DNA from: a phage
Sequence record: PZ452610.1
Reading direction: 5' to 3' (one strand)
Length of the DNA stretch: 64,000 nt
Within the stretch, counting starts at the first letter, position 1; each line of letters begins with the position of its first letter. A program made the translations under genes and the position numbers. Below, in pieces: positions 1 through 64,000 of this stretch. Under the pieces are notes generated by a model. It searched no databases. It worked only from the letters and a program-made list of their open reading frames with translations, and was not told the origin of the DNA.

Positions 1-319
1 TTTTTTCGATCAGGTTATCTGCTGTAATGCGTCCATTTTGATACCATGTAACATCTTCAGAGTAACCAGTTTCTTCGTCAACATATGTTTCTGAACGAAT
101 TTTACCGGTAATAATAGTTTTTAATTCGTATGTGTCACCTGTGAAAAAGTTTGCTAACACAATTTTCCAAGAGAAATCATTTGAAGGACCTTCAGGGGTC
201 ATACAACTTACGAACTCAAATTGCTCTTTGTATAACATCCACTGGAATTCTTTAATTTCGATAGCTTTATAACCGTCGTGGTCTTTACATTTGATGTATG
301 AGTTCAGATTGATTTTCAT
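1..319 (-). CDS. hypothetical protein, N-terminal part (gene continues past window start)
   Basis: ATG at 317-319 (-), open frame to position 1 (MKINLNSYIKCKDHDGYK...); early promoter 361-389 directly upstream; not in ORF track because no stop inside window. Confidence 0.45.
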   Translation of the reverse strand, partial: MKINLNSYIKCKDHDGYKAIEIKEFQWMLYKEQFEFVSCMTPEGPSNDFSWKIVLANFFTGDTYELKTIITGKIRSETYVDEETGYSEDVTWYQNGRITADNLIEK

Positions 320-360
320 TTTATTCTCCGGTTGTTTTATTGATTAGGTGGTACAAGTCT

Positions 361-389
361 ATAGTAACACATCCTACAGGAGAGTAAAC
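361..389 (-). promoter_or_regulatory. T4-type early promoter
   Basis: minus strand GTTTAC -35 (plus 384-389), 17 bp, TACTAT -10 (plus 361-366); upstream of CDS start 319. Confidence 0.5.
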
Positions 390-425
390 ATCTTTTTAAT
401 CTTTTTCTGCCCTAAACGCACAAAA

Positions 426-443
426 GGGAGACCGAAGTCTCCC
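426..443 (-). terminator. intrinsic terminator, UUCG-loop hairpin
   Basis: GGGAGAC-UUCG-GUCUCCC on minus strand followed by UUUUGUG; 5 nt after stop of 449-628. Confidence 0.65.
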
Positions 444-448
444 TAAAA

Positions 449-628
449 TTATGCAACAACCTTTCCAAAACGAGAAGCATCATCTCGAAGAACTGCACGT
501 GCTCTGCGCATGATCTTCTCAACTGTTTGATTAATACGAGAGTTCGACCCACGCTTGTATCCAGCGCGTTTAGAGGTACCATCAACTTTCTTTTCAACTG
601 CTTTCTTTGCTTTAGCTTGTTTTGCCAT
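449..628 (-). CDS. small basic protein, 59 aa (MAKQAKAKKAVEKK...)
   Basis: ATG 626-628 (-), TAA at 449-451, followed immediately by UUCG hairpin terminator; Lys/Arg-rich; replaces different-frame track ORF 412-597. Confidence 0.4.
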   Translation of the reverse strand: MAKQAKAKKAVEKKVDGTSKRAGYKRGSNSRINQTVEKIMRRARAVLRDDASRFGKVVA

Positions 629-896
629 TATAAATTCTCTTTAAATGAAAATGCAGGACTTATTGACATTGCCTGCGCAAGCCCTCAAGGGGAACATAGG
701 TTTTGGATATTTAACGACAGGATAACCATAAACCCGTCATCATACCAACCACGACTTAGACAGATAACCTTTTTCTGACGCGTGATAGTACAAAATACAT
801 TCAAGAGGTACACCGTAAAATTGTCGGGGCGGTACTTCTAAAACATACCGATTCGCAAATCGATAATCAGACAATTCGACGGCTCCTCGATTTAAC

Positions 897-1145
897 TTAC
901 TTCAGGGTAATAATAAAATGACGTACTGCTTTACGAGCTGCTGAAGCCAGAGGCTTAGCATATTTCAGTTCATCTTTTGCTTCCAGTTCAGCAGCCAGAG
1001 TAGCCTGAGCAGGATTCAGATGTTTGAAATATCGCAGGATTTCCAGTGCTTCGGCTTCAACATCAATTGAAGCGCCGTAGTTTTCGTGACCGTTATTCCA
1101 TGCGTTGCGTTGCAGTTCAAGAGCGTGTTGTAATTGTTTAATCAT
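897..1145 (-). CDS. rIII: rIII lysis-inhibition accessory protein
   Basis: 82 aa, near-identical to remembered T4 rIII (MIKQLQHALELQRNAWNNGHENYGASIDVEAEALEILRYF...); position next to gene 31. Confidence 0.8.
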   Translation of the reverse strand: MIKQLQHALELQRNAWNNGHENYGASIDVEAEALEILRYFKHLNPAQATLAAELEAKDELKYAKPLASAARKAVRHFIITLK

Positions 1146-1261
1146 TTTAAATTCTCAATTCGAGATAATATTTAGTAGCCACGTTCGTCTGAATTTCACC
1201 TTCTTTCGACAGGTCTCTCAGTTGTAGGCTACCGCTTAGAAGAGTGTTCTCTTCATATAGT

Positions 1262-1269
1262 TATTTATA
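1262..1269 (-). promoter_or_regulatory. T4 late promoter (TATAAATA)
   Basis: plus tatttata = TATAAATA on minus strand, directly after gene 31 stop, upstream of rIII. Confidence 0.4.
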
Positions 1270-1602
1270 TCACTTATAAAGACACGGAATAGCTTTATAG
1301 TGGCATGTTACGAATTTCTGTTTAATTTCTTTAGGTTGTTTAAGTCCCAAAGCCACAAATGGATGTGGAACATTTCGAATTTGTCCAACTGGTAGTGGAG
1401 TCAAATCACCGACTTCAACAAAACCTTCAGGAACATCAGGACCTACAGAATGAACTACACATAGTTCAGGAACTTCACCTTGAACACGTTTACCGATCAC
1501 AAGTCCTGATTCGGTAACTTCTTCATCACCTGCTTGAGCGGGTTCAGAAACCAGAATGACATATTCACCAACAGCACGAATTGGGAGTTGTACTTCAGAC
1601 AT
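1270..1602 (-). CDS. 31: gp31 co-chaperonin (GroES analogue for capsid folding)
   Basis: 110 aa; [34 protein letters not shown]... matches T4 gp31 almost residue for residue. Confidence 0.9.
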
Positions 1603-1659
1603 CTTATTTCCTTGTTGTTTGACGATAGATTAATAATACCATACTATTCGTAAAGCATA

Positions 1660-1968
1660 TTACATAAGAAGCAAACGTTCTACCGGAGTACCATCAACCG
1701 AAATTACTTTATCAAGGCGGAAAGAACGCCACTGGCCTAACTTGGTATCGAATGCTCGAACTGATTCACGAGGTTCAGAACGAACTTCTGTTGCCGGATT
1801 GTTATTTTCATATTTGACTTCAAGTTCATCACGCGAAGCAAACATAGTGCGTACCTCGCCGTTAGCCTTTTCAAATACAACACAATGAACGCCTACAGAC
1901 AGAATAGTTTTAATACGTTCACGAAGAACCATAGTTTCTTGTTCAGTTAAAATCATATTATTCACCAC
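1660..1968 (-). CDS. hypothetical protein
   Basis: 102 aa ORF between 31 and cd, co-directional, overlaps cd by 11 nt. Confidence 0.5.
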   Translation of the reverse strand: MVNNMILTEQETMVLRERIKTILSVGVHCVVFEKANGEVRTMFASRDELEVKYENNNPATEVRSEPRESVRAFDTKLGQWRSFRLDKVISVDGTPVERLLLM

Positions 1969-2539
1969 AAAAGTTTCGGATTTGTTCCCAATTCAGAGAA
2001 CGAAGATTATTACGAGAGTACTGAATTACTTCAATACCGGCTTGTTTTAGAATGTCTGCCCAATTTTCAGGAGATCTGTCATATAATTCTGCGTATACAA
2101 CCTTTTTAATACCTGACTGTGTAATAGCTTTAGTGCAATCAGGACATGGAGAAAGTGTCGTATACAACGTAGCACCTTCAATAGAATTACCTTTACGAGC
2201 TGCAAACAAAATTGCATTCAGTTCCGCATGGATTTCGTTATTAGCGGACCATGCACTATGAGCAGCCCGATGTTCTTTAGCCAAAACAAAATTATCCACC
2301 CGTCCAAATGCTGTAGTGCCTTCTTTATGCCCAGCAACGATGACCGGGCTTGGTTTATTCTTCAACCAACCGTTTTCGGATGCATGTTCACAACAGTTAA
2401 CACCACCGGCCGGGCTACCGTTATACCCAGTAGAGATAATGCGTCCATCTTTTTCAATGACGGCACCAACTTTCCATGAACAACATTTTGATTCTTGAGA
2501 AATCAAATAAGCAATTTGAAGATATGTGCTAGCTTTCAT
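1958..2539 (-). CDS. cd: dCMP deaminase
   Basis: 193 aa; cytidine/dCMP deaminase zinc motifs (CCEH... SPCPDC); T4 cd position. Confidence 0.9.
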   Translation of the reverse strand: MKASTYLQIAYLISQESKCCSWKVGAVIEKDGRIISTGYNGSPAGGVNCCEHASENGWLKNKPSPVIVAGHKEGTTAFGRVDNFVLAKEHRAAHSAWSANNEIHAELNAILFAARKGNSIEGATLYTTLSPCPDCTKAITQSGIKKVVYAELYDRSPENWADILKQAGIEVIQYSRNNLRSLNWEQIRNFCGE

Positions 2540-3531
2540 TATTGAACCTTATTAATATAAGTTAACAGCTCTTTAGTTTGTTCCCAACTGATGCACGCAT
2601 CGGTAACGGAAACGCCATAGGACATATTATCAGAAATTTTTTGATTTCCTTCATGTAGGAATGATTCTATCATAATTCCTTTGACCAAATCATTAGCTGC
2701 TAAATTTTTACCAATACCAATTTGATTGCTATAATGCCCATCAGCGTTTGCATGGCTACAGTCAACCATTACATAATGATTCAGACCTACTGCCCTTGCT
2801 TTGTTAGAAGCTTCTTGAATATCAGAAGAATGATAGTTCGGGCCGTTGGTCCCGCCACGCAATACGATATGCGTATTCTGATTACCTTCAGCTTCAACAA
2901 TGCCTACAGTACCATCGACGTCCATACCCATATACCGATGAGGCCAGGCGGCACTATACATCGCGTCTGTAGCTACTTTAATAGAACCATTGGTTGCGTT
3001 CTTGAAGCCTACGCACATCGGTAGACCTGAAGCAATTTCACGATGTGTCTGACTTTCAGTCGTACGGGCGCCAATAGCAACCCATGAGAAAATACCAGAA
3101 AGATACTTAATCGTGAATGGGTCTAATACTTCAGTTGCTAATGGAAGTCCCATACGTAGAAGTTTACGACACAATGTTCGTGCAACTATAAGACCGTGGT
3201 TCATATCAAAACTTCCGTCAAGATATGGATCATTTACAAGACCTTTCCAACCTACGGTAGTTCGAGGCTTTTCAAAATAAACGCGCATCACTAACAGAAC
3301 ATTAGGAAGACGAGTTTGAAGTTCAGCCAGACGTTTGCCGTATTCAACAGCAGCAATAGGGTCATGAATTGAACAAGGACCTACAACAATAAGTTTGCGT
3401 GGGTCTTCACCGTTCATAATCGAATTAACTTGTTCGCGATGAGAAGCCACTTGTGATGCGTAAGCTTCCGACAAAGGAATAATCTCAGCCAGTTCTTTTG
3501 GAGAAATAAGTTTTCCGACGACAGGTAACAT
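2539..3531 (-). CDS. 3-deoxy-D-arabino-heptulosonate-7-phosphate (DAHP) synthase, AroG/AroF class
   Basis: 330 aa; LIVVGPCSIHDP, YFEKPRTTVGWKGLVNDP, IGARTTESQTHRE, GFKNATNGSIKVA align along whole length with E. coli AroG; stop overlaps cd start (TAATG). Confidence 0.9.
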   Translation of the reverse strand: MLPVVGKLISPKELAEIIPLSEAYASQVASHREQVNSIMNGEDPRKLIVVGPCSIHDPIAAVEYGKRLAELQTRLPNVLLVMRVYFEKPRTTVGWKGLVNDPYLDGSFDMNHGLIVARTLCRKLLRMGLPLATEVLDPFTIKYLSGIFSWVAIGARTTESQTHREIASGLPMCVGFKNATNGSIKVATDAMYSAAWPHRYMGMDVDGTVGIVEAEGNQNTHIVLRGGTNGPNYHSSDIQEASNKARAVGLNHYVMVDCSHANADGHYSNQIGIGKNLAANDLVKGIMIESFLHEGNQKISDNMSYGVSVTDACISWEQTKELLTYINKVQ

Positions 3532-3651
3532 AACAATCCTTAGGAGATATAAACAGATTCTGATTCAACAATACCTTTAACCGGATTAGACAGGCTAAGT
3601 TGGTAGTGCTCAGATTTATGACCATTCTCGATAGTAATGAGATAGCTCTCA

Positions 3652-3888
3652 TTATAGTGTTCCATATACTCGAGTTGCTTCAACAAGACCATCACTGCCT
3701 AATTTAAGATTAGTAATTTGGTCACCATCTTTAGGATTAACGATTATGAGAAAAGAACGTGGAGATTCTTGAATAACTCGTAATGTTGCATCTTGGAAAC
3801 GTTCAGACACTTTATTGATGAGTGCTTGAGCAAATTCTTTTACTTTAATCTGAAATTCGTGTACTGTAATTGGGTTTTCACTTAGCAT
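3652..3888 (-). CDS. hypothetical protein
   Basis: 78 aa ORF with own early promoter at 3917-3946. Confidence 0.55.
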   Translation of the reverse strand: MLSENPITVHEFQIKVKEFAQALINKVSERFQDATLRVIQESPRSFLIIVNPKDGDQITNLKLGSDGLVEATRVYGTL

Positions 3889-3916
3889 TTCTATTTCCTC
3901 ATTTGTTGGTAGAGTT

Positions 3917-3946
3917 ATAGTATCACAACTCCACCATGTTGTAAAC
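3917..3946 (-). promoter_or_regulatory. T4-type early promoter
   Basis: GTTTAC -35, 18 bp, TACTAT -10; upstream of start 3888. Confidence 0.5.
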
Positions 3947-3948
3947 CA

Positions 3949-4224
3949 TTAAATTGCTTTGCATTCAATTTTTTGTGTACCGAAATTGATATCACACTGG
4001 ATAACTAAATCGCCGTCAAGATCAAATACCACTATGACGTGTGCAGACCCAGGGAGAAGAGTAATAGCAATAGAATCTACTTGGTCTGGGAGCAAAGCAT
4101 TGAGTACATGAGTTAGTTGAGCATGAACTCTGAGTTCGGCTGCATTATCAAGCACTTCAAACATATTATTAGCAATAATCTGACTGAAGACTACCTTTAC
4201 AATTTCAGAATAAGTTGGGAACAT
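3949..4224 (-). CDS. hypothetical protein
   Basis: 91 aa co-directional ORF in cd-pseT interval. Confidence 0.5.
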   Translation of the reverse strand: MFPTYSEIVKVVFSQIIANNMFEVLDNAAELRVHAQLTHVLNALLPDQVDSIAITLLPGSAHVIVVFDLDGDLVIQCDINFGTQKIECKAI

Positions 4225-4231
4225 AATTACC

Positions 4232-4456
4232 TCAGTGTACAGTATTTACTTTAACTCGAACAACAAATCGCTCGGTCGGTTCACCTACAGGAACAAACTC
4301 TACATGATATTCACCTTTGTAACGAGTATTCAGATCATTACGAATTCCTGCGAGTTTGTTGATTAATGTAGGACTCATATTAAGTCCCACTAGTTTACGA
4401 AGCATTTTGTATGCTTCATCTTCGATTTCATGATGTTTATCGTACATAGTTTTCAT
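4232..4456 (-). CDS. hypothetical protein
   Basis: 74 aa co-directional ORF. Confidence 0.5.
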   Translation of the reverse strand: MKTMYDKHHEIEDEAYKMLRKLVGLNMSPTLINKLAGIRNDLNTRYKGEYHVEFVPVGEPTERFVVRVKVNTVH

Positions 4457-4627
4457 TTAACCATTCAATTGCCTGGTCGACGTTATCAAATATACCGCCG
4501 TCCAAACGTTCTTCATGCTCATAGTCCAGCACATCAATACCGAACTGTCCATTTACTAAAGGCCAGGCTACAAACAAATATTCTTTATGCTGTTCGATGG
4601 CCTCAATCACTTCATATAATCGTTTCA

Positions 4628-4628
<1 letters not shown>
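4437..4628 (-). CDS. hypothetical protein
   Basis: 63 aa ORF, stop overlaps pseT start. Confidence 0.5.
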
Positions 4629-5692
<1,064 letters not shown>

Positions 5693-5715
<23 letters not shown>

Positions 5716-6016
5716 TATTTATTCCTAAGAAAGTTTCAAGAATACGAATGTTATGCTCGCGCCGGTCTTTATTAATTTCAGCAACGTTTTTATTAATTGA
5801 CGTACTTCTAACGTTTGAAGAAATAAATTTAATCATATGACTTTTGAGTTGTTGCAAATCCAACCCTTTTTCTTTAGCAGCTTTACGAAGAGCTTTACCT
5901 GCTTCATCTAGGGCCTTTGCCGCATCTTTGTCATAATTGACAAGTGACGACGTTCCACGACAGATATCAATATACTCATCAGACCGTTTGATGTAATTCT
6001 CTAGTAATGTTTTCAT
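5693..6016 (-). CDS. hypothetical protein
   Basis: 107 aa ORF with early promoter 6045-6074. Confidence 0.55.
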
Positions 6017-6044
6017 TTAGATTTCCTCAATTATCCATAGGAGC

Positions 6045-6074
6045 ATTATACTCTGCTCCCGAGAGTTTGTAAAC
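6045..6074 (-). promoter_or_regulatory. T4-type early promoter
   Basis: GTTTAC -35, 18 bp, TATAAT -10; upstream of start 6016. Confidence 0.55.
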
Positions 6075-6298
6075 TATTTTACTAAAGATTCAATATACTC
6101 ATGAAGAGCTTTAGTCGCTACTGCCCACTTATTCTGATATTCATTTTTCAGATTAGCACGAGACTGAACTAACAAGCGGTCATTAGTCGGAGGCAAAGAT
6201 TCTAATCGTTGAATCTGGCGCCCATAAATCATAGCCGCCATTTCAGATTCATAGATAAGCCCTTTAATGTATTCATGCTGTTCTTTAGTCATTGGCAT
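6074..6298 (-). CDS. hypothetical protein
   Basis: 74 aa co-directional ORF. Confidence 0.5.
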   Translation of the reverse strand: MPMTKEQHEYIKGLIYESEMAAMIYGRQIQRLESLPPTNDRLLVQSRANLKNEYQNKWAVATKALHEYIESLVK

Positions 6299-6579
6299 TT
6301 TTCCTCTTTTAAACCACTACGATAATAACATAACATAGTCTTCTGGTCATGTATATATCTTTTTACGTCGTTTAACCAGATACGAAATTCTTGAGAGTCT
6401 TCAAATGGCATTCCAACCCATGGATTACCATCAATAACCTTTACTTGCCATTTCTGGTTATATTCAACAATAGATTCAGGCCATGGCGGATGTAAAGTTT
6501 CTTTAGGGCTTAAGGGCACATCCTGGGCACATCCAGCCAAAATGCCAATAGATAATACAACTGCGATTAATTTAATCAT
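6289..6579 (-). CDS. putative lipoprotein
   Basis: 96 aa; signal peptide with lipobox (VVLSIGILAGC). Confidence 0.55.
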   Translation of the reverse strand: MIKLIAVVLSIGILAGCAQDVPLSPKETLHPPWPESIVEYNQKWQVKVIDGNPWVGMPFEDSQEFRIWLNDVKRYIHDQKTMLCYYRSGLKEEKCQ

Positions 6580-6932
6580 TCTGAGAGCTTCCTGAGGTCT
6601 TCTGCAAAGGAATCGAAGGACCTGTTGATTTGTTTTTCGACCAATCCTGGTTTACTTGCCACCACGTTCTTCTTCTTCGAATCCTTACGGAGCTTTTCAT
6701 TTTCGGCCTTAAGTTGGTCAACTAAAACACGGTTCTTATAAGTCATTTCTTCGATTGACTGATATTGAACCTTGAAGTCGTCTAATACTTTAGCATTGTT
6801 TTTAGCGGTCTCTTTGACAGAAGCTAATTCAGTATTCAACGAATCAACTTTGTTGTTTAAGACAACTATTGTTACCGTAGAAACTAGAGCAAAAGCTGCT
6901 ACTATAGCGTAAATCGGATTTACTTTAAGCAT
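6576..6932 (-). CDS. membrane-anchored protein
   Basis: 118 aa; N-terminal hydrophobic helix then charged coiled-coil-like region. Confidence 0.5.
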   Translation of the reverse strand: MLKVNPIYAIVAAFALVSTVTIVVLNNKVDSLNTELASVKETAKNNAKVLDDFKVQYQSIEEMTYKNRVLVDQLKAENEKLRKDSKKKNVVASKPGLVEKQINRSFDSFAEDLRKLSE

Positions 6933-7420
6933 GTTTTAATAATCCCAATGATTTCATCTCGGGATAATCCATTGATAAGAACGGTTTTCAAACCATCGCA
7001 CTGGATTTTGTATGATTCAAACAATACACACAACTCTTCTGCTGTATGATATGGACTTGAGATTCCGAGACGGTTGAATTTGTCGGTAAGAGGGTCGCAA
7101 ATAATGTAGAATTTTATACCTGCGATATGTACGTTTGGTTGACTAATATTAATGAACACATTAGCGTCATATTTAGTCAAATTGTTTTGAAGAAATTCTA
7201 CCATGGCATTAACTGCTTCCGGCATTGCTTCACGTTTCTCTTCGGTGTAACGTGTTGAATATTCCTTTTGCTTTAACTTCTTTTTAGCATTTTTCGCTAG
7301 AGTAGTACGAAGGTCCGTAAGATAACCAACTGCACGGCCTTTCTTAAAGACCCGGATTCCATCTGTAGAATCACCAAATGCTGCCACAACCATATCGTTA
7401 GTAATCAATTGCATATTCAT
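6920..7420 (-). CDS. Alc-like protein (candidate terminator of transcription on C-containing DNA)
   Basis: 166 aa (T4 Alc about 167 aa), located between pseT region and rnlA as T4 alc; identity by position and size only. Confidence 0.4.
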   Translation of the reverse strand: MNMQLITNDMVVAAFGDSTDGIRVFKKGRAVGYLTDLRTTLAKNAKKKLKQKEYSTRYTEEKREAMPEAVNAMVEFLQNNLTKYDANVFINISQPNVHIAGIKFYIICDPLTDKFNRLGISSPYHTAEELCVLFESYKIQCDGLKTVLINGLSRDEIIGIIKTCLK

Positions 7421-7450
7421 AATTTTCTCCTCGTGTTATTGATAAAAGCC

Positions 7451-7480
7451 ATAGTAACACCATCCTTGGTGTTTGTAAAC
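7451..7480 (-). promoter_or_regulatory. T4-type early promoter
   Basis: GTTTAC -35, 18 bp, TACTAT -10; upstream of alc-like start 7420. Confidence 0.5.
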
Positions 7481-7482
7481 CA

Positions 7483-8616
<1,134 letters not shown>

Positions 8617-8633
8617 TCAGTTAGTTTTTTTAA

Positions 8634-8663
8634 ATTGTACCACAATCCTTGTGGTATGTAAAC
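8634..8663 (-). promoter_or_regulatory. T4-type early promoter (rnlA)
   Basis: GTTTAC -35, 18 bp, TACAAT -10; upstream of rnlA start 8607. Confidence 0.5.
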
Positions 8664-9073
8664 TACTTTTTCTTATGTTGGATATTCCAAGGCGGGTTGA
8701 ACTTTTTGATAAAAAGCGGTTCTTCAAGGTCCATTGTTGCGATGGTCATTGAACCAAGTTCGTTGGTGACTGAAAGGTCAAAACATTGGCGGGCCCAGAA
8801 TTCAACCTTTTTGCCTTGCATTAAGGCATCCAAAATCATAAGTGATTTTCTTGAATCTGAAGTCTGGTCTTTTCGATTTATGGCTGTTCGATAGTAGTTA
8901 ATGCGTTTCTTTAAATTCTTGGTTTTACCAATATACACAAGTTCGTCATCTATAGCAATAGCGTATATGACATTTTTCTTATTAGGGACATCAACTGTTT
9001 TAATTGTTGCATCTTCTAATAGCTCCAATTCTGTATATTTAATAAAGGAATATTCGGCGGCAATATCTTTCAT
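8663..9073 (-). CDS. denA: endonuclease II (GIY-YIG type)
   Basis: 136 aa as in T4; VYIGKTKNLKKRINYY GIY-YIG-like motif; position between rnlA and nrdB. Confidence 0.8.
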   Translation of the reverse strand: MKDIAAEYSFIKYTELELLEDATIKTVDVPNKKNVIYAIAIDDELVYIGKTKNLKKRINYYRTAINRKDQTSDSRKSLMILDALMQGKKVEFWARQCFDLSVTNELGSMTIATMDLEEPLFIKKFNPPWNIQHKKK

Positions 9074-9102
9074 AATAAAGTGGGACCGAAGTCCCGTCCT
9101 TA
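9074..9102 (-). promoter_or_regulatory. hairpin-bridged (split) ribosome binding site of denA
   Basis: mRNA reads UAAGGAC-GGGACUUCGGUCCC-ACUUUAUU-AUG: SD AAGGA overlaps nrdB stop, 14-nt UUCG hairpin separates it from denA AUG (23 nt linear, about 9 nt if hairpin forms). Confidence 0.45.
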
Positions 9103-10275
9103 GAAATATTTTTTGTATGAATTGATTACATTTTGGTCTACATCATTATCAATTTGTGCGACAAGATAAGAACTGATTTCAACTTCCTGAGGAGCTGCTT
9201 GAACTAAATCGGAGTTCAGATATTCACGAATCCAAGGATACGGATGCTTGGTCGGAGCATCAGTGATTGGGCATGGCAAACCACACTGTTTCATACGAGA
9301 CACAGTCAAGTAATCAACAAAAGCACACATACTCTGTGTATTGATACCTGGGCATGTACCTTCTTTAAAGAGGTGTGCAGCCCATTCCTTCTCTTGACTA
9401 TTTACTTCCATAAAAATGTCAACTGCTTCTTGTTCACATTCTTTAGCAATTCGAACCCACTCATCGCCATCAGTACCAGATTGAAGTTGACGGATAATGT
9501 ACTGAGTACCCTTGAGGTGGAGTTGTTCGTCACGAGCAATGAACTTCATAATCTTTGCATTACCTTCCATAATTTCCATATTTTTATGGAAGTTGAAAGT
9601 ACATGCAAATGATACGTAAAAACGAATAGCTTCTAAGGCATTGATAACATGCAAACAGAGATAAAGAGACTTCATTAAATCACGCTTGGCGTTAAACATT
9701 ATTTCTTCGTACATCTCAATATCATTCTGCTGGCATGAGCCTATTGAACACTCATAAACTTCCTTAGCATTTTCCCAACGACGAGTCTTGTCTAGAACAT
9801 CATCGTAATATTTACCTATTGATTCGGCTCGTTTCATGATTGCTTCGTCTAATACAATCTCATCAAATACTTTGGATGGATCAGTATAAAGATTTCGCAT
9901 AATATGAGTATATGAACGAGAGTGAATAGTTTCACTGAATGTCCATGTTGCAACCCACGTATCTAATGAAGGGTCGGAAATCAGTGCCATAAGTACCGCA
10001 GATGGGGCCCTGCCTTGGATAGAATCTAATAATGATTGATACTTAAGATTGTTTGTAAAAATGTCCTGTTGGAACTGAGGAAGCTTATTGAACTGTGCAG
10101 AGTCCAACATCAAGTTTACCTCTTCGGGGCGCCAGAAAAATGACAAGGATTTTTCTATAAGTTCTTCAAAAACTTTATGTCGTTGAATATCGTAACGTGC
10201 AAGACCAAGACCGGAACCAAAGAACATCGGTTCGTTCAAAACATCGACTTGTTGTGTATTAAAAACTGTACTCAT
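9100..10275 (-). CDS. nrdB: ribonucleotide reductase small subunit
   Basis: 391 aa; di-iron R2 family, T4 NrdB-like; uninterrupted (no intron). Confidence 0.9.
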   Translation of the reverse strand: MSTVFNTQQVDVLNEPMFFGSGLGLARYDIQRHKVFEELIEKSLSFFWRPEEVNLMLDSAQFNKLPQFQQDIFTNNLKYQSLLDSIQGRAPSAVLMALISDPSLDTWVATWTFSETIHSRSYTHIMRNLYTDPSKVFDEIVLDEAIMKRAESIGKYYDDVLDKTRRWENAKEVYECSIGSCQQNDIEMYEEIMFNAKRDLMKSLYLCLHVINALEAIRFYVSFACTFNFHKNMEIMEGNAKIMKFIARDEQLHLKGTQYIIRQLQSGTDGDEWVRIAKECEQEAVDIFMEVNSQEKEWAAHLFKEGTCPGINTQSMCAFVDYLTVSRMKQCGLPCPITDAPTKHPYPWIREYLNSDLVQAAPQEVEISSYLVAQIDNDVDQNVINSYKKYF

Positions 10276-10313
10276 TATATTTTCTCACTTAGTTATAACT
10301 CATCCATGAGTAA

Positions 10314-10338
10314 ATTATAATCAAAAGTCTTAAAGCTT
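10314..10338 (-). promoter_or_regulatory. candidate MotA-dependent middle promoter (nrdB)
   Basis: minus strand AAGCTTTAA (MotA-box-like) + 11 bp + TATAAT; upstream of nrdB start 10275. Confidence 0.35.
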
Positions 10339-12585
10339 ACAAGCAGAGCAATCTTCAGCTTTAGGTGTTTCTAATTCGTAGTCATCTGTACCTGACCCAT
10401 CACGAGTGTTATGATAGTAGAGGTTTTTTCCGCCAAAGTACCAGAAGTAAAGCAGATCGTCAAGCATTACCGACATTGGCACTTTACCTTTCTCAAATAC
10501 TGCAGGGTCATAGTAAGTATTAGCAGAAGCAGATTGGCACACCCATTTCAACATGATAGCAACTTGGGTCAAATAAGGTTTATTACCTTTCTTAGCAAGT
10601 TTCCACGCATAGTCGTAAAGACTCATGTTATGTTCGATATTAGGAACAACCTGTCGGAAGTTGCCTTCTTTAGATTCTTTAATACTTACTGGACCGCGTG
10701 GTGGCTCAATCCCGTTTGTAGAGTTTGATACTTGACTGCTTGACTCACAAGGCATGAGTGCAGACAACGTTGAGTTACGAATTCCATGTTCTTTGAGTTC
10801 AGCTCGAAGTTCTTCCCAGTCACAGACGTAGTTCGGGGCTGCGATTTGGTCAATCTTTTTATTGTACCAGTCGATAGGTAATTCGCCTCTAGACCATTTA
10901 GTGTCTGAATAATACTCGCAACATCCTTTTTCTTTGGCGAGTTTGATTGATGCTTTGATAAGGCCATATTGCAATCTCTCAAACAATTCATGAGTCAAAT
11001 CGTTAGCGTCTTCATATGAAGCGAAGTTAGAAGCTAACCATGCGGCATAGTTCGTAACACCGACACCGAGGTTTCGACGCTTTTTAGCTTTTAAAGCTTC
11101 TGGAACCGGATAATCTTGATAGTCTAACAGGTTATCAAGTGCACGTACTTGTACTTCAGCAAGTTCATTAATTTTATCTTGGTCTTGCCAATCAAATTTA
11201 TCTAATACAAAAGCAGATAATGTGCATAAACCAATTTCAGCATCAGGACCATTCACATCATTAGTTGGAATAGCGATTTCACAACATAAGTTACTCTGAC
11301 GAATTGGAGCTTTTTCACGAATAAATGGAGTGTAGTTGTTCGTGTTATCAACGAATTGTGGATAAATTCGAGCAGTACCAGAGCGTTCAGTCATGAACAA
11401 TTCAAAGAGTTCTAGTGCTTTGATTCTTTTCTTTCTGATTGACGGGTCTTTTTCAGCTTTCTCATAAAGCTCACGGAATTTATCTTGATCTTCAAAGAAC
11501 GAGTAGTATAGTTCGCCTGACATTTCGTGAGGGCTAAATAAAGTAATATAATCATTTTTACCAAGGCGTTCCATCATAAGGTCATTAATCTGAATTCCGT
11601 AGTCCATATGTCGAATACGGTTTTCATCCACGCCTTTGTTATTTTTCAGAACTAATAGGTTCTCTACTTCTAAGTGCCACATCGGATAATACGCTGTAGC
11701 AGCACCACCACGAATACCACCTTGAGAACAAGATTTTACTGCAGTTTGGAAATGTTTCCAGAATGGAATAACACCTGTATGTCGAACTTCACCCATACCA
11801 ATCTTAGAACCTTCTGCACGAAGCATACCAACGTTGATACCAATACCAGCTCGTTTAGAAATATATTCAATAATTGATGCTGAAGTTTTGTTAATAGATT
11901 TTAACGAATCACCGGCTTCAATAACTACACAACTAGAGAACTGGCGAGTTGGAGTACGAGCACCTGCCATAATTGGAGTAGGCAATGAAACTTGATGAGT
12001 AGAAACGGCGTCATAAAAACGAATAATATGTTTCAAACGGTCATGAGTTTCGTCTTGATGTAAGGCCATGCCAATAGCCATGATAGCAAACTGTGGAGTT
12101 TCATAAATCTTCCCAGTTGTTTTATCTTTAACTAGATATTTTTCTTTAAGCTGCATAGCACCAGCATAAGTCAGGTCAAAGTCTCGTTCATGTTTAATCT
12201 GTGAATCGAGATAAATGATTTCTTCTGCTGAATATTGAGACAACAGCTCAGGGTCATATTTGCCTTCATTAACACAGTAAGAAATATGGTCGATAAAAGC
12301 AGGCGGTTCAAACTGCCCATATACATCTTTACGAAGTGCAAACATTAGCCCTTTGGCGGCGACATACTGATAATCAGGTTCTTCGACAGAAATCGAGTTA
12401 GCTGCAACTTTAATACAAATCTTCTGAATATCTTTGGTGCTCATCCCATCGACAAGATGGGTCTTAATTTCTTCGTACAATTCATATGGGTCAATTTGTG
12501 TTCCTTCACACTGCCAAGTTAAGACTTGAATAATTTTCTGTGCATCAAAATTTTGGGATACCCCACTGCTCTTAATTACTTGCAT
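10330..12585 (-). CDS. nrdA: ribonucleotide reductase large subunit
   Basis: 751 aa; class Ia R1 with C-terminal redox cysteines (CSACKL); T4 NrdA-like. Confidence 0.95.
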   Translation of the reverse strand: MQVIKSSGVSQNFDAQKIIQVLTWQCEGTQIDPYELYEEIKTHLVDGMSTKDIQKICIKVAANSISVEEPDYQYVAAKGLMFALRKDVYGQFEPPAFIDHISYCVNEGKYDPELLSQYSAEEIIYLDSQIKHERDFDLTYAGAMQLKEKYLVKDKTTGKIYETPQFAIMAIGMALHQDETHDRLKHIIRFYDAVSTHQVSLPTPIMAGARTPTRQFSSCVVIEAGDSLKSINKTSASIIEYISKRAGIGINVGMLRAEGSKIGMGEVRHTGVIPFWKHFQTAVKSCSQGGIRGGAATAYYPMWHLEVENLLVLKNNKGVDENRIRHMDYGIQINDLMMERLGKNDYITLFSPHEMSGELYYSFFEDQDKFRELYEKAEKDPSIRKKRIKALELFELFMTERSGTARIYPQFVDNTNNYTPFIREKAPIRQSNLCCEIAIPTNDVNGPDAEIGLCTLSAFVLDKFDWQDQDKINELAEVQVRALDNLLDYQDYPVPEALKAKKRRNLGVGVTNYAAWLASNFASYEDANDLTHELFERLQYGLIKASIKLAKEKGCCEYYSDTKWSRGELPIDWYNKKIDQIAAPNYVCDWEELRAELKEHGIRNSTLSALMPCESSSQVSNSTNGIEPPRGPVSIKESKEGNFRQVVPNIEHNMSLYDYAWKLAKKGNKPYLTQVAIMLKWVCQSASANTYYDPAVFEKGKVPMSVMLDDLLYFWYFGGKNLYYHNTRDGSGTDDYELETPKAEDCSACKL

Positions 12586-12620
12586 ATATTCCTCAGTATA
12601 GGTTGATAGACATTACTCCA

Positions 12621-12643
12621 AACGGGATAGTATTTATCCCGTT
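12621..12643 (-). promoter_or_regulatory. perfect 9-bp stem-loop in nrdA 5' leader
   Basis: aacgggata-gtatt-tatcccgtt; no U-run; between 84-aa ORF stop and nrdA start. Confidence 0.4.
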
Positions 12644-12648
12644 AATTT

Positions 12649-12672
12649 ATTATACACTTTTAAACTGAAGCG
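12649..12672 (-). promoter_or_regulatory. candidate MotA-dependent middle promoter (nrdA)
   Basis: minus strand CGCTTCA (imperfect MotA box) + 11 bp + TATAAT; transcript would start within hairpin 12621-12643. Confidence 0.3.
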
Positions 12673-12927
12673 TTAATTATCCTCAGCAATAATTTCTTTG
12701 TATTCTTTAGGAGTCAAGACCGTAATATCGAAATAAACCAATGGTTCTTTTTCCATACCGTAACCACCACAAAATTCACGATATTCATAAATTCGTTCAT
12801 GTGAATAACAAATGAATCGTTCACCTTTAACTGTGATTTCACTATTTGGTGAAGGGATATCCAGTTCACTTGGATTTTTCATTTCAAAAATTGTGGTGCC
12901 ATATGAATTAATAAAACGTAAAATCAT
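12673..12927 (-). CDS. hypothetical protein
   Basis: 84 aa ORF between td and nrdA. Confidence 0.5.
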   Translation of the reverse strand: MILRFINSYGTTIFEMKNPSELDIPSPNSEITVKGERFICYSHERIYEYREFCGGYGMEKEPLVYFDITVLTPKEYKEIIAEDN

Positions 12928-14611
<1,684 letters not shown>

Positions 14612-14620
14612 TGTATTTCC

Positions 14621-14863
14621 TCAAACAGACTTTTTCACAATTTTCCAATCAGCTTTAAATTGGTCGACATCCGAGTGATAAATCCAGAATCCGGATGATA
14701 TACCATCTTCGTAGAGTGGACATCCATCACATTCTTCATTCCATCCCATTTCACGTAAAGCTTCTTCAGCTTGTTCAAGGAGTTCAGCATCTTTACCAAC
14801 GACGTTGAAGTACCATTTACCTCTAACTTCTGAATCTTTGATGCTCTGGCGTTGCAATCTCAT
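14621..14863 (-). CDS. hypothetical protein
   Basis: 80 aa ORF with early promoter 14898-14927. Confidence 0.55.
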   Translation of the reverse strand: MRLQRQSIKDSEVRGKWYFNVVGKDAELLEQAEEALREMGWNEECDGCPLYEDGISSGFWIYHSDVDQFKADWKIVKKSV

Positions 14864-14897
14864 TTTATTCTCCTCTTCACTTTTATTTGATAGGACT

Positions 14898-14927
14898 ACT
14901 ATAACATAGCCCTATCTTGTTATAAAC
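14898..14927 (-). promoter_or_regulatory. T4-type early promoter
   Basis: GTTTAT -35, 18 bp, TATAGT -10; upstream of start 14863. Confidence 0.45.
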
Positions 14928-15319
14928 TACTTTTTAAAAGTTTTTTGCAAAAGTTTGATGATTTCGTCGACGTTGGTTTCATCTACGATACAATGGATTT
15001 TTGTTACACCTAAAGTTATACCTTCGTTAGTAGGTTGAGGCTTTACTAAATCTACCTCAGTAAAGTATTTGAACTCGTCAGGATAAATCTCAAAATAAGT
15101 TTCAATTTCACCACCGGCAGAACATACAGTACCATCTTCCATAGTTACACTTACTACGTTTGACATATCGCTATCATAATCAGGTTCCATTCCGTTTACA
15201 ACAAAACTAGGCCCGTGGAGTTCAATCAATTTTAACATCTTAGCGTTATTGTGTGGTGCTTCTTGAACAAAGTCATCTTTAAATAAAGGGTTAATGATAT
15301 AAGATTTTCCGATTTCCAT
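14927..15319 (-). CDS. hypothetical protein
   Basis: 130 aa ORF with early promoter 15349-15377, downstream of gene 32 terminator. Confidence 0.55.
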   Translation of the reverse strand: MEIGKSYIINPLFKDDFVQEAPHNNAKMLKLIELHGPSFVVNGMEPDYDSDMSNVVSVTMEDGTVCSAGGEIETYFEIYPDEFKYFTEVDLVKPQPTNEGITLGVTKIHCIVDETNVDEIIKLLQKTFKK

Positions 15320-15348
15320 TTTGATTTCCTCATGTTGTTGATAAGTCT

Positions 15349-15377
15349 ATACTAACACATCCAGGGAAGAAGTAAAC
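15349..15377 (-). promoter_or_regulatory. T4-type early promoter
   Basis: GTTTAC -35, 17 bp, TAGTAT -10; upstream of start 15319, just after gene 32 terminator. Confidence 0.5.
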
Positions 15378-15409
15378 AACTTTTTTTGGCAATTTACAGA
15401 TACTCAAAA

Positions 15410-15427
15410 GGGAGACCGAAGTCTCCC
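15410..15427 (-). terminator. intrinsic terminator downstream of gene 32
   Basis: GGGAGAC-UUCG-GUCUCCC followed by UUUUGAGUAU; 6 nt after gene 32 stop. Confidence 0.65.
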
Positions 15428-15433
15428 AATTTA

Positions 15434-16333
15434 TTATAGACCAGCTAACAGGTCATCGAGGTCGCCATCGTCAGAAGACGAGGAACTCATGAAGTCATCT
15501 TCAGTTTTTGCAGAACTAAAGGCTTCCATGTCTTTATCAAAATCGTCAAGGTCAGAAGCAACTTTATCTGCAACAGAAGCTGCGGCAGCTGCTGCACCGC
15601 CCAGAGCGGCAGTACCAAGAACTTGATTAAATTTAGTATTCAATTCTTCAAACGATTTGAACTTATCTTTAGAAGTCATTTCAGAAAGGTCAACCATTTG
15701 TTCGAACAATTCTTTCTGGAAAGATTCATCATCAATGTTTGGAATCGCAGATTGATTCAGGAATTTAGATTCGTCGTAGTTACTGAAACCAGAAACCTGT
15801 TTAACTTTCAGCACAAAGTTAGCACCTTCCCATGGGCAAGTTACATCAACAGGAGTTTCACCCATTTCAGTATCAACTGCAATCATTGCATTGATTTTGT
15901 CCCAAATCTTTTTACCAAAACGGTATTTGAATACTTTACCTTCATTATCTGGAGCTTGAGGGTCTTTAACAACCAGAATATTAGCCCAATAAGAAGTTTT
16001 ACGTTTCAGTTGAGAATATTCAGTTTTGTTGGTATTGTACAGGTCATTTTTACTAATGTACTGACATACAGGACAAGAGTCATAATCGCCGTGTGTAGAT
16101 GAACAGGTTTCAATATACCATTTGCCATTTTTCTTGAACCCGTGGTTAACAAGAATTGCAAATGGAAGTGCGTCATCTGTTTTTGCCGGCAGGAAACGAA
16201 TTACCGCTTGACCATTACCGGATGCGTCGAGTTTCAGCTTCCATTCACCTTTATCTTCTGAAGAGAAACCTTTGTTACCATTCAGTTTAGCCATCTGAGC
16301 AGCGAGGTCAGCAGTAGATTTACGTTTAAACAT
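15434..16333 (-). CDS. 32: gp32 single-stranded DNA-binding protein
   Basis: 299 aa; near-identical to T4 gp32 over N-terminal 200 aa, acidic C-terminal tail. Confidence 0.95.
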
Positions 16334-16402
16334 TATATTTACCTTTATTTAGATTATTTAATTTATTTACAGTTGGTTGCTACGACACTTATACCTCGTA
16401 GC
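16334..16402 (-). promoter_or_regulatory. gene 32 5' leader: hairpin plus A/U-rich unstructured tract (autoregulatory translational operator-like)
   Basis: 7-bp stem GCUACGA...UCGUAGC at 16379-16402 followed on mRNA by about 45 nt of AAAUAAAUUAAAUAAUCUAAAUAAAGGUAAAUAUA before AUG. Confidence 0.5.
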
Positions 16403-16412
16403 TGGTATGTTT

Positions 16413-16420
16413 TATTTATA
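16413..16420 (-). promoter_or_regulatory. T4 late promoter (TATAAATA) for gene 32
   Basis: TATAAATA on minus strand about 80 nt upstream of gene 32 start. Confidence 0.5.
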
Positions 16421-16425
16421 CGGTA

Positions 16426-16451
16426 ATTCTAACATAGATAAAATAAAGCTT
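16426..16451 (-). promoter_or_regulatory. candidate MotA-dependent middle promoter (gene 32)
   Basis: minus strand AAGCTTTAT + 11 bp + TAGAAT, inside 3' end of gene 59. Confidence 0.35.
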
Positions 16452-17103
16452 AATACTTACATGATTTGATTGTTTCTATGAACAATTTCTTAGCAGCATT
16501 TCCATCGATTTGAAGTATTTTTCGATATGCCTTTAATTTAGTAGAATAATTTTGCCAGACTAAGTTATCGGTGAGTTCGTCGTGCTTATCTATAATATTC
16601 AAAAATGAGTCCAACAATAAGAAAGTCTCAAATGAAATTATATTGCTTTGTAGCAATTTGAATATGTAGCTCGTCTGAACGTTGTTATTATAATCAAATA
16701 TCTCTTGAAGCGCACTAACTTCAACTTTCTTACTGAAATAGTAGATGTTACGTACGTCTTCAGCAAACGTCTCTTTAGCTTGTTTGAGACGTCCAATATA
16801 TTCCCTATAGAAAACTAATGCATCAGCGTCTGATATCTCACCAATCCATGCGTCTTGGTTAGCAACTAAGTTGCTTATGAATATCAAGGTGAGTTCCTTC
16901 AATTTATATTTCTCTGCTAGTTTTTCAAAGAAATATTTATCTCGGCGTTTTTGATACGCATTATCCGAAACACGCATGCACCAGTTATATTTGATTACGT
17001 CATACCGACCATTAAAATGTTGTTTGCACATCAAGTATAGTTTGTATACCGATTTTCCGTTAATATAACGTTCTCCATCAGGAGGCATGCGTATTTTAAT
17101 CAT
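16450..17103 (-). CDS. 59: gp59 helicase-loading protein
   Basis: 217 aa; about 85% identical to remembered T4 gp59. Confidence 0.95.
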   Translation of the reverse strand: MIKIRMPPDGERYINGKSVYKLYLMCKQHFNGRYDVIKYNWCMRVSDNAYQKRRDKYFFEKLAEKYKLKELTLIFISNLVANQDAWIGEISDADALVFYREYIGRLKQAKETFAEDVRNIYYFSKKVEVSALQEIFDYNNNVQTSYIFKLLQSNIISFETFLLLDSFLNIIDKHDELTDNLVWQNYSTKLKAYRKILQIDGNAAKKLFIETIKSCKY

Positions 17104-17438
17104 AATAAGAAATCTAACGTATTAGTTTTTTCACCACGAGCAACTGATGGGCGAAGCATGTTTTCGTCAATTGCTTCGCTTGTAATTTTTTCAACAATTC
17201 CTGTAGGAATAAATTTAGCAAATTGTGTTTCTGGAATAGAATTTTCTTCCAAGAAAGCAGTTGTTGCTTCTAAATAAGACATACCAAATTGTTCAACCAT
17301 GGATTCGATAATGAATCCGTTTTCTTGTCGGTCAAGCAATTTAGCGATATCATCTTTATCGTGTTTTACTGCTAATTCTTGTTCAGATAAACCGGCCTCA
17401 TCAACCGGTTTAATATCACTTAGTGAAAACTGTGTCAT
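17100..17438 (-). CDS. 33: gp33 late-transcription co-activator
   Basis: 112 aa (same length as T4 gp33), position between 59 and dsbA. Confidence 0.6.
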   Translation of the reverse strand: MTQFSLSDIKPVDEAGLSEQELAVKHDKDDIAKLLDRQENGFIIESMVEQFGMSYLEATTAFLEENSIPETQFAKFIPTGIVEKITSEAIDENMLRPSVARGEKTNTLDFLL

Positions 17439-17703
17439 AAAGCTCGACTACCTCTTCGTTTTCAGCTTCAAATTGGTCACGAGCGTCTTTATGATAAAGA
17501 GCTAACAAACGATTAAACATTTTTCCATCGACGCCAAGTTCTTCTTTAGCACGAGTACGAATGTCTTTAATCAGTTCATTATAACCAGAAATTTTAAGTT
17601 TGTTATCGGAAGCTTCCTTGACTAGTTTAGCCAGTTCTTCACCATGCACATCTTGATTAAATTCAACTGCTTCTTTCTTAGCCATGTTTACCTCAGAATT
17701 CAT
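17416..17703 (-). CDS. dsbA: DsbA double-stranded DNA-binding protein
   Basis: 95 aa ORF at the T4 dsbA position between rnh and 33. Confidence 0.55.
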   Translation of the reverse strand: MNSEVNMAKKEAVEFNQDVHGEELAKLVKEASDNKLKISGYNELIKDIRTRAKEELGVDGKMFNRLLALYHKDARDQFEAENEEVVELYDTVFTK

Positions 17704-18610
17704 TAATTACACTTGTTAATTTAGAAAGACCAGATTTTACAAAATATGAATAAATCTTGCCTTTAGGTTGTTGTTTATATGAGTTATAATACTCTATAAT
17801 GGTTGAAGCAATATTATCAGGGATATAATCAAAATCAATGAGAACCAAATTTTCTTGATACCGTTTATATTCTTCTGCACTTAATAATACTTCAGCTTGA
17901 GAACGGTCATTGGCAATTGCTTCAATAATCGATGTTTTCATGCTCGGAGTTCGTTCACCATCAACTCTGGTAAACCAGAAGTCGCCACGAACTCGAACAG
18001 ATGCAACACCATCCTTACGGTCACCTTTAAGAATTTTAGTCATGCAATCAATTTCAGCAGAACCGTTCTTAATTTTAACCCATTTTTTCTGTGGTGGCGA
18101 CCACTGTTTAACATTAGGATATTTGTGTAATTGTGTAAAGTCACCATCTGATGCAACAATACATACCTTATGACCGGCTAATGACAAATATTTAGTTAAT
18201 ACACCGATATGGTCATCCGCTTCATACTTGTCAATATCCATTACAACGTATGGCATGTATTTCTTAATCTCATCAACAACTTGATGGAGTGCAGTAAAAT
18301 ATCCTTCCCAATCCCACTTTGAAGCTTCACGATCGGTTTTACGATTTTTCTTGTAATAGTAAGCAAAATCACGTCGCCAATAACCTGAAGTAGCATTATC
18401 CATACACAATACAAATTTTGTATAGCCTTGCTTACGGAACATCACCACGTTTTTACGAATTGAATTCAAGATTACATGTCGAACCATTGGAACAGTAATT
18501 TTATCGCCATCTTCAAAGTTGTTTAATGCGGCTGCCAATGCAATGTTACTAAAGTCAGCAAGTGCAATACCTTCTTTGTAATCTTCATCCAACATCATTT
18601 CTAAATCCAT
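17693..18610 (-). CDS. rnh: RNase H (5'-3' exonuclease, FEN-like)
   Basis: 305 aa; matches T4 RNase H (WRRDFAYYYKKNR, IASDGDFTQL). Confidence 0.95.
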   Translation of the reverse strand: MDLEMMLDEDYKEGIALADFSNIALAAALNNFEDGDKITVPMVRHVILNSIRKNVVMFRKQGYTKFVLCMDNATSGYWRRDFAYYYKKNRKTDREASKWDWEGYFTALHQVVDEIKKYMPYVVMDIDKYEADDHIGVLTKYLSLAGHKVCIVASDGDFTQLHKYPNVKQWSPPQKKWVKIKNGSAEIDCMTKILKGDRKDGVASVRVRGDFWFTRVDGERTPSMKTSIIEAIANDRSQAEVLLSAEEYKRYQENLVLIDFDYIPDNIASTIIEYYNSYKQQPKGKIYSYFVKSGLSKLTSVINEF

Positions 18611-18642
18611 ATGAACCTCTTGTTCAGTTAGTCAACTTGTCT

Positions 18643-18672
18643 ATAGTAACACACTCATTTGAAAGCGTAAAC
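18643..18672 (-). promoter_or_regulatory. T4-type early promoter (rnh)
   Basis: GTTTAC -35, 18 bp, TACTAT -10; upstream of rnh start 18610; back-to-back with gene 34 late promoter. Confidence 0.5.
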
Positions 18673-18675
18673 TGG

Positions 18676-18683
18676 TATAAATA
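18676..18683 (+). promoter_or_regulatory. T4 late promoter (TATAAATA) for gene 34
   Basis: tataaata 31 nt upstream of gene 34 ATG; SD AAAGGA follows. Confidence 0.7.
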
Positions 18684-18713
18684 AGTATTATTGAAACAAT
18701 AAAGGAAAAACGA

Positions 18714-21700
18714 ATGGCCGACATCAAACGTAAGTTCAGAGCCGAAGACGGTCTGGACGCCGGTGGCGACAAGATTGTTAACGTAGCATTAGCCGACCGT
18801 ACAGTAGGTACTGATGGCGTAAACGTTGACTTCCTGGTACAAGAAAACACCGTTCAAGTATATGATTCTACGCGTGGATATAACAAAGGATTTGTTGTTC
18901 TTTATGACAACCGTTTATATCAAGCAATAAATGATATCGTGTCTCCTTCCGGGGCATTTAACCTTTTACAATGGCGTGCAGTTCGTACCGATGCACAATG
19001 GATAACTGTCGCTTCTGGGACTTATCAACTTTCTTCAGGTGAATCTATTTCGGTTAACACTGGTGCCGGCAATGATATGGTTTTCACGTTGCCAAATACG
19101 CCGGTTGATGGTGATACTGTTGTTTTGGCTGATATTGGTGGAAGAACCGGGACAGTTAAAGTACAGATTAACGCGTCTGTGCAGAGTATTTTAAACTTTA
19201 GAGGTGAACAAGTTCGTACAGTTTTAATGACGCGCCCACGTTCACAACTATTGTTTGTGTTTAGTAATCGTTTGTGGCAGATGTATATTACCGATTATGG
19301 TAAAGAATCAATCACTGTTACACCTGCGACACCATATCAAGCACAAGCAAATGATTTTATCGTTCGTCGTTTTACTAGTGCAGCACCAATCAACATTACA
19401 CTTCCACGTAATGCTAACAATGGTGATATAATCAGCCTAGTCGATTTAGATAAATTAAACCCACTGTATCATACAATTGTTAAAACATTTGATGATACAA
19501 CGTCTATTGGTGAAGTCGGGACTCATATTGCCGAAGGCAGAAATGACTCTGACGCGTTTTTTGTTTTTGATGCTGCAAATAGTTTATGGCGTATACGGGA
19601 AGGCGACCAGAAATCACGTCTTCGTATTATCCGTGCGGATTCAAATATTCGTCCAAATGAAGAAGTTCTTATTTTTGGCACAAATAACGCTACAACCGGA
19701 ACTATTAATCTTACGCTGCCTACCAGAATTTTGAGTGGTGACACTGTTAAAATTTCAATGAACTACATGCGTAAAGGCCAAACAGTAAAAATTAAAGCTG
19801 CCGAAGGTGATACAATTGCTTCTTCTGTTGCATTGCTTCAGTTCCCTAAACGTTCTGAATATCCACCTGATGCTCAATGGGTCTCTGTTACTGAACTAGA
19901 ATTCAATGGCACTACTTCATATGTTCCTGTATTAGAATTAGCGTATATCGAAGACACTGATTCTGACACTCACTATTGGGTTGTGCAACAGAATGTCCCT
20001 ACGGTAGAACGTGTTGATGCTGGAAATGATGCTACACGAGCTCGTTTAGGTGTTATTGCTCTTGCTACTCAAGCGCAAGCAAATGTTGATTTAGAGAATA
20101 CTCCAGCTAAAGAAGTGGCTATTACTCCGGAAACATTGGCAAATCGTACAGCAACTGAAGCTCGACGTGGTATCGCTAAAATTGCTACAACAGCACAAGT
20201 TAACCAGAATTCCACAGCATCATTTGTGGACGATACTATTGTTACGCCTAAAAAACTAAATGAGCGTACAGCAACTGAAACTCGTCGCGGTCTTGCTGAA
20301 ATTGCTACTCAGACTGAAACCGATGCTGGTCTTGATGACACAACGATTATTACACCTAAGAAATTGCAGGCACGTCAGGGTTCTGAAACACTATCAGGTA
20401 TAGTTAAATATGTATCAACTACTTCTGCTACTCCTGCTGAAACTCGTGGTGCTGCAGGCACTAACGTTTATAATAAAACCGTAAATAATTTAACTATTTC
20501 TCCTAAAGCCCTTGACCAATATAAAGCAACTTATGCTCAACAAGGTGCAGTAATTTTAGCTGTTGATAGTGAAGTAATTGCTGGTCAATCACAAGCAGGT
20601 TATTCTCACGCTGTAGTAACTCCTGAAACACTACATAAGAAAACTTCTACTGATGGACGTATTGGTTTAATTGAAATTGCTACGCAAGCAGAAACTAATG
20701 CTGGGACTGATTATACACGTGCAGTAACGCCTAAGACGTTAAATGATAGGAAAGCTACGGAAGGATTATCCGGCATAGCCGAACTTGCTACGCAAGTTGA
20801 ATTTGATACTGGAACTGACGATACTCGTATCTCAACTCCACTGAAAATTAAAACTCATTTTGATTCTTCTGACCGTACCAGTGTTAATTCTGATTCCGGA
20901 CTTATTGAAGAAGGAACCTTGTGGAACCATTATACTCTTGATATTTCTAAAGCAAATGAAACACAACGTGGTACACTTCGCGTAGCGACTCAGGCAGAAT
21001 CTAATGCAGGAACTTTAGATGATGTTCTTATTACTCCTAAAAAGCTTTTAGGGACTAAGTCCACTGAAACGTCTGAAGGCGTAATTAAGGTTGCTACTCG
21101 GGCTGAAACTGTAACAGGAACTTCTGCTAATACTGCTGTATCTCCTAAGAATTTAAAATGGATTGTCCAGTCTGAACCAACATGGGCTGCTACTACGGCG
21201 ATTCGTGGATTCGTTAAAACTTCATCTGGTTCTATTACATTCGTTGGTAATGATACAGTTGGTTCAACGCAACCTTTAGAATCATATGAAAAAAATAGCT
21301 ATGCTATATCTCCATATGAATTAAACCGTGTACTTGCTAACTATTTGCCGTTGAAAGCTAAAGCCATAGATAGTAATTTATTAGATGGTCTAGATTCATC
21401 TCAGTTCATTCGTAGGGACATTGCACAGACGGTTAATGGTTCACTAACCTTAACCCAACAAACGAATCTGAGTGCCCCTCTTGTATCATCTAGTACTGCT
21501 ACGTTTGGTGGTTCAGTTTCGGCAAATAGTACATTAACTATTTCTAACTCTGGAACAGCTACTCGACTGATTTTTGAAAAAGGACCTCAGACCGGAACAA
21601 ATCCTGCTCAAACTATGACTATCAGAGTTTGGGGAAATGAATTTGGTGGTGGTTCAGATACAACACGTTCTACTGTATTTGAAGTTGGCGATGAAACATC

Positions 21701-22589
21701 TAATCACTTTTATTCTCAACGTAATAAAGCTGGGAATATAACGTTTAGCATTAATGGTACTGTGATGCCAATAAATGTTAACGCTTCAGGCACGTTAAAT
21801 GCGAATGGCGTTGCAACATTTGGTCGTTCAGTTACAGCCAATGGTGAATTCATTAGCAAGTCTGCAAATGCTTTCAGAGCAATTAGTGGTGATTATGGAT
21901 TCTTTATTCGCAATGATGGCGGCAGCACATATTTTATGCTTACTGCATCTGGTGATCAGACCGGTGGATTTAATGGATTACGTCCATTATCAATTAATAA
22001 CCAATCCGGTCAGATTACAATTGGTGAAGGCTTAATCATTGCCAATGGTGCTACTATAAATTCTGGCGGTTTGACTGTTAACTCGAGAATTCGTTCTCAG
22101 GGTACTAAAACATCCGATTTATATACCCGTGCGCCAACATCTGATAATGTAGGATTCTGGTCAATTGATATTAACGATTCAGCCACTTATAACCAGTTCC
22201 CAGGTTATTTTAAAATGGTTGAAAAAACTAATGAAGTGACTGGGCTTCCATACTTAGAACGTGGCGAAGAAGTTAAATCTCCTGGTACATTGACTCAGTT
22301 TGGTAATACACTTGATTCACTTTACCAAGATTGGATTACTTATCCAACAACCCCAGAAGCACGTACAACCCGTTGGACTCGTACATGGCAGAAAACTAAA
22401 AATTCTTGGTCAAGTTTTGTTCAAGTATTTGATGGGGGTAACCCTCCTCAGCCATCTGATATTGGTGCTTTACCTTCTGATAATGCAACAATCGGAAACT
22501 TGACAATAAGGGATTTCTTAAGGATTGGTAATGTCCGCATTATTCCAGACCCTGTGAATAAATCTGTTAAATTCGAGTGGATTGAATAA
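18714..22589 (+). CDS. 34: gp34 long tail fiber proximal subunit
   Basis: 1291 aa; highly similar to T4 gp34 at both ends; late promoter TATAAATA upstream. Confidence 0.95.
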   Translation: MADIKRKFRAEDGLDAGGDKIVNVALADRTVGTDGVNVDFLVQENTVQVYDSTRGYNKGFVVLYDNRLYQAINDIVSPSGAFNLLQWRAVRTDAQWITVASGTYQLSSGESISVNTGAGNDMVFTLPNTPVDGDTVVLADIGGRTGTVKVQINASVQSILNFRGEQVRTVLMTRPRSQLLFVFSNRLWQMYITDYGKESITVTPATPYQAQANDFIVRRFTSAAPINITLPRNANNGDIISLVDLDKLNPLYHTIVKTFDDTTSIGEVGTHIAEGRNDSDAFFVFDAANSLWRIREGDQKSRLRIIRADSNIRPNEEVLIFGTNNATTGTINLTLPTRILSGDTVKISMNYMRKGQTVKIKAAEGDTIASSVALLQFPKRSEYPPDAQWVSVTELEFNGTTSYVPVLELAYIEDTDSDTHYWVVQQNVPTVERVDAGNDATRARLGVIALATQAQANVDLENTPAKEVAITPETLANRTATEARRGIAKIATTAQVNQNSTASFVDDTIVTPKKLNERTATETRRGLAEIATQTETDAGLDDTTIITPKKLQARQGSETLSGIVKYVSTTSATPAETRGAAGTNVYNKTVNNLTISPKALDQYKATYAQQGAVILAVDSEVIAGQSQAGYSHAVVTPETLHKKTSTDGRIGLIEIATQAETNAGTDYTRAVTPKTLNDRKATEGLSGIAELATQVEFDTGTDDTRISTPLKIKTHFDSSDRTSVNSDSGLIEEGTLWNHYTLDISKANETQRGTLRVATQAESNAGTLDDVLITPKKLLGTKSTETSEGVIKVATRAETVTGTSANTAVSPKNLKWIVQSEPTWAATTAIRGFVKTSSGSITFVGNDTVGSTQPLESYEKNSYAISPYELNRVLANYLPLKAKAIDSNLLDGLDSSQFIRRDIAQTVNGSLTLTQQTNLSAPLVSSSTATFGGSVSANSTLTISNSGTATRLIFEKGPQTGTNPAQTMTIRVWGNEFGGGSDTTRSTVFEVGDETSNHFYSQRNKAGNITFSINGTVMPINVNASGTLNANGVATFGRSVTANGEFISKSANAFRAISGDYGFFIRNDGGSTYFMLTASGDQTGGFNGLRPLSINNQSGQITIGEGLIIANGATINSGGLTVNSRIRSQGTKTSDLYTRAPTSDNVGFWSIDINDSATYNQFPGYFKMVEKTNEVTGLPYLERGEEVKSPGTLTQFGNTLDSLYQDWITYPTTPEARTTRWTRTWQKTKNSWSSFVQVFDGGNPPQPSDIGALPSDNATIGNLTIRDFLRIGNVRIIPDPVNKSVKFEWIE

Positions 22590-22597
22590 GAGGTATT

Positions 22598-23725
22598 ATG
22601 GAAAAATTTATGGCTAAGTTTGGACAAGGATACGTCCAAACGCCATTTTTATCGGAAAGCAATTCAGTACGATTTAAATTAAGCATAGCGGGCTCTTGCC
22701 CGCTATCAACATCTCCTGCTTATATTAAGTTCCAGGATAATCCACTTGGGTCCCAGGTTTTTTCCGTTGGATTAAACGTTCGTGTAATAAATCCTACAAC
22801 AGGTGCAGTAGTTGAATCTAAGACATATAATTTCTCTACTGAAAACGACGCCACGTCAAGTGCATTTGTTACTTTCATGGACACATATGCTTCAAATTTT
22901 ATATTTGCTCTTGTTACTAACGCTAAAACAAACTTTCCACCAGAAGTTCTTGCATGGTTTACTAAAGCTGGGAGTTCTGCTATTCCATTAGCTCAACAAG
23001 TTTTAAATATAGTGGACATTTCTTATTCTGCATTTTATATTTCTGGTAAGAATGCTATAGCACTAGAACATATTAAGTATAGTAATAAGAAAACTTCAAC
23101 CGACTATAGTACACCACTTGATGTTGTGTACGACACGATCGATGATATTGGTGCTACCGGCTTCCCTAGACGTACGTATGAATCGTCAGACACATTTTTA
23201 TCTGCCATTGGAGGTACTAATAACGAAATTAAAAGGATGCCTACAGCATCTGTTATTACACCTCTCGCTGGGTATAAATTGAAGCCTGGAGATTTCCTTT
23301 ATATGAAATTCCAACTAATGGCCGATGCCGATTTGTTAGCACAAGGGACGACACGACTTTCTATTCGTTTCTTTAAATCTCCTTCTACTTCACCTATTTC
23401 ATTTAAGGATATAAACTTTGATGGGGCTGCAGGTGAATGGAAGATATATGAAGACTACGTAGAAATTCCTGCTGGTGCTGACGGGTTCACGATTTATTGT
23501 TATCGTACAGCTCCAGTCGGGCAAGGTGGATTAAGAAACGTTATATTCACTGAAGTATCATGTAATGGAAGCGTTTCAAAACCTGCTGAGTTTGGTACGA
23601 ATGGTATTCGTGTAAATTATGTTTCAGAATCTTTAAGTGCTCCAGACATAATGACATTACCTACTCAATCTTCAACTGATACTGGTAAGGTATTTGGTCA
23701 AGAATTTAAAGAAGCACCAGAATAA
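22598..23725 (+). CDS. 35: gp35 long tail fiber hinge protein
   Basis: 375 aa; T4 gp35-like (MEKFMA.FGQGYVQTPFLSESNSVR). Confidence 0.95.
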   Translation: MEKFMAKFGQGYVQTPFLSESNSVRFKLSIAGSCPLSTSPAYIKFQDNPLGSQVFSVGLNVRVINPTTGAVVESKTYNFSTENDATSSAFVTFMDTYASNFIFALVTNAKTNFPPEVLAWFTKAGSSAIPLAQQVLNIVDISYSAFYISGKNAIALEHIKYSNKKTSTDYSTPLDVVYDTIDDIGATGFPRRTYESSDTFLSAIGGTNNEIKRMPTASVITPLAGYKLKPGDFLYMKFQLMADADLLAQGTTRLSIRFFKSPSTSPISFKDINFDGAAGEWKIYEDYVEIPAGADGFTIYCYRTAPVGQGGLRNVIFTEVSCNGSVSKPAEFGTNGIRVNYVSESLSAPDIMTLPTQSSTDTGKVFGQEFKEAPE

Positions 23726-23730
23726 ATTTA

Positions 23731-23748
23731 GGGAGACTTCGGTCTCCC
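23731..23748 (+). terminator. intrinsic terminator downstream of gene 35
   Basis: gggagacttcggtctccc followed by atttttg on plus strand; 5 nt after gene 35 stop. Confidence 0.7.
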
Positions 23749-23755
23749 ATTTTTG

Positions 23756-23763
23756 TATAAATA
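23756..23763 (+). promoter_or_regulatory. T4 late promoter (TATAAATA) for gene 36
   Basis: tataaata directly after gene 35 terminator, 25 nt upstream of gene 36 ATG. Confidence 0.7.
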
Positions 23764-23787
23764 TGGTATACATATAAGGAGACAACT

Positions 23788-24453
23788 ATGGCCGATTTAA
23801 AAGCTGGTAGTACAACTGGCGGTGCCGTTATATGGCATCAAGGTAATTTCCCTTTAATGCCAGCAGGTGATGACGTCCTGTATAAAACGTTTAAACTCTA
23901 TTCAGAATATAATAAGCCACAAGCTGCTGATAATGATTTCGTTTCTAAAGCAAATGGTGGTACTTATGCATCAAAGGTAACATTTAACGGCGGTGTTCAA
24001 ATACCATATGCTATAAACAATACAAATCAATCTGGTATTTATCCTGGTAATGGAGATGCAGCTACTTTTGTTACAGCAAATATTGATATTGTTTCGTGGT
24101 ATGGTATTGGTTTTAAATCATCACAAGGAACAGCGGGTAGAACTGTAGTAATTAATACACGTAATGGTGATATTAATACAAAAGGCGTTGTGTCGGCAGC
24201 TGGTCAAGTAAGAAGTGATGCGGCTGCTCCTATAGCAGCGAATGACCTTACTAGAAAAGATTATGTTGATGGACGAATAAATATTGTTACGGATAACGCA
24301 AATTCCCGTGTATTGCGTAAAGGCGATACCATGACTGGTACTTTAACAGCACCAAACTTTTTCTCACAGAATCCGGCGTCTGAGGCTAATCATGTTCCTC
24401 GTTTCGACCAGATTGTAATTAAAGATTCTGTTCAAGATTTCGGCTATTATTAA
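23788..24453 (+). CDS. 36: gp36 long tail fiber distal connector
   Basis: 221 aa; near-identical to T4 gp36. Confidence 0.95.
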
Positions 24454-24461
24454 GAGGACTT

Positions 24462-27400
24462 ATGGCTACATTAAAACAGATACAATTTAAAAGAAGCAAA
24501 GTAGCAGGAGTTAATCCTACTGCAGCACAATTAGCCGAAGGCGAATTAGCGATAAACTTAAAAGATCGAACTCTTTTTACTAAAGATGACCTCGGTAATA
24601 TTATTAGCCTAGGCTTTGCTAAGGGCGGGGATATTAACGGTAATGTAACTCAAAATGGTGATTATTTACAAAACGGCACGTATAATCTTAATGGAAACCA
24701 GTTTGTTTATGCAGGAAAGTATATTGAATTCTTGCCAAAAACTGCTGGAAATGGCGCTTGGGCTAACCAACACACAAATAAAGCCCCTATCTTTACAGAT
24801 TTGAGTTCAACTACTTCAACTTCTGAATACCACCCTTTGATTAAGCAACGTTATAAAGACGGTACTTTTTCAGTAGGTACATTAGTAAGCGAAGGCTCAT
24901 TTAGAGTTCATTATATTGATTCTACAGCTCCAGACAATTCTAAACACTGGGTCTTTAACCGTAATGGTAATTTTATTGTAGATTCTGGTAGTATTGAGGT
25001 CCGCGCAGGTAATATTTCTGCGTCAGGCAATATTAACTCCGCTAATGGTATAGTTTCTGCTCCACAAGTTAATACGAAAACCATTGTTTTAGACACAAAA
25101 GCATTCGGACAATATGATTCACAGTCATTAGTTCAATATGTTTATCCTGGAACAGGTGAAGAAAATGGTATAAACTATCTTCGTAAAGTTCGAGCTAAAT
25201 CAGGTGGAACTATTTACCATGAAATCGCTTCAGCTCAAACTGGTAAGAATGATGAAATTTCTTGGTGGACCGGAAATACACTTACTACTAAATTAATGGG
25301 TCTTCGTAATGATGGCGCAATGGTATTACGTCGTTCACTTGCTATTGGCACAATTACCACTGATGAAAATACCAATAACTACGGCTCTCCTACTCCAATG
25401 GGAGAAAGATATATTGCTTTGGGTGATGCTGCCACTGGTTTAAAATACATTAAGCAGGGTGTTTATGATTTAGTAGGTAATTGGAATTCTGTTGCTTCTA
25501 TTACTCCTGACAGTTTCCGTAGTACTCGTAAAGGTATATTTGGTCGTTCCGAGGACCAAGGCACCACATGGATTATGCCTGGTACAAATGCTGCTCTCTT
25601 GTCTGTTCAAACACAAGCTGATAATAACAATGCTGGAGACGGACAAACCCATATCGGGTACAATGCTGGTGGTAAAATGAACCACTATTTCCGTGGTACA
25701 GGTCAGATGAATATCAATACCCAACAAGGTATGGAAATTAACCCGGGTATTCTTAAACTAGTAACTGGCTCTAATAATGTAATGTTTTATGCTGATGGCG
25801 GTATTACATCTGTTAAGCAGCTTTCAATATATAACGGCATATATTTAGCAGCTAATAATTCTACTGCTGGGCTAACATTCGCTCCAACTACTACAATTGA
25901 TGGCACTAAGCAAATTTTGTGGGAAGGCGGTACTCGTGCTGGTCAGAATAAAAGCTATGTAACTGTTAAAGCATGGGGTAATTCATTTAACGCATCTGGC
26001 GATCGTAATCGTGAAACAGTTTTTGAAGTAGCTGACGGCCAGGGATATTATTTTTATTCTCAGCGCGTAGCTCCAACCGGTTCAGAAACTGTGGGACCTG
26101 TTGTAACACAAATTAATGGACAACTGAATGCAAGAGGGAGCATTATCACCGATGGAAGTCTTAGAGTTAATGGATTAAGTACATTATCCGGACAAGTTAC
26201 TATGGATAACGGGCTTGTTTTATCCGGCGGTGGTTCTATTACCGGTCAAGTTAAAATCGGCAATACCGCAGATGCTTTCCGTATTTACAATGCTGAATAT
26301 GGAGCTATTTTCCGTCGTTCTGAAGCGTCTTTGCATATTATACCTACACTTAAAGATGCAGGTGAAAATGGTGGTATTTCTAACCTTCGCCCATTGAGTG
26401 TTTCTCTTAACAACGGTATGGTTCAAATGCGCCATTCTGTTACGTTAGGTGATGATGGTGCTGGCGGTAATATGGTGACCGTTGATAATGATAATAAACT
26501 TGTTGTTATAACTAGTCATAGTCGCATTTCTCCTAATTACCGTATGCAATTAGGACAATCGGCATATATCGACGCTGAATGTACTGATACTGCACGACCT
26601 GCTGGAGCCGGTTCTTTTGCTTCTCAGAATAATGAAAACGTTCGTGCTCCGTTCTATATGAATATTGATAGAACAGATACAAGCACTTATGTTCCTATTG
26701 TGAAACAAAGATACGTTCAAAATAATAGTTGCTATTCTATTGGTACTTTAATTAATGGTGGTAACTTTAGAGTTCACTATCACGAAGGTGGTGACGGCGT
26801 TTCTACTGGCGCAATTATAAAGGATTTAGGTTGGGAATTTAATAAAAACGGTGATTTTTACTCTCCTGGTAAATTAGGCGCTGGTAATGTTCGTATTGGT
26901 ACTGATGGTAATATCACCGGCGGTTCTGGTAATTTTGCTAACTTGAATACCACAATAAATAACCTTAAGACAGATATTGTCTCAAGTTATCCTATTGGTG
27001 CTCCGATTCCTTGGCCTACTGATACACCTCCTGAAGGTTATGCCATAATGGAAGGTCAAACATTTGATACTGGCTTGTATCCTAAGTTAGCTGCGGTGTA
27101 TCCTTCCGGCACTCTGCCCGATATGCGTGGTCAGACGATTAAAGGTAAACCATCTGGGCGTGATGTATTAAGTACAGAAGCTGATGGTATTAAGTCTCAT
27201 AACCATAGTGCTTCAGCATCTAATACTGATTTAGGTACTAAAACCACATCAAGCTTTGATTATGGTACTAAAACATCTTCAAGCTTTGATTATGGTACTA
27301 AAACCAGTAATACCACAGGTAACCATAACCATACGGTGAGTGGAACTACAAGTGCTGCAGGTAACCACCAACATGCGCGCTCAGGTCCTCAGATACAAGC

Positions 27401-27743
27401 TGGCATACCCAATAACATATTCTATGACGGATATAATAGTGTAGGTGCAAACGCCAACGCTAAATTCACTGGAACCGTGAACGGTGCTACTGCAGGGTCG
27501 AATATAGCCAAAACTTCTTCAGAAGGTAACCATACACACTCTTGGTCAGGAACCACAAGTACCACAGGTAACCATGCTCATACTGTGGGTATTGGTGCTC
27601 ATACCCATTCGGTAGGTATTGGTGCTCATTCTCATACTGTTGCAATTGGTTCCCATGGACATACAATAACTGTAAATGCCACAGGAAATACAGAAAACAC
27701 AGTTAAAAACGTTGCTTTTAACTATATCGTTCGTTTAGCATAA
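24462..27743 (+). CDS. 37: gp37 long tail fiber distal subunit (receptor-binding tip)
   Basis: 1093 aa; T4 gp37-like N-terminus, C-terminal His-box (GNHxH) repeats and tandem repeat. Confidence 0.9.
27234..27306 (+). repeat. 30-bp tandem direct repeat inside gene 37 (2.4 copies)
   Basis: ggtactaaaaccacatcaagctttgattat / ggtactaaaacatcttcaagctttgattat / ggtactaaaacca, encoding [25 protein letters not shown]. Confidence 0.9.
27585..27668 (+). repeat. 27-bp tandem repeats encoding His-box units in gene 37 tip
   Basis: three consecutive units encoding GIGAHTHSV / GIGAHSHTV / AIGSHGHTI; part of a wider GNHxH-rich region from about 27200. Confidence 0.85.
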
Positions 27744-27756
27744 GGAGAAGGGACTT

Positions 27757-28326
27757 ATGTCCCTTTTTTATAATATGAAACTCTATCACTATTATTTTGA
27801 CACTAAAGAATTTTACAAAGAAGAAAATTATAAACCATTAAAAGGCGTAGGATTTCCGGCTCATTCGACACCAAAAAAACCTTTAGACCCTAAAGAAGGC
27901 TATGCTGTTATATTTGACGAACGCGAGCAAGAATGGGTATATGTTGAAGACCATCGTGGAAAAACGGTATGGACTTATGATAAGCAAAAAATTGTTATTG
28001 ACACTCCAGGTGCTCTTCAAAATGTTACTACAGAAGAACCCGGTGAATTTGACATTTGGACCGACGACGGGTGGAAGGAAGATGAAGCATATAAACGCGT
28101 AGTTCAACGTGATAAGAAAATTCATGAACTCTATAAATTATTCAGTGTTTTAAGTTCTCTTATTGACGCAGAGGTTGCTAGTAGAGAAGAAAAACGAAAA
28201 TTTAAAGAGCTCAAAAAATTCTTTGCCCTTTTAGAAAAACATGAACATCTTGGCGGCGAATTCCCTAAATTCCCTGACCTTGAAAACAAATCTATTATCA
28301 AAGCGATTATAAATATCTTTAAGTAA
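27757..28326 (+). CDS. 38: gp38 tail fiber assembly chaperone (T4 type)
   Basis: 189 aa; KLYHYYFDTKEFYKEENYKP... matches T4 gp38 chaperone rather than T2-type adhesin. Confidence 0.85.
   Translation: MSLFYNMKLYHYYFDTKEFYKEENYKPLKGVGFPAHSTPKKPLDPKEGYAVIFDEREQEWVYVEDHRGKTVWTYDKQKIVIDTPGALQNVTTEEPGEFDIWTDDGWKEDEAYKRVVQRDKKIHELYKLFSVLSSLIDAEVASREEKRKFKELKKFFALLEKHEHLGGEFPKFPDLENKSIIKAIINIFK
28308..28315 (+). promoter_or_regulatory. T4 late promoter (TATAAATA) for holin t
   Basis: tataaata inside 3' end of gene 38, 21 nt upstream of t ATG. Confidence 0.6.
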
Positions 28327-28335
28327 GGAGGTATT

Positions 28336-28995
28336 ATGGCAACACCAAAAGTATCATTTTCGCCTAGTGATATTCTATTTGGGTTGCTAGATCGTATTTT
28401 CAAAGATAACGCTACTGGAAAGGTTTTAATGTCCCGAGTAGCGGTAATTATTCTTTTGTTCCTAATGGCACTAATATGGTACAAAGGAAGTATTTTGCTG
28501 GATTATTATGTAAGAGCTAAGTATGATACTTATACTGAAATAATCCAAAAAGAACGAGCTTTACGTTTTGAATCTGCGGCTCTAGAACAACTGCAAATAG
28601 TTCATATCTCATCTGGTGCAGATTTTAGTGCTGTGTATTCTTTCAGACCTAAAAACTTAAATTATTTTGTCGACCTTATAGCTTATGAAGGCAAACTACC
28701 TAGCACAATTTCTGAAAAGTCCCTTGGCGGATTCCCAGTGGATAAAACGGCCAATGAATATATAATTCATTTAAGTGGCCGTCATTTCTCATCTAAATCA
28801 GAATTTGCATTTTTGCCTACAAAATCTAAGACTGCCGAACTTTCTTATATGTATAGTTGTCCATACTTTAATTTGGATAACATCTATGCTGGAACTGTGA
28901 CGATGTATTGGTATAAGGGGAGTAATATACTTGAGGAAGATCGCTTAGCGGCTATATGCAACCAAGCGATCCGAATACTAGGAAGGGCTAAATAA
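28336..28995 (+). CDS. t: holin
   Basis: 219 aa; T4 holin T-like with single N-terminal TM segment; late promoter upstream. Confidence 0.95.
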   Translation: MATPKVSFSPSDILFGLLDRIFKDNATGKVLMSRVAVIILLFLMALIWYKGSILLDYYVRAKYDTYTEIIQKERALRFESAALEQLQIVHISSGADFSAVYSFRPKNLNYFVDLIAYEGKLPSTISEKSLGGFPVDKTANEYIIHLSGRHFSSKSEFAFLPTKSKTAELSYMYSCPYFNLDNIYAGTVTMYWYKGSNILEEDRLAAICNQAIRILGRAK

Positions 28996-29268
28996 TTAGT
29001 TGTTAGAATACATCGCTAAATGACGATAAATATTTTCAAAACCTTCATTGAATTCACTAATCAGTGTTTTCTTTTCTTCGGCAGTTAAATTTGTAATTAG
29101 TTTTCTGAACGAATTCTGATTTAGCTGCCGACCATCTTTTTTAATTCCAATCTCATTCAAGAATCCGATGAAACTTGCTCGGTCTTCAACAATATCTTCC
29201 CTAGAGAATTTAATCAAAATAGAAGCAATAGTAATAATTTCACGTACGATTTCAATGTCTTTATTCAT
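28996..29268 (-). CDS. asiA: AsiA anti-sigma70 factor
   Basis: 90 aa; MNKDIEIVREIITIASILIKFSREDIVE... near-identical to T4 AsiA. Confidence 0.9.
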   Translation of the reverse strand: MNKDIEIVREIITIASILIKFSREDIVEDRASFIGFLNEIGIKKDGRQLNQNSFRKLITNLTAEEKKTLISEFNEGFENIYRHLAMYSNN

Positions 29269-29314
29269 AACGTTTTATTCATTCCACTTAGTTGATATGG
29301 ATATAGTACCATTA

Positions 29315-29476
29315 TCAGTGTTGATTGTAAACGGCTTTTTCTACGCTTTTAACGTAATCAATGTAGTCTTCCTGTTCATACGAGTGTAAGGCCAAGAATG
29401 GAACTAATAGTTCATTATAGACTAAAGCCTCACGCTCACGTTCGGCCTCTACTACGTTCTGAAGATTATGACTCAT
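29315..29476 (-). CDS. hypothetical protein
   Basis: track ORF 29315-29530 overlaps next gene; internal ATG at 29476 has SD AAGGAA and gives 53 aa. Confidence 0.35.
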   Translation of the reverse strand: MSHNLQNVVEAEREREALVYNELLVPFLALHSYEQEDYIDYVKSVEKAVYNQH

Positions 29477-29852
29477 ATTGTTCCTTATAACTATCAATGT
29501 AGTCCTGTATGTCGAAGAATGACATTTCATATTCTAGGACATTAAGAGCCCGTTCTTCAGTATAGTCAGAACCAAAGACGATAGTGATTTCACCAGGCTT
29601 CATGTGATTGAAATCGACACTAAAAGGAATACGAGAACATACTTCGTCTGCCATATCTACGATAACACTACGACACACTTCTCGGTTAACCTGATAAAGC
29701 TCTGCAAGTTCTTCACATCGAATAACAAGTTCAGTGGCAGGATTTTCTTTGATTTTAGTAAGCATAGTCTTTACCCTTATGTTTTTGTTTGCGTTTAGAT
29801 TGAAGTTCTGATTTCTTCTTGTCCTTATGGACAGAAGCCTTATTGAAATCAT
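29466..29852 (-). CDS. hypothetical protein
   Basis: 128 aa ORF; start overlaps upstream stop (ATGA coupling); acidic C-terminus. Confidence 0.45.
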   Translation of the reverse strand: MISIRLLSIRTRRNQNFNLNANKNIRVKTMLTKIKENPATELVIRCEELAELYQVNREVCRSVIVDMADEVCSRIPFSVDFNHMKPGEITIVFGSDYTEERALNVLEYEMSFFDIQDYIDSYKEQYES

Positions 29853-30067
29853 GTTTTGCTACAAGATTGTTCATAATGATTTATAACCTCGTTTAAACAT
29901 TTGTCTGTGAAAGAAAACTTTTTAGCCACAGAACATTCGATAATGTGCTCTTTCAAATCTTTAGAGTCGGTATATCCCATCTCAGTAATAAAGTGGCGAA
30001 TTAAAGCTTTATTCTTATCATTAACAGAATTAAAATAATCCGCTTTAGAATCAATTATTCTCATCAT
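29849..30067 (-). CDS. hypothetical protein
   Basis: 72 aa co-directional ORF. Confidence 0.5.
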   Translation of the reverse strand: MMRIIDSKADYFNSVNDKNKALIRHFITEMGYTDSKDLKEHIIECSVAKKFSFTDKCLNEVINHYEQSCSKT

Positions 30068-30332
30068 CTAATTTCCTTAATTGATATTGCAACGAGCTAA
30101 TAATTTCTTCGTTCATTTTAATATACATGTCACGCAAGAAAGGTTTTAACCCATCACGAATAATTGCTAACGTATCACCTTTACATAAATTAACCAAATA
30201 AGGATGGTCTAAAGCATCCCAACCAGGCTGATTAGCATACATACCATAGTTTTCTTCCATCATATGATTAAGACGTTTGATATCTTGGATACGTGATTCA
30301 ATAGCATCTTTCTGGAGTTGTTTAATATTCAT
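30051..30332 (-). CDS. hypothetical protein
   Basis: 93 aa ORF in asiA-motA interval (T4 arn lies in this interval; no sequence support). Confidence 0.5.
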   Translation of the reverse strand: MNIKQLQKDAIESRIQDIKRLNHMMEENYGMYANQPGWDALDHPYLVNLCKGDTLAIIRDGLKPFLRDMYIKMNEEIISSLQYQLRKLDDENN

Positions 30333-30793
30333 TAATAAAGGTCCTCTGAATAAAGTTCTTTCTCACTTCCGCCACGTTCAATACGTACCTGTCCAGCATA
30401 TGTTGCAATAATCATTGCTTCTTCACGAGTCCAGTAATTAGAGTATTGGTCGATAAAGCCTTGGTCATCGCCACAAACTTGTTGCGAGACTAATTGAGGA
30501 CCAACTATATCAAGTACTTCAGCCATATCTTTAGAGTAATGACGAACTCCAGGAATAACCAGAGTTCCACCGCTCTTCAATTTAAACCTATTAGCTGCAC
30601 ATACTATAACACGTTGAACTTTTTGGTCATTGTTCCAATAGCACGTTTGCCAACAGATTTCAGGAACTTCATTCATTATATCATCAGCAGAATAATTATA
30701 ACCGTAGGACTGGAATTTTTCTGCTAGACTTTCAGGAGTCTCACGAGACAAGGCCAAATCTAATAGCTCTAAACGTTCTTTAAATGATTTCAT
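30332..30793 (-). CDS. hypothetical protein
   Basis: 153 aa ORF, coupled to neighbours. Confidence 0.5.
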
Positions 30794-31119
30794 TTAAACC
30801 ATTCCTTAATACGTTGCCAAATAGATTTTTGTGCTTGTTTATTTACACCAATCGAACGAATAACCGGTTGTGACTGCTGATACTCTTTATAATCTTCTTT
30901 ATAGATTTCGTAAGCTGCATCAACAAACGAACTGATCGCTGCCATGTAGTTTTTACGAAGACCAAATGGCGCGTCATTATTTTCACGAATAACCGTATAT
31001 TGGCCTGCTTTAATCTTTACAATTGTCCCTAAATAAGCACCGTGGTACCAAATATCCCATCCTTCCTGAGTAGGTTCTGCACATTTACGAAGTTCGTTAA
31101 TAATATTCAGCTTATTCAT
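30790..31119 (-). CDS. hypothetical protein
   Basis: 109 aa ORF. Confidence 0.5.
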
Positions 31120-31129
31120 TACGTATTCC

Positions 31130-31762
31130 TCACAGTACGTTAGTTACAAGGGTAATGATTTCTTTGGACACATTAGGGAAGTCAATGTAAGTATATTTAC
31201 CACCGATCTTAATCTTAACATCATTTTCAAGAGAAGTAAACAGCTTTGATTCAGTTTCTGACATGTTGTATGCAAAGATTCTAAGAGCGCCATCTCGTCG
31301 AATTTCAATTTGGCGAATGCCTAGAACTCGTTTTGCAAATCGAACTTCTAAGTTACTACGGTTTTCACCAATTTCTTTAACTTCAACTTTATCTTTAATA
31401 TTTTCAAAAACAAAGTTTGCTAATTCATGCATTTCAGGAGTAACTCCACGTGCTTTTCTGGTGTTACGTTTCTGAAGAAGTTCTGGAGCATTTTCTTGAG
31501 CAAATAGGTCTGCAGCTTTTTGGATAATATCCATTGCTTCGCCGGTTGCCACAAGTCCATCACCAGATTTTTCGACTAAACCTTTCTTAATCAATACACC
31601 AATGTTAGAGTTAACAACTGATGCATTGTATTCTGCTTCCAGAGCTTCACGGACATTGGCAGCAGTGGTGAAGTTGTTCTTAATGATATAAACCATTATT
31701 GCAGCAGTTTTTTCATTCAGAGCGTTTTCAGAAGCTTTGATGATGTAAGTAACTTTAGACAT
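31130..31762 (-). CDS. motA: MotA middle-promoter transcription activator
   Basis: 210 aa; matches T4 MotA (MSKVTYIIKAS..., NIGVLIKKGLVEKSGDGL). Confidence 0.9.
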   Translation of the reverse strand: MSKVTYIIKASENALNEKTAAIMVYIIKNNFTTAANVREALEAEYNASVVNSNIGVLIKKGLVEKSGDGLVATGEAMDIIQKAADLFAQENAPELLQKRNTRKARGVTPEMHELANFVFENIKDKVEVKEIGENRSNLEVRFAKRVLGIRQIEIRRDGALRIFAYNMSETESKLFTSLENDVKIKIGGKYTYIDFPNVSKEIITLVTNVL

Positions 31763-31801
31763 TTTATTTCTCCAATTTGGTTGTTTTGTTTTGATAGGTC
31801 T

Positions 31802-31830
31802 ATAATATCATGATTGAAGCGCATGTAAAC
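31802..31830 (-). promoter_or_regulatory. T4-type early promoter (motA)
   Basis: GTTTAC -35, 17 bp, TATTAT -10; upstream of motA start 31762. Confidence 0.55.
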
Positions 31831-31855
31831 TGTTTTGTGAGAAAAATGCACAAAA

Positions 31856-31871
31856 GGGAGCCGAAGCTCCC
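31856..31871 (-). terminator. intrinsic terminator between gene 52 and motA
   Basis: GGGAGC-UUCG-GCUCCC followed by UUUUGUGCAUUUUU on minus strand. Confidence 0.65.
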
Positions 31872-31947
31872 TAATCATGTTTGTCCAACCAATACAGCCA
31901 AATCACTAGTACAGCTATTGCACCGAGAAATCCTAAGGCTATAGCAC

Positions 31948-33273
31948 TCAAAGTGCCTCCAAGTCTTTAGTGTACTCTGTCACAACATCAGTAGACTTCC
32001 AATACTCATTTTCTTCTTTCTTAGCTTTAGCTTCTTCTGCTAGTTTACGTGCTTCATCGGAAGTGATATGGAAGATGTTAAGACCTACCAGTTTATCGAC
32101 ATGTTCTTTATACATTTCGATTTGTGCTAGCTCTTCAGTCAAAGCTTTACGAGTCTTGCCCTGAATCACGATTTCACCGTTGATAACTTTTTTGATGAAG
32201 TGTGCCTTAGCAAAAGCCAGTTTAAATGCTTTTTCAGATTCAAGGATTTTGTTGTCAATACGTTTCTGAACGTAAGTCTTACGGACTTCAACAAAATCTT
32301 TGATTAAGTCCACTACGTTATCGTAGACTGCTAATTTACCCTTTTCATTAATCACTGTGATGTTTTGTGAACGACGTTCGATGAGACTAAAATCTTTCAT
32401 GATTTTTTCATGACGTAGCTCTTCATCATCAGGAAGCGAGTACTCTTTACGGAACTTCACCTTAAACCCAAAGCCGTGTTCACCACAATCATCTTCCCAT
32501 GAGATTAGACCTTTGTCTTCCAACGGGTCAAGAACCTTACTCACATACGTTTCACGGTCGAATTTATATGGGATTTCAGTTATCTGCATTTGAGTGCGAG
32601 ATGTGAACTTATATGTTCCGTGAATCTCATAACGCCCATCAACTTCATGTACTTCACCATGGAATTCCGGGAATTCAACTTTTGGCTTAGTGACATTTTT
32701 ACCTTGAAGAGCTTGTAATACAGCCTTTTTTACCGATTTAAAACTATGAGGCAGAATATTTGTTGCGTAACCGGTTGCAATACCAGATACACCATTCAAA
32801 AGAACTGTCGGAATAATAGGAAGATAGAATTTTGGTGGAACGTGTTCTTTATCTTCATGAGCTGGAGCATATTCAGTATCTTTATATACGTTATAGAAAT
32901 TTTTACTTACACGAGCAAAAATATAACGAGATGCTGCAGCTTTTTGGACTGTTCTAGAACCAAAGTTGCCTTGGCCATCTAACAGTGGATAGTTGTTGTT
33001 CCATGTGTTAGCCATCAATGCACCTGCATCTTGTGCAGAAGATTCACCATGGTGATAACCTAAATCTGCAACACCGCCTGCAATTGACGCAAGTTTATGA
33101 AATTTTTCTTTATTACCACGAGCCAAATCTAACGCACGATGGACCACAAAACGTTGAACCGGCTTAAATCCATCAATCATGTTTGGGATTGCACGGTTTT
33201 CAACGGTGTACATCGCATATGCTAAGGCTTCGTTATCAATAATACTTTTTAGATTACGAGAATTCAATTGCAT
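31948..33273 (-). CDS. 52: gp52 DNA topoisomerase II medium subunit (GyrA-like)
   Basis: 441 aa; near-identical to T4 gp52. Confidence 0.95.
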   Translation of the reverse strand: MQLNSRNLKSIIDNEALAYAMYTVENRAIPNMIDGFKPVQRFVVHRALDLARGNKEKFHKLASIAGGVADLGYHHGESSAQDAGALMANTWNNNYPLLDGQGNFGSRTVQKAAASRYIFARVSKNFYNVYKDTEYAPAHEDKEHVPPKFYLPIIPTVLLNGVSGIATGYATNILPHSFKSVKKAVLQALQGKNVTKPKVEFPEFHGEVHEVDGRYEIHGTYKFTSRTQMQITEIPYKFDRETYVSKVLDPLEDKGLISWEDDCGEHGFGFKVKFRKEYSLPDDEELRHEKIMKDFSLIERRSQNITVINEKGKLAVYDNVVDLIKDFVEVRKTYVQKRIDNKILESEKAFKLAFAKAHFIKKVINGEIVIQGKTRKALTEELAQIEMYKEHVDKLVGLNIFHITSDEARKLAEEAKAKKEENEYWKSTDVVTEYTKDLEAL

Positions 33274-33277
33274 ATTT

Positions 33278-33418
33278 TCACCATATTAATGAACGAATAT
33301 CCATTATAACATCTGAAATGAAAAGCACTACTTGGATTAGTCCAAACATCACACCGTAGTACAGAACCGTAAGCAACAACAAGAGCCCGAAGGCTCCTGC
33401 TAAGATTTTCTTAATCAT
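33278..33418 (-). CDS. small hydrophobic membrane protein, 46 aa
   Basis: ATG 33416-33418 overlaps upstream stop (TAATG); MIKKILAGAFGLLLLLTVLYYGVMFGLIQ...; under 60 aa so absent from ORF track. Confidence 0.4.
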   Translation of the reverse strand: MIKKILAGAFGLLLLLTVLYYGVMFGLIQVVLFISDVIMDIRSLIW

Positions 33419-33564
33419 TACTCGCCTTTTAACACGTTAATAAGAGCTAAGACCGCTAAGGTACCTTGTGATACGGCCTGTTGAAATACTGTTGTTTCGC
33501 CTGTAACTAAAGTGTTAACGAATAAAAACGACCAACACAGCAATGCAATAATCCATGCTACCAT
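33418..33564 (-). CDS. small hydrophobic membrane protein, 48 aa (T4 ac-like position)
   Basis: ATG at 33562-33564 with SD GAGGT; MVAWIIALLCWSFLFVNTLV... Confidence 0.45.
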   Translation of the reverse strand: MVAWIIALLCWSFLFVNTLVTGETTVFQQAVSQGTLAVLALINVLKGE

Positions 33565-33617
33565 TTTAATTACCTCAAAAATAAATTAAAGGCCTAACTT
33601 AATAGGGCCTGTATAAA

Positions 33618-34064
33618 TTAGTAACTCTGCAGAATGAATTTGAAATTATCAGCCAGAAGACGGTTCATTTCAGTGAGTGTTTGATATTCTGATGTATGGT
33701 TGCGAGTGAATGCCAGAGCCAATTGACCTTTACCATAACCGGTGGTCAGTGGTTTCATGTTCTTAGCTGCAACAAAGATTACATCATATTCAATATTATT
33801 AGTGCCCATGGTACGGGCTAGTTGCGAACGGCCTTGACGAATGTGAGAAAGAATTGCATCCAACCCTTGTTTAGAACGTTGACGTCCTACAAAGAATCGT
33901 GCTGCTACTTGTCGCCAATCAGATGAACCTTTAACAAAGAAGTAAAAACCTTCACGAGAACGAAACTCTTTAGAAACTTCAGAACCGTATTCGCCATTAC
34001 GAACTACTGCAACAACTTCACCGCCAACTGCCAGAAGGTCTTTACGAGTTAAATATTTGGACAT
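33618..34064 (-). CDS. ndd: Ndd nucleoid disruption protein
   Basis: 148 aa; [60 protein letters not shown] as remembered for T4 Ndd. Confidence 0.75.
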
Positions 34065-34108
34065 GCTAATTTCCTCAATTGATTAATGTTTTTGTAATCC
34101 ATGAGAGC

Positions 34109-34137
34109 ATTATACTCTGCTCTCAAGAGTTTGTACA
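34109..34137 (-). promoter_or_regulatory. T4-type early promoter (ndd)
   Basis: TGTACA -35, 17 bp, TATAAT -10; upstream of ndd start 34064. Confidence 0.5.
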
Positions 34138-34140
34138 ATT

Positions 34141-34341
34141 TTATTCGGTCATATCAGAACGTTCAAAAAGCTCTTCAACAGTTAAACATTCAGTGTCATC
34201 TTCAATAAAAAATCGAGTCCAACACGTTGGGGCGATACAGTTATGAGTTTGTCCGGCGATAGAAGCTACACGAATAAGCTGCTGACCATTATTCAGAACA
34301 AATTTTTCACCAATTTCAACATCTTTAAAAAGCTTAGCCAT
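34141..34341 (-). CDS. hypothetical protein
   Basis: 66 aa ORF with early promoter 34370-34399. Confidence 0.5.
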   Translation of the reverse strand: MAKLFKDVEIGEKFVLNNGQQLIRVASIAGQTHNCIAPTCWTRFFIEDDTECLTVEELFERSDMTE

Positions 34342-34369
34342 TTTGTGTTCCTCATGTTTCAGTAGGACT

Positions 34370-34399
34370 ACTATACCATAATCCTACCTTGTTGTAAAC
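34370..34399 (-). promoter_or_regulatory. T4-type early promoter
   Basis: GTTTAC -35, 18 bp, TATAGT -10; upstream of start 34341. Confidence 0.5.
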
Positions 34400-34591
34400 A
34401 ATTAAATTACATTAAAATATGTTAAAGCCAACCATGTTCCAGTGAACGAACATGCAATGTAAAAACCCGTATCACAAATTGATCTTAGTACAATAAGAAG
34501 TGCATTTTTCATAAGTACCTCAACACAATTGAAAATATTATACAAATCATTGGGATACTAAGCAACCATATTCCGATCCACATTTTAGAGC

Positions 34592-34855
34592 TCATATCTC
34601 AACTTCCGCGAGTTCCATATATCCTTTGTTGATAACCTCTTTAAGGTCTTTAGAAAGGATAACACTAAAATGGTCGTTCATATGTCCATTAACTAAACGA
34701 GTTATTTCGGCTTCAGATGACATATAAGGCACGTCTGAGTCCCAATGAGATAGACCCAAATGGGTATAAATCATCCCTTCGTCATCTGCAGTGTTGTACA
34801 TTGAAACAAATTCGCCTGTTACTTTATGTTTTGCGTAGAAAAATTTAAATTTCAT
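34592..34855 (-). CDS. hypothetical protein
   Basis: 87 aa ORF with early promoter 34882-34911. Confidence 0.5.
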   Translation of the reverse strand: MKFKFFYAKHKVTGEFVSMYNTADDEGMIYTHLGLSHWDSDVPYMSSEAEITRLVNGHMNDHFSVILSKDLKEVINKGYMELAEVEI

Positions 34856-34881
34856 GATGTTATCCTCTTTTAGATAGGACT

Positions 34882-34911
34882 ACTATATCATAGTCCTACT
34901 TAGTTGTAAAC
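34882..34911 (-). promoter_or_regulatory. T4-type early promoter
   Basis: GTTTAC -35, 18 bp, TATAGT -10; upstream of start 34855. Confidence 0.5.
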
Positions 34912-34923
34912 ACTTTTATGAAA

Positions 34924-35481
34924 TTAAAGATGAAGATACCACCCGTTGTAGTTGCTCTTGCGGACGATTTTCTTTAGGTCTTCATGGTCTCCCACGAACT
35001 TTATAGAATAAGAGAAGACGTCAGGTGAGGTTTCTTTGACATCTAATATAATAATGCAATCTGCGACTCGATGGTTCAAGAAGGGCCCTATGTTGATTCC
35101 GTTGCCACCTGGATAATCACCACCGTATCCTGTGGTAACCGAAATCCATTTCGAATCCATCTGATGGGTCTTTACTTCTACGCGTAGACCACAGTACTTA
35201 GGATGAGCTAAAACGTCCCATGCATACGTGTACGGGTCTTCTACGTCTTCATTACCTTTATTAACATATCCGTCTAGCCAATTTGCTACTACATACTCTG
35301 CAAAGACTGCAACCTTACAACGTCGAACAACGTCTTCTTTTATTTGACCTGGATCTTGTTTCAACGAGTACCGAGCAGTATCAGCGATCTTAACCTTCAT
35401 TTCGCTAGTCAAAAACTCATTCGACAGGATAAATGTCGGAAGACTCTTCAGCCTCAACAGTCCCAAGTTCGTCTTTACCAT
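34924..35481 (-). CDS. DenB-like protein (endonuclease IV candidate)
   Basis: track ORF starts at 35544 inside upstream gene; in-frame ATG at 35481 gives 185 aa, the T4 DenB length; T4 denB position before rIIB; no motif support. Confidence 0.4.
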   Translation of the reverse strand: MVKTNLGLLRLKSLPTFILSNEFLTSEMKVKIADTARYSLKQDPGQIKEDVVRRCKVAVFAEYVVANWLDGYVNKGNEDVEDPYTYAWDVLAHPKYCGLRVEVKTHQMDSKWISVTTGYGGDYPGGNGINIGPFLNHRVADCIIILDVKETSPDVFSYSIKFVGDHEDLKKIVRKSNYNGWYLHL

Positions 35482-35704
35482 AGATACCTCTAATGTGTAG
35501 TTCGCCAAAATAAATGCGGTCACCTTCTTCAAGATATTCTGCATCTACCGGTGGGATTTCAATAACAACTTCGTCACATTCTAACCAGCCATAGTGTGCA
35601 TCGCCAGGATGTTTTACCAATTTAGCACAATAAACTGATTTACACTTATGATGACCACGAAGATTAGCAATTTTGGATTCTGATACGTCAAATGGATGAA
35701 TCAT
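35417..35704 (-). CDS. hypothetical protein
   Basis: track start 35758 overlaps rIIB and the terminator hairpin; ATG at 35704 with SD AGGGG follows the terminator; 95 aa. Confidence 0.45.
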   Translation of the reverse strand: MIHPFDVSESKIANLRGHHKCKSVYCAKLVKHPGDAHYGWLECDEVVIEIPPVDAEYLEEGDRIYFGELHIRGIYGKDELGTVEAEESSDIYPVE

Positions 35705-35726
35705 AATTACCCCTAAAGAAAAAAAA

Positions 35727-35742
35727 GGGGACCGAAGTCCCC
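35727..35742 (-). terminator. intrinsic terminator downstream of rIIB
   Basis: GGGGAC-UUCG-GUCCCC followed by U8 on minus strand, 5 nt after rIIB stop. Confidence 0.7.
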
Positions 35743-35747
35743 AATTA

Positions 35748-36695
35748 TTATTCTGCAAATAATTCAGTAACGTCTGAAATTACTTCATAACGACAAGTAC
35801 GCATCTTAGCATCACCATAGTCAACTGGGATGGATACAACATCACGTGGATGAACTTTAACCTTCACAACTTTATCTGAGCTTGAACCAAAGTGGCGAAT
35901 ATAAGATTTAGCACAAACGTGGAGACCGCGAGAACAGGTTTGAGTATCATCGTCGTTAACTCGAGTACGAGGCATTGAAACAACTTTACCTGGGGAGTTA
36001 TCAAATGTACCACTATAGCAGTCTAAATAGTCCTTACGAACTACTTTCCATGCATAGAAATACCCATCTTCAGTGATTTCAATATCGTTTGCAACCAAGA
36101 AGTCGAATAAACGTTGTACAGCTTTTTCGCTTGGGTTTTCTAACAGGTTTTCAAGGAATGGCAGATAGAATTTAAAGTCTTCACCTTTTTCCATGGAATC
36201 AATAATACGGTTAACCAGCCCTGAACGAATCTCTATACCTTGATAAAATAAACTACCACCTTCAATAGTAACATTACCATCAACAAACTTAGTAATAGCT
36301 TTCTTGATGTTAATAAGTTCGACAGCTTTACTAAGGTTTCCTGCGACCAGATTAGCTTTAATTTCTTCAAAATTTGCATGACTTGATGGGGTCGCATTGT
36401 ATGCTACGCGTCCTTCAATAATTGAAATAAATTTAGATGACGCGTTCCATACGATTTCAGGACGATGTCCGCCGATAATAGGTTCATCATTTTCTGGAAC
36501 TTCTTCGATTACATAAGAGGCATCGTTTGCTTCAGGGACAACGCCTTCTGCTTTAAAATTCTTAACAATCTTACGAAGAGTATCTGTTGAAATGTCGAAG
36601 TAATCGGCAATTTCTTTACGAGTCCATTTGCCTGATTCAACCAGGCCGTAAGCTTCTAACTGTTCTTCTTGGGACAAGCATTTGATATTGTACAT
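35748..36695 (-). CDS. rIIB: rIIB protein
   Basis: 315 aa; strongly T4 rIIB-like (MYNIKCL..., VNDDDTQTCSRGLHVC.KSYIRHFGSS). Confidence 0.9.
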   Translation of the reverse strand: MYNIKCLSQEEQLEAYGLVESGKWTRKEIADYFDISTDTLRKIVKNFKAEGVVPEANDASYVIEEVPENDEPIIGGHRPEIVWNASSKFISIIEGRVAYNATPSSHANFEEIKANLVAGNLSKAVELINIKKAITKFVDGNVTIEGGSLFYQGIEIRSGLVNRIIDSMEKGEDFKFYLPFLENLLENPSEKAVQRLFDFLVANDIEITEDGYFYAWKVVRKDYLDCYSGTFDNSPGKVVSMPRTRVNDDDTQTCSRGLHVCAKSYIRHFGSSSDKVVKVKVHPRDVVSIPVDYGDAKMRTCRYEVISDVTELFAE

Positions 36696-36704
36696 AATGT
36701 TTCC

Positions 36705-38918
36705 TTATTTGGCTGCTTCCACAGCCTTCATGAATTTAACGATTTGAGTGACCTGTTCTTTGGAAAGAGTACCACGTCGTCCCATGTATTCTGACACAAT
36801 ATGATAATTGGTTTCAAATTCAATAACCATTTTATCATCATAATCGTAAGCATTATCTTTAAGCTTATCGAAAATTTTAGCACACAATTCTAACTTCCTG
36901 TTCAGGTCTCTGTTATCAGCACCTGCGAATCGATTCCATCCCCAACGATTATTTACTGTTGAAAGTTTTGCAAAATCTTTACTGATTTCTTTGTTCTTAG
37001 AGCTAAAATACTTACTAAGGAAGTTAAGCTCTTCATTACGAGTAATATGATTCAAATAAGGCTGTGCTCTACGACTTGGTGATACATACTCATCATAATC
37101 CACTTTATCAATTAGCGTAATATAGTCATTAATTGATTTTTCGAACAAGCATTCTACTTCACCAAGTTTACGAACTTTCTTAGCAATCTGTGGGCGAACT
37201 ACAGTGAACTCTTTAATACCTGACAAATCGGCAATACGAGTCAAGAAATTAGAATCATAATTCAACCAACCTTTATCTGCGTCAAGACATTCAGCATTAG
37301 AACGATTACGAACTATAGCATAACCTTGGATTTCATCTGCTTCACTTGCCGGAATAAAGAGATCTTCTGATACCCAAACATCATTTTCATTCTTAAAGAA
37401 CCGATGAGCACTTGGGGATTTAGGACGAGGCTCATTAGTTCGTTTCCTGACTTCAATCCATGGCTTAACGATTTGTAAAAGCTCTGAAGTCTTGTACATG
37501 TTAATGTTGTCGCCATCAAAGATAACTTTAAGGCGTTCCAGAAGTTTCATTGCATCTTCGTCTGTAGGGTCAACGAATAGTACGCTTTTACCAAAACCAC
37601 GTGGAACTTTACCAGTTAATTTAACCTCGTCTTTAGACATTTCAATTGAATTAAGAGCTCGCATTAATGGAACGCGTCCCTTAACGTCGTCAATAACAAT
37701 TTCAACGTTTTTAATGTTAATGCCAATCAGGCTGTTAATTGAAATGGTTGATGATGAGCTACCACTTTCACGAATACGACGAAGACGAGGGGATTCAACG
37801 ATATCGTATACGACGCCAAGATTACACCACTCAGGCCCCATTTTAAAACGTTTGTACAACTCAGAATAAGTTAGTTGTTCTTTAGAGTATTTCAGTGATT
37901 CAATATTAGACCCGGCCTTTTCCATGTATTTACGAGCGGTATAGCCAAGAGAATCAATTTCACGGAACACATGACGTGGGTATTTACAATCAATCCATTT
38001 CTTAGAATCTTCAGCAAACAATTTAGCATCGATTTCTGCAACGCGTTTATGGATATTTGCTACTGTACGTTTATCAAATGACAATGCTTCACGAGACGGG
38101 GCTACATCTAGTTCACCCATAGGGAATTTAATATAAGCTGTAGTGCATCGCGTCATCATCCATGTTTGTTCTTTAATAACACTTCCGATTGGATATACAA
38201 TACCGCCATAAACAGCCATGATATTACCACGTTCACCCCATGGAGCTTCCTTGGCTAAATAAACATCATCGAATTCCGGGAAGTATTTGATATCTTTAAC
38301 ACCACGAACTTCTGCAATATCGCCGAGAGGACGCATAACATAAGCAATTTCGGATGCGAACTTTTCAAAATCTTCCGGGTTAACCGGTACAACTACTTCT
38401 ACACCCGTACGGTCATCAGGACCCATCTTATCTACAAAGGTCGGCTTAATTTGTGGACCTGTGTCATCTTGGTAGATTACGTAACCACGAACTTCACCGT
38501 TGTGATAAGACGTAAGGTTAAACGTATCAGTATATGCTAATGGAGCTTTAGAACCGAGTCCGAATCCACCAATGAAATCGTTACTCGATGTTTTAGTTGA
38601 AGCAAAATATGAGTTATAAATTCCTGGCTCTTCGTCATTACCTCGAATGGTGAAATCGCTCATACCAGGTCCAAAATCACGAACTACAAAACGTGGGTCT
38701 AAACGACCTGGAGCCTGAACAATAAACTTATCAGTGCAACCGTTAAGAATTTGTCCATCGATACAGTTTGTAATTAATTCACGTACACAAGCCAATTCTT
38801 TGTTTGTATAAAGGTCATTAGACAAAATCTTATAAACTTTGCTATTGCCTTGAATAGTGAATGCTGTGCTCTTACCGCCTGAACCAATAATCGTTTCTTT
38901 AGCCGTTTCAATAATCAT
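36705..38918 (-). CDS. rIIA: rIIA protein
   Basis: 737 aa; position adjacent to rIIB; GHKL-ATPase-like N-terminus. Confidence 0.9.
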   Translation of the reverse strand: MIIETAKETIIGSGGKSTAFTIQGNSKVYKILSNDLYTNKELACVRELITNCIDGQILNGCTDKFIVQAPGRLDPRFVVRDFGPGMSDFTIRGNDEEPGIYNSYFASTKTSSNDFIGGFGLGSKAPLAYTDTFNLTSYHNGEVRGYVIYQDDTGPQIKPTFVDKMGPDDRTGVEVVVPVNPEDFEKFASEIAYVMRPLGDIAEVRGVKDIKYFPEFDDVYLAKEAPWGERGNIMAVYGGIVYPIGSVIKEQTWMMTRCTTAYIKFPMGELDVAPSREALSFDKRTVANIHKRVAEIDAKLFAEDSKKWIDCKYPRHVFREIDSLGYTARKYMEKAGSNIESLKYSKEQLTYSELYKRFKMGPEWCNLGVVYDIVESPRLRRIRESGSSSSTISINSLIGINIKNVEIVIDDVKGRVPLMRALNSIEMSKDEVKLTGKVPRGFGKSVLFVDPTDEDAMKLLERLKVIFDGDNINMYKTSELLQIVKPWIEVRKRTNEPRPKSPSAHRFFKNENDVWVSEDLFIPASEADEIQGYAIVRNRSNAECLDADKGWLNYDSNFLTRIADLSGIKEFTVVRPQIAKKVRKLGEVECLFEKSINDYITLIDKVDYDEYVSPSRRAQPYLNHITRNEELNFLSKYFSSKNKEISKDFAKLSTVNNRWGWNRFAGADNRDLNRKLELCAKIFDKLKDNAYDYDDKMVIEFETNYHIVSEYMGRRGTLSKEQVTQIVKFMKAVEAAK

Positions 38919-38930
38919 ATTTTTCTCTCA

Positions 38931-39131
38931 TCACAAGTTACGTTTAAAAATTTCTGCTACTTCAAGAAGTTCTTCTTTAGTAGCTGTATCGGTTTGTATT
39001 TTATATCGAATTTCTTTAAAGCGTTCTTTAAAGGACTCTGCTGACTCGATATCAAAAAATCTTTGGATAAGCCGGAATTCCCGGAGCACTGCTTTATCAA
39101 AAAGTTCCAAGTCCACGTTATATGTTCTCAT
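38931..39131 (-). CDS. hypothetical protein
   Basis: 66 aa ORF downstream of the long inverted repeat. Confidence 0.5.
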   Translation of the reverse strand: MRTYNVDLELFDKAVLREFRLIQRFFDIESAESFKERFKEIRYKIQTDTATKEELLEVAEIFKRNL

Positions 39132-39156
39132 AATATTCTCTTCAGTAGATTCCTAG

Positions 39157-39207
39157 GGCACTATTACTAAAGACCATATAATCTATCATCTTATGTGTAA
39201 TAGTGCC
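39157..39207. repeat. perfect 11-bp inverted repeat with 29-nt spacer
   Basis: ggcactattac ... gtaatagtgcc, between glycosyltransferase stop (39224) and 66-aa ORF start (39131). Confidence 0.8.
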
Positions 39208-39223
39208 TCAGGCGATTCAGGAT

Positions 39224-40324
39224 TTACGCTGTGAAGATTTTATCCCACATCGCAACAACTGCATCTCGGTTATACTTCTTCCATACTGCTTCAGCACGTT
39301 TAACTCGAGCTTCGTATGTGTCAGTGAATTCTAATACAGCTTTTGTGTAAAGCGCAACTACTTCTTTCTTAGGAGTAGAGGAATCAATTTCTACACGCAC
39401 AGTATCTGGGTCGTATTCGAATGTCGCATGAGGATAATCCTTAAAAACTAACTGGATTACAGGGACACCTTTAGAGATGGCTTCAATAGAACTATTCTCT
39501 ACCGTACCTGTGTCAGGACACGTATTAATAAGTGCTTTAGCTGTTTTAAGACGTTCCATAATTTCACTGTGTGGAGCATCAATAATAACAGGATATTTAG
39601 CTGGTGGTGCCCATTTACTAGGACAGTATCCTGCACCATTTTCGCCTAGTGCTTTAATCGCTTCAAGAGCAACATCAGTACGACGCATTTTAGTGTCATA
39701 ACGTTGTGCACTAATAATCAGATCAGTCGCCGGAAGAACTTCAGGTTTCTCATTCAAACAAATAACCGGATAATCTTCGGCTTCAAACAACGGATTTGCT
39801 CGCCAATAATCATAATCAATTTTGTCAGTCAGACCTGAAGTCATATAACAATATTTACGTTCAAATTCACGGAAGGCTTTAGTAGGAGCATAACTCTTAC
39901 CACCATTCTTATGAATTTGAATAGTCTGGTCCCAAATTTGAACAATGCCACGAGATACCGGTTCAAACGGTGTTGCCATAAAATTCTTATGAACTTTAGA
40001 GAGACCTGCGTCTTTAATTGCCTGAACGGTTAGTTTAGTCGGTTCCATAGTAACAACGAAATCGTATTCATGGATGCCGGCTAGTTCAACAATCTTACGA
40101 GCCATAGTATAACTCATACCTAGACTGAATTTAGTCAGATGACCAACAGGATGATGATTAACCTTCCAATCACCAAATGTGTCATTATCAAAACCAATAT
40201 AATCAATATCGGCACCGATAGAAACTAAATATTTCAACACATTTAAATGTACTGCTTCAAGACCACCTTGTACACGGTCAGGATTAAATGGGACTGCACG
40301 AGATGGGATAAACATAACTTTCAT
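39224..40324 (-). CDS. glycosyltransferase, GT-B-like (candidate DNA sugar transferase)
   Basis: 366 aa; C-terminal TGTVENSSIEAISKGVPVIQ resembles the nucleotide-sugar binding motif of GT-B enzymes; sits between rIIA and gene 39. Confidence 0.45.
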   Translation of the reverse strand: MKVMFIPSRAVPFNPDRVQGGLEAVHLNVLKYLVSIGADIDYIGFDNDTFGDWKVNHHPVGHLTKFSLGMSYTMARKIVELAGIHEYDFVVTMEPTKLTVQAIKDAGLSKVHKNFMATPFEPVSRGIVQIWDQTIQIHKNGGKSYAPTKAFREFERKYCYMTSGLTDKIDYDYWRANPLFEAEDYPVICLNEKPEVLPATDLIISAQRYDTKMRRTDVALEAIKALGENGAGYCPSKWAPPAKYPVIIDAPHSEIMERLKTAKALINTCPDTGTVENSSIEAISKGVPVIQLVFKDYPHATFEYDPDTVRVEIDSSTPKKEVVALYTKAVLEFTDTYEARVKRAEAVWKKYNRDAVVAMWDKIFTA

Positions 40325-40351
40325 AATTAAGCCTTATTAAAATTAAAATGA

Positions 40352-40367
40352 AGCTCCCAAAGGAGCT
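40352..40367 (-). terminator. hairpin overlapping gene 39 stop (possible attenuator)
   Basis: AGCUCC-UUUG-GGAGCU followed by U-rich UCAUUUUAAUUUUAAU, then SD of glycosyltransferase gene. Confidence 0.3.
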
Positions 40368-42184
40368 TAGGACATCCATTCTTTACGAAGTTCTGAATCA
40401 TCACCCAACAACATTTCAAAGAGTTCTTTCCAATTTTCAGGAAGTTTAACTACGTCGTACACAGGGTTCTGAATCATTTCACGATATTCTGACTTTTCAA
40501 GGGAGCCTAATCCCTTGATGTATCGAATACTATGCTTAGGCAGTGTATCTTTAACTTCTTCATACTCAGCTACAGTATAAAACCATTTTTGAGCTTTGCC
40601 AATTTGTGCAATAATTACAGGCGTTTTAACAAAGCGAATACGTCCTTGTTCAAACAATTCAGGCCAATTACTAAAGAAAGCAAGCAAAGCCGGATAGATA
40701 CTTCCAAGACCGTCGTGATCTGCATCAGTCATAATTGCAATATTACGATAGTTCGTATTCTCTGCCTTTTCACCAAGAATAAGACCTGTGATAGCACAGA
40801 TATCAAAGAGCTCTTTGTTCTTCATCATATCAGCATATGACATACCCCAGCTATTCATCACCTTACCACGTAATGGGAATCCGCCGTGTAGTTCACGGTC
40901 ACGAACATCAATGAGATAACCAATTGCAGAATCACCTTCTGTTAAGAACAATGTCGTATCTGCATCTTTACCACATTGGTTAGCTTTAATATGCTTATGA
41001 ACCTTAGCTTTAGTTGCCTTTTTAGCTGCTTTAGTTTCTGCAGCCTTTTCTGCTGCCAATTTACGAGCTAATGCTGCTTCAACAATAGGCATAATCAAGG
41101 CTTCGTTTTTAAGAAGTGCCTGAGCAATTTTCTTAGCATCTAATTGGATATGATTACGAATATCACCATACGTTGACGTTAAACGTTCTTTAGTCTGAGA
41201 ATCAAAACGCATGTTGCTCATGTCTCTAATAAACATCAACATTGTGAGGCATTCTTTAACACGAGCTTTAGTGACTTCAATACCCTTATATTTCTTTTTA
41301 ATACCCGGCAAAAGATGTTCGCAGATATCGTCCATTACACATTCAACATGATGACCACCATTTTTAGTATGGATGTTATTCACATAAGTTAAATGACGGA
41401 AGCCATCTGGTGATGTTGTGAATGCTATAGAGACTTTATCATTTTCTTGAATGATGTTATCTTCACCAAATTGTTTAGCAAATCGTTTAAAATTACCATC
41501 AACCTTTTTACCATTAAATGTGAACTTGATATCAGGATAAACGACTGCCAATGTTTGAAGTCGGTCTAAAGTAATATCTAAATAAATTTGAGATAAATTA
41601 TGCTCTTCAAATGAAGAGAAATCAGGAGTGAAGATTACTTTAGTGCCTTTACCTTTAGATTTCTTAGAAGACCATGATTTGTTTTCCATTCCGTTTGAAC
41701 AGTTAACAGTGATTTCATTTTCGCCATCTGACGTGATGCCTGTAAACAACGTAGAGAAGATATTAGTTAAACTACTCCCGACGCCGTTCATACCACCAGT
41801 CTTGCGTTCAGAATCATCGCCAAAGTTACCACCAGCTTTTGGAATAGTCCAGGCTGCTACAGGCCCAGGAATTTGTTCACCTGTTTGGTCGGTAACTAAA
41901 CCTTGAGGAATACCACGTCCGTTATCTTCCACCGAAACTTGATTATTTTTAATTTGCACATCAATTTTATTTGCAAACTTAAATGATGTACGAATAGCTT
42001 CATCAACCGAGTTGTCAATAATCTCATCGATTAATTTAACCAGACCAGGAACATATTCAACTTGTTGATATTTACCAAACAAAAAACGCTCGTGGGCTTC
42101 TTTGGCCGAAGAACCAATATACATGCCACTACGTTTCTTAATATGTTCTACATCTGACAGTACCTTAATTTCATTTTTAATCAT
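40367..42184 (-). CDS. 39: DNA topoisomerase II large subunit (GyrB-like), single fused 39+60 polypeptide
   Basis: 605 aa; GHKL ATPase and toprim motifs; length equals T4 gp39 plus gp60, no gene 60 split or bypass. Confidence 0.9.
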   Translation of the reverse strand: MIKNEIKVLSDVEHIKKRSGMYIGSSAKEAHERFLFGKYQQVEYVPGLVKLIDEIIDNSVDEAIRTSFKFANKIDVQIKNNQVSVEDNGRGIPQGLVTDQTGEQIPGPVAAWTIPKAGGNFGDDSERKTGGMNGVGSSLTNIFSTLFTGITSDGENEITVNCSNGMENKSWSSKKSKGKGTKVIFTPDFSSFEEHNLSQIYLDITLDRLQTLAVVYPDIKFTFNGKKVDGNFKRFAKQFGEDNIIQENDKVSIAFTTSPDGFRHLTYVNNIHTKNGGHHVECVMDDICEHLLPGIKKKYKGIEVTKARVKECLTMLMFIRDMSNMRFDSQTKERLTSTYGDIRNHIQLDAKKIAQALLKNEALIMPIVEAALARKLAAEKAAETKAAKKATKAKVHKHIKANQCGKDADTTLFLTEGDSAIGYLIDVRDRELHGGFPLRGKVMNSWGMSYADMMKNKELFDICAITGLILGEKAENTNYRNIAIMTDADHDGLGSIYPALLAFFSNWPELFEQGRIRFVKTPVIIAQIGKAQKWFYTVAEYEEVKDTLPKHSIRYIKGLGSLEKSEYREMIQNPVYDVVKLPENWKELFEMLLGDDSELRKEWMS

Positions 42185-42206
42185 GTTGTCTCCTCGTTAT
42201 GAAGGT

Positions 42207-42233
42207 ATTCTATCATCCGAAATCTAAAGCAAA
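42207..42233 (-). promoter_or_regulatory. candidate MotA-dependent middle promoter (gene 39)
   Basis: minus strand TTTGCTTTA (perfect MotA box) + 12 bp + TAGAAT; about 20 nt upstream of gene 39 ATG. Confidence 0.5.
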
Positions 42234-42235
42234 AA

Positions 42236-42247
42236 GGGCCGAAGCCC
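42236..42247 (-). terminator. intrinsic terminator before gene 39
   Basis: GGGC-UUCG-GCCC followed by UUUUUGCUUU; 1 nt after stop of 42248-42670; U-run overlaps MotA box. Confidence 0.55.
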
Positions 42248-42670
42248 TTATTTAAATTTAATTTTCTGAAGTGCATCAATTGCAGCCAAACGCCCTTGTT
42301 CACTTTTAACTGTAATGACCACATCACCTGATACGATCACCGAACCATCAACAAATTCTATAGAGCCTTTTTTGAAATCGACAGCTGTATCTGGTTCCGG
42401 AACTTCTTCAAAGAATTTAAATTCTGCACCATAAATCAGAATATCACCTTGCATACTAATGATTGTACGTCCAGGTCCATCGGTTTCAGCGGCAATCATT
42501 GAAACACCGTAGCCAATCATCTCTTCTACAATAAAATCTCTTGATAATAAAACCGTATGCAGAGTAGTGTTAAGACGTTTACCAGTCGTATTAAGAATTC
42601 TCAAGAAATTATCTTCCTGTCCTTTGATAATACGATATTTCTTACCAACTTCAAAACCTTTAAAAGCCAT
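42248..42670 (-). CDS. hypothetical protein
   Basis: 140 aa ORF downstream of 42855-43283 block; followed by UUCG hairpin terminator. Confidence 0.45.
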   Translation of the reverse strand: MAFKGFEVGKKYRIIKGQEDNFLRILNTTGKRLNTTLHTVLLSRDFIVEEMIGYGVSMIAAETDGPGRTIISMQGDILIYGAEFKFFEEVPEPDTAVDFKKGSIEFVDGSVIVSGDVVITVKSEQGRLAAIDALQKIKFK

Positions 42671-42672
42671 AA

Positions 42673-42852
42673 TTAACCCTTCTTAAGTAAGTCGTAAAAA
42701 CCACCGTTCACATGTTTAGGAGCAGAAACCCGACGAGTAGACAGACGATGACATTCAGGGCAAACATCGTTTTCTCGTTCAGAAATCCTTTTAATTTTTT
42801 CATATTCATGACCACAATCTTCAGATTGACATTTATAATCGTATAACGGCAT
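42673..42852 (-). CDS. zinc-ribbon protein, 59 aa
   Basis: ATG 42850-42852 with SD AAGGAA; MPLYDYKCQSEDCGHEYEKIKRISERENDVCPECHRL... (CxxC...CxxC); under 60 aa so absent from track. Confidence 0.5.
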   Translation of the reverse strand: MPLYDYKCQSEDCGHEYEKIKRISERENDVCPECHRLSTRRVSAPKHVNGGFYDLLKKG

Positions 42853-42854
42853 TA

Positions 42855-43283
42855 TTATTCCTTAAAATGTGCTTTCAACATTTGATACAAAGACCATGCC
42901 TGGTCATTATTTTTGATAGTAATCGTCATCACAGGAAATTCAGACAATTCATCAAGTTCACCAGAATCTTGCTCTTCGGACGCTTGATATGGATTTCCAA
43001 CTTCGTCAAAGAACTCTGCTTCATTAGTGGAGAGCCAAATAAAGTTTTCATCAAGAATATCACCGCCTGTTGCGTATCCAACTGTGCCAGTAGATGTCAC
43101 AATTTTAGTAGGACGACCAAGATGGTCAACATCTAATACTTTAAATGGTTCCATGCCAAGACGTCGTGCATAAATCCCATTATCAGTGTGGTCTTTAATA
43201 AACTCTTCTTGGGCACGTTTATCTTTAAATTGGTACCATGAGTTAACGCGGAATTTATTAGCCATTAGTAAGTTTCCTTCCAA
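42855..43283 (-). CDS. hypothetical protein
   Basis: 142 aa acidic ORF. Confidence 0.5.
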
Positions 43284-43492
43284 TAAGTTGTACCGTTTTC
43301 AGTGATTTCACGGAAGATACCATAGATGGGCATTTCATCGCCAAGTTTTTCGTAAACGTAAACCACTTCGGTGTAGCATAAAAATTCGGTCCAGTTTTTC
43401 TGTACAACAACTAAATCAGGATTAAACAGAACATCTTCAAACTCATCGATGTTTGAATCGGTAGTTACGTTTTTAATGATTTGACGTTTCAT
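43265..43492 (-). CDS. hypothetical protein
   Basis: track start 43537 lies inside early promoter 43521-43549; ATG at 43492 with SD AAGAGGAGAA gives 75 aa. Confidence 0.5.
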
Positions 43493-43520
43493 AATATTCT
43501 CCTCTTGTTTTGATAGGTCT

Positions 43521-43549
43521 ATAGTATCATAGACCATAGTTGTTGTACA
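43521..43549 (-). promoter_or_regulatory. T4-type early promoter
   Basis: TGTACA -35, 17 bp, TACTAT -10; upstream of corrected start 43492. Confidence 0.5.
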
Positions 43550-44074
43550 TCATTTTAGCAAAATAAAATCAACTTGTTCTGCCAATGAACGTCTAAACAT
43601 TAATTGACAACTTCCGAGTATGAAATCAGGTGCTTCATAGACCGCGATGTAGTATCCTTTAGCTTTCAAGAGTTCAACATCCACTTGGTCATCAAACCAT
43701 GCATAAACCGCGTCAACACTTTCAAATCCAAAATAGAACCCTTGAGCCCAATCTTCACTCAATTCAAATGTGTACTCAATTCTATGGTATCTTAAGATAT
43801 TTTGTTCAAGGAGTTTGTCTTCATTTACTGTAGGACGATTAGGGACATTATAGTTGTCGCCGTGATGGTAGAAGTTACCTGAGAGTATTCCATGCTTATC
43901 AAGGAATTCCCATGTTTCTTCAGAGTTGTCGGTGCCTGACCAACCGTACGGCGAGCGAGGTTCTTTATTCCAAGAGGTTTCCCAAATTCTGACGGCTTTA
44001 CCGTCTTCGATAGCAATTCCTGGTAATGATTCACGTTGAGTACAAAAACTACGTTCTACGCGGTAAACTAACAT
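43550..44074 (-). CDS. hypothetical protein
   Basis: 174 aa ORF with SD GAGGAG and early promoter 44101-44129. Confidence 0.55.
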   Translation of the reverse strand: MLVYRVERSFCTQRESLPGIAIEDGKAVRIWETSWNKEPRSPYGWSGTDNSEETWEFLDKHGILSGNFYHHGDNYNVPNRPTVNEDKLLEQNILRYHRIEYTFELSEDWAQGFYFGFESVDAVYAWFDDQVDVELLKAKGYYIAVYEAPDFILGSCQLMFRRSLAEQVDFILLK

Positions 44075-44100
44075 ATTATTCTCCTCTGGTTGATATGGTT

Positions 44101-44129
44101 ATAATATCAAATCCAGAGGAGAAGTAAAC
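44101..44129 (-). promoter_or_regulatory. T4-type early promoter
   Basis: GTTTAC -35, 17 bp, TATTAT -10; upstream of start 44074. Confidence 0.55.
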
Positions 44130-44133
44130 AACT

Positions 44134-44553
44134 TTATGCGAAAGCAGCTGGGCTATATTTTTTAATTTGGAATTCAGGAACTACCATGAACTGTCCAGCG
44201 AAAACAATGTTATAAAGCTTAACACCATCTTCTACCCAACGGTCGCTAATAAATCCGGCGATTTGCTTAGTTTTCCACGGTGTTCCATCAGTTGCCGCAG
44301 CAATAGTGAATTCATGGTCTTTTTCAACAGAAACTGATCTGCATAATCCCCATTTGAACGCTTTTTCTTCCGGTTCAATGAATTGGCTTTTAACGTAACC
44401 AATGTTACCATCAGCGTCACGAACTTTAACTTCGTTACGTCCAAAAACAGGATCACTCACAGAAAGAACTTCAACCAACTTCCCGGCAACTTTAGAGCGA
44501 GAAGCAACAGATACATATACGTAATCACCTGTAGAGAGATTTACAATATTCAT
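44134..44553 (-). CDS. hypothetical protein, paralog family member A
   Basis: 139 aa; shares N-terminal VS.ASRSK.AGKLVEV and C-terminal GFISD.WVEDG.KLYNIVF.G.F.VV with 44563-45018. Confidence 0.55.
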   Translation of the reverse strand: MNIVNLSTGDYVYVSVASRSKVAGKLVEVLSVSDPVFGRNEVKVRDADGNIGYVKSQFIEPEEKAFKWGLCRSVSVEKDHEFTIAAATDGTPWKTKQIAGFISDRWVEDGVKLYNIVFAGQFMVVPEFQIKKYSPAAFA

Positions 44554-44562
44554 AATAATTCC

Positions 44563-45018
44563 TTAAGCTTTACGAGGAGACACATAGCGAGTGATTTCAG
44601 ATTCTTTAACAACTCGGAAGTCACCTAAGAATACGATATTGTATAACTTTTCACCATCTTCAACCCATTGGTCACTAATGAAGCCACACATGGTATCAGT
44701 TGTGCTTGGATAGCCGTATTCATCGATGAAGTCAAATTCTTTATCAGTCTGGAATTCAACACCTTTACACAAGGCCCATTTGAACTGTGCATTAGGTTCA
44801 GTAGAAGCAAAATGAGCGCTCACATGAGTTTCCAAGAATTTAGGACTTACGTAAGCATATTGAGTATCCTGACGTCCAAAACTAGGAATGATTCGAACTT
44901 TAACTTCTTTAATACGTCCCATGCCATTTGTGCGAAGTCCGACAACTTCAACCAGACGACCTGCGGCTTTAGAACGGGATGCAGTTGATACACGCTTAAT
45001 TTCACCAATAGTAATCAT
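44563..45018 (-). CDS. hypothetical protein, paralog family member B
   Basis: 151 aa; paralogous to 44134-44553; early promoter 45047-45075. Confidence 0.55.
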   Translation of the reverse strand: MITIGEIKRVSTASRSKAAGRLVEVVGLRTNGMGRIKEVKVRIIPSFGRQDTQYAYVSPKFLETHVSAHFASTEPNAQFKWALCKGVEFQTDKEFDFIDEYGYPSTTDTMCGFISDQWVEDGEKLYNIVFLGDFRVVKESEITRYVSPRKA

Positions 45019-45046
45019 AATTTCTCTCTTTGTTTAAATTGAATTC

Positions 45047-45075
45047 ACTATACTCCATCCATCCTTGGATGTACA
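45047..45075 (-). promoter_or_regulatory. T4-type early promoter
   Basis: TGTACA -35, 17 bp, TATAGT -10; upstream of start 45018. Confidence 0.5.
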
Positions 45076-45078
45076 ACA

Positions 45079-45573
45079 TTAATTTAGAATATTAACCACA
45101 GCACTACGTGGAACTACACTAAAATCACCTGCATGAACAACGTTCAGAAGTTCAACACCGTCTTCAATCCACTGGTCAGTTACCCAGCCACTTACCGGTC
45201 CAGCGAATGGTCGACGAATTGAAACTGCTTTACACAACAAGTCTGTAGGCTCGATAGGTTTAACTAAAGTACCGTACATAGAAGCGATGTCCATATCAAA
45301 GTGGAGACCATCTTTAACAGGTGCTTCTCCAATCAACAGTTCAAAGTCGGTGCTTGGAAGGGCGGTAGTAGAAATTGTACCATATGAATTTTTAATTTCT
45401 AAGAATAACCAAGGGCCTTCAGCTTGTTTGATGAAGTTAACAATAGTGAAACTATTACCTTGAGTGGCACCTAAAATTTCACAAAACTTTTCATAAGCTC
45501 GCACTGAAGCACCGTACCAGTTGATTTGTTTTTCGTCTTTCAGGATGTAAGTGGCCGTAGTATTGATATTCAT
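45079..45573 (-). CDS. hypothetical protein, paralog family member C
   Basis: track start 45615 is TTG inside promoter; ATG at 45573 gives 164 aa; C-terminus VTDQWIEDGVELLNVVHAGDFSVVP matches family motif. Confidence 0.5.
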   Translation of the reverse strand: MNINTTATYILKDEKQINWYGASVRAYEKFCEILGATQGNSFTIVNFIKQAEGPWLFLEIKNSYGTISTTALPSTDFELLIGEAPVKDGLHFDMDIASMYGTLVKPIEPTDLLCKAVSIRRPFAGPVSGWVTDQWIEDGVELLNVVHAGDFSVVPRSAVVNILN

Positions 45574-45603
45574 AATGGTTTCCAGTTTGGTTAAGATAGA
45601 AAG

Positions 45604-45633
45604 ATTATACTCCAACCATCCTTGGTTGTAAAC
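45604..45633 (-). promoter_or_regulatory. T4-type early promoter
   Basis: GTTTAC -35, 18 bp, TATAAT -10; upstream of corrected start 45573. Confidence 0.55.
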
Positions 45634-45638
45634 TGTTT

Positions 45639-46316
45639 TTATCGCTGTTTTACACTTAACGGGTCAGGATTCTCAGGGACATCTTCAAGGCCAAGCGCAT
45701 AACGCTGAGCATATTTTAACATCAAAATATCTTTAGCACAATCATGAATACTATCATGGGCAACGAATCCTTTTAGCGTACCCATCGGTAATGGACACAT
45801 ACTTAATCCTCGTGTCAACGAGTAAGCTTCGATTGCTGTACGAATATCACGTTGAGCCCAGAATTTAACCGGTTCTAATTTATCAGTATCAATATCTGGT
45901 TCAAGAACACCTTCATCACGATAGAGGTCACGAATCAAATCGACCAAGATCGGGAAGTCAAAGCTCATACCACGGCACCACATCTGTGATTTCCATTGGT
46001 CAACTTTATTAGCTCGACAATAATCTAAAAAGATTTTAATGCCTTCAAGCGTAGTGACATCGTCTTCAGACGGAGCCAAGTTTTTACGTGCTTCAGCCGA
46101 TTGTTCTTTCCACCATTTCATAGTGGATTTAGCGAAAACTCGCTTCCCTTTCTGAGAAGCTAAATTAAATTTAATTCGCTTACCTCGTTGAACAAGTTCT
46201 TCAAATGATTCAACAACTTCAGGGTCGGAATTATATGCAATAACCGCAAGGTCAATAACAGCCGCTTTTGATGTATTGCCGAATGTTTCAAAGTCTATAA
46301 TAACATCAGTGCTCAT
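45639..46316 (-). CDS. dexA: exonuclease A (DnaQ-like 3'-5' exonuclease)
   Basis: 225 aa; DEDD motifs (IIDFETFG ...); T4 dexA position next to dda. Confidence 0.85.
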   Translation of the reverse strand: MSTDVIIDFETFGNTSKAAVIDLAVIAYNSDPEVVESFEELVQRGKRIKFNLASQKGKRVFAKSTMKWWKEQSAEARKNLAPSEDDVTTLEGIKIFLDYCRANKVDQWKSQMWCRGMSFDFPILVDLIRDLYRDEGVLEPDIDTDKLEPVKFWAQRDIRTAIEAYSLTRGLSMCPLPMGTLKGFVAHDSIHDCAKDILMLKYAQRYALGLEDVPENPDPLSVKQR

Positions 46317-46325
46317 AATTTTCTC

Positions 46326-47639
46326 TCAAATAAAATGGACGTCAAAACGACCACGAGTCGTGCCGACATACAATAACTGTTTAGCTAATTCTGAATCGGC
46401 ATAATGGATACACGGTGTATAAACAAAGGCCGTGTCAACAGACATACCCTGGGCCTTATGGAAGGTTGATACAGGTAGTGCCTTCACCTTAGTGAACATA
46501 CGTTTAGCATCCCAGAATTCGCTCCATGGAGCTTTACCGCCTTTATTCCAGAATTTATATGTTTCTGCGGTCTTAGCCAAAAACAAATTGAATTTATAAA
46601 GCTCTTCTTCAGAAGAAATAACCTTTATATCTTCACGGATGTATTCTTCATCATCACTATATGTTTCTACTGTAAGATTCCAGTATCGTATCATATATTC
46701 GCCTGAAACACCGCGTGCTTTAACGAATGTAGACGTTTCTACAGCATCTCGAATACGAACGAATTGCCCGTTATTGAAAAGCATTTCGGTCATATTTTTG
46801 CCATCTAGCTTATATGTCTTAGTAAATGGCTCTTGTAGAACAATGACTTCGTCTTTAATAAATGGCTTTTCTGTTTCGAGAAGTTTTCGGCGAATAATTG
46901 AATTTAACTTGTCCACCGACTTATTTGTGAATGCCATCATTCGATTTTCGAAAAGGTCTTCAGGAGTTTTAACGACGTTAAAATAGTTCATCATATACGA
47001 TTTAAGGTCTGTATATCCATGAACACCGTGCCCATCAACTACTTTATCGTAAATCCATTTGCCATTACGAATATCAGTCGCAACATCAATAATTGGCGCA
47101 TTGCTACGTTTAACTTCTGTAAGGTTGCATTGCACGAAGTCTTTGTGAGTGAAGAAAGGACTTAGATACGCAGTTGATTCGCCTGGGTCTACCGGACGAA
47201 TCTGGCATCGGTCGCCGATTCCAATTACTGTGCACCATTTAGGGATACTAGCTAACATTATTTTAAACAGAGGACGGTCGCACATTGACGCTTCATCAAA
47301 TAACAGTACACGACACAAGGCTAAGTCGGGAACCTTTTTCTGTTCAAACAATACGTTTTCTTCGTATGTAGTTGGGTTGATTTTAAGAATGCTATGAATA
47401 GTCGATGCTTCTTGACCCGCAAGTTTGCTTAGAACCTTTTTAGCAGCATGTGTAGGGGCTGCTAAAATAATACCTGATTCTCCGGCAGAAATAAGAGCTT
47501 CAACGATGAATCTAGTAAGGGTTGTTTTACCTGTACCAGCAGGCCCATTAATAGTTACGTGATGTTTCTTTTCTTTAATAGCGTTCATAACAACGTTGAA
47601 GGCGTTTTTCTGGCCTTCAGTCAAATCATCAAATGTCAT
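46326..47639 (-). CDS. dda: Dda DNA helicase (SF1B)
   Basis: 437 aa; near-identical to T4 Dda (GPAGTGKTT, start MTFDDLTEGQKNAFN). Confidence 0.95.
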   Translation of the reverse strand: MTFDDLTEGQKNAFNVVMNAIKEKKHHVTINGPAGTGKTTLTRFIVEALISAGESGIILAAPTHAAKKVLSKLAGQEASTIHSILKINPTTYEENVLFEQKKVPDLALCRVLLFDEASMCDRPLFKIMLASIPKWCTVIGIGDRCQIRPVDPGESTAYLSPFFTHKDFVQCNLTEVKRSNAPIIDVATDIRNGKWIYDKVVDGHGVHGYTDLKSYMMNYFNVVKTPEDLFENRMMAFTNKSVDKLNSIIRRKLLETEKPFIKDEVIVLQEPFTKTYKLDGKNMTEMLFNNGQFVRIRDAVETSTFVKARGVSGEYMIRYWNLTVETYSDDEEYIREDIKVISSEEELYKFNLFLAKTAETYKFWNKGGKAPWSEFWDAKRMFTKVKALPVSTFHKAQGMSVDTAFVYTPCIHYADSELAKQLLYVGTTRGRFDVHFI

Positions 47640-47947
47640 CGTAAAGTCCCTGCAATTGGAATACTAACAATACGGCCTGTGTCCAGGATTCGTTGATACA
47701 ATCTTTGCGTCTCCGCATCTAGTTTAACGTGTTTCATTTCAAGCTTATTAAACCAGAACTTACGCGGAGTTTCGACCATTCTTAGAACTCCCATTTTTAA
47801 ATCTGTTTTATACTGTGTTTTCAAAGTATCGAAAACTTTATCTGCAATATCCTTTCTAAAAAATACTGCAGGACGATGCTCATCAAGTGGAACCGGGACA
47901 GTAAATCCTTCCATATCTCGATAAACTATTGCATATACATAAACCAT
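47636..47947 (-). CDS. hypothetical protein
   Basis: 103 aa ORF coupled to dda. Confidence 0.5.
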   Translation of the reverse strand: MVYVYAIVYRDMEGFTVPVPLDEHRPAVFFRKDIADKVFDTLKTQYKTDLKMGVLRMVETPRKFWFNKLEMKHVKLDAETQRLYQRILDTGRIVSIPIAGTLR

Positions 47948-47949
47948 AA

Positions 47950-48696
47950 TTAACCTTTAATCAGTTGGAATAATGATGCGCTAAGTGGTAAGCCACGTTT
48001 CAATTTTAATTTACCAATGAAACCAATCTTTTCAAAACGTTGCAGACCTTGGATAACTTTATCATATGTATCGAAAAGCGATTCAGCGTCAGTTAATTTA
48101 GTTTTAGTTTTCCAGTCAGAGCCTTTAAGAAGAACGTTGAGTTTAGTAAGTTCATGGCCTTCTGCTTGATGTGAGCCATTAATGCGTGCTTTCAAAGCAA
48201 CAATTCTAAGTTTAGATTCGTTAGATAAAGGTTGATTTTTCATCATGTTCGCCATATGCTTAACACGATTTTCACGTTTTGCTCGGATTTTTAAAATAGT
48301 ACCATAAACCTTTTTGATTTGGGCCCATTTCTTCTCGTCGAGATTAAGTTTCTCTACTTTACGGGCCGAAGGATTGGCGATACGTCTTGCAATGGCATCG
48401 CGTTTCCCAATAAGCTCTTCTAATGTTAAATCAGAACGAGCGGTGTTATATTTTTTCTTAACCGGGATAACATTACCTTTAATGTAGCCTATATCATTAT
48501 TAAAACGTTCTAAGGATAATTTCTCACCTTCAACAGAGTTATTAAAAGATTCACCTGAGTAAGCGCAGACCTTTTGATCAAGAATGTTTTTAAGGTAATT
48601 AAAGTCTAAGTTAAAATCCTTAGAGCGTCTCTTCGCAGAAGCTCTGGTGTGGTCAAGACGACGATTGATTTTGTTAATTTTATTATTTGATAACAT
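47950..48696 (-). CDS. basic protein, Srd-like by position
   Basis: 248 aa Lys/Arg-rich ORF at T4 srd position between dda and modB; early promoter 48747-48774. Confidence 0.35.
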   Translation of the reverse strand: MLSNNKINKINRRLDHTRASAKRRSKDFNLDFNYLKNILDQKVCAYSGESFNNSVEGEKLSLERFNNDIGYIKGNVIPVKKKYNTARSDLTLEELIGKRDAIARRIANPSARKVEKLNLDEKKWAQIKKVYGTILKIRAKRENRVKHMANMMKNQPLSNESKLRIVALKARINGSHQAEGHELTKLNVLLKGSDWKTKTKLTDAESLFDTYDKVIQGLQRFEKIGFIGKLKLKRGLPLSASLFQLIKG

Positions 48697-48746
48697 AATA
48701 TTTTCCTCTGTCTTACGGACGTTAAGGTCATTTAGCTGATAAGCTT

Positions 48747-48774
48747 ATAATATCATGCCCTCAGGTAGTGTACA
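48747..48774 (-). promoter_or_regulatory. T4-type early promoter
   Basis: TGTACA -35, 16 bp, TATTAT -10; upstream of start 48696. Confidence 0.45.
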
Positions 48775-48849
48775 CTCTTTTTTCGTAAAATGCTTTAATT
48801 TTTTATGTGTTATAATGGTTCTGAGTTCCATCCGGTTATTCCAATTCAG

Positions 48850-49458
48850 TCAGTAACTGACAATAGACAGATTCCAGATTGTATAACGTCCATCTTGAAT
48901 AATAGAATCTACACGCAGTGTAGTCCCTATAGGGAGCATAAATTCACATTCGTCAGATATAAGTCTAGCATTAGACCGTCTTGTCGCTTCAGGGAAAGCT
49001 CCATTGAACTCACAAGATGGCGCAGCCAGAATCATGTTAAGCATATGTTCACGGAAGTTGAAAGCAAATGGTGCATCTTTGATGCAGAACATATTAAATG
49101 TTCCGTAAAAATTATACGAAGCAAAGTTACGTGCTACACCGAACACTGGACTGAAGCTCATTACTCTGTCAAATTTAATAATACTACCAATGCCTTTATC
49201 ATCAAGTGTAGCCATAGTTTTCTTAGAGATTCCACGATACATTGTCTCAGGAACAGAAGACGACCAATTTCTACGAACAATTGCACTTAAATCTTTTTGG
49301 ATGCTATCAGGCTTGTTTTCCATACACTGCCATAGTACACTTTGTTCAATGTCACTGAATTGCTCATCGATTTTGTACTGAAGCATATCTTGATAATCCG
49401 GGCATTGAGCACGACGAACCATTTCTTCAATTTCACACTCGTTATACGGCATAAACAT
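48850..49458 (-). CDS. modB: ModB-like ADP-ribosyltransferase
   Basis: 202 aa; R (MYRGIS), S-x-S and E-x-E (DECEF) ART motifs; paralog of adjacent modA. Confidence 0.6.
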   Translation of the reverse strand: MFMPYNECEIEEMVRRAQCPDYQDMLQYKIDEQFSDIEQSVLWQCMENKPDSIQKDLSAIVRRNWSSSVPETMYRGISKKTMATLDDKGIGSIIKFDRVMSFSPVFGVARNFASYNFYGTFNMFCIKDAPFAFNFREHMLNMILAAPSCEFNGAFPEATRRSNARLISDECEFMLPIGTTLRVDSIIQDGRYTIWNLSIVSY

Positions 49459-49486
49459 TTAGGTTTCTCCTGTGGTTGATAAAGGT

Positions 49487-49515
49487 ATAGTATCATCATC
49501 GGAAGAGTTTGTACA
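49487..49515 (-). promoter_or_regulatory. T4-type early promoter (modB)
   Basis: TGTACA -35, 17 bp, TACTAT -10; upstream of modB start 49458. Confidence 0.5.
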
Positions 49516-50097
49516 CTAAAAATTCAACATTTTCAAATGAATGATTTTGTATAATCGAGATAAAGGGTCATATTCTAAGTCTTCAATTTCCACAATCTCA
49601 AATCTAGAGATACCTGAGACCATGTACTCTTGTTCAGATTCAATCATATCTAGGACGTCAACACGCGTTTCTTCCATAACATGCTTAGGGTTCTTTCCGG
49701 CGAGTACAATGTTAATCATGTTTTGGTAGTAATCAAAAATGAATGGAGCATTCCTGAGACTAAGAATAGTGTACGTCTGATACTCCCAACTCCCAGAGAA
49801 TTGACGAGCTGTACTGAAATCAGTTGTGAACGATGTTACTCGTCCAGGAGACCAATGGCATCCAACAGAAAGAAGGGAAAGACGTTCTACTTCTTCTGGA
49901 GTTACACCACGGTAGAGTTCTACTGGTACTGTAGAAGACATATGCTTACGAACAAGATGGTCTAATTCATAGTGGAAATCCGGGTCTTCCTTAGAATCGG
50001 TGCAAGCCCAGAGAATGTTTTGTTCTTGGCGGGTGAATTTGCTATCAATCAGATTTGTTAGGTATTCGCGTTCTTGAAGTTCAGATTGACATGTCAT
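49516..50097 (-). CDS. modA: ModA-like ADP-ribosyltransferase
   Basis: 193 aa; ELYRGV, TSFTTD, ESEQEY motifs; early promoter 50125-50153. Confidence 0.6.
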   Translation of the reverse strand: MTCQSELQEREYLTNLIDSKFTRQEQNILWACTDSKEDPDFHYELDHLVRKHMSSTVPVELYRGVTPEEVERLSLLSVGCHWSPGRVTSFTTDFSTARQFSGSWEYQTYTILSLRNAPFIFDYYQNMINIVLAGKNPKHVMEETRVDVLDMIESEQEYMVSGISRFEIVEIEDLEYDPLSRLYKIIHLKMLNF

Positions 50098-50124
50098 GAT
50101 AGACCTCCATTTAAAGATAAGCCT

Positions 50125-50153
50125 ATCATAACACGAGAGGAGGGAATGTAAAC
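50125..50153 (-). promoter_or_regulatory. T4-type early promoter (modA)
   Basis: GTTTAC -35, 17 bp, TATGAT -10; upstream of modA start 50097. Confidence 0.55.
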
Positions 50154-50313
50154 TACTTTTTAAGCTTTCCTACTAAAGGTCCATCAGGACCAGGTTGTTC
50201 TAACATGAATAACGATGCTTTAAAAAGCAATGCCAACCCTTTCACCATTCGATACCATGTCTCAAAGTCTTTTTCCTTGATTTCTAGTAAGAATTTCTCT
50301 TTCAATTTCTCTT

Positions 50314-50502
50314 TCATTTCCAAGGACTCCATGGCGGAGGGTCGTCATAATAAGAGGCAAGGTCTTTCAGGGCTTCAACAGGTAAACTAAAGCCGTGTCG
50401 TTGTATAATACTATCTAGTTCATCGACAAGTTCACTACGATGAACTTTAGGAGCCTCAACTTCAGGCTCATCAAACATACTCATCAAGTCCATATTATTC
50501 AC
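50314..50502 (-). CDS. hypothetical protein
   Basis: 62 aa acidic ORF. Confidence 0.4.
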   Translation of the reverse strand: MNNMDLMSMFDEPEVEAPKVHRSELVDELDSIIQRHGFSLPVEALKDLASYYDDPPPWSPWK

Positions 50503-50959
50503 CGAGATAAAAACTAGCCGGTTCAGAAAATGTTTCTAGTGCTACACCTTTTGTCTTAAAAAATTTCCAAATAGCTCGTTGCAAATGGATTAAATCTGCT
50601 AATGACGTAATAAAGTATTTTTTGGCAAAATACTTATGGTCTCGCTTTTCAAACAAGTCTAAACGCTTTTCAGGATTCACATAAACGGCATTTTCCGTAG
50701 ATTCATAACCTAAGTCCTTTATGCCTTCTTCAAGACTAAACGGAGAATTTTTAGAATGAGTAATAGCTCCAACTCGCTCTACACGAATTTTGTAACCTTT
50801 AGGAATCTGCAATTTGCAGAATTCTTCTACGATATATTGCGGATTATTTAGACTTTTGTTAATGAGAATAGCTATTTCTAGTGGAGTCTTATCTTCCACT
50901 GGTATATGTTTAAATGACTTGGCTTCAAGCAAATACATTTTAAATAGCATAGCATCCAT
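50495..50959 (-). CDS. hypothetical protein
   Basis: 154 aa ORF. Confidence 0.5.
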   Translation of the reverse strand: MDAMLFKMYLLEAKSFKHIPVEDKTPLEIAILINKSLNNPQYIVEEFCKLQIPKGYKIRVERVGAITHSKNSPFSLEEGIKDLGYESTENAVYVNPEKRLDLFEKRDHKYFAKKYFITSLADLIHLQRAIWKFFKTKGVALETFSEPASFYLGE

Positions 50960-51165
50960 TATAATTTCCTCGATGGTTCACCCATATAAAGTTTTACAAT
51001 ACGTTCGCCTTCATCTTCGACGAGCTTTTCTTCATGTTTCTGGAATTCTTTAGCCATATTCTCTTCAAGAACATCCAGCCAATCTTCTGGACCGACACCA
51101 TCGTCCCAGCTTTTAAACCATTTAACTATCTTGTTCATTCGCAGCTCCCTGAGCTTGAACCACAA
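50959..51165 (-). CDS. hypothetical protein
   Basis: 68 aa ORF, overlaps neighbour by 1 nt. Confidence 0.45.
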   Translation of the reverse strand: MWFKLRELRMNKIVKWFKSWDDGVGPEDWLDVLEENMAKEFQKHEEKLVEDEGERIVKLYMGEPSRKL

Positions 51166-51336
51166 TCAGAATAACTTGACCCGGAATCACCAGGCCAAGA
51201 CGATACGTATGAATGATTATAACTTGAAGAGCTTGAAGCATTAACCTGTTTTGTTTTTTGACGAACAACTTCTTCCATCATGCCGTCACCGATATATTCC
51301 CAACTTTTTTCGTGTGTATCAGGAATAGGCATCATA
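51135..51336 (-). CDS. hypothetical Ser-rich small protein
   Basis: in-frame ATGATG at 51331-51336 just downstream of preceding stop; C-terminal SSSSSYNHS..SGSSYSDCGSSSGS; longer track ORF overlaps upstream gene. Confidence 0.3.
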
Positions 51337-51348
51337 CCTTCGCCTGGT

Positions 51349-51576
51349 TTAACAGCAAACAACTTCTTCAGTATCGTAAGCATTAATTGTTCCTCGAACA
51401 AAACGAACACCACCGTCATCCCAGCGGATTTCAGCATTAAATTTGACGTCTTCACCATCCATCATGAATGAGTGTACGACTACATCATCGTAATATCCAA
51501 GACCGTATTTCAACGAAACTTCTTGAGCAATCAAAGCACCTAATGTGTTATTAGGTTTAATCCAACGATTTAACAT
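51349..51576 (-). CDS. hypothetical protein
   Basis: ATG at 51574-51576 with SD AAGAGGAGAA; track start 51645 lies upstream of early promoter 51605-51634. Confidence 0.5.
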   Translation of the reverse strand: MLNRWIKPNNTLGALIAQEVSLKYGLGYYDDVVVHSFMMDGEDVKFNAEIRWDDGGVRFVRGTINAYDTEEVVCC

Positions 51577-51604
51577 ATTGTTCTCCTCTTGAGTAAGTAA
51601 GAAT

Positions 51605-51634
51605 ATCTTAACACAGTTTTTAGTGGTTGTAAAC
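51605..51634 (-). promoter_or_regulatory. T4-type early promoter
   Basis: GTTTAC -35, 18 bp, TAAGAT -10; upstream of start 51576. Confidence 0.45.
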
Positions 51635-51652
51635 TGTAGAAACAAAAAAAAA

Positions 51653-51670
51653 GGAATCCCGAAGGATTCC
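51653..51670 (-). terminator. intrinsic terminator downstream of soc
   Basis: GGAAUCC-UUCG-GGAUUCC followed by U9 on minus strand. Confidence 0.75.
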
Positions 51671-51679
51671 TTAAATTAT

Positions 51680-51916
51680 TTAACCACTTACTGGTGTAGG
51701 GGTAAACATTGCAGCGTTCTTAGTTTTCCAAGTTGCTGCATCAGAAACGACATCAGAATAAGCTGCCTTTTCTGACGGAAAGATTTGGTAATGAGAATCA
51801 GCAATCCGATGTTCGTTTGAATAAATCTCAAACGGAACAGAAACTTCCATACCTTTAACTTCTTTGCCTTCACCAGCAGGATGCGTAAAGGTTTTTATGT
51901 TTACATAACCACCCAT
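51680..51916 (-). CDS. soc: Soc small outer capsid protein
   Basis: 78 aa; GYVNIKTF, HYQ.FPSEKAAYS as in T4 Soc; late promoter upstream and strong terminator downstream. Confidence 0.85.
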   Translation of the reverse strand: MGGYVNIKTFTHPAGEGKEVKGMEVSVPFEIYSNEHRIADSHYQIFPSEKAAYSDVVSDAATWKTKNAAMFTPTPVSG

Positions 51917-51918
51917 AA

Positions 51919-52143
51919 TTAACTCCTTTGTTGTTTAATTACAGGTGTATTTATAATGAATTCCTGTGGAACAGTAAAATATCCGAATTTAGCTAATACA
52001 ACAACATCACCATTAATGATTACTGGAGAATAATCATCTGAGTTATTAAATTTCCAATGAAGCCTGTCATCATATCCATCAGAACCAAATGCTCGAGTAG
52101 CCGGTCTCCCGGCTTTTTGCCATGCATAAAAATCAAGTTTCAT
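51919..52143 (-). CDS. hypothetical protein
   Basis: track ORF begins with TTG at 52257 and a hydrophobic junk-like N-terminus; first plausible ATG at 52143 (74 aa), weak RBS. Confidence 0.3.
   Translation of the reverse strand: MKLDFYAWQKAGRPATRAFGSDGYDDRLHWKFNNSDDYSPVIINGDVVVLAKFGYFTVPQEFIINTPVIKQQRS
51948..51955 (-). promoter_or_regulatory. T4 late promoter (TATAAATA) for soc
   Basis: TATAAATA on minus strand 32 nt upstream of soc ATG. Confidence 0.65.
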
Positions 52144-52305
52144 TTGCAACCCAATCAACCATATGTAGATGGTCTGATAATTGACTAACATGCTGAAGCT
52201 GATTAGACAGGAGCTTACAAATAAGCTCACTGTTATCATTTTTAAATAGTTGGTCAATACGTTTCTTATGAGCTTTCTTAAGCTGACGTTTATTTAAACG
52301 AGCCA

Positions 52306-52827
52306 TTAATAACCTCGGTCTTGACGAGCAAAGTTTTCAGCATTCTTCAGATAATACAGTTTAAAGATTTCTTCAGCAGAAAGACCCAGACCTTGGAACA
52401 TGTTCAGAACGAAGTGCAGAATATCAATCATTTCGAATTTAATTTCGAGCTGGTCTTCGGGAGACAGTTCATCAATACGACGATTACGATATTCAGCATG
52501 TTGTGCTTTCCATGGCTTCCACACAGAGCTGGCAGCTTTTTCACCGTTGGACATACCACCAAGTGAAGTCAGCAGTTCACGGAATTCATCATCAATATAA
52601 TCTTTCTGATTACGCAGCCAATCAACAACATCGCCAGCAGTAGCCAATTCATCAGGATGTTTGTTATGTTCAGGCTTGTCATTTGCCAGACGAACCTGTA
52701 AAGATTTCTGCATATCAAGCATTACCTGCAGTGGGTCTTTATCTTCGTGAATCAGAGCATTAAAATAAGCTTCTTCTGCTTTATCAACACCAGAAATAAG
52801 TTGTGAACATTCGTTAAAGTGTGCCAT
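52306..52827 (-). CDS. 56: gp56 dCTP/dUTP pyrophosphatase (dCTPase)
   Basis: start at MAHFNEC (SD AAGGA) rather than track 52842; strongly T4 gp56-like (PLQVMLDMQ, ETAGDVV.W, EIFKLYYLKN.ENFARQDRGY). Confidence 0.9.
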   Translation of the reverse strand: MAHFNECSQLISGVDKAEEAYFNALIHEDKDPLQVMLDMQKSLQVRLANDKPEHNKHPDELATAGDVVDWLRNQKDYIDDEFRELLTSLGGMSNGEKAASSVWKPWKAQHAEYRNRRIDELSPEDQLEIKFEMIDILHFVLNMFQGLGLSAEEIFKLYYLKNAENFARQDRGY

Positions 52828-52860
52828 TATTTTTCCTTTCAATTCAGTATAAGAGAATTA

Positions 52861-52885
52861 ATTCTAACATTAATTTTATAAAGCG
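52861..52885 (-). promoter_or_regulatory. candidate MotA-dependent middle promoter (gene 56)
   Basis: minus strand CGCTTTA + 12 bp + TAGAAT upstream of gene 56 start 52827. Confidence 0.35.
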
Positions 52886-52915
52886 TAATAAATAATAGGT
52901 AACTAAGGAGATATT

Positions 52916-53113
52916 ATGTTTAAACTTCCATCGTTAATCAACGCTATTAAAGGCAATAAAAAGAAAACTGCTATCGCTGCAATAGTTGTAGGTGGCATTA
53001 TTTCATGGAACTTCGGGATTGCACCATTGTTAGTTGCCCATGGTATTATAGTTCCTTCTGTTCCATTGGATACTGTAGTTGATTTGGCCTTTGCTATTAT
53101 AGGGCTTGTTTAA
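52916..53113 (+). CDS. small membrane protein, 65 aa (plus strand)
   Basis: strong SD AAGGAG 5 nt before ATG; two hydrophobic segments; lies between minus-strand 56 and 61. Confidence 0.4.
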   Translation: MFKLPSLINAIKGNKKKTAIAAIVVGGIISWNFGIAPLLVAHGIIVPSVPLDTVVDLAFAIIGLV

Positions 53114-54132
53114 ATCTTCGAATAACGAGATAATCTCATTTTAGCATGCAACCCACTTGAAATATTCTGTTTCATATATTCTAAAATTTCTTGTGGTGTT
53201 GCATTTTCTTTCATTACCATATCATTCACATCCTTTGATCTCCATGGAGCTCGATCCCAGAACATGACACGTTCGCCTGCATCAACTAATCGCTTCATGC
53301 GAGCTATAGTATCTGGATGCCTAGGTTCATTATCCATTACCCATACCCGACGTTCTTTAAATGGTACCACATCTAAATCTATTGAGCCGCCTGTAATAGC
53401 GATTGCATTGGGTATGAATAAACTATCAATAGGGCCTTCCATTACCCAGACGTCTCCTTCCTTAACACGTTCAACACCATAAATTTTTGTTGCAGACTCA
53501 AACGCTTTAATAGTGATATATTTCTGAGGAGCATCTTTGCGAAGTGCACGTCCTTGAAATGACTCAGCCTTCCCGTCTTTATTAAAAATAGGAATCACTA
53601 AACGTGGTTCGGGAATCTCTTTCTTATACGTACCAGGTTGAATCTTGTTGACCAATTTAGGCCATTCTAATGTGAACCATAATCTGTTCCACGATTCTTT
53701 AGGAATACACCGAGACTTAACATATTTCACAATAGGATGCTCTTCAGGCAGCTTGTCCAGACGAGAACAAGACGGCAAAGAATTTATAGTCTTTTTCTCC
53801 GGTTCTGGTTTATGTTCAGGAACCTTTTCAATCTTTGGTTCCATTCTAGCTTTTTCTTTACGAACTTCCATTAGATATTCGCGATAAAGCTCTTCATCAT
53901 ACTCTTTTAAGTATCCAGAAATTGTATTGTGGTATTGACAGTTATAGCAATGCACATTACCTGGAGTACCACCGTAATACCATCCGCGAGCTTTCATTGC
54001 ATCTGTCTGGGAGTCGCCACAAACTGGACAACGAAACGTTAATTTAAATGTGCTTGAATTATTGATTTGTCTAAAACGAGGGAGGTGAGAAAACGCACGA
54101 TAAGCAAATTCATTATCTATCCATTCAGCCAT
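53110..54132 (-). CDS. 61: gp61 DNA primase
   Basis: 340 aa; zinc ribbon CPVCGDS...CYNC and toprim domain; near-identical to T4 gp61. Confidence 0.95.
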   Translation of the reverse strand: MAEWIDNEFAYRAFSHLPRFRQINNSSTFKLTFRCPVCGDSQTDAMKARGWYYGGTPGNVHCYNCQYHNTISGYLKEYDEELYREYLMEVRKEKARMEPKIEKVPEHKPEPEKKTINSLPSCSRLDKLPEEHPIVKYVKSRCIPKESWNRLWFTLEWPKLVNKIQPGTYKKEIPEPRLVIPIFNKDGKAESFQGRALRKDAPQKYITIKAFESATKIYGVERVKEGDVWVMEGPIDSLFIPNAIAITGGSIDLDVVPFKERRVWVMDNEPRHPDTIARMKRLVDAGERVMFWDRAPWRSKDVNDMVMKENATPQEILEYMKQNISSGLHAKMRLSRYSKI

Positions 54133-54145
54133 AGTATTCTCCAGA

Positions 54146-54165
54146 GGCCTTAAATTAATAAGGCC
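54146..54165 (-). promoter_or_regulatory. stem-loop immediately upstream of gene 61 SD
   Basis: ggcctta-aattaa-taaggcc; mRNA continues UCUGGAGAAUACU-AUG. Confidence 0.3.
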
Positions 54166-54171
54166 ATCATA

Positions 54172-54666
54172 TCACAACTTATTAATATTTACTTTAATTC
54201 GCTTTCTTTTCTTGGAAGGAATTTGTTCTGGACCTTTATTTACGACTGCACCTGTAGTTGTTCCTGATGCAATAGCTTGAGGGCTGCCACCTGAATCACC
54301 AGCCACCATATCCTCAAATAAAGGGAGTTCTTTAAATATTTCTTTCTGTTGTTCTTCTGTAATGTTATAGCGGGATGCTACGGCACTCCAGGCAGACATC
54401 ATTGAGGCCATTCCATTAAGACCTGGAACAGTGCTCATCATTCGCTTCATTGAACGAACTGAAGCATGAAAAGGTGTATAAGCCGCTTTCTCTTCAGGAG
54501 TGGAAGGACGTTTAAGAACACTTCCACGTTCATCGATGATTTTGGCTTCGTATGCTTTCCATTCGGTAAAAGGTTTTTGCATTAGTCGAATAAACTTATA
54601 TGCATAAACAGAATCTATTGCAGTGTTAATAATACCCATAGGTACCTCCTGAGTATATTTAATCAA
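54172..54666 (-). CDS. hypothetical protein
   Basis: 164 aa ORF upstream of primase. Confidence 0.5.
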   Translation of the reverse strand: MIKYTQEVPMGIINTAIDSVYAYKFIRLMQKPFTEWKAYEAKIIDERGSVLKRPSTPEEKAAYTPFHASVRSMKRMMSTVPGLNGMASMMSAWSAVASRYNITEEQQKEIFKELPLFEDMVAGDSGGSPQAIASGTTTGAVVNKGPEQIPSKKRKRIKVNINKL

Positions 54667-54856
54667 TTACAAAGATTGCTTTGTCACCATTTATATCTGT
54701 GACTTCATATGTAGTGCCTTCATACTGTGGAATATTCCAAATTACACCGTCATTAGCTTTTACGCTAATATGGCATTGGTGTTTTGAAACAACTTCATAA
54801 TCTTCAAAACTTGTAAAAACACTAATTTTAGAACCAGTGCAAATTGCAGTAGTCAT
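54659..54856 (-). CDS. hypothetical protein
   Basis: 65 aa ORF. Confidence 0.5.
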   Translation of the reverse strand: MTTAICTGSKISVFTSFEDYEVVSKHQCHISVKANDGVIWNIPQYEGTTYEVTDINGDKAIFVID

Positions 54857-54857
54857 T

Positions 54858-55517
54858 TTAACCTCGATTCATAAATGCATTAAATATTTGGTCATCAACA
54901 GAAATTTCTAATTCGACTTCAATTGCTTCGGCCTTTTCTTCAGGTGGTAATTCGTATCCACACACTACAATTTTTTCATCGATATCAAAATATACAGAAG
55001 CAATACGATTAATGTTATTTTCAGTTAAGTCCAAATCAACATCAACATCTTTTTGGCCTACACTTAGAGGATAACTAATACGGGTTATTTTATTATCTTT
55101 AACAAAGAGTCCACCAACATACTCTGTACTACGTTTGAAGTTTACACGTTTCCGAATTGAAAGATATGATACATCTTTACCGTGAGCTCGGCTCATAGGA
55201 CATAATGAATAGCTAGAATAAGAGATGTCAAATCCTACACCTTCAATATGAGCCAACGCGTCATGATTAAACCAATTATAATCATATGCCAAATCCATTA
55301 TATTGTAATATGTGAAAGGCACAGGATTAACATCATATGTTGTACCTTTAAAATCTGCCCAGGCAACGATTTCGTTATCTTTAACAATTACAAAAATTAC
55401 ACCAATATGGTATCCTTTATTATTTTCATTCGGCGTTATATTATAACATTGTGCATTAGGAAATTTACCATATTTAAATGGTGCGTTTTTGTGCATATAA
55501 TAAATCATATTATTCAC
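54858..55517 (-). CDS. hypothetical protein
   Basis: 219 aa ORF. Confidence 0.5.
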   Translation of the reverse strand: MNNMIYYMHKNAPFKYGKFPNAQCYNITPNENNKGYHIGVIFVIVKDNEIVAWADFKGTTYDVNPVPFTYYNIMDLAYDYNWFNHDALAHIEGVGFDISYSSYSLCPMSRAHGKDVSYLSIRKRVNFKRSTEYVGGLFVKDNKITRISYPLSVGQKDVDVDLDLTENNINRIASVYFDIDEKIVVCGYELPPEEKAEAIEVELEISVDDQIFNAFMNRG

Positions 55518-55803
55518 CTGTGATTTCGGTTACGATATCTTTGTTATCGAAATTAGGGTCACAATACAAAACATAGTTGTACTGCATGATACCGCCAGAC
55601 TTAAGTTGTTCAACAACTTTATTAACCATATTAGGACGGTCTCGTTTAGTGATGTTCATGATATCAGAGAAGATTTGTTGTTCAACATCTTCTTGATTTG
55701 CAGTCATTGACCACTCACAGAGGTCTTTATCATAACCTGCCGTAACTGGAGCCGGTGCACATGATACTGCAAGTAAGATTGCTGCCAATGATAACTTTTT
55801 CAT
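55510..55803 (-). CDS. sp: Spackle periplasmic superinfection-exclusion protein
   Basis: 97 aa with signal peptide; AGYDKDLCEWSMTA..Q..V, GG.MQYNYVLYCD.NF.NK as in T4 Sp. Confidence 0.8.
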   Translation of the reverse strand: MKKLSLAAILLAVSCAPAPVTAGYDKDLCEWSMTANQEDVEQQIFSDIMNITKRDRPNMVNKVVEQLKSGGIMQYNYVLYCDPNFDNKDIVTEITGE

Positions 55804-55832
55804 TTTAACTCCTTAGTTGATTTGATAGGACT

Positions 55833-55862
55833 ACTATACTATAGTCCATCTATAATGTAAAC
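55833..55862 (-). promoter_or_regulatory. T4-type early promoter (sp)
   Basis: GTTTAC -35, 18 bp, TATAGT -10; upstream of sp start 55803. Confidence 0.5.
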
Positions 55863-55866
55863 AAGT

Positions 55867-56115
55867 TTATTCTTTTTCGCGAATAATAATTACTTGTTGA
55901 GGCTGCTGAGCCGATTTCTTTTCGGCAACGATAGACCAAATTAAAGTTCCAATCCAACCAATCATCGTCCAGTTAAAGAGTAAAGATACAAAGAAGATTG
56001 CTGTTGTGCTTTTTGTGCCACGAATAAGTGCGATTACCCAAGGCAACATGTAAATGATGATTGAACCAATACCTGCGATTAAAACTGCTACTGAACTAGC
56101 TACGAATAATTCCAT
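55867..56115 (-). CDS. Imm-family superinfection immunity membrane protein
   Basis: 82 aa, two TM helices; YMLPWVIALIRG ... IFFVSLLFNWTMIGWIGTLIWS fits the Imm superinfection-immunity family pattern. Confidence 0.5.
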   Translation of the reverse strand: MELFVASSVAVLIAGIGSIIIYMLPWVIALIRGTKSTTAIFFVSLLFNWTMIGWIGTLIWSIVAEKKSAQQPQQVIIIREKE

Positions 56116-56176
56116 GTTAATTTCCTCTTGATTTGTTATGTTTATAATATCTTGTTTTAACTTTGGCGTAAACCAA

Positions 56177-56545
56177 TTAATTAAATTTGTTTAAACGTTC
56201 AATACACTGGACGTAGTTATTCGCGATTTGTTTCTGGGTAGGCTCTTTACCAGTTGTTTCAACATAACGAATGAATGCGATTTCAGTAGCCTGTAGACAA
56301 TGTTCTTTAACGCGTTGTTCTTTTGACAATGCTACAGTATCAGAGTCACGATAACGTTGAGCATGGGCATCAGCTTGAATCATTCGATTACCTACAGTAA
56401 CCGGGTCTTCCACTTCAACTTTAGGTTGGTCGTACTGTTTAACATTCGGATTGTAAATCAATTGGCCAACGTTATTAGGGATAAAGCCATGGGCACCACA
56501 TCCGGTTAATCCAAATACCATTGCTAAAGCGATTAATTTTTTCAT
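56177..56545 (-). CDS. putative lipoprotein
   Basis: 122 aa; signal peptide with lipobox (FGLTGC); early promoter 56574-56603. Confidence 0.55.
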   Translation of the reverse strand: MKKLIALAMVFGLTGCGAHGFIPNNVGQLIYNPNVKQYDQPKVEVEDPVTVGNRMIQADAHAQRYRDSDTVALSKEQRVKEHCLQATEIAFIRYVETTGKEPTQKQIANNYVQCIERLNKFN

Positions 56546-56573
56546 TTCAATTTCCTCTGTAGTTGATAGAAAG

Positions 56574-56603
56574 ATAGTAACACAGTATGTGGGGCTTGTA
56601 AAC
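56574..56603 (-). promoter_or_regulatory. T4-type early promoter
   Basis: GTTTAC -35, 18 bp, TACTAT -10; upstream of start 56545. Confidence 0.5.
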
Positions 56604-56616
56604 AGTTATTTTAAAA

Positions 56617-56826
56617 TTATCGAAAATCTGCTTCGAAAACTTTCTCGTCATTAACAAATGCTTTAACTAATGCTTTGTTCACTTCAGCAAGTTGTACCGT
56701 AACCCACTCGATTTCTTCGCGATCACCTGATAACATGATATCTTTAGTGAACATCTCACCGCTTTTAAACCAACCGATAAAAGTAACTTTAGTTAATTTG
56801 CTCATATTTCCTCGCAAAATGCCCAT
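56617..56826 (-). CDS. hypothetical protein
   Basis: 69 aa ORF. Confidence 0.45.
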   Translation of the reverse strand: MGILRGNMSKLTKVTFIGWFKSGEMFTKDIMLSGDREEIEWVTVQLAEVNKALVKAFVNDEKVFEADFR

Positions 56827-57119
56827 TCAGCGTGATAAACTGTAGCGCCTTTAGTATCATTCATTTGAACTACATCTACCGGAGAAATTACTCGATAGAG
56901 ACGTGGTTCACCTCCATAAGAGCGTGCTGCTCGTCCTGCATAAATCTTTGCTAAACCGATATCTTCAGTAAAGAATACACGATCCAAGTTTTTCTTACGT
57001 CCAGTTTCAGACAGAACTCCTGTTTCTTCAGGAGGACAAAGCATGTTTTCGATGTTAGCTGAACTACTTGAACCGTGATAAAAAATCTTAAATTCTGCTT
57101 TACAATCAATGGTTTTCAT
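56802..57119 (-). CDS. hypothetical protein
   Basis: 105 aa ORF with early promoter 57146-57174. Confidence 0.5.
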   Translation of the reverse strand: MKTIDCKAEFKIFYHGSSSSANIENMLCPPEETGVLSETGRKKNLDRVFFTEDIGLAKIYAGRAARSYGGEPRLYRVISPVDVVQMNDTKGATVYHAEWAFCEEI

Positions 57120-57145
57120 TTTGTTCTCCGGTAGTTGATAGGTCT

Positions 57146-57174
57146 ATAATAACACAACTACCGGAGAAGTAAAC
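57146..57174 (-). promoter_or_regulatory. T4-type early promoter
   Basis: GTTTAC -35, 17 bp, TATTAT -10; upstream of start 57119. Confidence 0.55.
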
Positions 57175-57549
57175 TTAAAAACGTAATTTAGATATATCTG
57201 CGTTGATTTCGTTTTGGTTTGCGTCGTATGCAATTAAACGAACCGCTTTAGATGGGTCATTCAATGCATAGAAATGATGGAACATTGCTCGAACGATATC
57301 ACCATTTACGAGTTCTACCTGGATAGGAGAACCTTTTTCGAGTTGGAAATGTTCATAAGCTTTGATGGTTCGCAGATAATCAAGTTTTTGATTTCCAGCT
57401 CCAACAATTTGTACGATACGTTTGCCCATGTTTTCCATACGAGATACAATAGTTTTAGGAGCAAGAATAACGTAGGTTGCCAGTGGAGAAACTACTTCAA
57501 CAGTTGTGTTTTCGGTGATTGCAGTAAAAATTGCTTGAGACATATTCAT
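57175..57549 (-). CDS. hypothetical protein
   Basis: 124 aa ORF with early promoter 57579-57608. Confidence 0.5.
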   Translation of the reverse strand: MNMSQAIFTAITENTTVEVVSPLATYVILAPKTIVSRMENMGKRIVQIVGAGNQKLDYLRTIKAYEHFQLEKGSPIQVELVNGDIVRAMFHHFYALNDPSKAVRLIAYDANQNEINADISKLRF

Positions 57550-57578
57550 AATGTTTTCCTCTTGGTTGGTGTAAGTAC

Positions 57579-57608
57579 ATCATATCATGCCTAGAGGAAG
57601 ATGTAAAC
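57579..57608 (-). promoter_or_regulatory. T4-type early promoter
   Basis: GTTTAC -35, 18 bp, TATGAT -10; upstream of start 57549, just after gene 41 hairpin. Confidence 0.5.
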
Positions 57609-57615
57609 CCAGAAA

Positions 57616-57631
57616 GGAGACCGAAGTCTCC
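57616..57631 (-). terminator. UUCG-loop hairpin downstream of gene 41 (weak terminator or RNA stability element)
   Basis: GGAGAC-UUCG-GUCUCC; U-tract on minus strand is only UUUC; on plus strand it is followed by T5. Confidence 0.4.
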
Positions 57632-57637
57632 TTTTTA

Positions 57638-59080
57638 TTAAAATTTTAACTCATTGGCTAAGCTATCTAGGTCAGCACGTGTTGCTTTGGCTTTACCTAC
57701 GCGTTCCGTACGATTCACCTCTGCCTGACGCATCTGAGCACCTGCGTTTTCATTTACTGTGTTAGGTGTGTTCATGCCTTCTTGCTCAATCTCAATCCAT
57801 TTCTGGTTGCCTTTACGTACACCCATCAGGAATTTATTCCACTTATTCTTATCGCCGTATCGTGATTTGATTTGTTTGATAAGTTGTTGTTCAGCTTGTG
57901 CAAGTTCTTCGGTTTCAATTACAGCCAACATGAAATCCGCCGTTGCTGGTAAACCTGCTGATTCTGCAATATCACTCATGTTCATGTCTGAAGCATCCCA
58001 TGCTGCACGTCCTACTTGAGCTGCAGTCCATAGAACTGTTTCAGATTCTACTGCTAATGCACGAAGTTCTTCTGCGATAGCTTTAACTAATGTGTAGCTA
58101 TTTTCAGTGTAAACTCTGATACGACAAGACCCACAAATACCTAAGTAATCAACCATGATTACAGATGGTACAAAGTTCTTCTTAAGTTTTAACTCATTAA
58201 GCAATGCACGAAATGTATTAGCATTAGCTCCACCAGTAGGATACTGTTTAACTACTAAACGTCCTAATGTTGTTTTTGAACGCCATTTTTCCATCTTGGC
58301 TTTATATTCAGCATAAGATACGTTACCATCATCAATATCATCAAGTGATACGTCAAGCATGTTTGCATCTATACGCTTAGCACAAACTTCTTCAGCCATT
58401 TCCATAGAAATATAAAGAACGTTATGACCTGTTTGAAGATAATCTGCAGCAAGTGAACAAAGGCCTAAAGATTTACCAACGTTAACACCGGCCATTAAAA
58501 CGTTCAGTGTACCTGTTTCTGCACCACCTTTGGTGATTTTATTCAGAATGTTTAATTTGAACGGGACCTTACGTGCTTTATTTAGATAAGAAAGCCAGCG
58601 TGCTTCATAATCTTCCATCCAGTCATGGCCAACATAACTATCAAACGAAATTGAAAGTGCTTGACGCATAATATCAGGAATAGCTCCTACGTCAGGCATT
58701 TTCTTGTTACGTTGTTCTGGAGGTAGTTCAGCATTAGACTGAATCTCAATGATTTTGGATGTAGCATTATACATCGCTTTTTGCTGGACATATTTCTCAG
58801 TTTCTTTAACCAACCATTCATGGTCTTCAGGAGTATCAGCCAATTTTTCAATTAGGTCTGAAGTTCCTTTATATTCGGCTTCAGTTAAAGAACTGTTATC
58901 TAAAGCCACCTTTAACGCATTGATAGATGGCATTGCATTATATTCGTTAACGTGGCTCTTTATAATTTTAAAGACATTTTTTGCCGGTCCACGCTCAAAA
59001 TACTCAGAATCCATATAAGGCCAGACCTTAGAAAAATAAGCCTGGTCATATACGAGATGAGACAAAATAATTTCTACCAC
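57638..59080 (-). CDS. 41: gp41 replicative DNA helicase (DnaB-like)
   Basis: 480 aa; Walker A GVNVGKS, T4 gp41-like throughout. Confidence 0.95.
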   Translation of the reverse strand: MVEIILSHLVYDQAYFSKVWPYMDSEYFERGPAKNVFKIIKSHVNEYNAMPSINALKVALDNSSLTEAEYKGTSDLIEKLADTPEDHEWLVKETEKYVQQKAMYNATSKIIEIQSNAELPPEQRNKKMPDVGAIPDIMRQALSISFDSYVGHDWMEDYEARWLSYLNKARKVPFKLNILNKITKGGAETGTLNVLMAGVNVGKSLGLCSLAADYLQTGHNVLYISMEMAEEVCAKRIDANMLDVSLDDIDDGNVSYAEYKAKMEKWRSKTTLGRLVVKQYPTGGANANTFRALLNELKLKKNFVPSVIMVDYLGICGSCRIRVYTENSYTLVKAIAEELRALAVESETVLWTAAQVGRAAWDASDMNMSDIAESAGLPATADFMLAVIETEELAQAEQQLIKQIKSRYGDKNKWNKFLMGVRKGNQKWIEIEQEGMNTPNTVNENAGAQMRQAEVNRTERVGKAKATRADLDSLANELKF

Positions 59081-59089
59081 GATAACTCC

Positions 59090-59452
59090 TTAAAAGAATT
59101 TAAATTTTTTCTTGGTTCGTTCATTAAAAGCTTGTTGTACTTGCATTGTAACACATTTTTCAACATGTGGTGCAAGTTCTGCTTTTCTGTCCTGGTCAAG
59201 AACTGCAAAGTCCATTACGATTTTACCATCAACCCAGTCTAGTTTTGTAATATAGACTATATGATGAGAACCATCTTCAAGTGTAATCAGAATCTCTTGA
59301 ATGACATTTTCCATTGCTGAACGGATAATTTTAAGAGATTCATTAAACACTCGTTCTTTGCGAATGTCTTCCCCTTCCGAAGAAGGGGATTCATCAACGA
59401 TTTCTAGATTTAAATCATCGAGATTATTCATCGAAATCTTCCATTTCGTCAA
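59090..59452 (-). CDS. 40: gp40-like head vertex assembly protein
   Basis: 120 aa ORF at T4 gene 40 position between 41 and uvsX; identity by position and size. Confidence 0.5.
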   Translation of the reverse strand: MTKWKISMNNLDDLNLEIVDESPSSEGEDIRKERVFNESLKIIRSAMENVIQEILITLEDGSHHIVYITKLDWVDGKIVMDFAVLDQDRKAELAPHVEKCVTMQVQQAFNERTKKKFKFF

Positions 59453-60596
59453 GGTCGTTTTCTATATCTGCTGCAGACGGAGCATCAGAAGTTTTAACCG
59501 GAACTTTAGTTGTTGCTTTGCAATTAATAAGGTCGTTAACAGCGTCATCAACTTCTTTAATAGAAGAGATAGCACCTAGTTTATATTTAGTTTCAATTGC
59601 ATCTCGGAAAGGTTTGTGTTTAAACAAAGGTCCCCAGAATTCTACACAATCGGTAGCTTTAGCACGCCATGATTTCTCTTCACGAATCATTTCGCCTGTT
59701 TCTTCGTCAAGGAATTCGCGAGCATACCACCCGGCTTTAGGCTTAACAACAAATCCAATTTCAGTTGCCATTTCTAACAAGCCACTGAATGGGTCAATAC
59801 CGCCATCAAAATTAACCGTGATCGGGAAAGTAGATTTCTCTTTAACTGTACGAGATTTTTCCGCTTTCAACGTAAAGTCATAACCGGTCAATTCTGTACC
59901 TTCTTTAACCTGACGTTTAGAGATAAAAAATACCGTGTTGGCAGAATAAAGAATACCTGTACCACCGCCCATAATCTCTTTAGGATACAATCCGCCGATT
60001 TCCATTGCTGTATGGTTGATTGCAACACATGGAATATCTTTAATAGTCAGATAAGGAGTCACAATGCGGAACAGAGATTTAAGTGCCTTAGCACGAGACA
60101 TATCACCTACAACTTTCTCGTTCAATGCATCTTCGGTTTCTTTCTTAGATGCAGTATTACCAATCGAGTCAATAAAGATAATAACTTTATCACCGCGTTC
60201 AATAGCGTCAAGCTGATTAGTCATATCAACTTTAAGTTGTTCGACAGATTGAATCGGAGTATGAACTACACGGTCTAAATCAACACCCATTGAACGAAAA
60301 TAAGATTCCGAAGCACCGAATTCTGAGTCATAAAACAAACAGATTGCATCTTTATATTTCTTCATATACGCTGCAACCATAGTTAGTCCAAACAACGTTT
60401 TAAAGTGTTTAGAAGGAGCAGCAAAAATAGTTAAGCCTGATTGCAACCCGGCATTCAGTGCACCACCTAATGCAATATTCAACATCGGAATACGAGTAGG
60501 GACTTCATCGCGATTATTAAACAGCTTAGACTTAGTCAAGTCTGCAGTCATTTTAGAAGTAGAAGCTTTAATCAGACGAGATTTTAAATCAGACAT
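59424..60596 (-). CDS. uvsX: UvsX recombinase (RecA-like)
   Basis: 390 aa; near-identical to T4 UvsX (MSDLKSRLIKASTSK, GPSKHFKT Walker A, acidic C-tail). Confidence 0.95.
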   Translation of the reverse strand: MSDLKSRLIKASTSKMTADLTKSKLFNNRDEVPTRIPMLNIALGGALNAGLQSGLTIFAAPSKHFKTLFGLTMVAAYMKKYKDAICLFYDSEFGASESYFRSMGVDLDRVVHTPIQSVEQLKVDMTNQLDAIERGDKVIIFIDSIGNTASKKETEDALNEKVVGDMSRAKALKSLFRIVTPYLTIKDIPCVAINHTAMEIGGLYPKEIMGGGTGILYSANTVFFISKRQVKEGTELTGYDFTLKAEKSRTVKEKSTFPITVNFDGGIDPFSGLLEMATEIGFVVKPKAGWYAREFLDEETGEMIREEKSWRAKATDCVEFWGPLFKHKPFRDAIETKYKLGAISSIKEVDDAVNDLINCKATTKVPVKTSDAPSAADIENDLDEMEDFDE

Positions 60597-60649
60597 TGTA
60601 TTTTTCCATAGGCATCATTATATTTTACTCATGTTTAAAAGATAAGATG

Positions 60650-60676
60650 ATTATATACTAAGGGTTATACAGCATT
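60650..60676 (-). promoter_or_regulatory. candidate MotA-dependent middle promoter (uvsX)
   Basis: minus strand AATGCTGTA + 12 bp + TATAAT in the 98-nt gap upstream of uvsX. Confidence 0.4.
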
Positions 60677-60694
60677 TAAAACTTTAAATGACTC

Positions 60695-61243
60695 TTAACG
60701 AGCCCATTTGATGATTTCTGTAATCAAATCATTACGTTCGCTTGCATTAAATCCTATAACTTTGTTAGCACCATCATGATTAAGTAATTGATACGTTTGG
60801 ATTTTGTTATGAATTGCAAACTCTTCAAAATGTGAAATGACTGTATTAAAACCGAATGAAGACAAAGTGATAAGGTCGTCTTCAAAACTTTCAGTCATTT
60901 CGTTACGTGTTAAAATAATTGTGAACACATCATGGTTTTGGCAAAGACGAACATAATCCTGTTCATAAACGTCAAGAACCGAGTCCGCATCTTGTCGAAT
61001 ACGTCCATAAACCCAGTTACTAATATATCCACGGTCTAACAGATAAATCTTAGTAGGGTCTAAATAATTCAACATCGTTTCGAAACAGCCAACTTCATTT
61101 CGAGACTTAACATCGAAACGTCCATCAACTGTTCGTTTAGGGAAATCAATCTTTACATATCTTTCACTAATTTCCATTATGTCATTAATGAAAGTTGTTT
61201 TACCAGCATTATCCGGGCCATCTACTAAAATAATTTTAGCCAT
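60695..61243 (-). CDS. thymidylate-kinase-like P-loop nucleotide kinase
   Basis: 182 aa; IILVDGPDNAGKTT (Walker A as in Tmk IEGLEGAGKTT) and LDRGYISNWVYG (Tmk DRH..S..AYQ-like). Confidence 0.55.
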   Translation of the reverse strand: MAKIILVDGPDNAGKTTFINDIMEISERYVKIDFPKRTVDGRFDVKSRNEVGCFETMLNYLDPTKIYLLDRGYISNWVYGRIRQDADSVLDVYEQDYVRLCQNHDVFTIILTRNEMTESFEDDLITLSSFGFNTVISHFEEFAIHNKIQTYQLLNHDGANKVIGFNASERNDLITEIIKWAR

Positions 61244-61244
61244 T

Positions 61245-62144
61245 TTATTCCTCGATTACGACATCTTCATATTTAGGTATATTATACGGTGAAGAAATTA
61301 AAGCATTAAAGTAGATGAACTCACCAAGACCTGGATGAAATACTTCTTCAGGATTTTCGAAATATTGAATCTTCGGACGTCCTTTAAGAATTTGATAGTA
61401 CTCAGTTTTAGTTGGTTTAAAAATTCGAATCAACGCTTCTTCAGGATACTTATTTCTGTCGAAGCTATTATTTGGATCGGTTATATAAAGCGGTTGACCT
61501 AATTGAATTGCGCATTCAACAACTTGTTCAAAACGATAGCATGGGTCACTAATTCGAAATGGATGAAAAATACCATCTAGATGAATAGGAGCCAAATCAC
61601 CTACAAGACGCTGCATGATGGAAGGACGTATAACTTTCTGCGTTACGATAATCTTATTACCATCTGCACCTGCGTTAACCAGCACTTCTTTTTGACGTTC
61701 ATTCAACACAGTAGTTTGAAGTGAACGATTAACCGACAACATATCAGTTTTTAAGAATTCGTCAATATAAAAACGTGGTTTATTAGGGTCTGCAGTGATA
61801 TTGAAATTGAATTCCACATCAAAAGCGCCGTCATATCCAGTGATATCTGTGATTAAAAAATCACAATCATAATAAGCAATTAATGAATCAACAACAAATT
61901 CATTTTCAGACCAGAAATATTTACGAGTGTTATACGCGTTATCTTTATACCATAATGGAACAAACTTAAATTCTGGAAAAAGACGTTCGCATTCTTTAAT
62001 ATCAGATGCATTACGTGGATATGTAATCACATCACCCGGATTAGCACGGTGCAAATGAAGTTGGAAGTTGCCATCCTTAAGGATAGCATACTGTCCAGTT
62101 TCATAAGACCGCATACTCAAGATTGGTACGCGGAAAATAGCCAT
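61245..62144 (-). CDS. hypothetical protein with DxD-like motif (possible GT-A-type transferase)
   Basis: 299 aa; hydrophobic strand then DCD (LIAYYDCDFLITD); occupies the slot where T4 has beta-gt; tightly coupled to flanking genes. Confidence 0.3.
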   Translation of the reverse strand: MAIFRVPILSMRSYETGQYAILKDGNFQLHLHRANPGDVITYPRNASDIKECERLFPEFKFVPLWYKDNAYNTRKYFWSENEFVVDSLIAYYDCDFLITDITGYDGAFDVEFNFNITADPNKPRFYIDEFLKTDMLSVNRSLQTTVLNERQKEVLVNAGADGNKIIVTQKVIRPSIMQRLVGDLAPIHLDGIFHPFRISDPCYRFEQVVECAIQLGQPLYITDPNNSFDRNKYPEEALIRIFKPTKTEYYQILKGRPKIQYFENPEEVFHPGLGEFIYFNALISSPYNIPKYEDVVIEE

Positions 62145-62860
62145 TAGTCAAGGAATCCTTTAACATAATCAAAATCACGTTCAAACACATGGGCACTTAC
62201 CATGGTATGAGTATAATCACCAACTTCTACCCCACATTCGTTAGCGATATAATGAAGTAATTTTCCTTGGAGATAAAAATCCAACTGCATAACAACAGCA
62301 CAGTTCTGAGAACGCATATGACAGTGGGTATAAAGCTTACCATCACGAATATAATAAGTCACTGAGTCAGTACATGGATATTCAAGCGTTTCGTCCGAAT
62401 CAAGCAAAGCCTGATCAGAACTTTCTAGAATTTGGAACACAACTCTTCGAGAGTTAGGCTTCTCTTTAAGTTCTTTTAGAAGAGCTGGTAATTGGGCCGC
62501 AATGCGAGGACCATAGAAAGTGTTGAAGTTCGCCGGCAAAACATCTGATTTTGGTTTAGAAATAAATTTAGCGACATTAGGATATGCCTTAAACGCTTCT
62601 TCTGCGTTGGTACCACCAGAAATCATAAACTTCCAGAAGTCTTCGGCATATTCATAAGAGATGCGGTTAATACGTGGGTCGGTCATTTTGAATGATGATG
62701 GAGTGTCAACAACTACTGTCATAGACCCAATTTCATTACAACGTCCAATACGAGAATCAGTTACGAATTCCGGGTTTTCTAAAATTTCACGATTGACTGC
62801 TTTAAATGCGGTTTGAAAATCTGCGGCTTTGATATATTTCATTGTGTTATGTTTTCCCAT
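62144..62860 (-). CDS. thymidylate-synthase-fold dCMP hydroxymethylase-like enzyme
   Basis: 238 aa; KPNSRRVVFQI, YPCTDS (nucleophile Cys), MRSQN....D signature of TS/dCMP-HMase fold with Asp at the cytosine-specifying position; N-terminal two thirds unlike remembered T4 gp42. Confidence 0.6.
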   Translation of the reverse strand: MGKHNTMKYIKAADFQTAFKAVNREILENPEFVTDSRIGRCNEIGSMTVVVDTPSSFKMTDPRINRISYEYAEDFWKFMISGGTNAEEAFKAYPNVAKFISKPKSDVLPANFNTFYGPRIAAQLPALLKELKEKPNSRRVVFQILESSDQALLDSDETLEYPCTDSVTYYIRDGKLYTHCHMRSQNCAVVMQLDFYLQGKLLHYIANECGVEVGDYTHTMVSAHVFERDFDYVKGFLD

Positions 62861-62902
62861 GTTTACCTCAATACAATTTATTATATACTCAATTCGTAAA
62901 GC

Positions 62903-63142
62903 TTATTTGAATTTCTTGACAATGTTGATATAACGTAAAGCTTCAGCATCGATACTTCCAAGAACACTATGAAGAAATGCATCAGCGTAGTATTCCAATT
63001 GAACAGGTTCTTTAATCACTTTAGCCGCTTTAGTTTCAAACAGGCCCATCAGGGCCTTTTTAAGAATTTGTTCGTTGCTGTTAATTTTCATAGTCAAAAT
63101 CTCTTCATTAAGTTGGTGGTTAAAAGTTTTTCTAGAAATCAT
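62903..63142 (-). CDS. hypothetical protein
   Basis: 79 aa ORF between U32-like and TS-fold genes. Confidence 0.45.
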   Translation of the reverse strand: MISRKTFNHQLNEEILTMKINSNEQILKKALMGLFETKAAKVIKEPVQLEYYADAFLHSVLGSIDAEALRYINIVKKFK

Positions 63143-64000
63143 TCCGGGTACCTCAAAGCGTCATCAGAGTTAGTTATATCAATAATAGATATAGAGTTTT
63201 CTGCTAACCCGTTTTTAGATAATTGACGTTTATAATATCTTTCACAATATGTACACGTCGTCCCGCAGATTTCATTAGCACAATCGAAATCTGGATGTCT
63301 GAACCACCTTTTTTCTAAAAAGCCATCTAACAAAGAGGTTTCAATATTTACTGTATGTGAAAACTCAGTTTCGTTTTCAAGAGTGAAAATAGTCTCTAAA
63401 GGCTTCCACAGTTCTAACAAATTACCTTCAAACTTTTCAGAAGCGTATGCTTCAAGAACTTTCAAAATGTAGTCTGTGCTACCTGTACGTCCTGAAACTT
63501 TGAATTGAGTGATACCAATATCATTATAAAGTTTCAAATCTTGAGGACGAACAAAACGAGTTCTCAACCAGTTAAATGGGTCTGTATCACGAGCTTTAAT
63601 ACAGTGCTGCATAGGATATCCGTTTAAGGATTTAGCATCATCAGCTGTAACATCAGTACTATGGAAAATATAGCAAGAGTCACGATAGCTACAATGTGTT
63701 GTATACCCTTTACCAGCATTAGAACAGAACTCATTTACAAGAACTTCAAATATTATATTGTTCTTATTGCAAAACTCTGCTGCACGCTTCAGGAAAGAAA
63801 CTGAACGGTTCTTATGAATTCCACAGCAGACCTTTTTGATATTATACTGGTCATGCAAGTATTTGATTTGAGTTACAGCATCGACATGTAGAATTGTTGA
63901 AACTTCAATCTCAATGTCTTTATTGACTTCACGAACAATTTCCATAACAACAGGGTTAGCGATAGTAATACGCCATACGCCTATTGACCAAAGATACTGA
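63139..64000 (-). CDS. U32-peptidase-family protein (RlhA/TrhP/UbiU-like Fe-S enzyme), C-terminal part; gene continues past window end
   Basis: frame open to position 64000; FEVLVNEFCSNAGKGYTTHCSYRDSC (C-x10-C-x4-C) and DIGITQFKVSGRTGSTDYILKVLEAY (KIEGR-like) resemble U32 core; extra C-terminal CxxxCxxxCxxC. Confidence 0.5.
   Translation of the reverse strand, partial: QYLWSIGVWRITIANPVVMEIVREVNKDIEIEVSTILHVDAVTQIKYLHDQYNIKKVCCGIHKNRSVSFLKRAAEFCNKNNIIFEVLVNEFCSNAGKGYTTHCSYRDSCYIFHSTDVTADDAKSLNGYPMQHCIKARDTDPFNWLRTRFVRPQDLKLYNDIGITQFKVSGRTGSTDYILKVLEAYASEKFEGNLLELWKPLETIFTLENETEFSHTVNIETSLLDGFLEKRWFRHPDFDCANEICGTTCTYCERYYKRQLSKNGLAENSISIIDITNSDDALRYPE

What the first reader, a model, noticed from the sequence alone, without database searches (positions are those of the whole stretch)
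60695..64000. Candidate nucleotide/DNA hypermodification module upstream of uvsX: Tmk-like kinase, DxD protein, divergent TS-fold enzyme and a U32-family Fe-S enzyme
Where T4 (as I recall it) has beta-gt, 42 and imm upstream of uvsX, this window has five tightly coupled co-directional genes. (1) 63139-64000: a U32-peptidase-family protein running off the window edge, with a KIEGR-like KVSGR motif and a C-x10-C-x4-C cysteine cluster like the Fe-S ligands of the O2-independent hydroxylases UbiU/UbiV, RlhA and TrhP. (2) 62903-63142: a 79-aa ORF. (3) 62144-62860: a thymidylate-synthase-fold protein (PNSRR, YPCT, MRSQN..D) with Asp at the cytosine-specifying position but otherwise unlike T4 gp42 as I remember it. 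(4) 61245-62144: a 299-aa protein with a DCD motif after a hydrophobic strand. (5) 60695-61243: a thymidylate-kinase-like P-loop kinase. Flanking core genes (uvsX, 41, 32, 59) are about 85-90% T4-like, so this looks like a module replacement. Kinase plus TS-fold enzyme plus transferase plus putative hydroxylase is the gene content expected of a pyrimidine hypermodification pathway. I know of no U32 enzyme in T4.
Basis: partly seen in the sequence, partly recalled or inferred. Interest (0 to 1): 0.85.

Follow-up and report, generated by a model that had tools for sequence, protein, structure and literature searches.

The report
Known arabinosyl-hydroxycytosine DNA modification genes
These five genes belong to the already published pathway by which RB69-like phages replace cytosine in their DNA with arabinose-decorated 5-hydroxycytosine; only the U32 enzyme has no assigned role, and comparative genomics suggests it makes the same hydroxylated base without oxygen.

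Summary
Five co-directional minus-strand genes lie upstream of uvsX. The window is a Mosigvirus: 100% identical to E. coli O157 typing phages 3/6/13 and 98.5% to RB69. The genes are RB69 gp45-gp50 (97.5-100% protein identity), the uvsX-proximal half of the published arabinosyl-5-hydroxycytosine cluster (Lee et al. NAR 2026; He et al. 2026; Mahler et al. 2025). The TS-fold protein is the experimentally shown FMN/O2-dependent 5-hydroxy-dCMP synthase, about 98% identical to PDB 9IQC. The 299-aa protein is arabinosyltransferase 1. The kinase is Tmk-like. So the module is already known.

The U32 protein (gp50) has no explained role. It is a confident U32 TIM barrel with ten invariant cysteines and is the most uniformly conserved protein of the cluster. 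In 51 related phage genomes a catalytically intact chorismate mutase follows it; this window lacks that gene, and its 79-aa ORF is unrelated to it. In 33 distant viral contigs, U32 relatives sit beside homologues of the same glycosyltransferase (23) and sugar-activating genes (16), and beside chorismate mutase or DAHP synthase (11). None has a gp48-type enzyme nearby. I infer, at about 45%, an O2-independent, prephenate-dependent pyrimidine C5 hydroxylase.

The parts
60695..61243 (-). Tmk-like P-loop nucleotide kinase (RB69 gp45 orthologue, 99.5% identical)
   Evidence: ORF. PHROG 761 'thymidylate kinase' at 1.6e-45. It falls below the NCBIfam dTMP-kinase cut-off (16.6 vs 83 bits). Identity to RB69p045. 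Lee et al. list it as 'nucleotide kinase' with Tmk structural matches. Substrate unknown.
61245..62144 (-). DNA/nucleotide arabinosyltransferase 1 (RB69 gp46:47, intact here)
   Evidence: ORF. PHROG 3891 at 3e-156. It is 99-100% identical to the two halves of RB69 ORF047 and ORF046, which a frameshift splits in the RB69 reference. Lee et al. propose it as the first arabinosyltransferase, with GT-B structural matches. Homologues at 24-27% identity lie next to U32 relatives in distant phage contigs.
62144..62860 (-). 5-hydroxy-dCMP synthase, a thymidylate-synthase-fold enzyme that uses FMN and O2 (RB69 gp48)
   Evidence: PF00303 at 2e-15. It is 99.2% identical to RB69 gp48, for which activity was shown in vivo with 18O2 labelling. 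It is about 98% identical to PDB 9IQC/9IR2/9IQU and 25% to T4 gp42. It carries the D169N (MRSQN) and N177D (QLDF) signatures.
62903..63142 (-). gp49, a 79-aa predicted two-helix hairpin of unknown function; not a chorismate mutase
   Evidence: PHROG 8601. No Pfam or NCBIfam hit. hhalign against the phage chorismate mutases gives 0.2% probability. The AF2 model is a helix hairpin with pLDDT 79 and has no significant fold match. It evolves fast and is often truncated.
63139..64000 (-). C-terminal 286 residues of the U32-family protein gp50 (full length 386 aa); proposed Fe-S, prephenate-dependent hydroxylase
62861..62902 (-). Intergenic gap with a MotA-box-like sequence (AAGCTTTA), 11 nt, TATAAT and a GAGG ribosome-binding site ahead of the TS gene; possible T4-type middle promoter
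   Evidence: Read by eye from the sequence printed. The generic sigma-70 scan found nothing above chance. This is inference only.

Best explanation
WHAT IT IS (shown). The window comes from an RB69-like Mosigvirus. Positions 60695-64000 are RB69 genes 45-50, the uvsX-proximal half of the gene cluster (gp45-gp55, between uvsX and DNA polymerase) that replaces cytosine in virion DNA with arabinosylated 5-hydroxycytosine.

PUBLISHED STEPS. gp48 (62144-62860) is a thymidylate-synthase homologue that uses a flavin and O2 to convert dCMP to 5-hydroxy-dCMP. The T4-gp1-type dNMP kinase, encoded elsewhere in the genome, phosphorylates that product. Genes just beyond the window make UDP-arabinofuranose: arabinose-5-P isomerase, a bifunctional kinase/uridylyltransferase and a HAD phosphatase. 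gp46:47 (61245-62144) is proposed to add the first arabinose.

INFERRED.
(i) The Tmk-like kinase gp45 handles a modified dNMP. It travels with the TS-fold enzyme and the transferase in all such phages, and an NMP kinase also accompanies many U32 relatives.
(ii) The U32 protein gp50 is an Fe-S, prephenate-dependent, O2-independent C5 hydroxylase of a pyrimidine (deoxy)nucleotide or of DNA. It would act like RlhA, TrhP and UbiU/V and give a second, anaerobic route to 5-hydroxycytosine. I put this at about 45-50%. In most related genera a chorismate mutase gene right after the U32 gene would supply prephenate. Mosigviruses have lost that gene and would rely on host PheA/TyrA.
(iii) gp49 is a dispensable small helical accessory protein.
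For: IDENTITY.
- The region is 100% identical in DNA to O157 typing phages 3/6/13 and 98.5% to RB69. Protein identities to RB69 gp45-gp50 are 97.5-100%, with the same gene order.
- The rest of the cluster is present in the 100%-identical phage.
- Published functions. A 2021 comparative study had already tied RB69p045-051 to the modification.
- gp48 is about 98% identical to PDB 9IQC.

U32 INFERENCE.
- Family and fold are confirmed.
- C158, C192, C203, C209, C233, C340, C345, C349 and C352 are invariant in 114 sequences; C177 is conserved in 98% of 121.
- The best profile match among the E. coli paralogues is RlhA, the 5-hydroxycytidine synthase. C203/C209 align to its Fe-S ligand positions C169/C176, and FKVSGR aligns to FKIEGR.
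- Identity of the U32 protein to the window copy is 79-89% across 15 non-Mosigvirus loci, a higher floor than DNA polymerase at 65-83%.
- A chorismate mutase above the Pfam threshold follows the U32 gene, often with a 4-bp overlap, in 51 phage records. R11, R28, K39, E52, S84 and Q88 are all conserved in it. In Shewanella phage Thanatos-2 the U32-mutase pair sits at a different place in the cluster.
- Distant U32 relatives (39-58% identity) lie next to a DAHP synthase, a DAHP-synthase/chorismate-mutase fusion and a TET-associated glycosyltransferase.
- In 33 distant viral contigs, within 10 kb of the U32 gene: homologues of this window's transferase in 23, NT/kinase in 16, arabinose-5-P isomerase in 9, chorismate mutase and/or DAHP synthase in 11. 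No gp48-type TS is present; the single TS hit is an ordinary ThyA.
- TS-bearing phages of Acinetobacter, Pseudomonas, Rhizobium and Agrobacterium have no detectable U32. Genome bins that carry relatives are almost all from anaerobes.
- Prephenate is the oxygen donor or requirement for the known U32 hydroxylases (PMC10990095, PMC6599085, PMC5727448).
Against: - No experiment bears on gp50.
- RB69 gp48 plus the dNMP kinase suffice to put 5-hydroxy-dC into E. coli DNA aerobically. DLP3, which has no U32, still makes arabinosyl-5hoC. gp50 is therefore not required in air.
- E. coli Dhakaviruses such as VR5 carry the TS/transferase/kinase set without U32, so U32 is not obligatory in a facultative anaerobe.
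- This window's own lineage lacks the chorismate mutase.
- Only two of the four canonical U32 cysteine positions align, and the KIEGR glutamate is Ser/Thr.
- Lee et al. label gp50 'sugar or heterocycle reductase'. Its steady company of sugar-activating genes would also fit a sugar role.
- Mahler et al. 2025 and He et al. 2026 could not be read and may address gp50.
- TS genes further than 10 kb from the U32 gene in the distant contigs cannot be excluded.
Confidence: 0.85

Rival explanations
1. gp50 works on the sugar side of the pathway, as the 'sugar or heterocycle reductase' label of Lee et al. suggests. It would modify arabinose-phosphate or the NDP-sugar rather than the base.
For: Table 1 of Lee et al. 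carries that label. U32 relatives co-occur with arabinose-5-P isomerase, the NT/kinase, epimerases and glycosyltransferases in many contigs.
Against: Phages without U32 (DLP3, and by gene content VR5 and PspYZU05) carry the same sugar pathway, and DLP3 makes the same arabinofuranosyl-5hoC. No characterised U32 enzyme acts on a sugar; the characterised ones hydroxylate aromatic or heteroaromatic carbons using prephenate. The links to chorismate mutase and DAHP synthase have no rationale in sugar chemistry. The distant contigs would then have no enzyme to create the glycosylation acceptor.
Confidence: 0.15
2. gp50, with chorismate mutase where present, modifies RNA during infection. It would be a phage copy of TrhP or RlhA making ho5U34 in tRNA or ho5C in rRNA, and its position in the DNA-modification cluster would be incidental.
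For: The only nucleic-acid substrates known for U32 hydroxylases are tRNA and rRNA. The best profile match is RlhA. T4-like phages encode tRNAs (general knowledge).
Against: The gene is embedded in the DNA-modification operon and translationally coupled to it in every lineage. Relatives in unrelated phages sit by dCMP deaminase, Tmk-like kinases, UDG-family genes, dUTPase/DCD and DNA glycosyltransferases, including a TET-associated glycosyltransferase. E. coli already has TrhP and RlhA. gp50 lacks the C-terminal domains of TrhP and RlhA (386 aa against 453 and 653).
Confidence: 0.1
3. gp50 is a protease, as annotated ('peptidase U32', 'collagenase-like'), or a passenger gene with no role in DNA modification.
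For: Database annotations. The U32 family was named for reported collagenases.
Against: It is the most uniformly conserved protein of the region (79-89% across genera) and is at least 99% identical in 133 Mosigvirus records. Ten cysteines are invariant or nearly so. It has a consistent nucleotide and glycosylation gene neighbourhood across very distant viruses.
Confidence: 0.05
4. The block is a divergent version of the T4 glucosyl-hydroxymethylcytosine system: a gp42-type hydroxymethylase plus a glucosyltransferase.
For: The TS-fold enzyme has Asp at the cytosine-specifying position, and many records annotate it as 'dCMP hydroxymethylase'.
Against: It is 25% identical to gp42 and carries the D169N change that marks hydroxylases. 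The 99%-identical RB69 enzyme makes 5-hydroxy-dCMP with oxygen from O2, and RB69 DNA carries arabinosyl-5hoC by NMR and MS. There is no detectable similarity to beta-gt.
Confidence: 0.01

Closest known systems
RB69 gp45-gp55 / phage HY126 Afh pathway (arabinofuranosyl-5-hydroxycytosine; Lee et al. NAR 2026, He et al. Nat Chem Biol 2026, Mahler et al. Cell Host Microbe 2025)
   Same: Same genes in the same order. Protein identities are 97.5-100% and DNA identity is 98.5%. The TS-fold enzyme is about 98% identical to PDB 9IQC.
   Different: Nothing material. The transferase gene is intact here, whereas a frameshift splits it in the RB69 reference. The papers I could read give gp49 and gp50 no function, and gp45 only a generic one.
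T4 gp42 (dCMP hydroxymethylase) plus alpha/beta-glucosyltransferases
   Same: Same genomic slot between uvsX and gene 43. Same logic: a TS-fold enzyme alters dCMP before replication and a transferase adds sugar to the new hydroxyl.
   Different: Only 25% identity. The cofactor is flavin with O2 rather than methylene-tetrahydrofolate with water. The hydroxyl sits directly on C5. The sugar is arabinose, made by phage enzymes. The cluster also has an extra kinase, a U32 protein and a small ORF.
Prephenate-dependent U32 hydroxylases: RlhA (ho5C2501 of 23S rRNA), TrhP (ho5U34 of tRNA), UbiU/UbiV (anaerobic ubiquinone)
   Same: Pfam U32 family and TIM-barrel fold. The C-x5/6-C-Y-x-x-H and FK-x-x-GR motifs align with RlhA. 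There is a genomic link to prephenate supply. RlhA's product, 5-hydroxycytosine, is the very base these phages build on.
   Different: The third and fourth canonical cysteines are not in register. Other invariant cysteines and a C-terminal C-x4-C-x3-C-x2-C motif are specific to this subfamily. The RlhA/TrhP C-terminal domains are absent. The presumed substrate is a deoxynucleotide or DNA. Activity is untested.
Dual O2-dependent / O2-independent hydroxylation pairs (TrhO/TrhP; UbiI,H,F/UbiU,V)
   Same: One genome encodes an O2-requiring hydroxylase (gp48) and a U32 protein for what may be the same product. The distribution is TS-only in the sampled phages of aerobes, U32 without a nearby gp48-type TS in phage contigs and genome bins mostly from anaerobes, and both in most of the related phages of facultative anaerobes.
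   Different: The redundancy here is inferred from gene content only.
Phage TET/JBP dioxygenase plus TET-associated glycosyltransferase (TAGT) systems
   Same: In one distant phage contig a TAGT gene overlaps the stop codon of the U32 gene. This pairs a base oxidiser with a glycosyltransferase.
   Different: There the oxidiser is an O2/2-oxoglutarate dioxygenase acting on 5mC in DNA. No TET gene is present here.

Membership tests
RB69-type arabinosyl-5-hydroxycytosine cluster (gp45-gp55) | Orthologues of RB69 gp45, 46:47, 48, 49 and 50 in the same order next to uvsX | tested here: met
   97.5-100% protein identity and 98.5% DNA identity over 3.4 kb.
RB69-type arabinosyl-5-hydroxycytosine cluster (gp45-gp55) | Remaining cluster genes (HAD phosphatase, bifunctional NT/kinase, arabinose-5-P isomerase) between U32 and DNA polymerase | tested here: met
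   They lie outside the window but are present in the 100%-identical phage KP869101.
RB69-type arabinosyl-5-hydroxycytosine cluster (gp45-gp55) | Virion DNA contains arabinosylated 5-hydroxycytosine | not testable with these tools
   Shown for RB69 by LC-MS and NMR. Needs LC-MS on this phage.
[quoted passage not shown] | TS fold plus N177D (cytosine specificity) and D169N (the hydroxylase signature proposed by Lee et al.) | tested here: met
   PF00303 at 2e-15. MRSQN and QLDF are aligned against T4 gp42's RSND and RNDY. Signature described. About 98% identical to PDB 9IQC.
T4 gp42 dCMP hydroxymethylase orthologue | High identity to gp42 and Asp at the D169-equivalent position | tested here: not met
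   25% identity over 218 aa, with Asn at that position.
Peptidase U32 family (Pfam PF01136) | Profile match above the gathering score and a U32 TIM-barrel fold | tested here: met
Prephenate-dependent U32 hydroxylases (RlhA/TrhP/UbiU/UbiV) | Four-cysteine Fe-S motif C-x6-C-x15-C-x3/4-C | tested here: inconclusive
   C203/C209 (spacing x5) align to RlhA C169/C176. RlhA C192/C196 have no aligned Cys, but C158, C192 and C233 are invariant and C177 is at 98% nearby.
Prephenate-dependent U32 hydroxylases (RlhA/TrhP/UbiU/UbiV) | Equivalog-level match to a characterised member | tested here: not met
   The only NCBIfam hit is UbiU at 17.7 bits against a cut-off of 440. hhalign to RlhA gives 87% probability. 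It is a separate subfamily.
Prephenate-dependent U32 hydroxylases (RlhA/TrhP/UbiU/UbiV) | Fe-S cluster binding and O2-independent, prephenate-dependent hydroxylation | not testable with these tools
   Only contextual support: chorismate mutase, DAHP synthase or a fusion of the two adjacent to the gene in many genomes.
AroQ chorismate mutase (for the 79-aa ORF) | Pfam CM_2 match and the catalytic residues R11, R28, K39, E52, S84, Q88 | tested here: not met
   No CM_2 hit even at E<=10. hhalign against the phage chorismate mutases gives 0.2% probability. The true mutases of related phages keep all six residues. No chorismate mutase is found anywhere in the window.
dTMP kinase (Tmk) | Equivalog-level profile match; P-loop and DR(Y/F/H)-type motif | tested here: inconclusive
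   P-loop GPDNAGKT and DRG are present and PHROG 761 matches at 1.6e-45. TIGR00041 gives 16.6 bits against a cut-off of 83, and there is no PDB sequence hit. It has a Tmk-like fold according to Lee et al.. It is not a Tmk orthologue.
GT-A (DxD) glycosyltransferase, for the 299-aa protein | Rossmann-like GT-A fold with a catalytic DxD motif | not tested

The most novel reading that the evidence does not exclude
gp50 defines a phage subfamily of U32 Fe-S enzymes that hydroxylate C5 of a pyrimidine deoxynucleotide (or of DNA) without O2. The oxygen donor would be prephenate, supplied by the host or by phage-encoded chorismate mutase or DAHP synthase. In RB69-like phages this would be an anaerobic backup to the O2-dependent TS-fold 5-hydroxy-dCMP synthase. 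In many phages of obligate anaerobes it would be the only enzyme creating the acceptor for DNA glycosylation. This would be the first DNA-directed use of the U32/prephenate chemistry. It would predict a large, unexplored set of glycosylated hydroxypyrimidine DNAs in gut and sediment phages.
Probability: 0.45. Interest if true: 0.8.

Novelty: already known. Interest (0 to 1): 0.45.

Why it matters
The module itself is textbook-in-the-making. It shows how RB69-like phages evade restriction and CRISPR by building arabosylated (arabinose-decorated) 5-hydroxycytosine, and this window adds nothing new to that.

The open piece is gp50. The published hydroxylase needs molecular oxygen, yet these phages prey on enteric bacteria that often grow without it. 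If the U32 protein is a prephenate-dependent hydroxylase, that paradox is resolved. The U32/prephenate chemistry would extend from RNA and quinones to DNA precursors. The phage-encoded chorismate mutases and DAHP synthases would be explained. It would also give a sequence marker (U32 with a gp46:47-like transferase and no TS-fold enzyme) for finding new hypermodified DNAs in phages of anaerobes. Finally, it bears on using such phages therapeutically in the anoxic gut.

Tried and rejected
1. The 79-aa ORF as a degenerate chorismate mutase. A chorismate mutase occupies a similar position after the U32 gene in Entb_45 and Thanatos. Rejected: some phages have both genes in tandem, hhalign gives 0.2% probability, and there is no CM_2 hit.
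2. Structure of gp49. The model is a helix hairpin with pLDDT 79 and no fold match better than E=2. Uninformative.
3. Sequence search of U32, the transferase and the kinase against PDB. No meaningful hits.
4. The AFDB50 fold library was unavailable.
Model coordinates could not be inspected, so Cys-Cys geometry was not checked.
6. Reading Mahler 2025, He 2026 and Pelosi 2019: none is held. The Cys ligand numbering for UbiU/UbiV is from memory; it matches Cys positions in the E. coli sequences.
7. Literature searches for U32, chorismate mutase or prephenate in connection with phage DNA modification found nothing relevant. The Thanatos, Durham, Thomas 2018 and Tn-seq papers do not mention gp50.
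8. The generic promoter/terminator scan found nothing above chance.
9. T4 gp42 orthology and beta-gt homology: rejected.

Full report
1. WHAT IS THERE

They are tightly packed. The U32 stop and gp49 start overlap as ATGA, the TS stop and transferase start as TAATG, and the transferase stop and kinase start read TAAAATG. The only gap inside the block is 42 nt, ahead of the TS-fold gene. No terminator-like site lies inside.

The edge ORF matches Pfam Peptidase_U32 above the gathering score as a fragment (24.8 bits). The full 386-aa protein, taken from a 100%-identical phage, scores 42.2 bits. The window holds its last 286 residues.

The 238-aa protein is a thymidylate-synthase-family member. The 182-aa protein has a P-loop and matches PHROG 761, 'thymidylate kinase'. 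The 299-aa and 79-aa proteins match only phage families of unknown function.

- The cysteine spacing is C-x10-C-x5-C.
- UvsX is 68% identical to T4. gp41 is 85% and gp40 is 83%.
- T4 does have segA, beta-gt, 42, imm and imm.1 in this slot.

2. WHERE IT COMES FROM

The 3.4-kb region is 100% identical to E. coli O157 typing phages 3, 6 and 13. It is 95-99% identical to some 140 other Mosigvirus genomes. Against RB69 it is 98.5% identical in DNA. The five proteins are 97.5-100% identical to RB69 gp45, gp46+47, gp48, gp49 and gp50, in the same order. The single gap in the DNA alignment corresponds to the frameshift that splits ORF046/047 in the RB69 reference.

In the identical phage the cluster continues beyond the window. 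It carries a HAD-type phosphatase, a bifunctional nucleotidyltransferase/kinase, a 47-aa ORF, an arabinose-5-phosphate isomerase and then DNA polymerase.

3. WHAT IS ALREADY KNOWN

Lee et al. (NAR 2026, PMC13326640) showed that RB69 DNA carries mono- and di-arabinosylated 5-hydroxycytosine. The sugar is attached directly to C5 through oxygen.

They showed that RB69 gp48 makes 5-hydroxy-dCMP from dCMP. Expression with the dNMP kinase gp159 puts 5-hydroxy-dC into E. coli DNA. The oxygen comes from 18O2, and the enzyme carries FMN. They assign gp45 as 'nucleotide kinase' and gp46:47 as arabinosyltransferase 1. gp51, gp52:53 and gp55 are assigned to UDP-arabinofuranose synthesis.

They cite He et al. 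(Nat Chem Biol 2026), who describe the crystal structure and in vitro reconstitution of the HY126 enzyme, and Mahler et al. (Cell Host Microbe 2025). I could read neither paper.

The window's TS-fold protein is about 98% identical to PDB entries 9IQC, 9IR2 and 9IQU. It is only 25% identical to T4 gp42. It carries Asp at the cytosine-specifying position and the Asp169-to-Asn change that Lee et al. propose as the mark of hydroxylases.

A 2021 comparative study had already listed RB69p045, 047, 049, 050 and 051 as presumed participants in the modification.

4. WHAT IS NOT EXPLAINED: gp50 AND gp49

Lee et al. mention gp50 only in a table, as 'sugar or heterocycle reductase'. [quoted passage not shown] It does not connect them to gp50. 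No paper I could search connects U32 proteins, chorismate mutase or prephenate to phage DNA modification.

5. THE U32 PROTEIN ITSELF

The following cysteines are invariant in 114 family members: C158, C192, C203, C209, C233, and a C-terminal C340-x4-C345-x3-C349-x2-C352 motif. C177 is present in 98% of a 121-sequence alignment.

I compared the family profile with the four E. coli U32 paralogues. It matches RlhA, the 23S rRNA 5-hydroxycytidine synthase, best (87% probability). C203 and C209 align to RlhA C169 and C176. CY-x-x-H and FK-x-x-GR also align. The third and fourth canonical cysteines are not in register. This is therefore a distinct U32 subfamily that probably binds Fe-S clusters.

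Across 15 loci from other genera, identity of the U32 protein to the window copy is 79-89%. DNA polymerase over the same phages is 65-83% and gp41 is 60-73%. The protein is at least 99% identical in 133 Mosigvirus records.

6. GENE NEIGHBOURHOOD IN RELATED T4-LIKE PHAGES

In Kanagawaviruses and in phages of Klebsiella, Yersinia, Pectobacterium, Serratia, Proteus/Providencia, Edwardsiella, Erwinia and Shewanella, a small AroQ chorismate mutase gene follows the U32 gene, often overlapping its stop codon. It is above the Pfam threshold (40.9 and 32.8 bits against 27). It occurs in 51 phage records, all within this group of T4-like phages. It keeps R11, R28, K39, E52, S84 and Q88 of the E. coli enzyme. 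In Shewanella phage Thanatos-2 the U32-mutase pair sits at a different place in the cluster.

Mosigviruses, including this window, have no chorismate mutase. Their 79-aa ORF is a different protein:
- In some phages it sits in tandem with the mutase.
- hhalign finds no relationship between the two (0.2% probability).
- It is predicted to be a two-helix hairpin with no fold match.
- It evolves much faster than its neighbours and is truncated in many genomes.

7. DISTRIBUTION AMONG SEQUENCED PHAGES

The TS-fold enzyme is found in 374 phage records and the U32 protein in 222. TS-bearing phages with no detectable U32 include all the Acinetobacter phages I sampled, Pseudomonas phage PspYZU05, and the Rhizobium and Agrobacterium phages. 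They also include E. coli Dhakaviruses such as VR5. Every U32-bearing phage record infects Enterobacterales or Shewanella, which are facultative anaerobes.

8. DISTANT RELATIVES

Metagenomic relatives at 39-58% identity lie in phage or phage-like contigs. Genome bins that carry relatives are almost all from anaerobes: Erysipelotrichales, Gastranaerophilaceae, Oscillospiraceae, Romboutsia, Tannerella, Phocaeicola and Angelakisella.

Individual neighbourhoods include:
- dCMP deaminase overlapping the U32 gene, with Tmk, UDG and Pol III alpha nearby.
- A DAHP synthase directly after U32 (237 bits against the DAHP-synthase model and 63 against KDO8P synthase).
- A DAHP-synthase/chorismate-mutase fusion directly before U32, preceded by isomerase and NT/kinase homologues.
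- A TET-associated glycosyltransferase overlapping the U32 stop codon, with a homologue of this window's transferase overlapping its start.

I counted genes within 10 kb of the U32 gene in 33 distant IMG/VR contigs:

| Neighbour | Contigs (of 33) |
|---|---|
| gp46:47-like transferase | 23 |
| gp52:53-like NT/kinase | 16 |
| arabinose-5-P isomerase homologue | 9 |
| chorismate mutase and/or DAHP synthase | 11 |
| dCMP deaminase | 5 |
| gp48-type TS enzyme | 0 |

The single TS-family hit in these contigs is an ordinary ThyA that keeps D169 and N177.

9. INFERENCE

Every U32 enzyme with a defined activity hydroxylates an aromatic or heteroaromatic carbon without O2. These enzymes depend on prephenate, which has been shown to be the oxygen donor for UbiU/V (PMC5727448, PMC6599085, PMC10990095). 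One of them, RlhA, makes 5-hydroxycytosine.

The phage subfamily is tied in three independent ways to prephenate supply. It is tied in many independent lineages to a glycosylation module that otherwise has no enzyme to create the acceptor hydroxyl.

The simplest reading is that gp50 is an O2-independent, prephenate-dependent C5 hydroxylase of a pyrimidine deoxynucleotide or of DNA. It would be redundant with gp48 in air and needed in anoxia. The observed pattern fits the precedent of TrhO/TrhP and UbiIHF/UbiUV: TS-only in the sampled phages of aerobes, U32 without a nearby TS in phage contigs and bins mostly from anaerobes, and both in most related phages of facultative anaerobes.

I put this at about 45%. 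The points against it are:
- There is no experiment.
- gp50 is dispensable in air.
- Dhakaviruses lack it.
- Mosigviruses lack the chorismate mutase.
- The cysteine motif is only partly canonical.
- Its constant association with sugar-activating genes leaves room for the sugar-side role that Lee et al. suggested.
- Two key papers could not be read.

The recurrent pairing of U32 with an NMP kinase suggests that the Tmk-like gp45 handles a modified dNMP. Examples are gp45 here, Tmk-like genes directly upstream of U32 in several T4-like phages, and Tmk, ADK or dNK genes in distant contigs. That is speculation.

10. VERDICT

The module as a whole is already known. The residual value is a specific, testable hypothesis for the one strongly conserved gene in the cluster that has no explained role.

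Noticed in passing
window 63244-63282 (minus strand; residues C340-C352 of full-length gp50): There is an invariant C-x4-C-x3-C-x2-C motif at the C-terminus of the U32 subfamily. Its last three cysteines (C-G-x-T-C-x-Y-C) have the spacing and the aromatic residue of the radical-SAM CxxxCxPhiC motif. This may be a second Fe-S site that the E. coli U32 enzymes lack.
   Followed up: partly
window 62861-62902 and 60597-60694 (minus strand): Both intergenic gaps contain a MotA-box-like sequence (AAGCTTTA and ATGCTGTA) 11-12 nt upstream of GTATATAAT. This suggests T4-type middle promoters ahead of the TS gene and ahead of uvsX. It was read by eye; the generic scan was not informative.
   Followed up: no
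window 62903-63142; proteins P0142-P0152: gp49 is far less conserved than its neighbours within Mosigvirus. Most records are 90-95% identical, against at least 99% for U32. It is frameshifted or truncated to 47-58 aa in many genomes and metagenomes. In phages EcS1 and CHI14 an N-terminal piece resembling gp49 is fused to the chorismate mutase.
   Followed up: partly
L045 2987-7080 (Phocaeicola faecalis); same order by ORF size in L044, L040, L043; same genes by Pfam in L026 and L027 (and, by matching ORF sizes, L038): A second recurrent operon surrounds U32 relatives in bacterial or archaeal bins. Its order is GP88-domain protein, a guanylate-kinase/SAM-methyltransferase fusion, a ~265-aa protein with weak AGOG/HhH-GPD similarity, then U32. 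Hydroxylase plus methyltransferase plus NMP kinase might make a 5-methoxy-pyrimidine nucleotide.
   Followed up: partly
L033 / L048 (Logan SRR33454321 contig, 61 kb): This phage contig has Gly_transf_sug, a Tmk-like kinase, a gp46:47-like transferase, U32, a TET-associated glycosyltransferase, dUTPase/DCD and UDP-galactopyranose mutase in a row. No TS-family gene lies within 10 kb. It is a candidate for a new glycosylated hydroxypyrimidine DNA.
   Followed up: partly
L049 6217-7117 (RB69 reference) versus window 61245-62144: The transferase is one 299-aa ORF here but is split into ORF047 and ORF046 in the RB69 reference by a single-base difference. This agrees with Lee et al.'s statement that the split is a sequencing error.
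   Followed up: yes
L001 10098-10859 (phage NRG-P0074): That Mosigvirus has a homing-endonuclease gene inserted between the HAD phosphatase and the NT/kinase gene of the cluster. The NT/kinase is annotated there as 'dCMP deaminase' and the HAD protein as 'phosphoheptose isomerase'. Both labels disagree with the NT/kinase and HAD-phosphatase assignments.
   Followed up: no
L006 (IMG/VR copy of the 168,532-bp genome that one search lists as Klebsiella phage Marfa) 9001-10918: This lineage has U32 followed directly by the TS gene, with neither gp49 nor chorismate mutase. Its Tmk-like kinase has moved to just upstream of U32. The small genes after U32 are therefore repeatedly gained and lost, while U32 stays.
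   Followed up: partly
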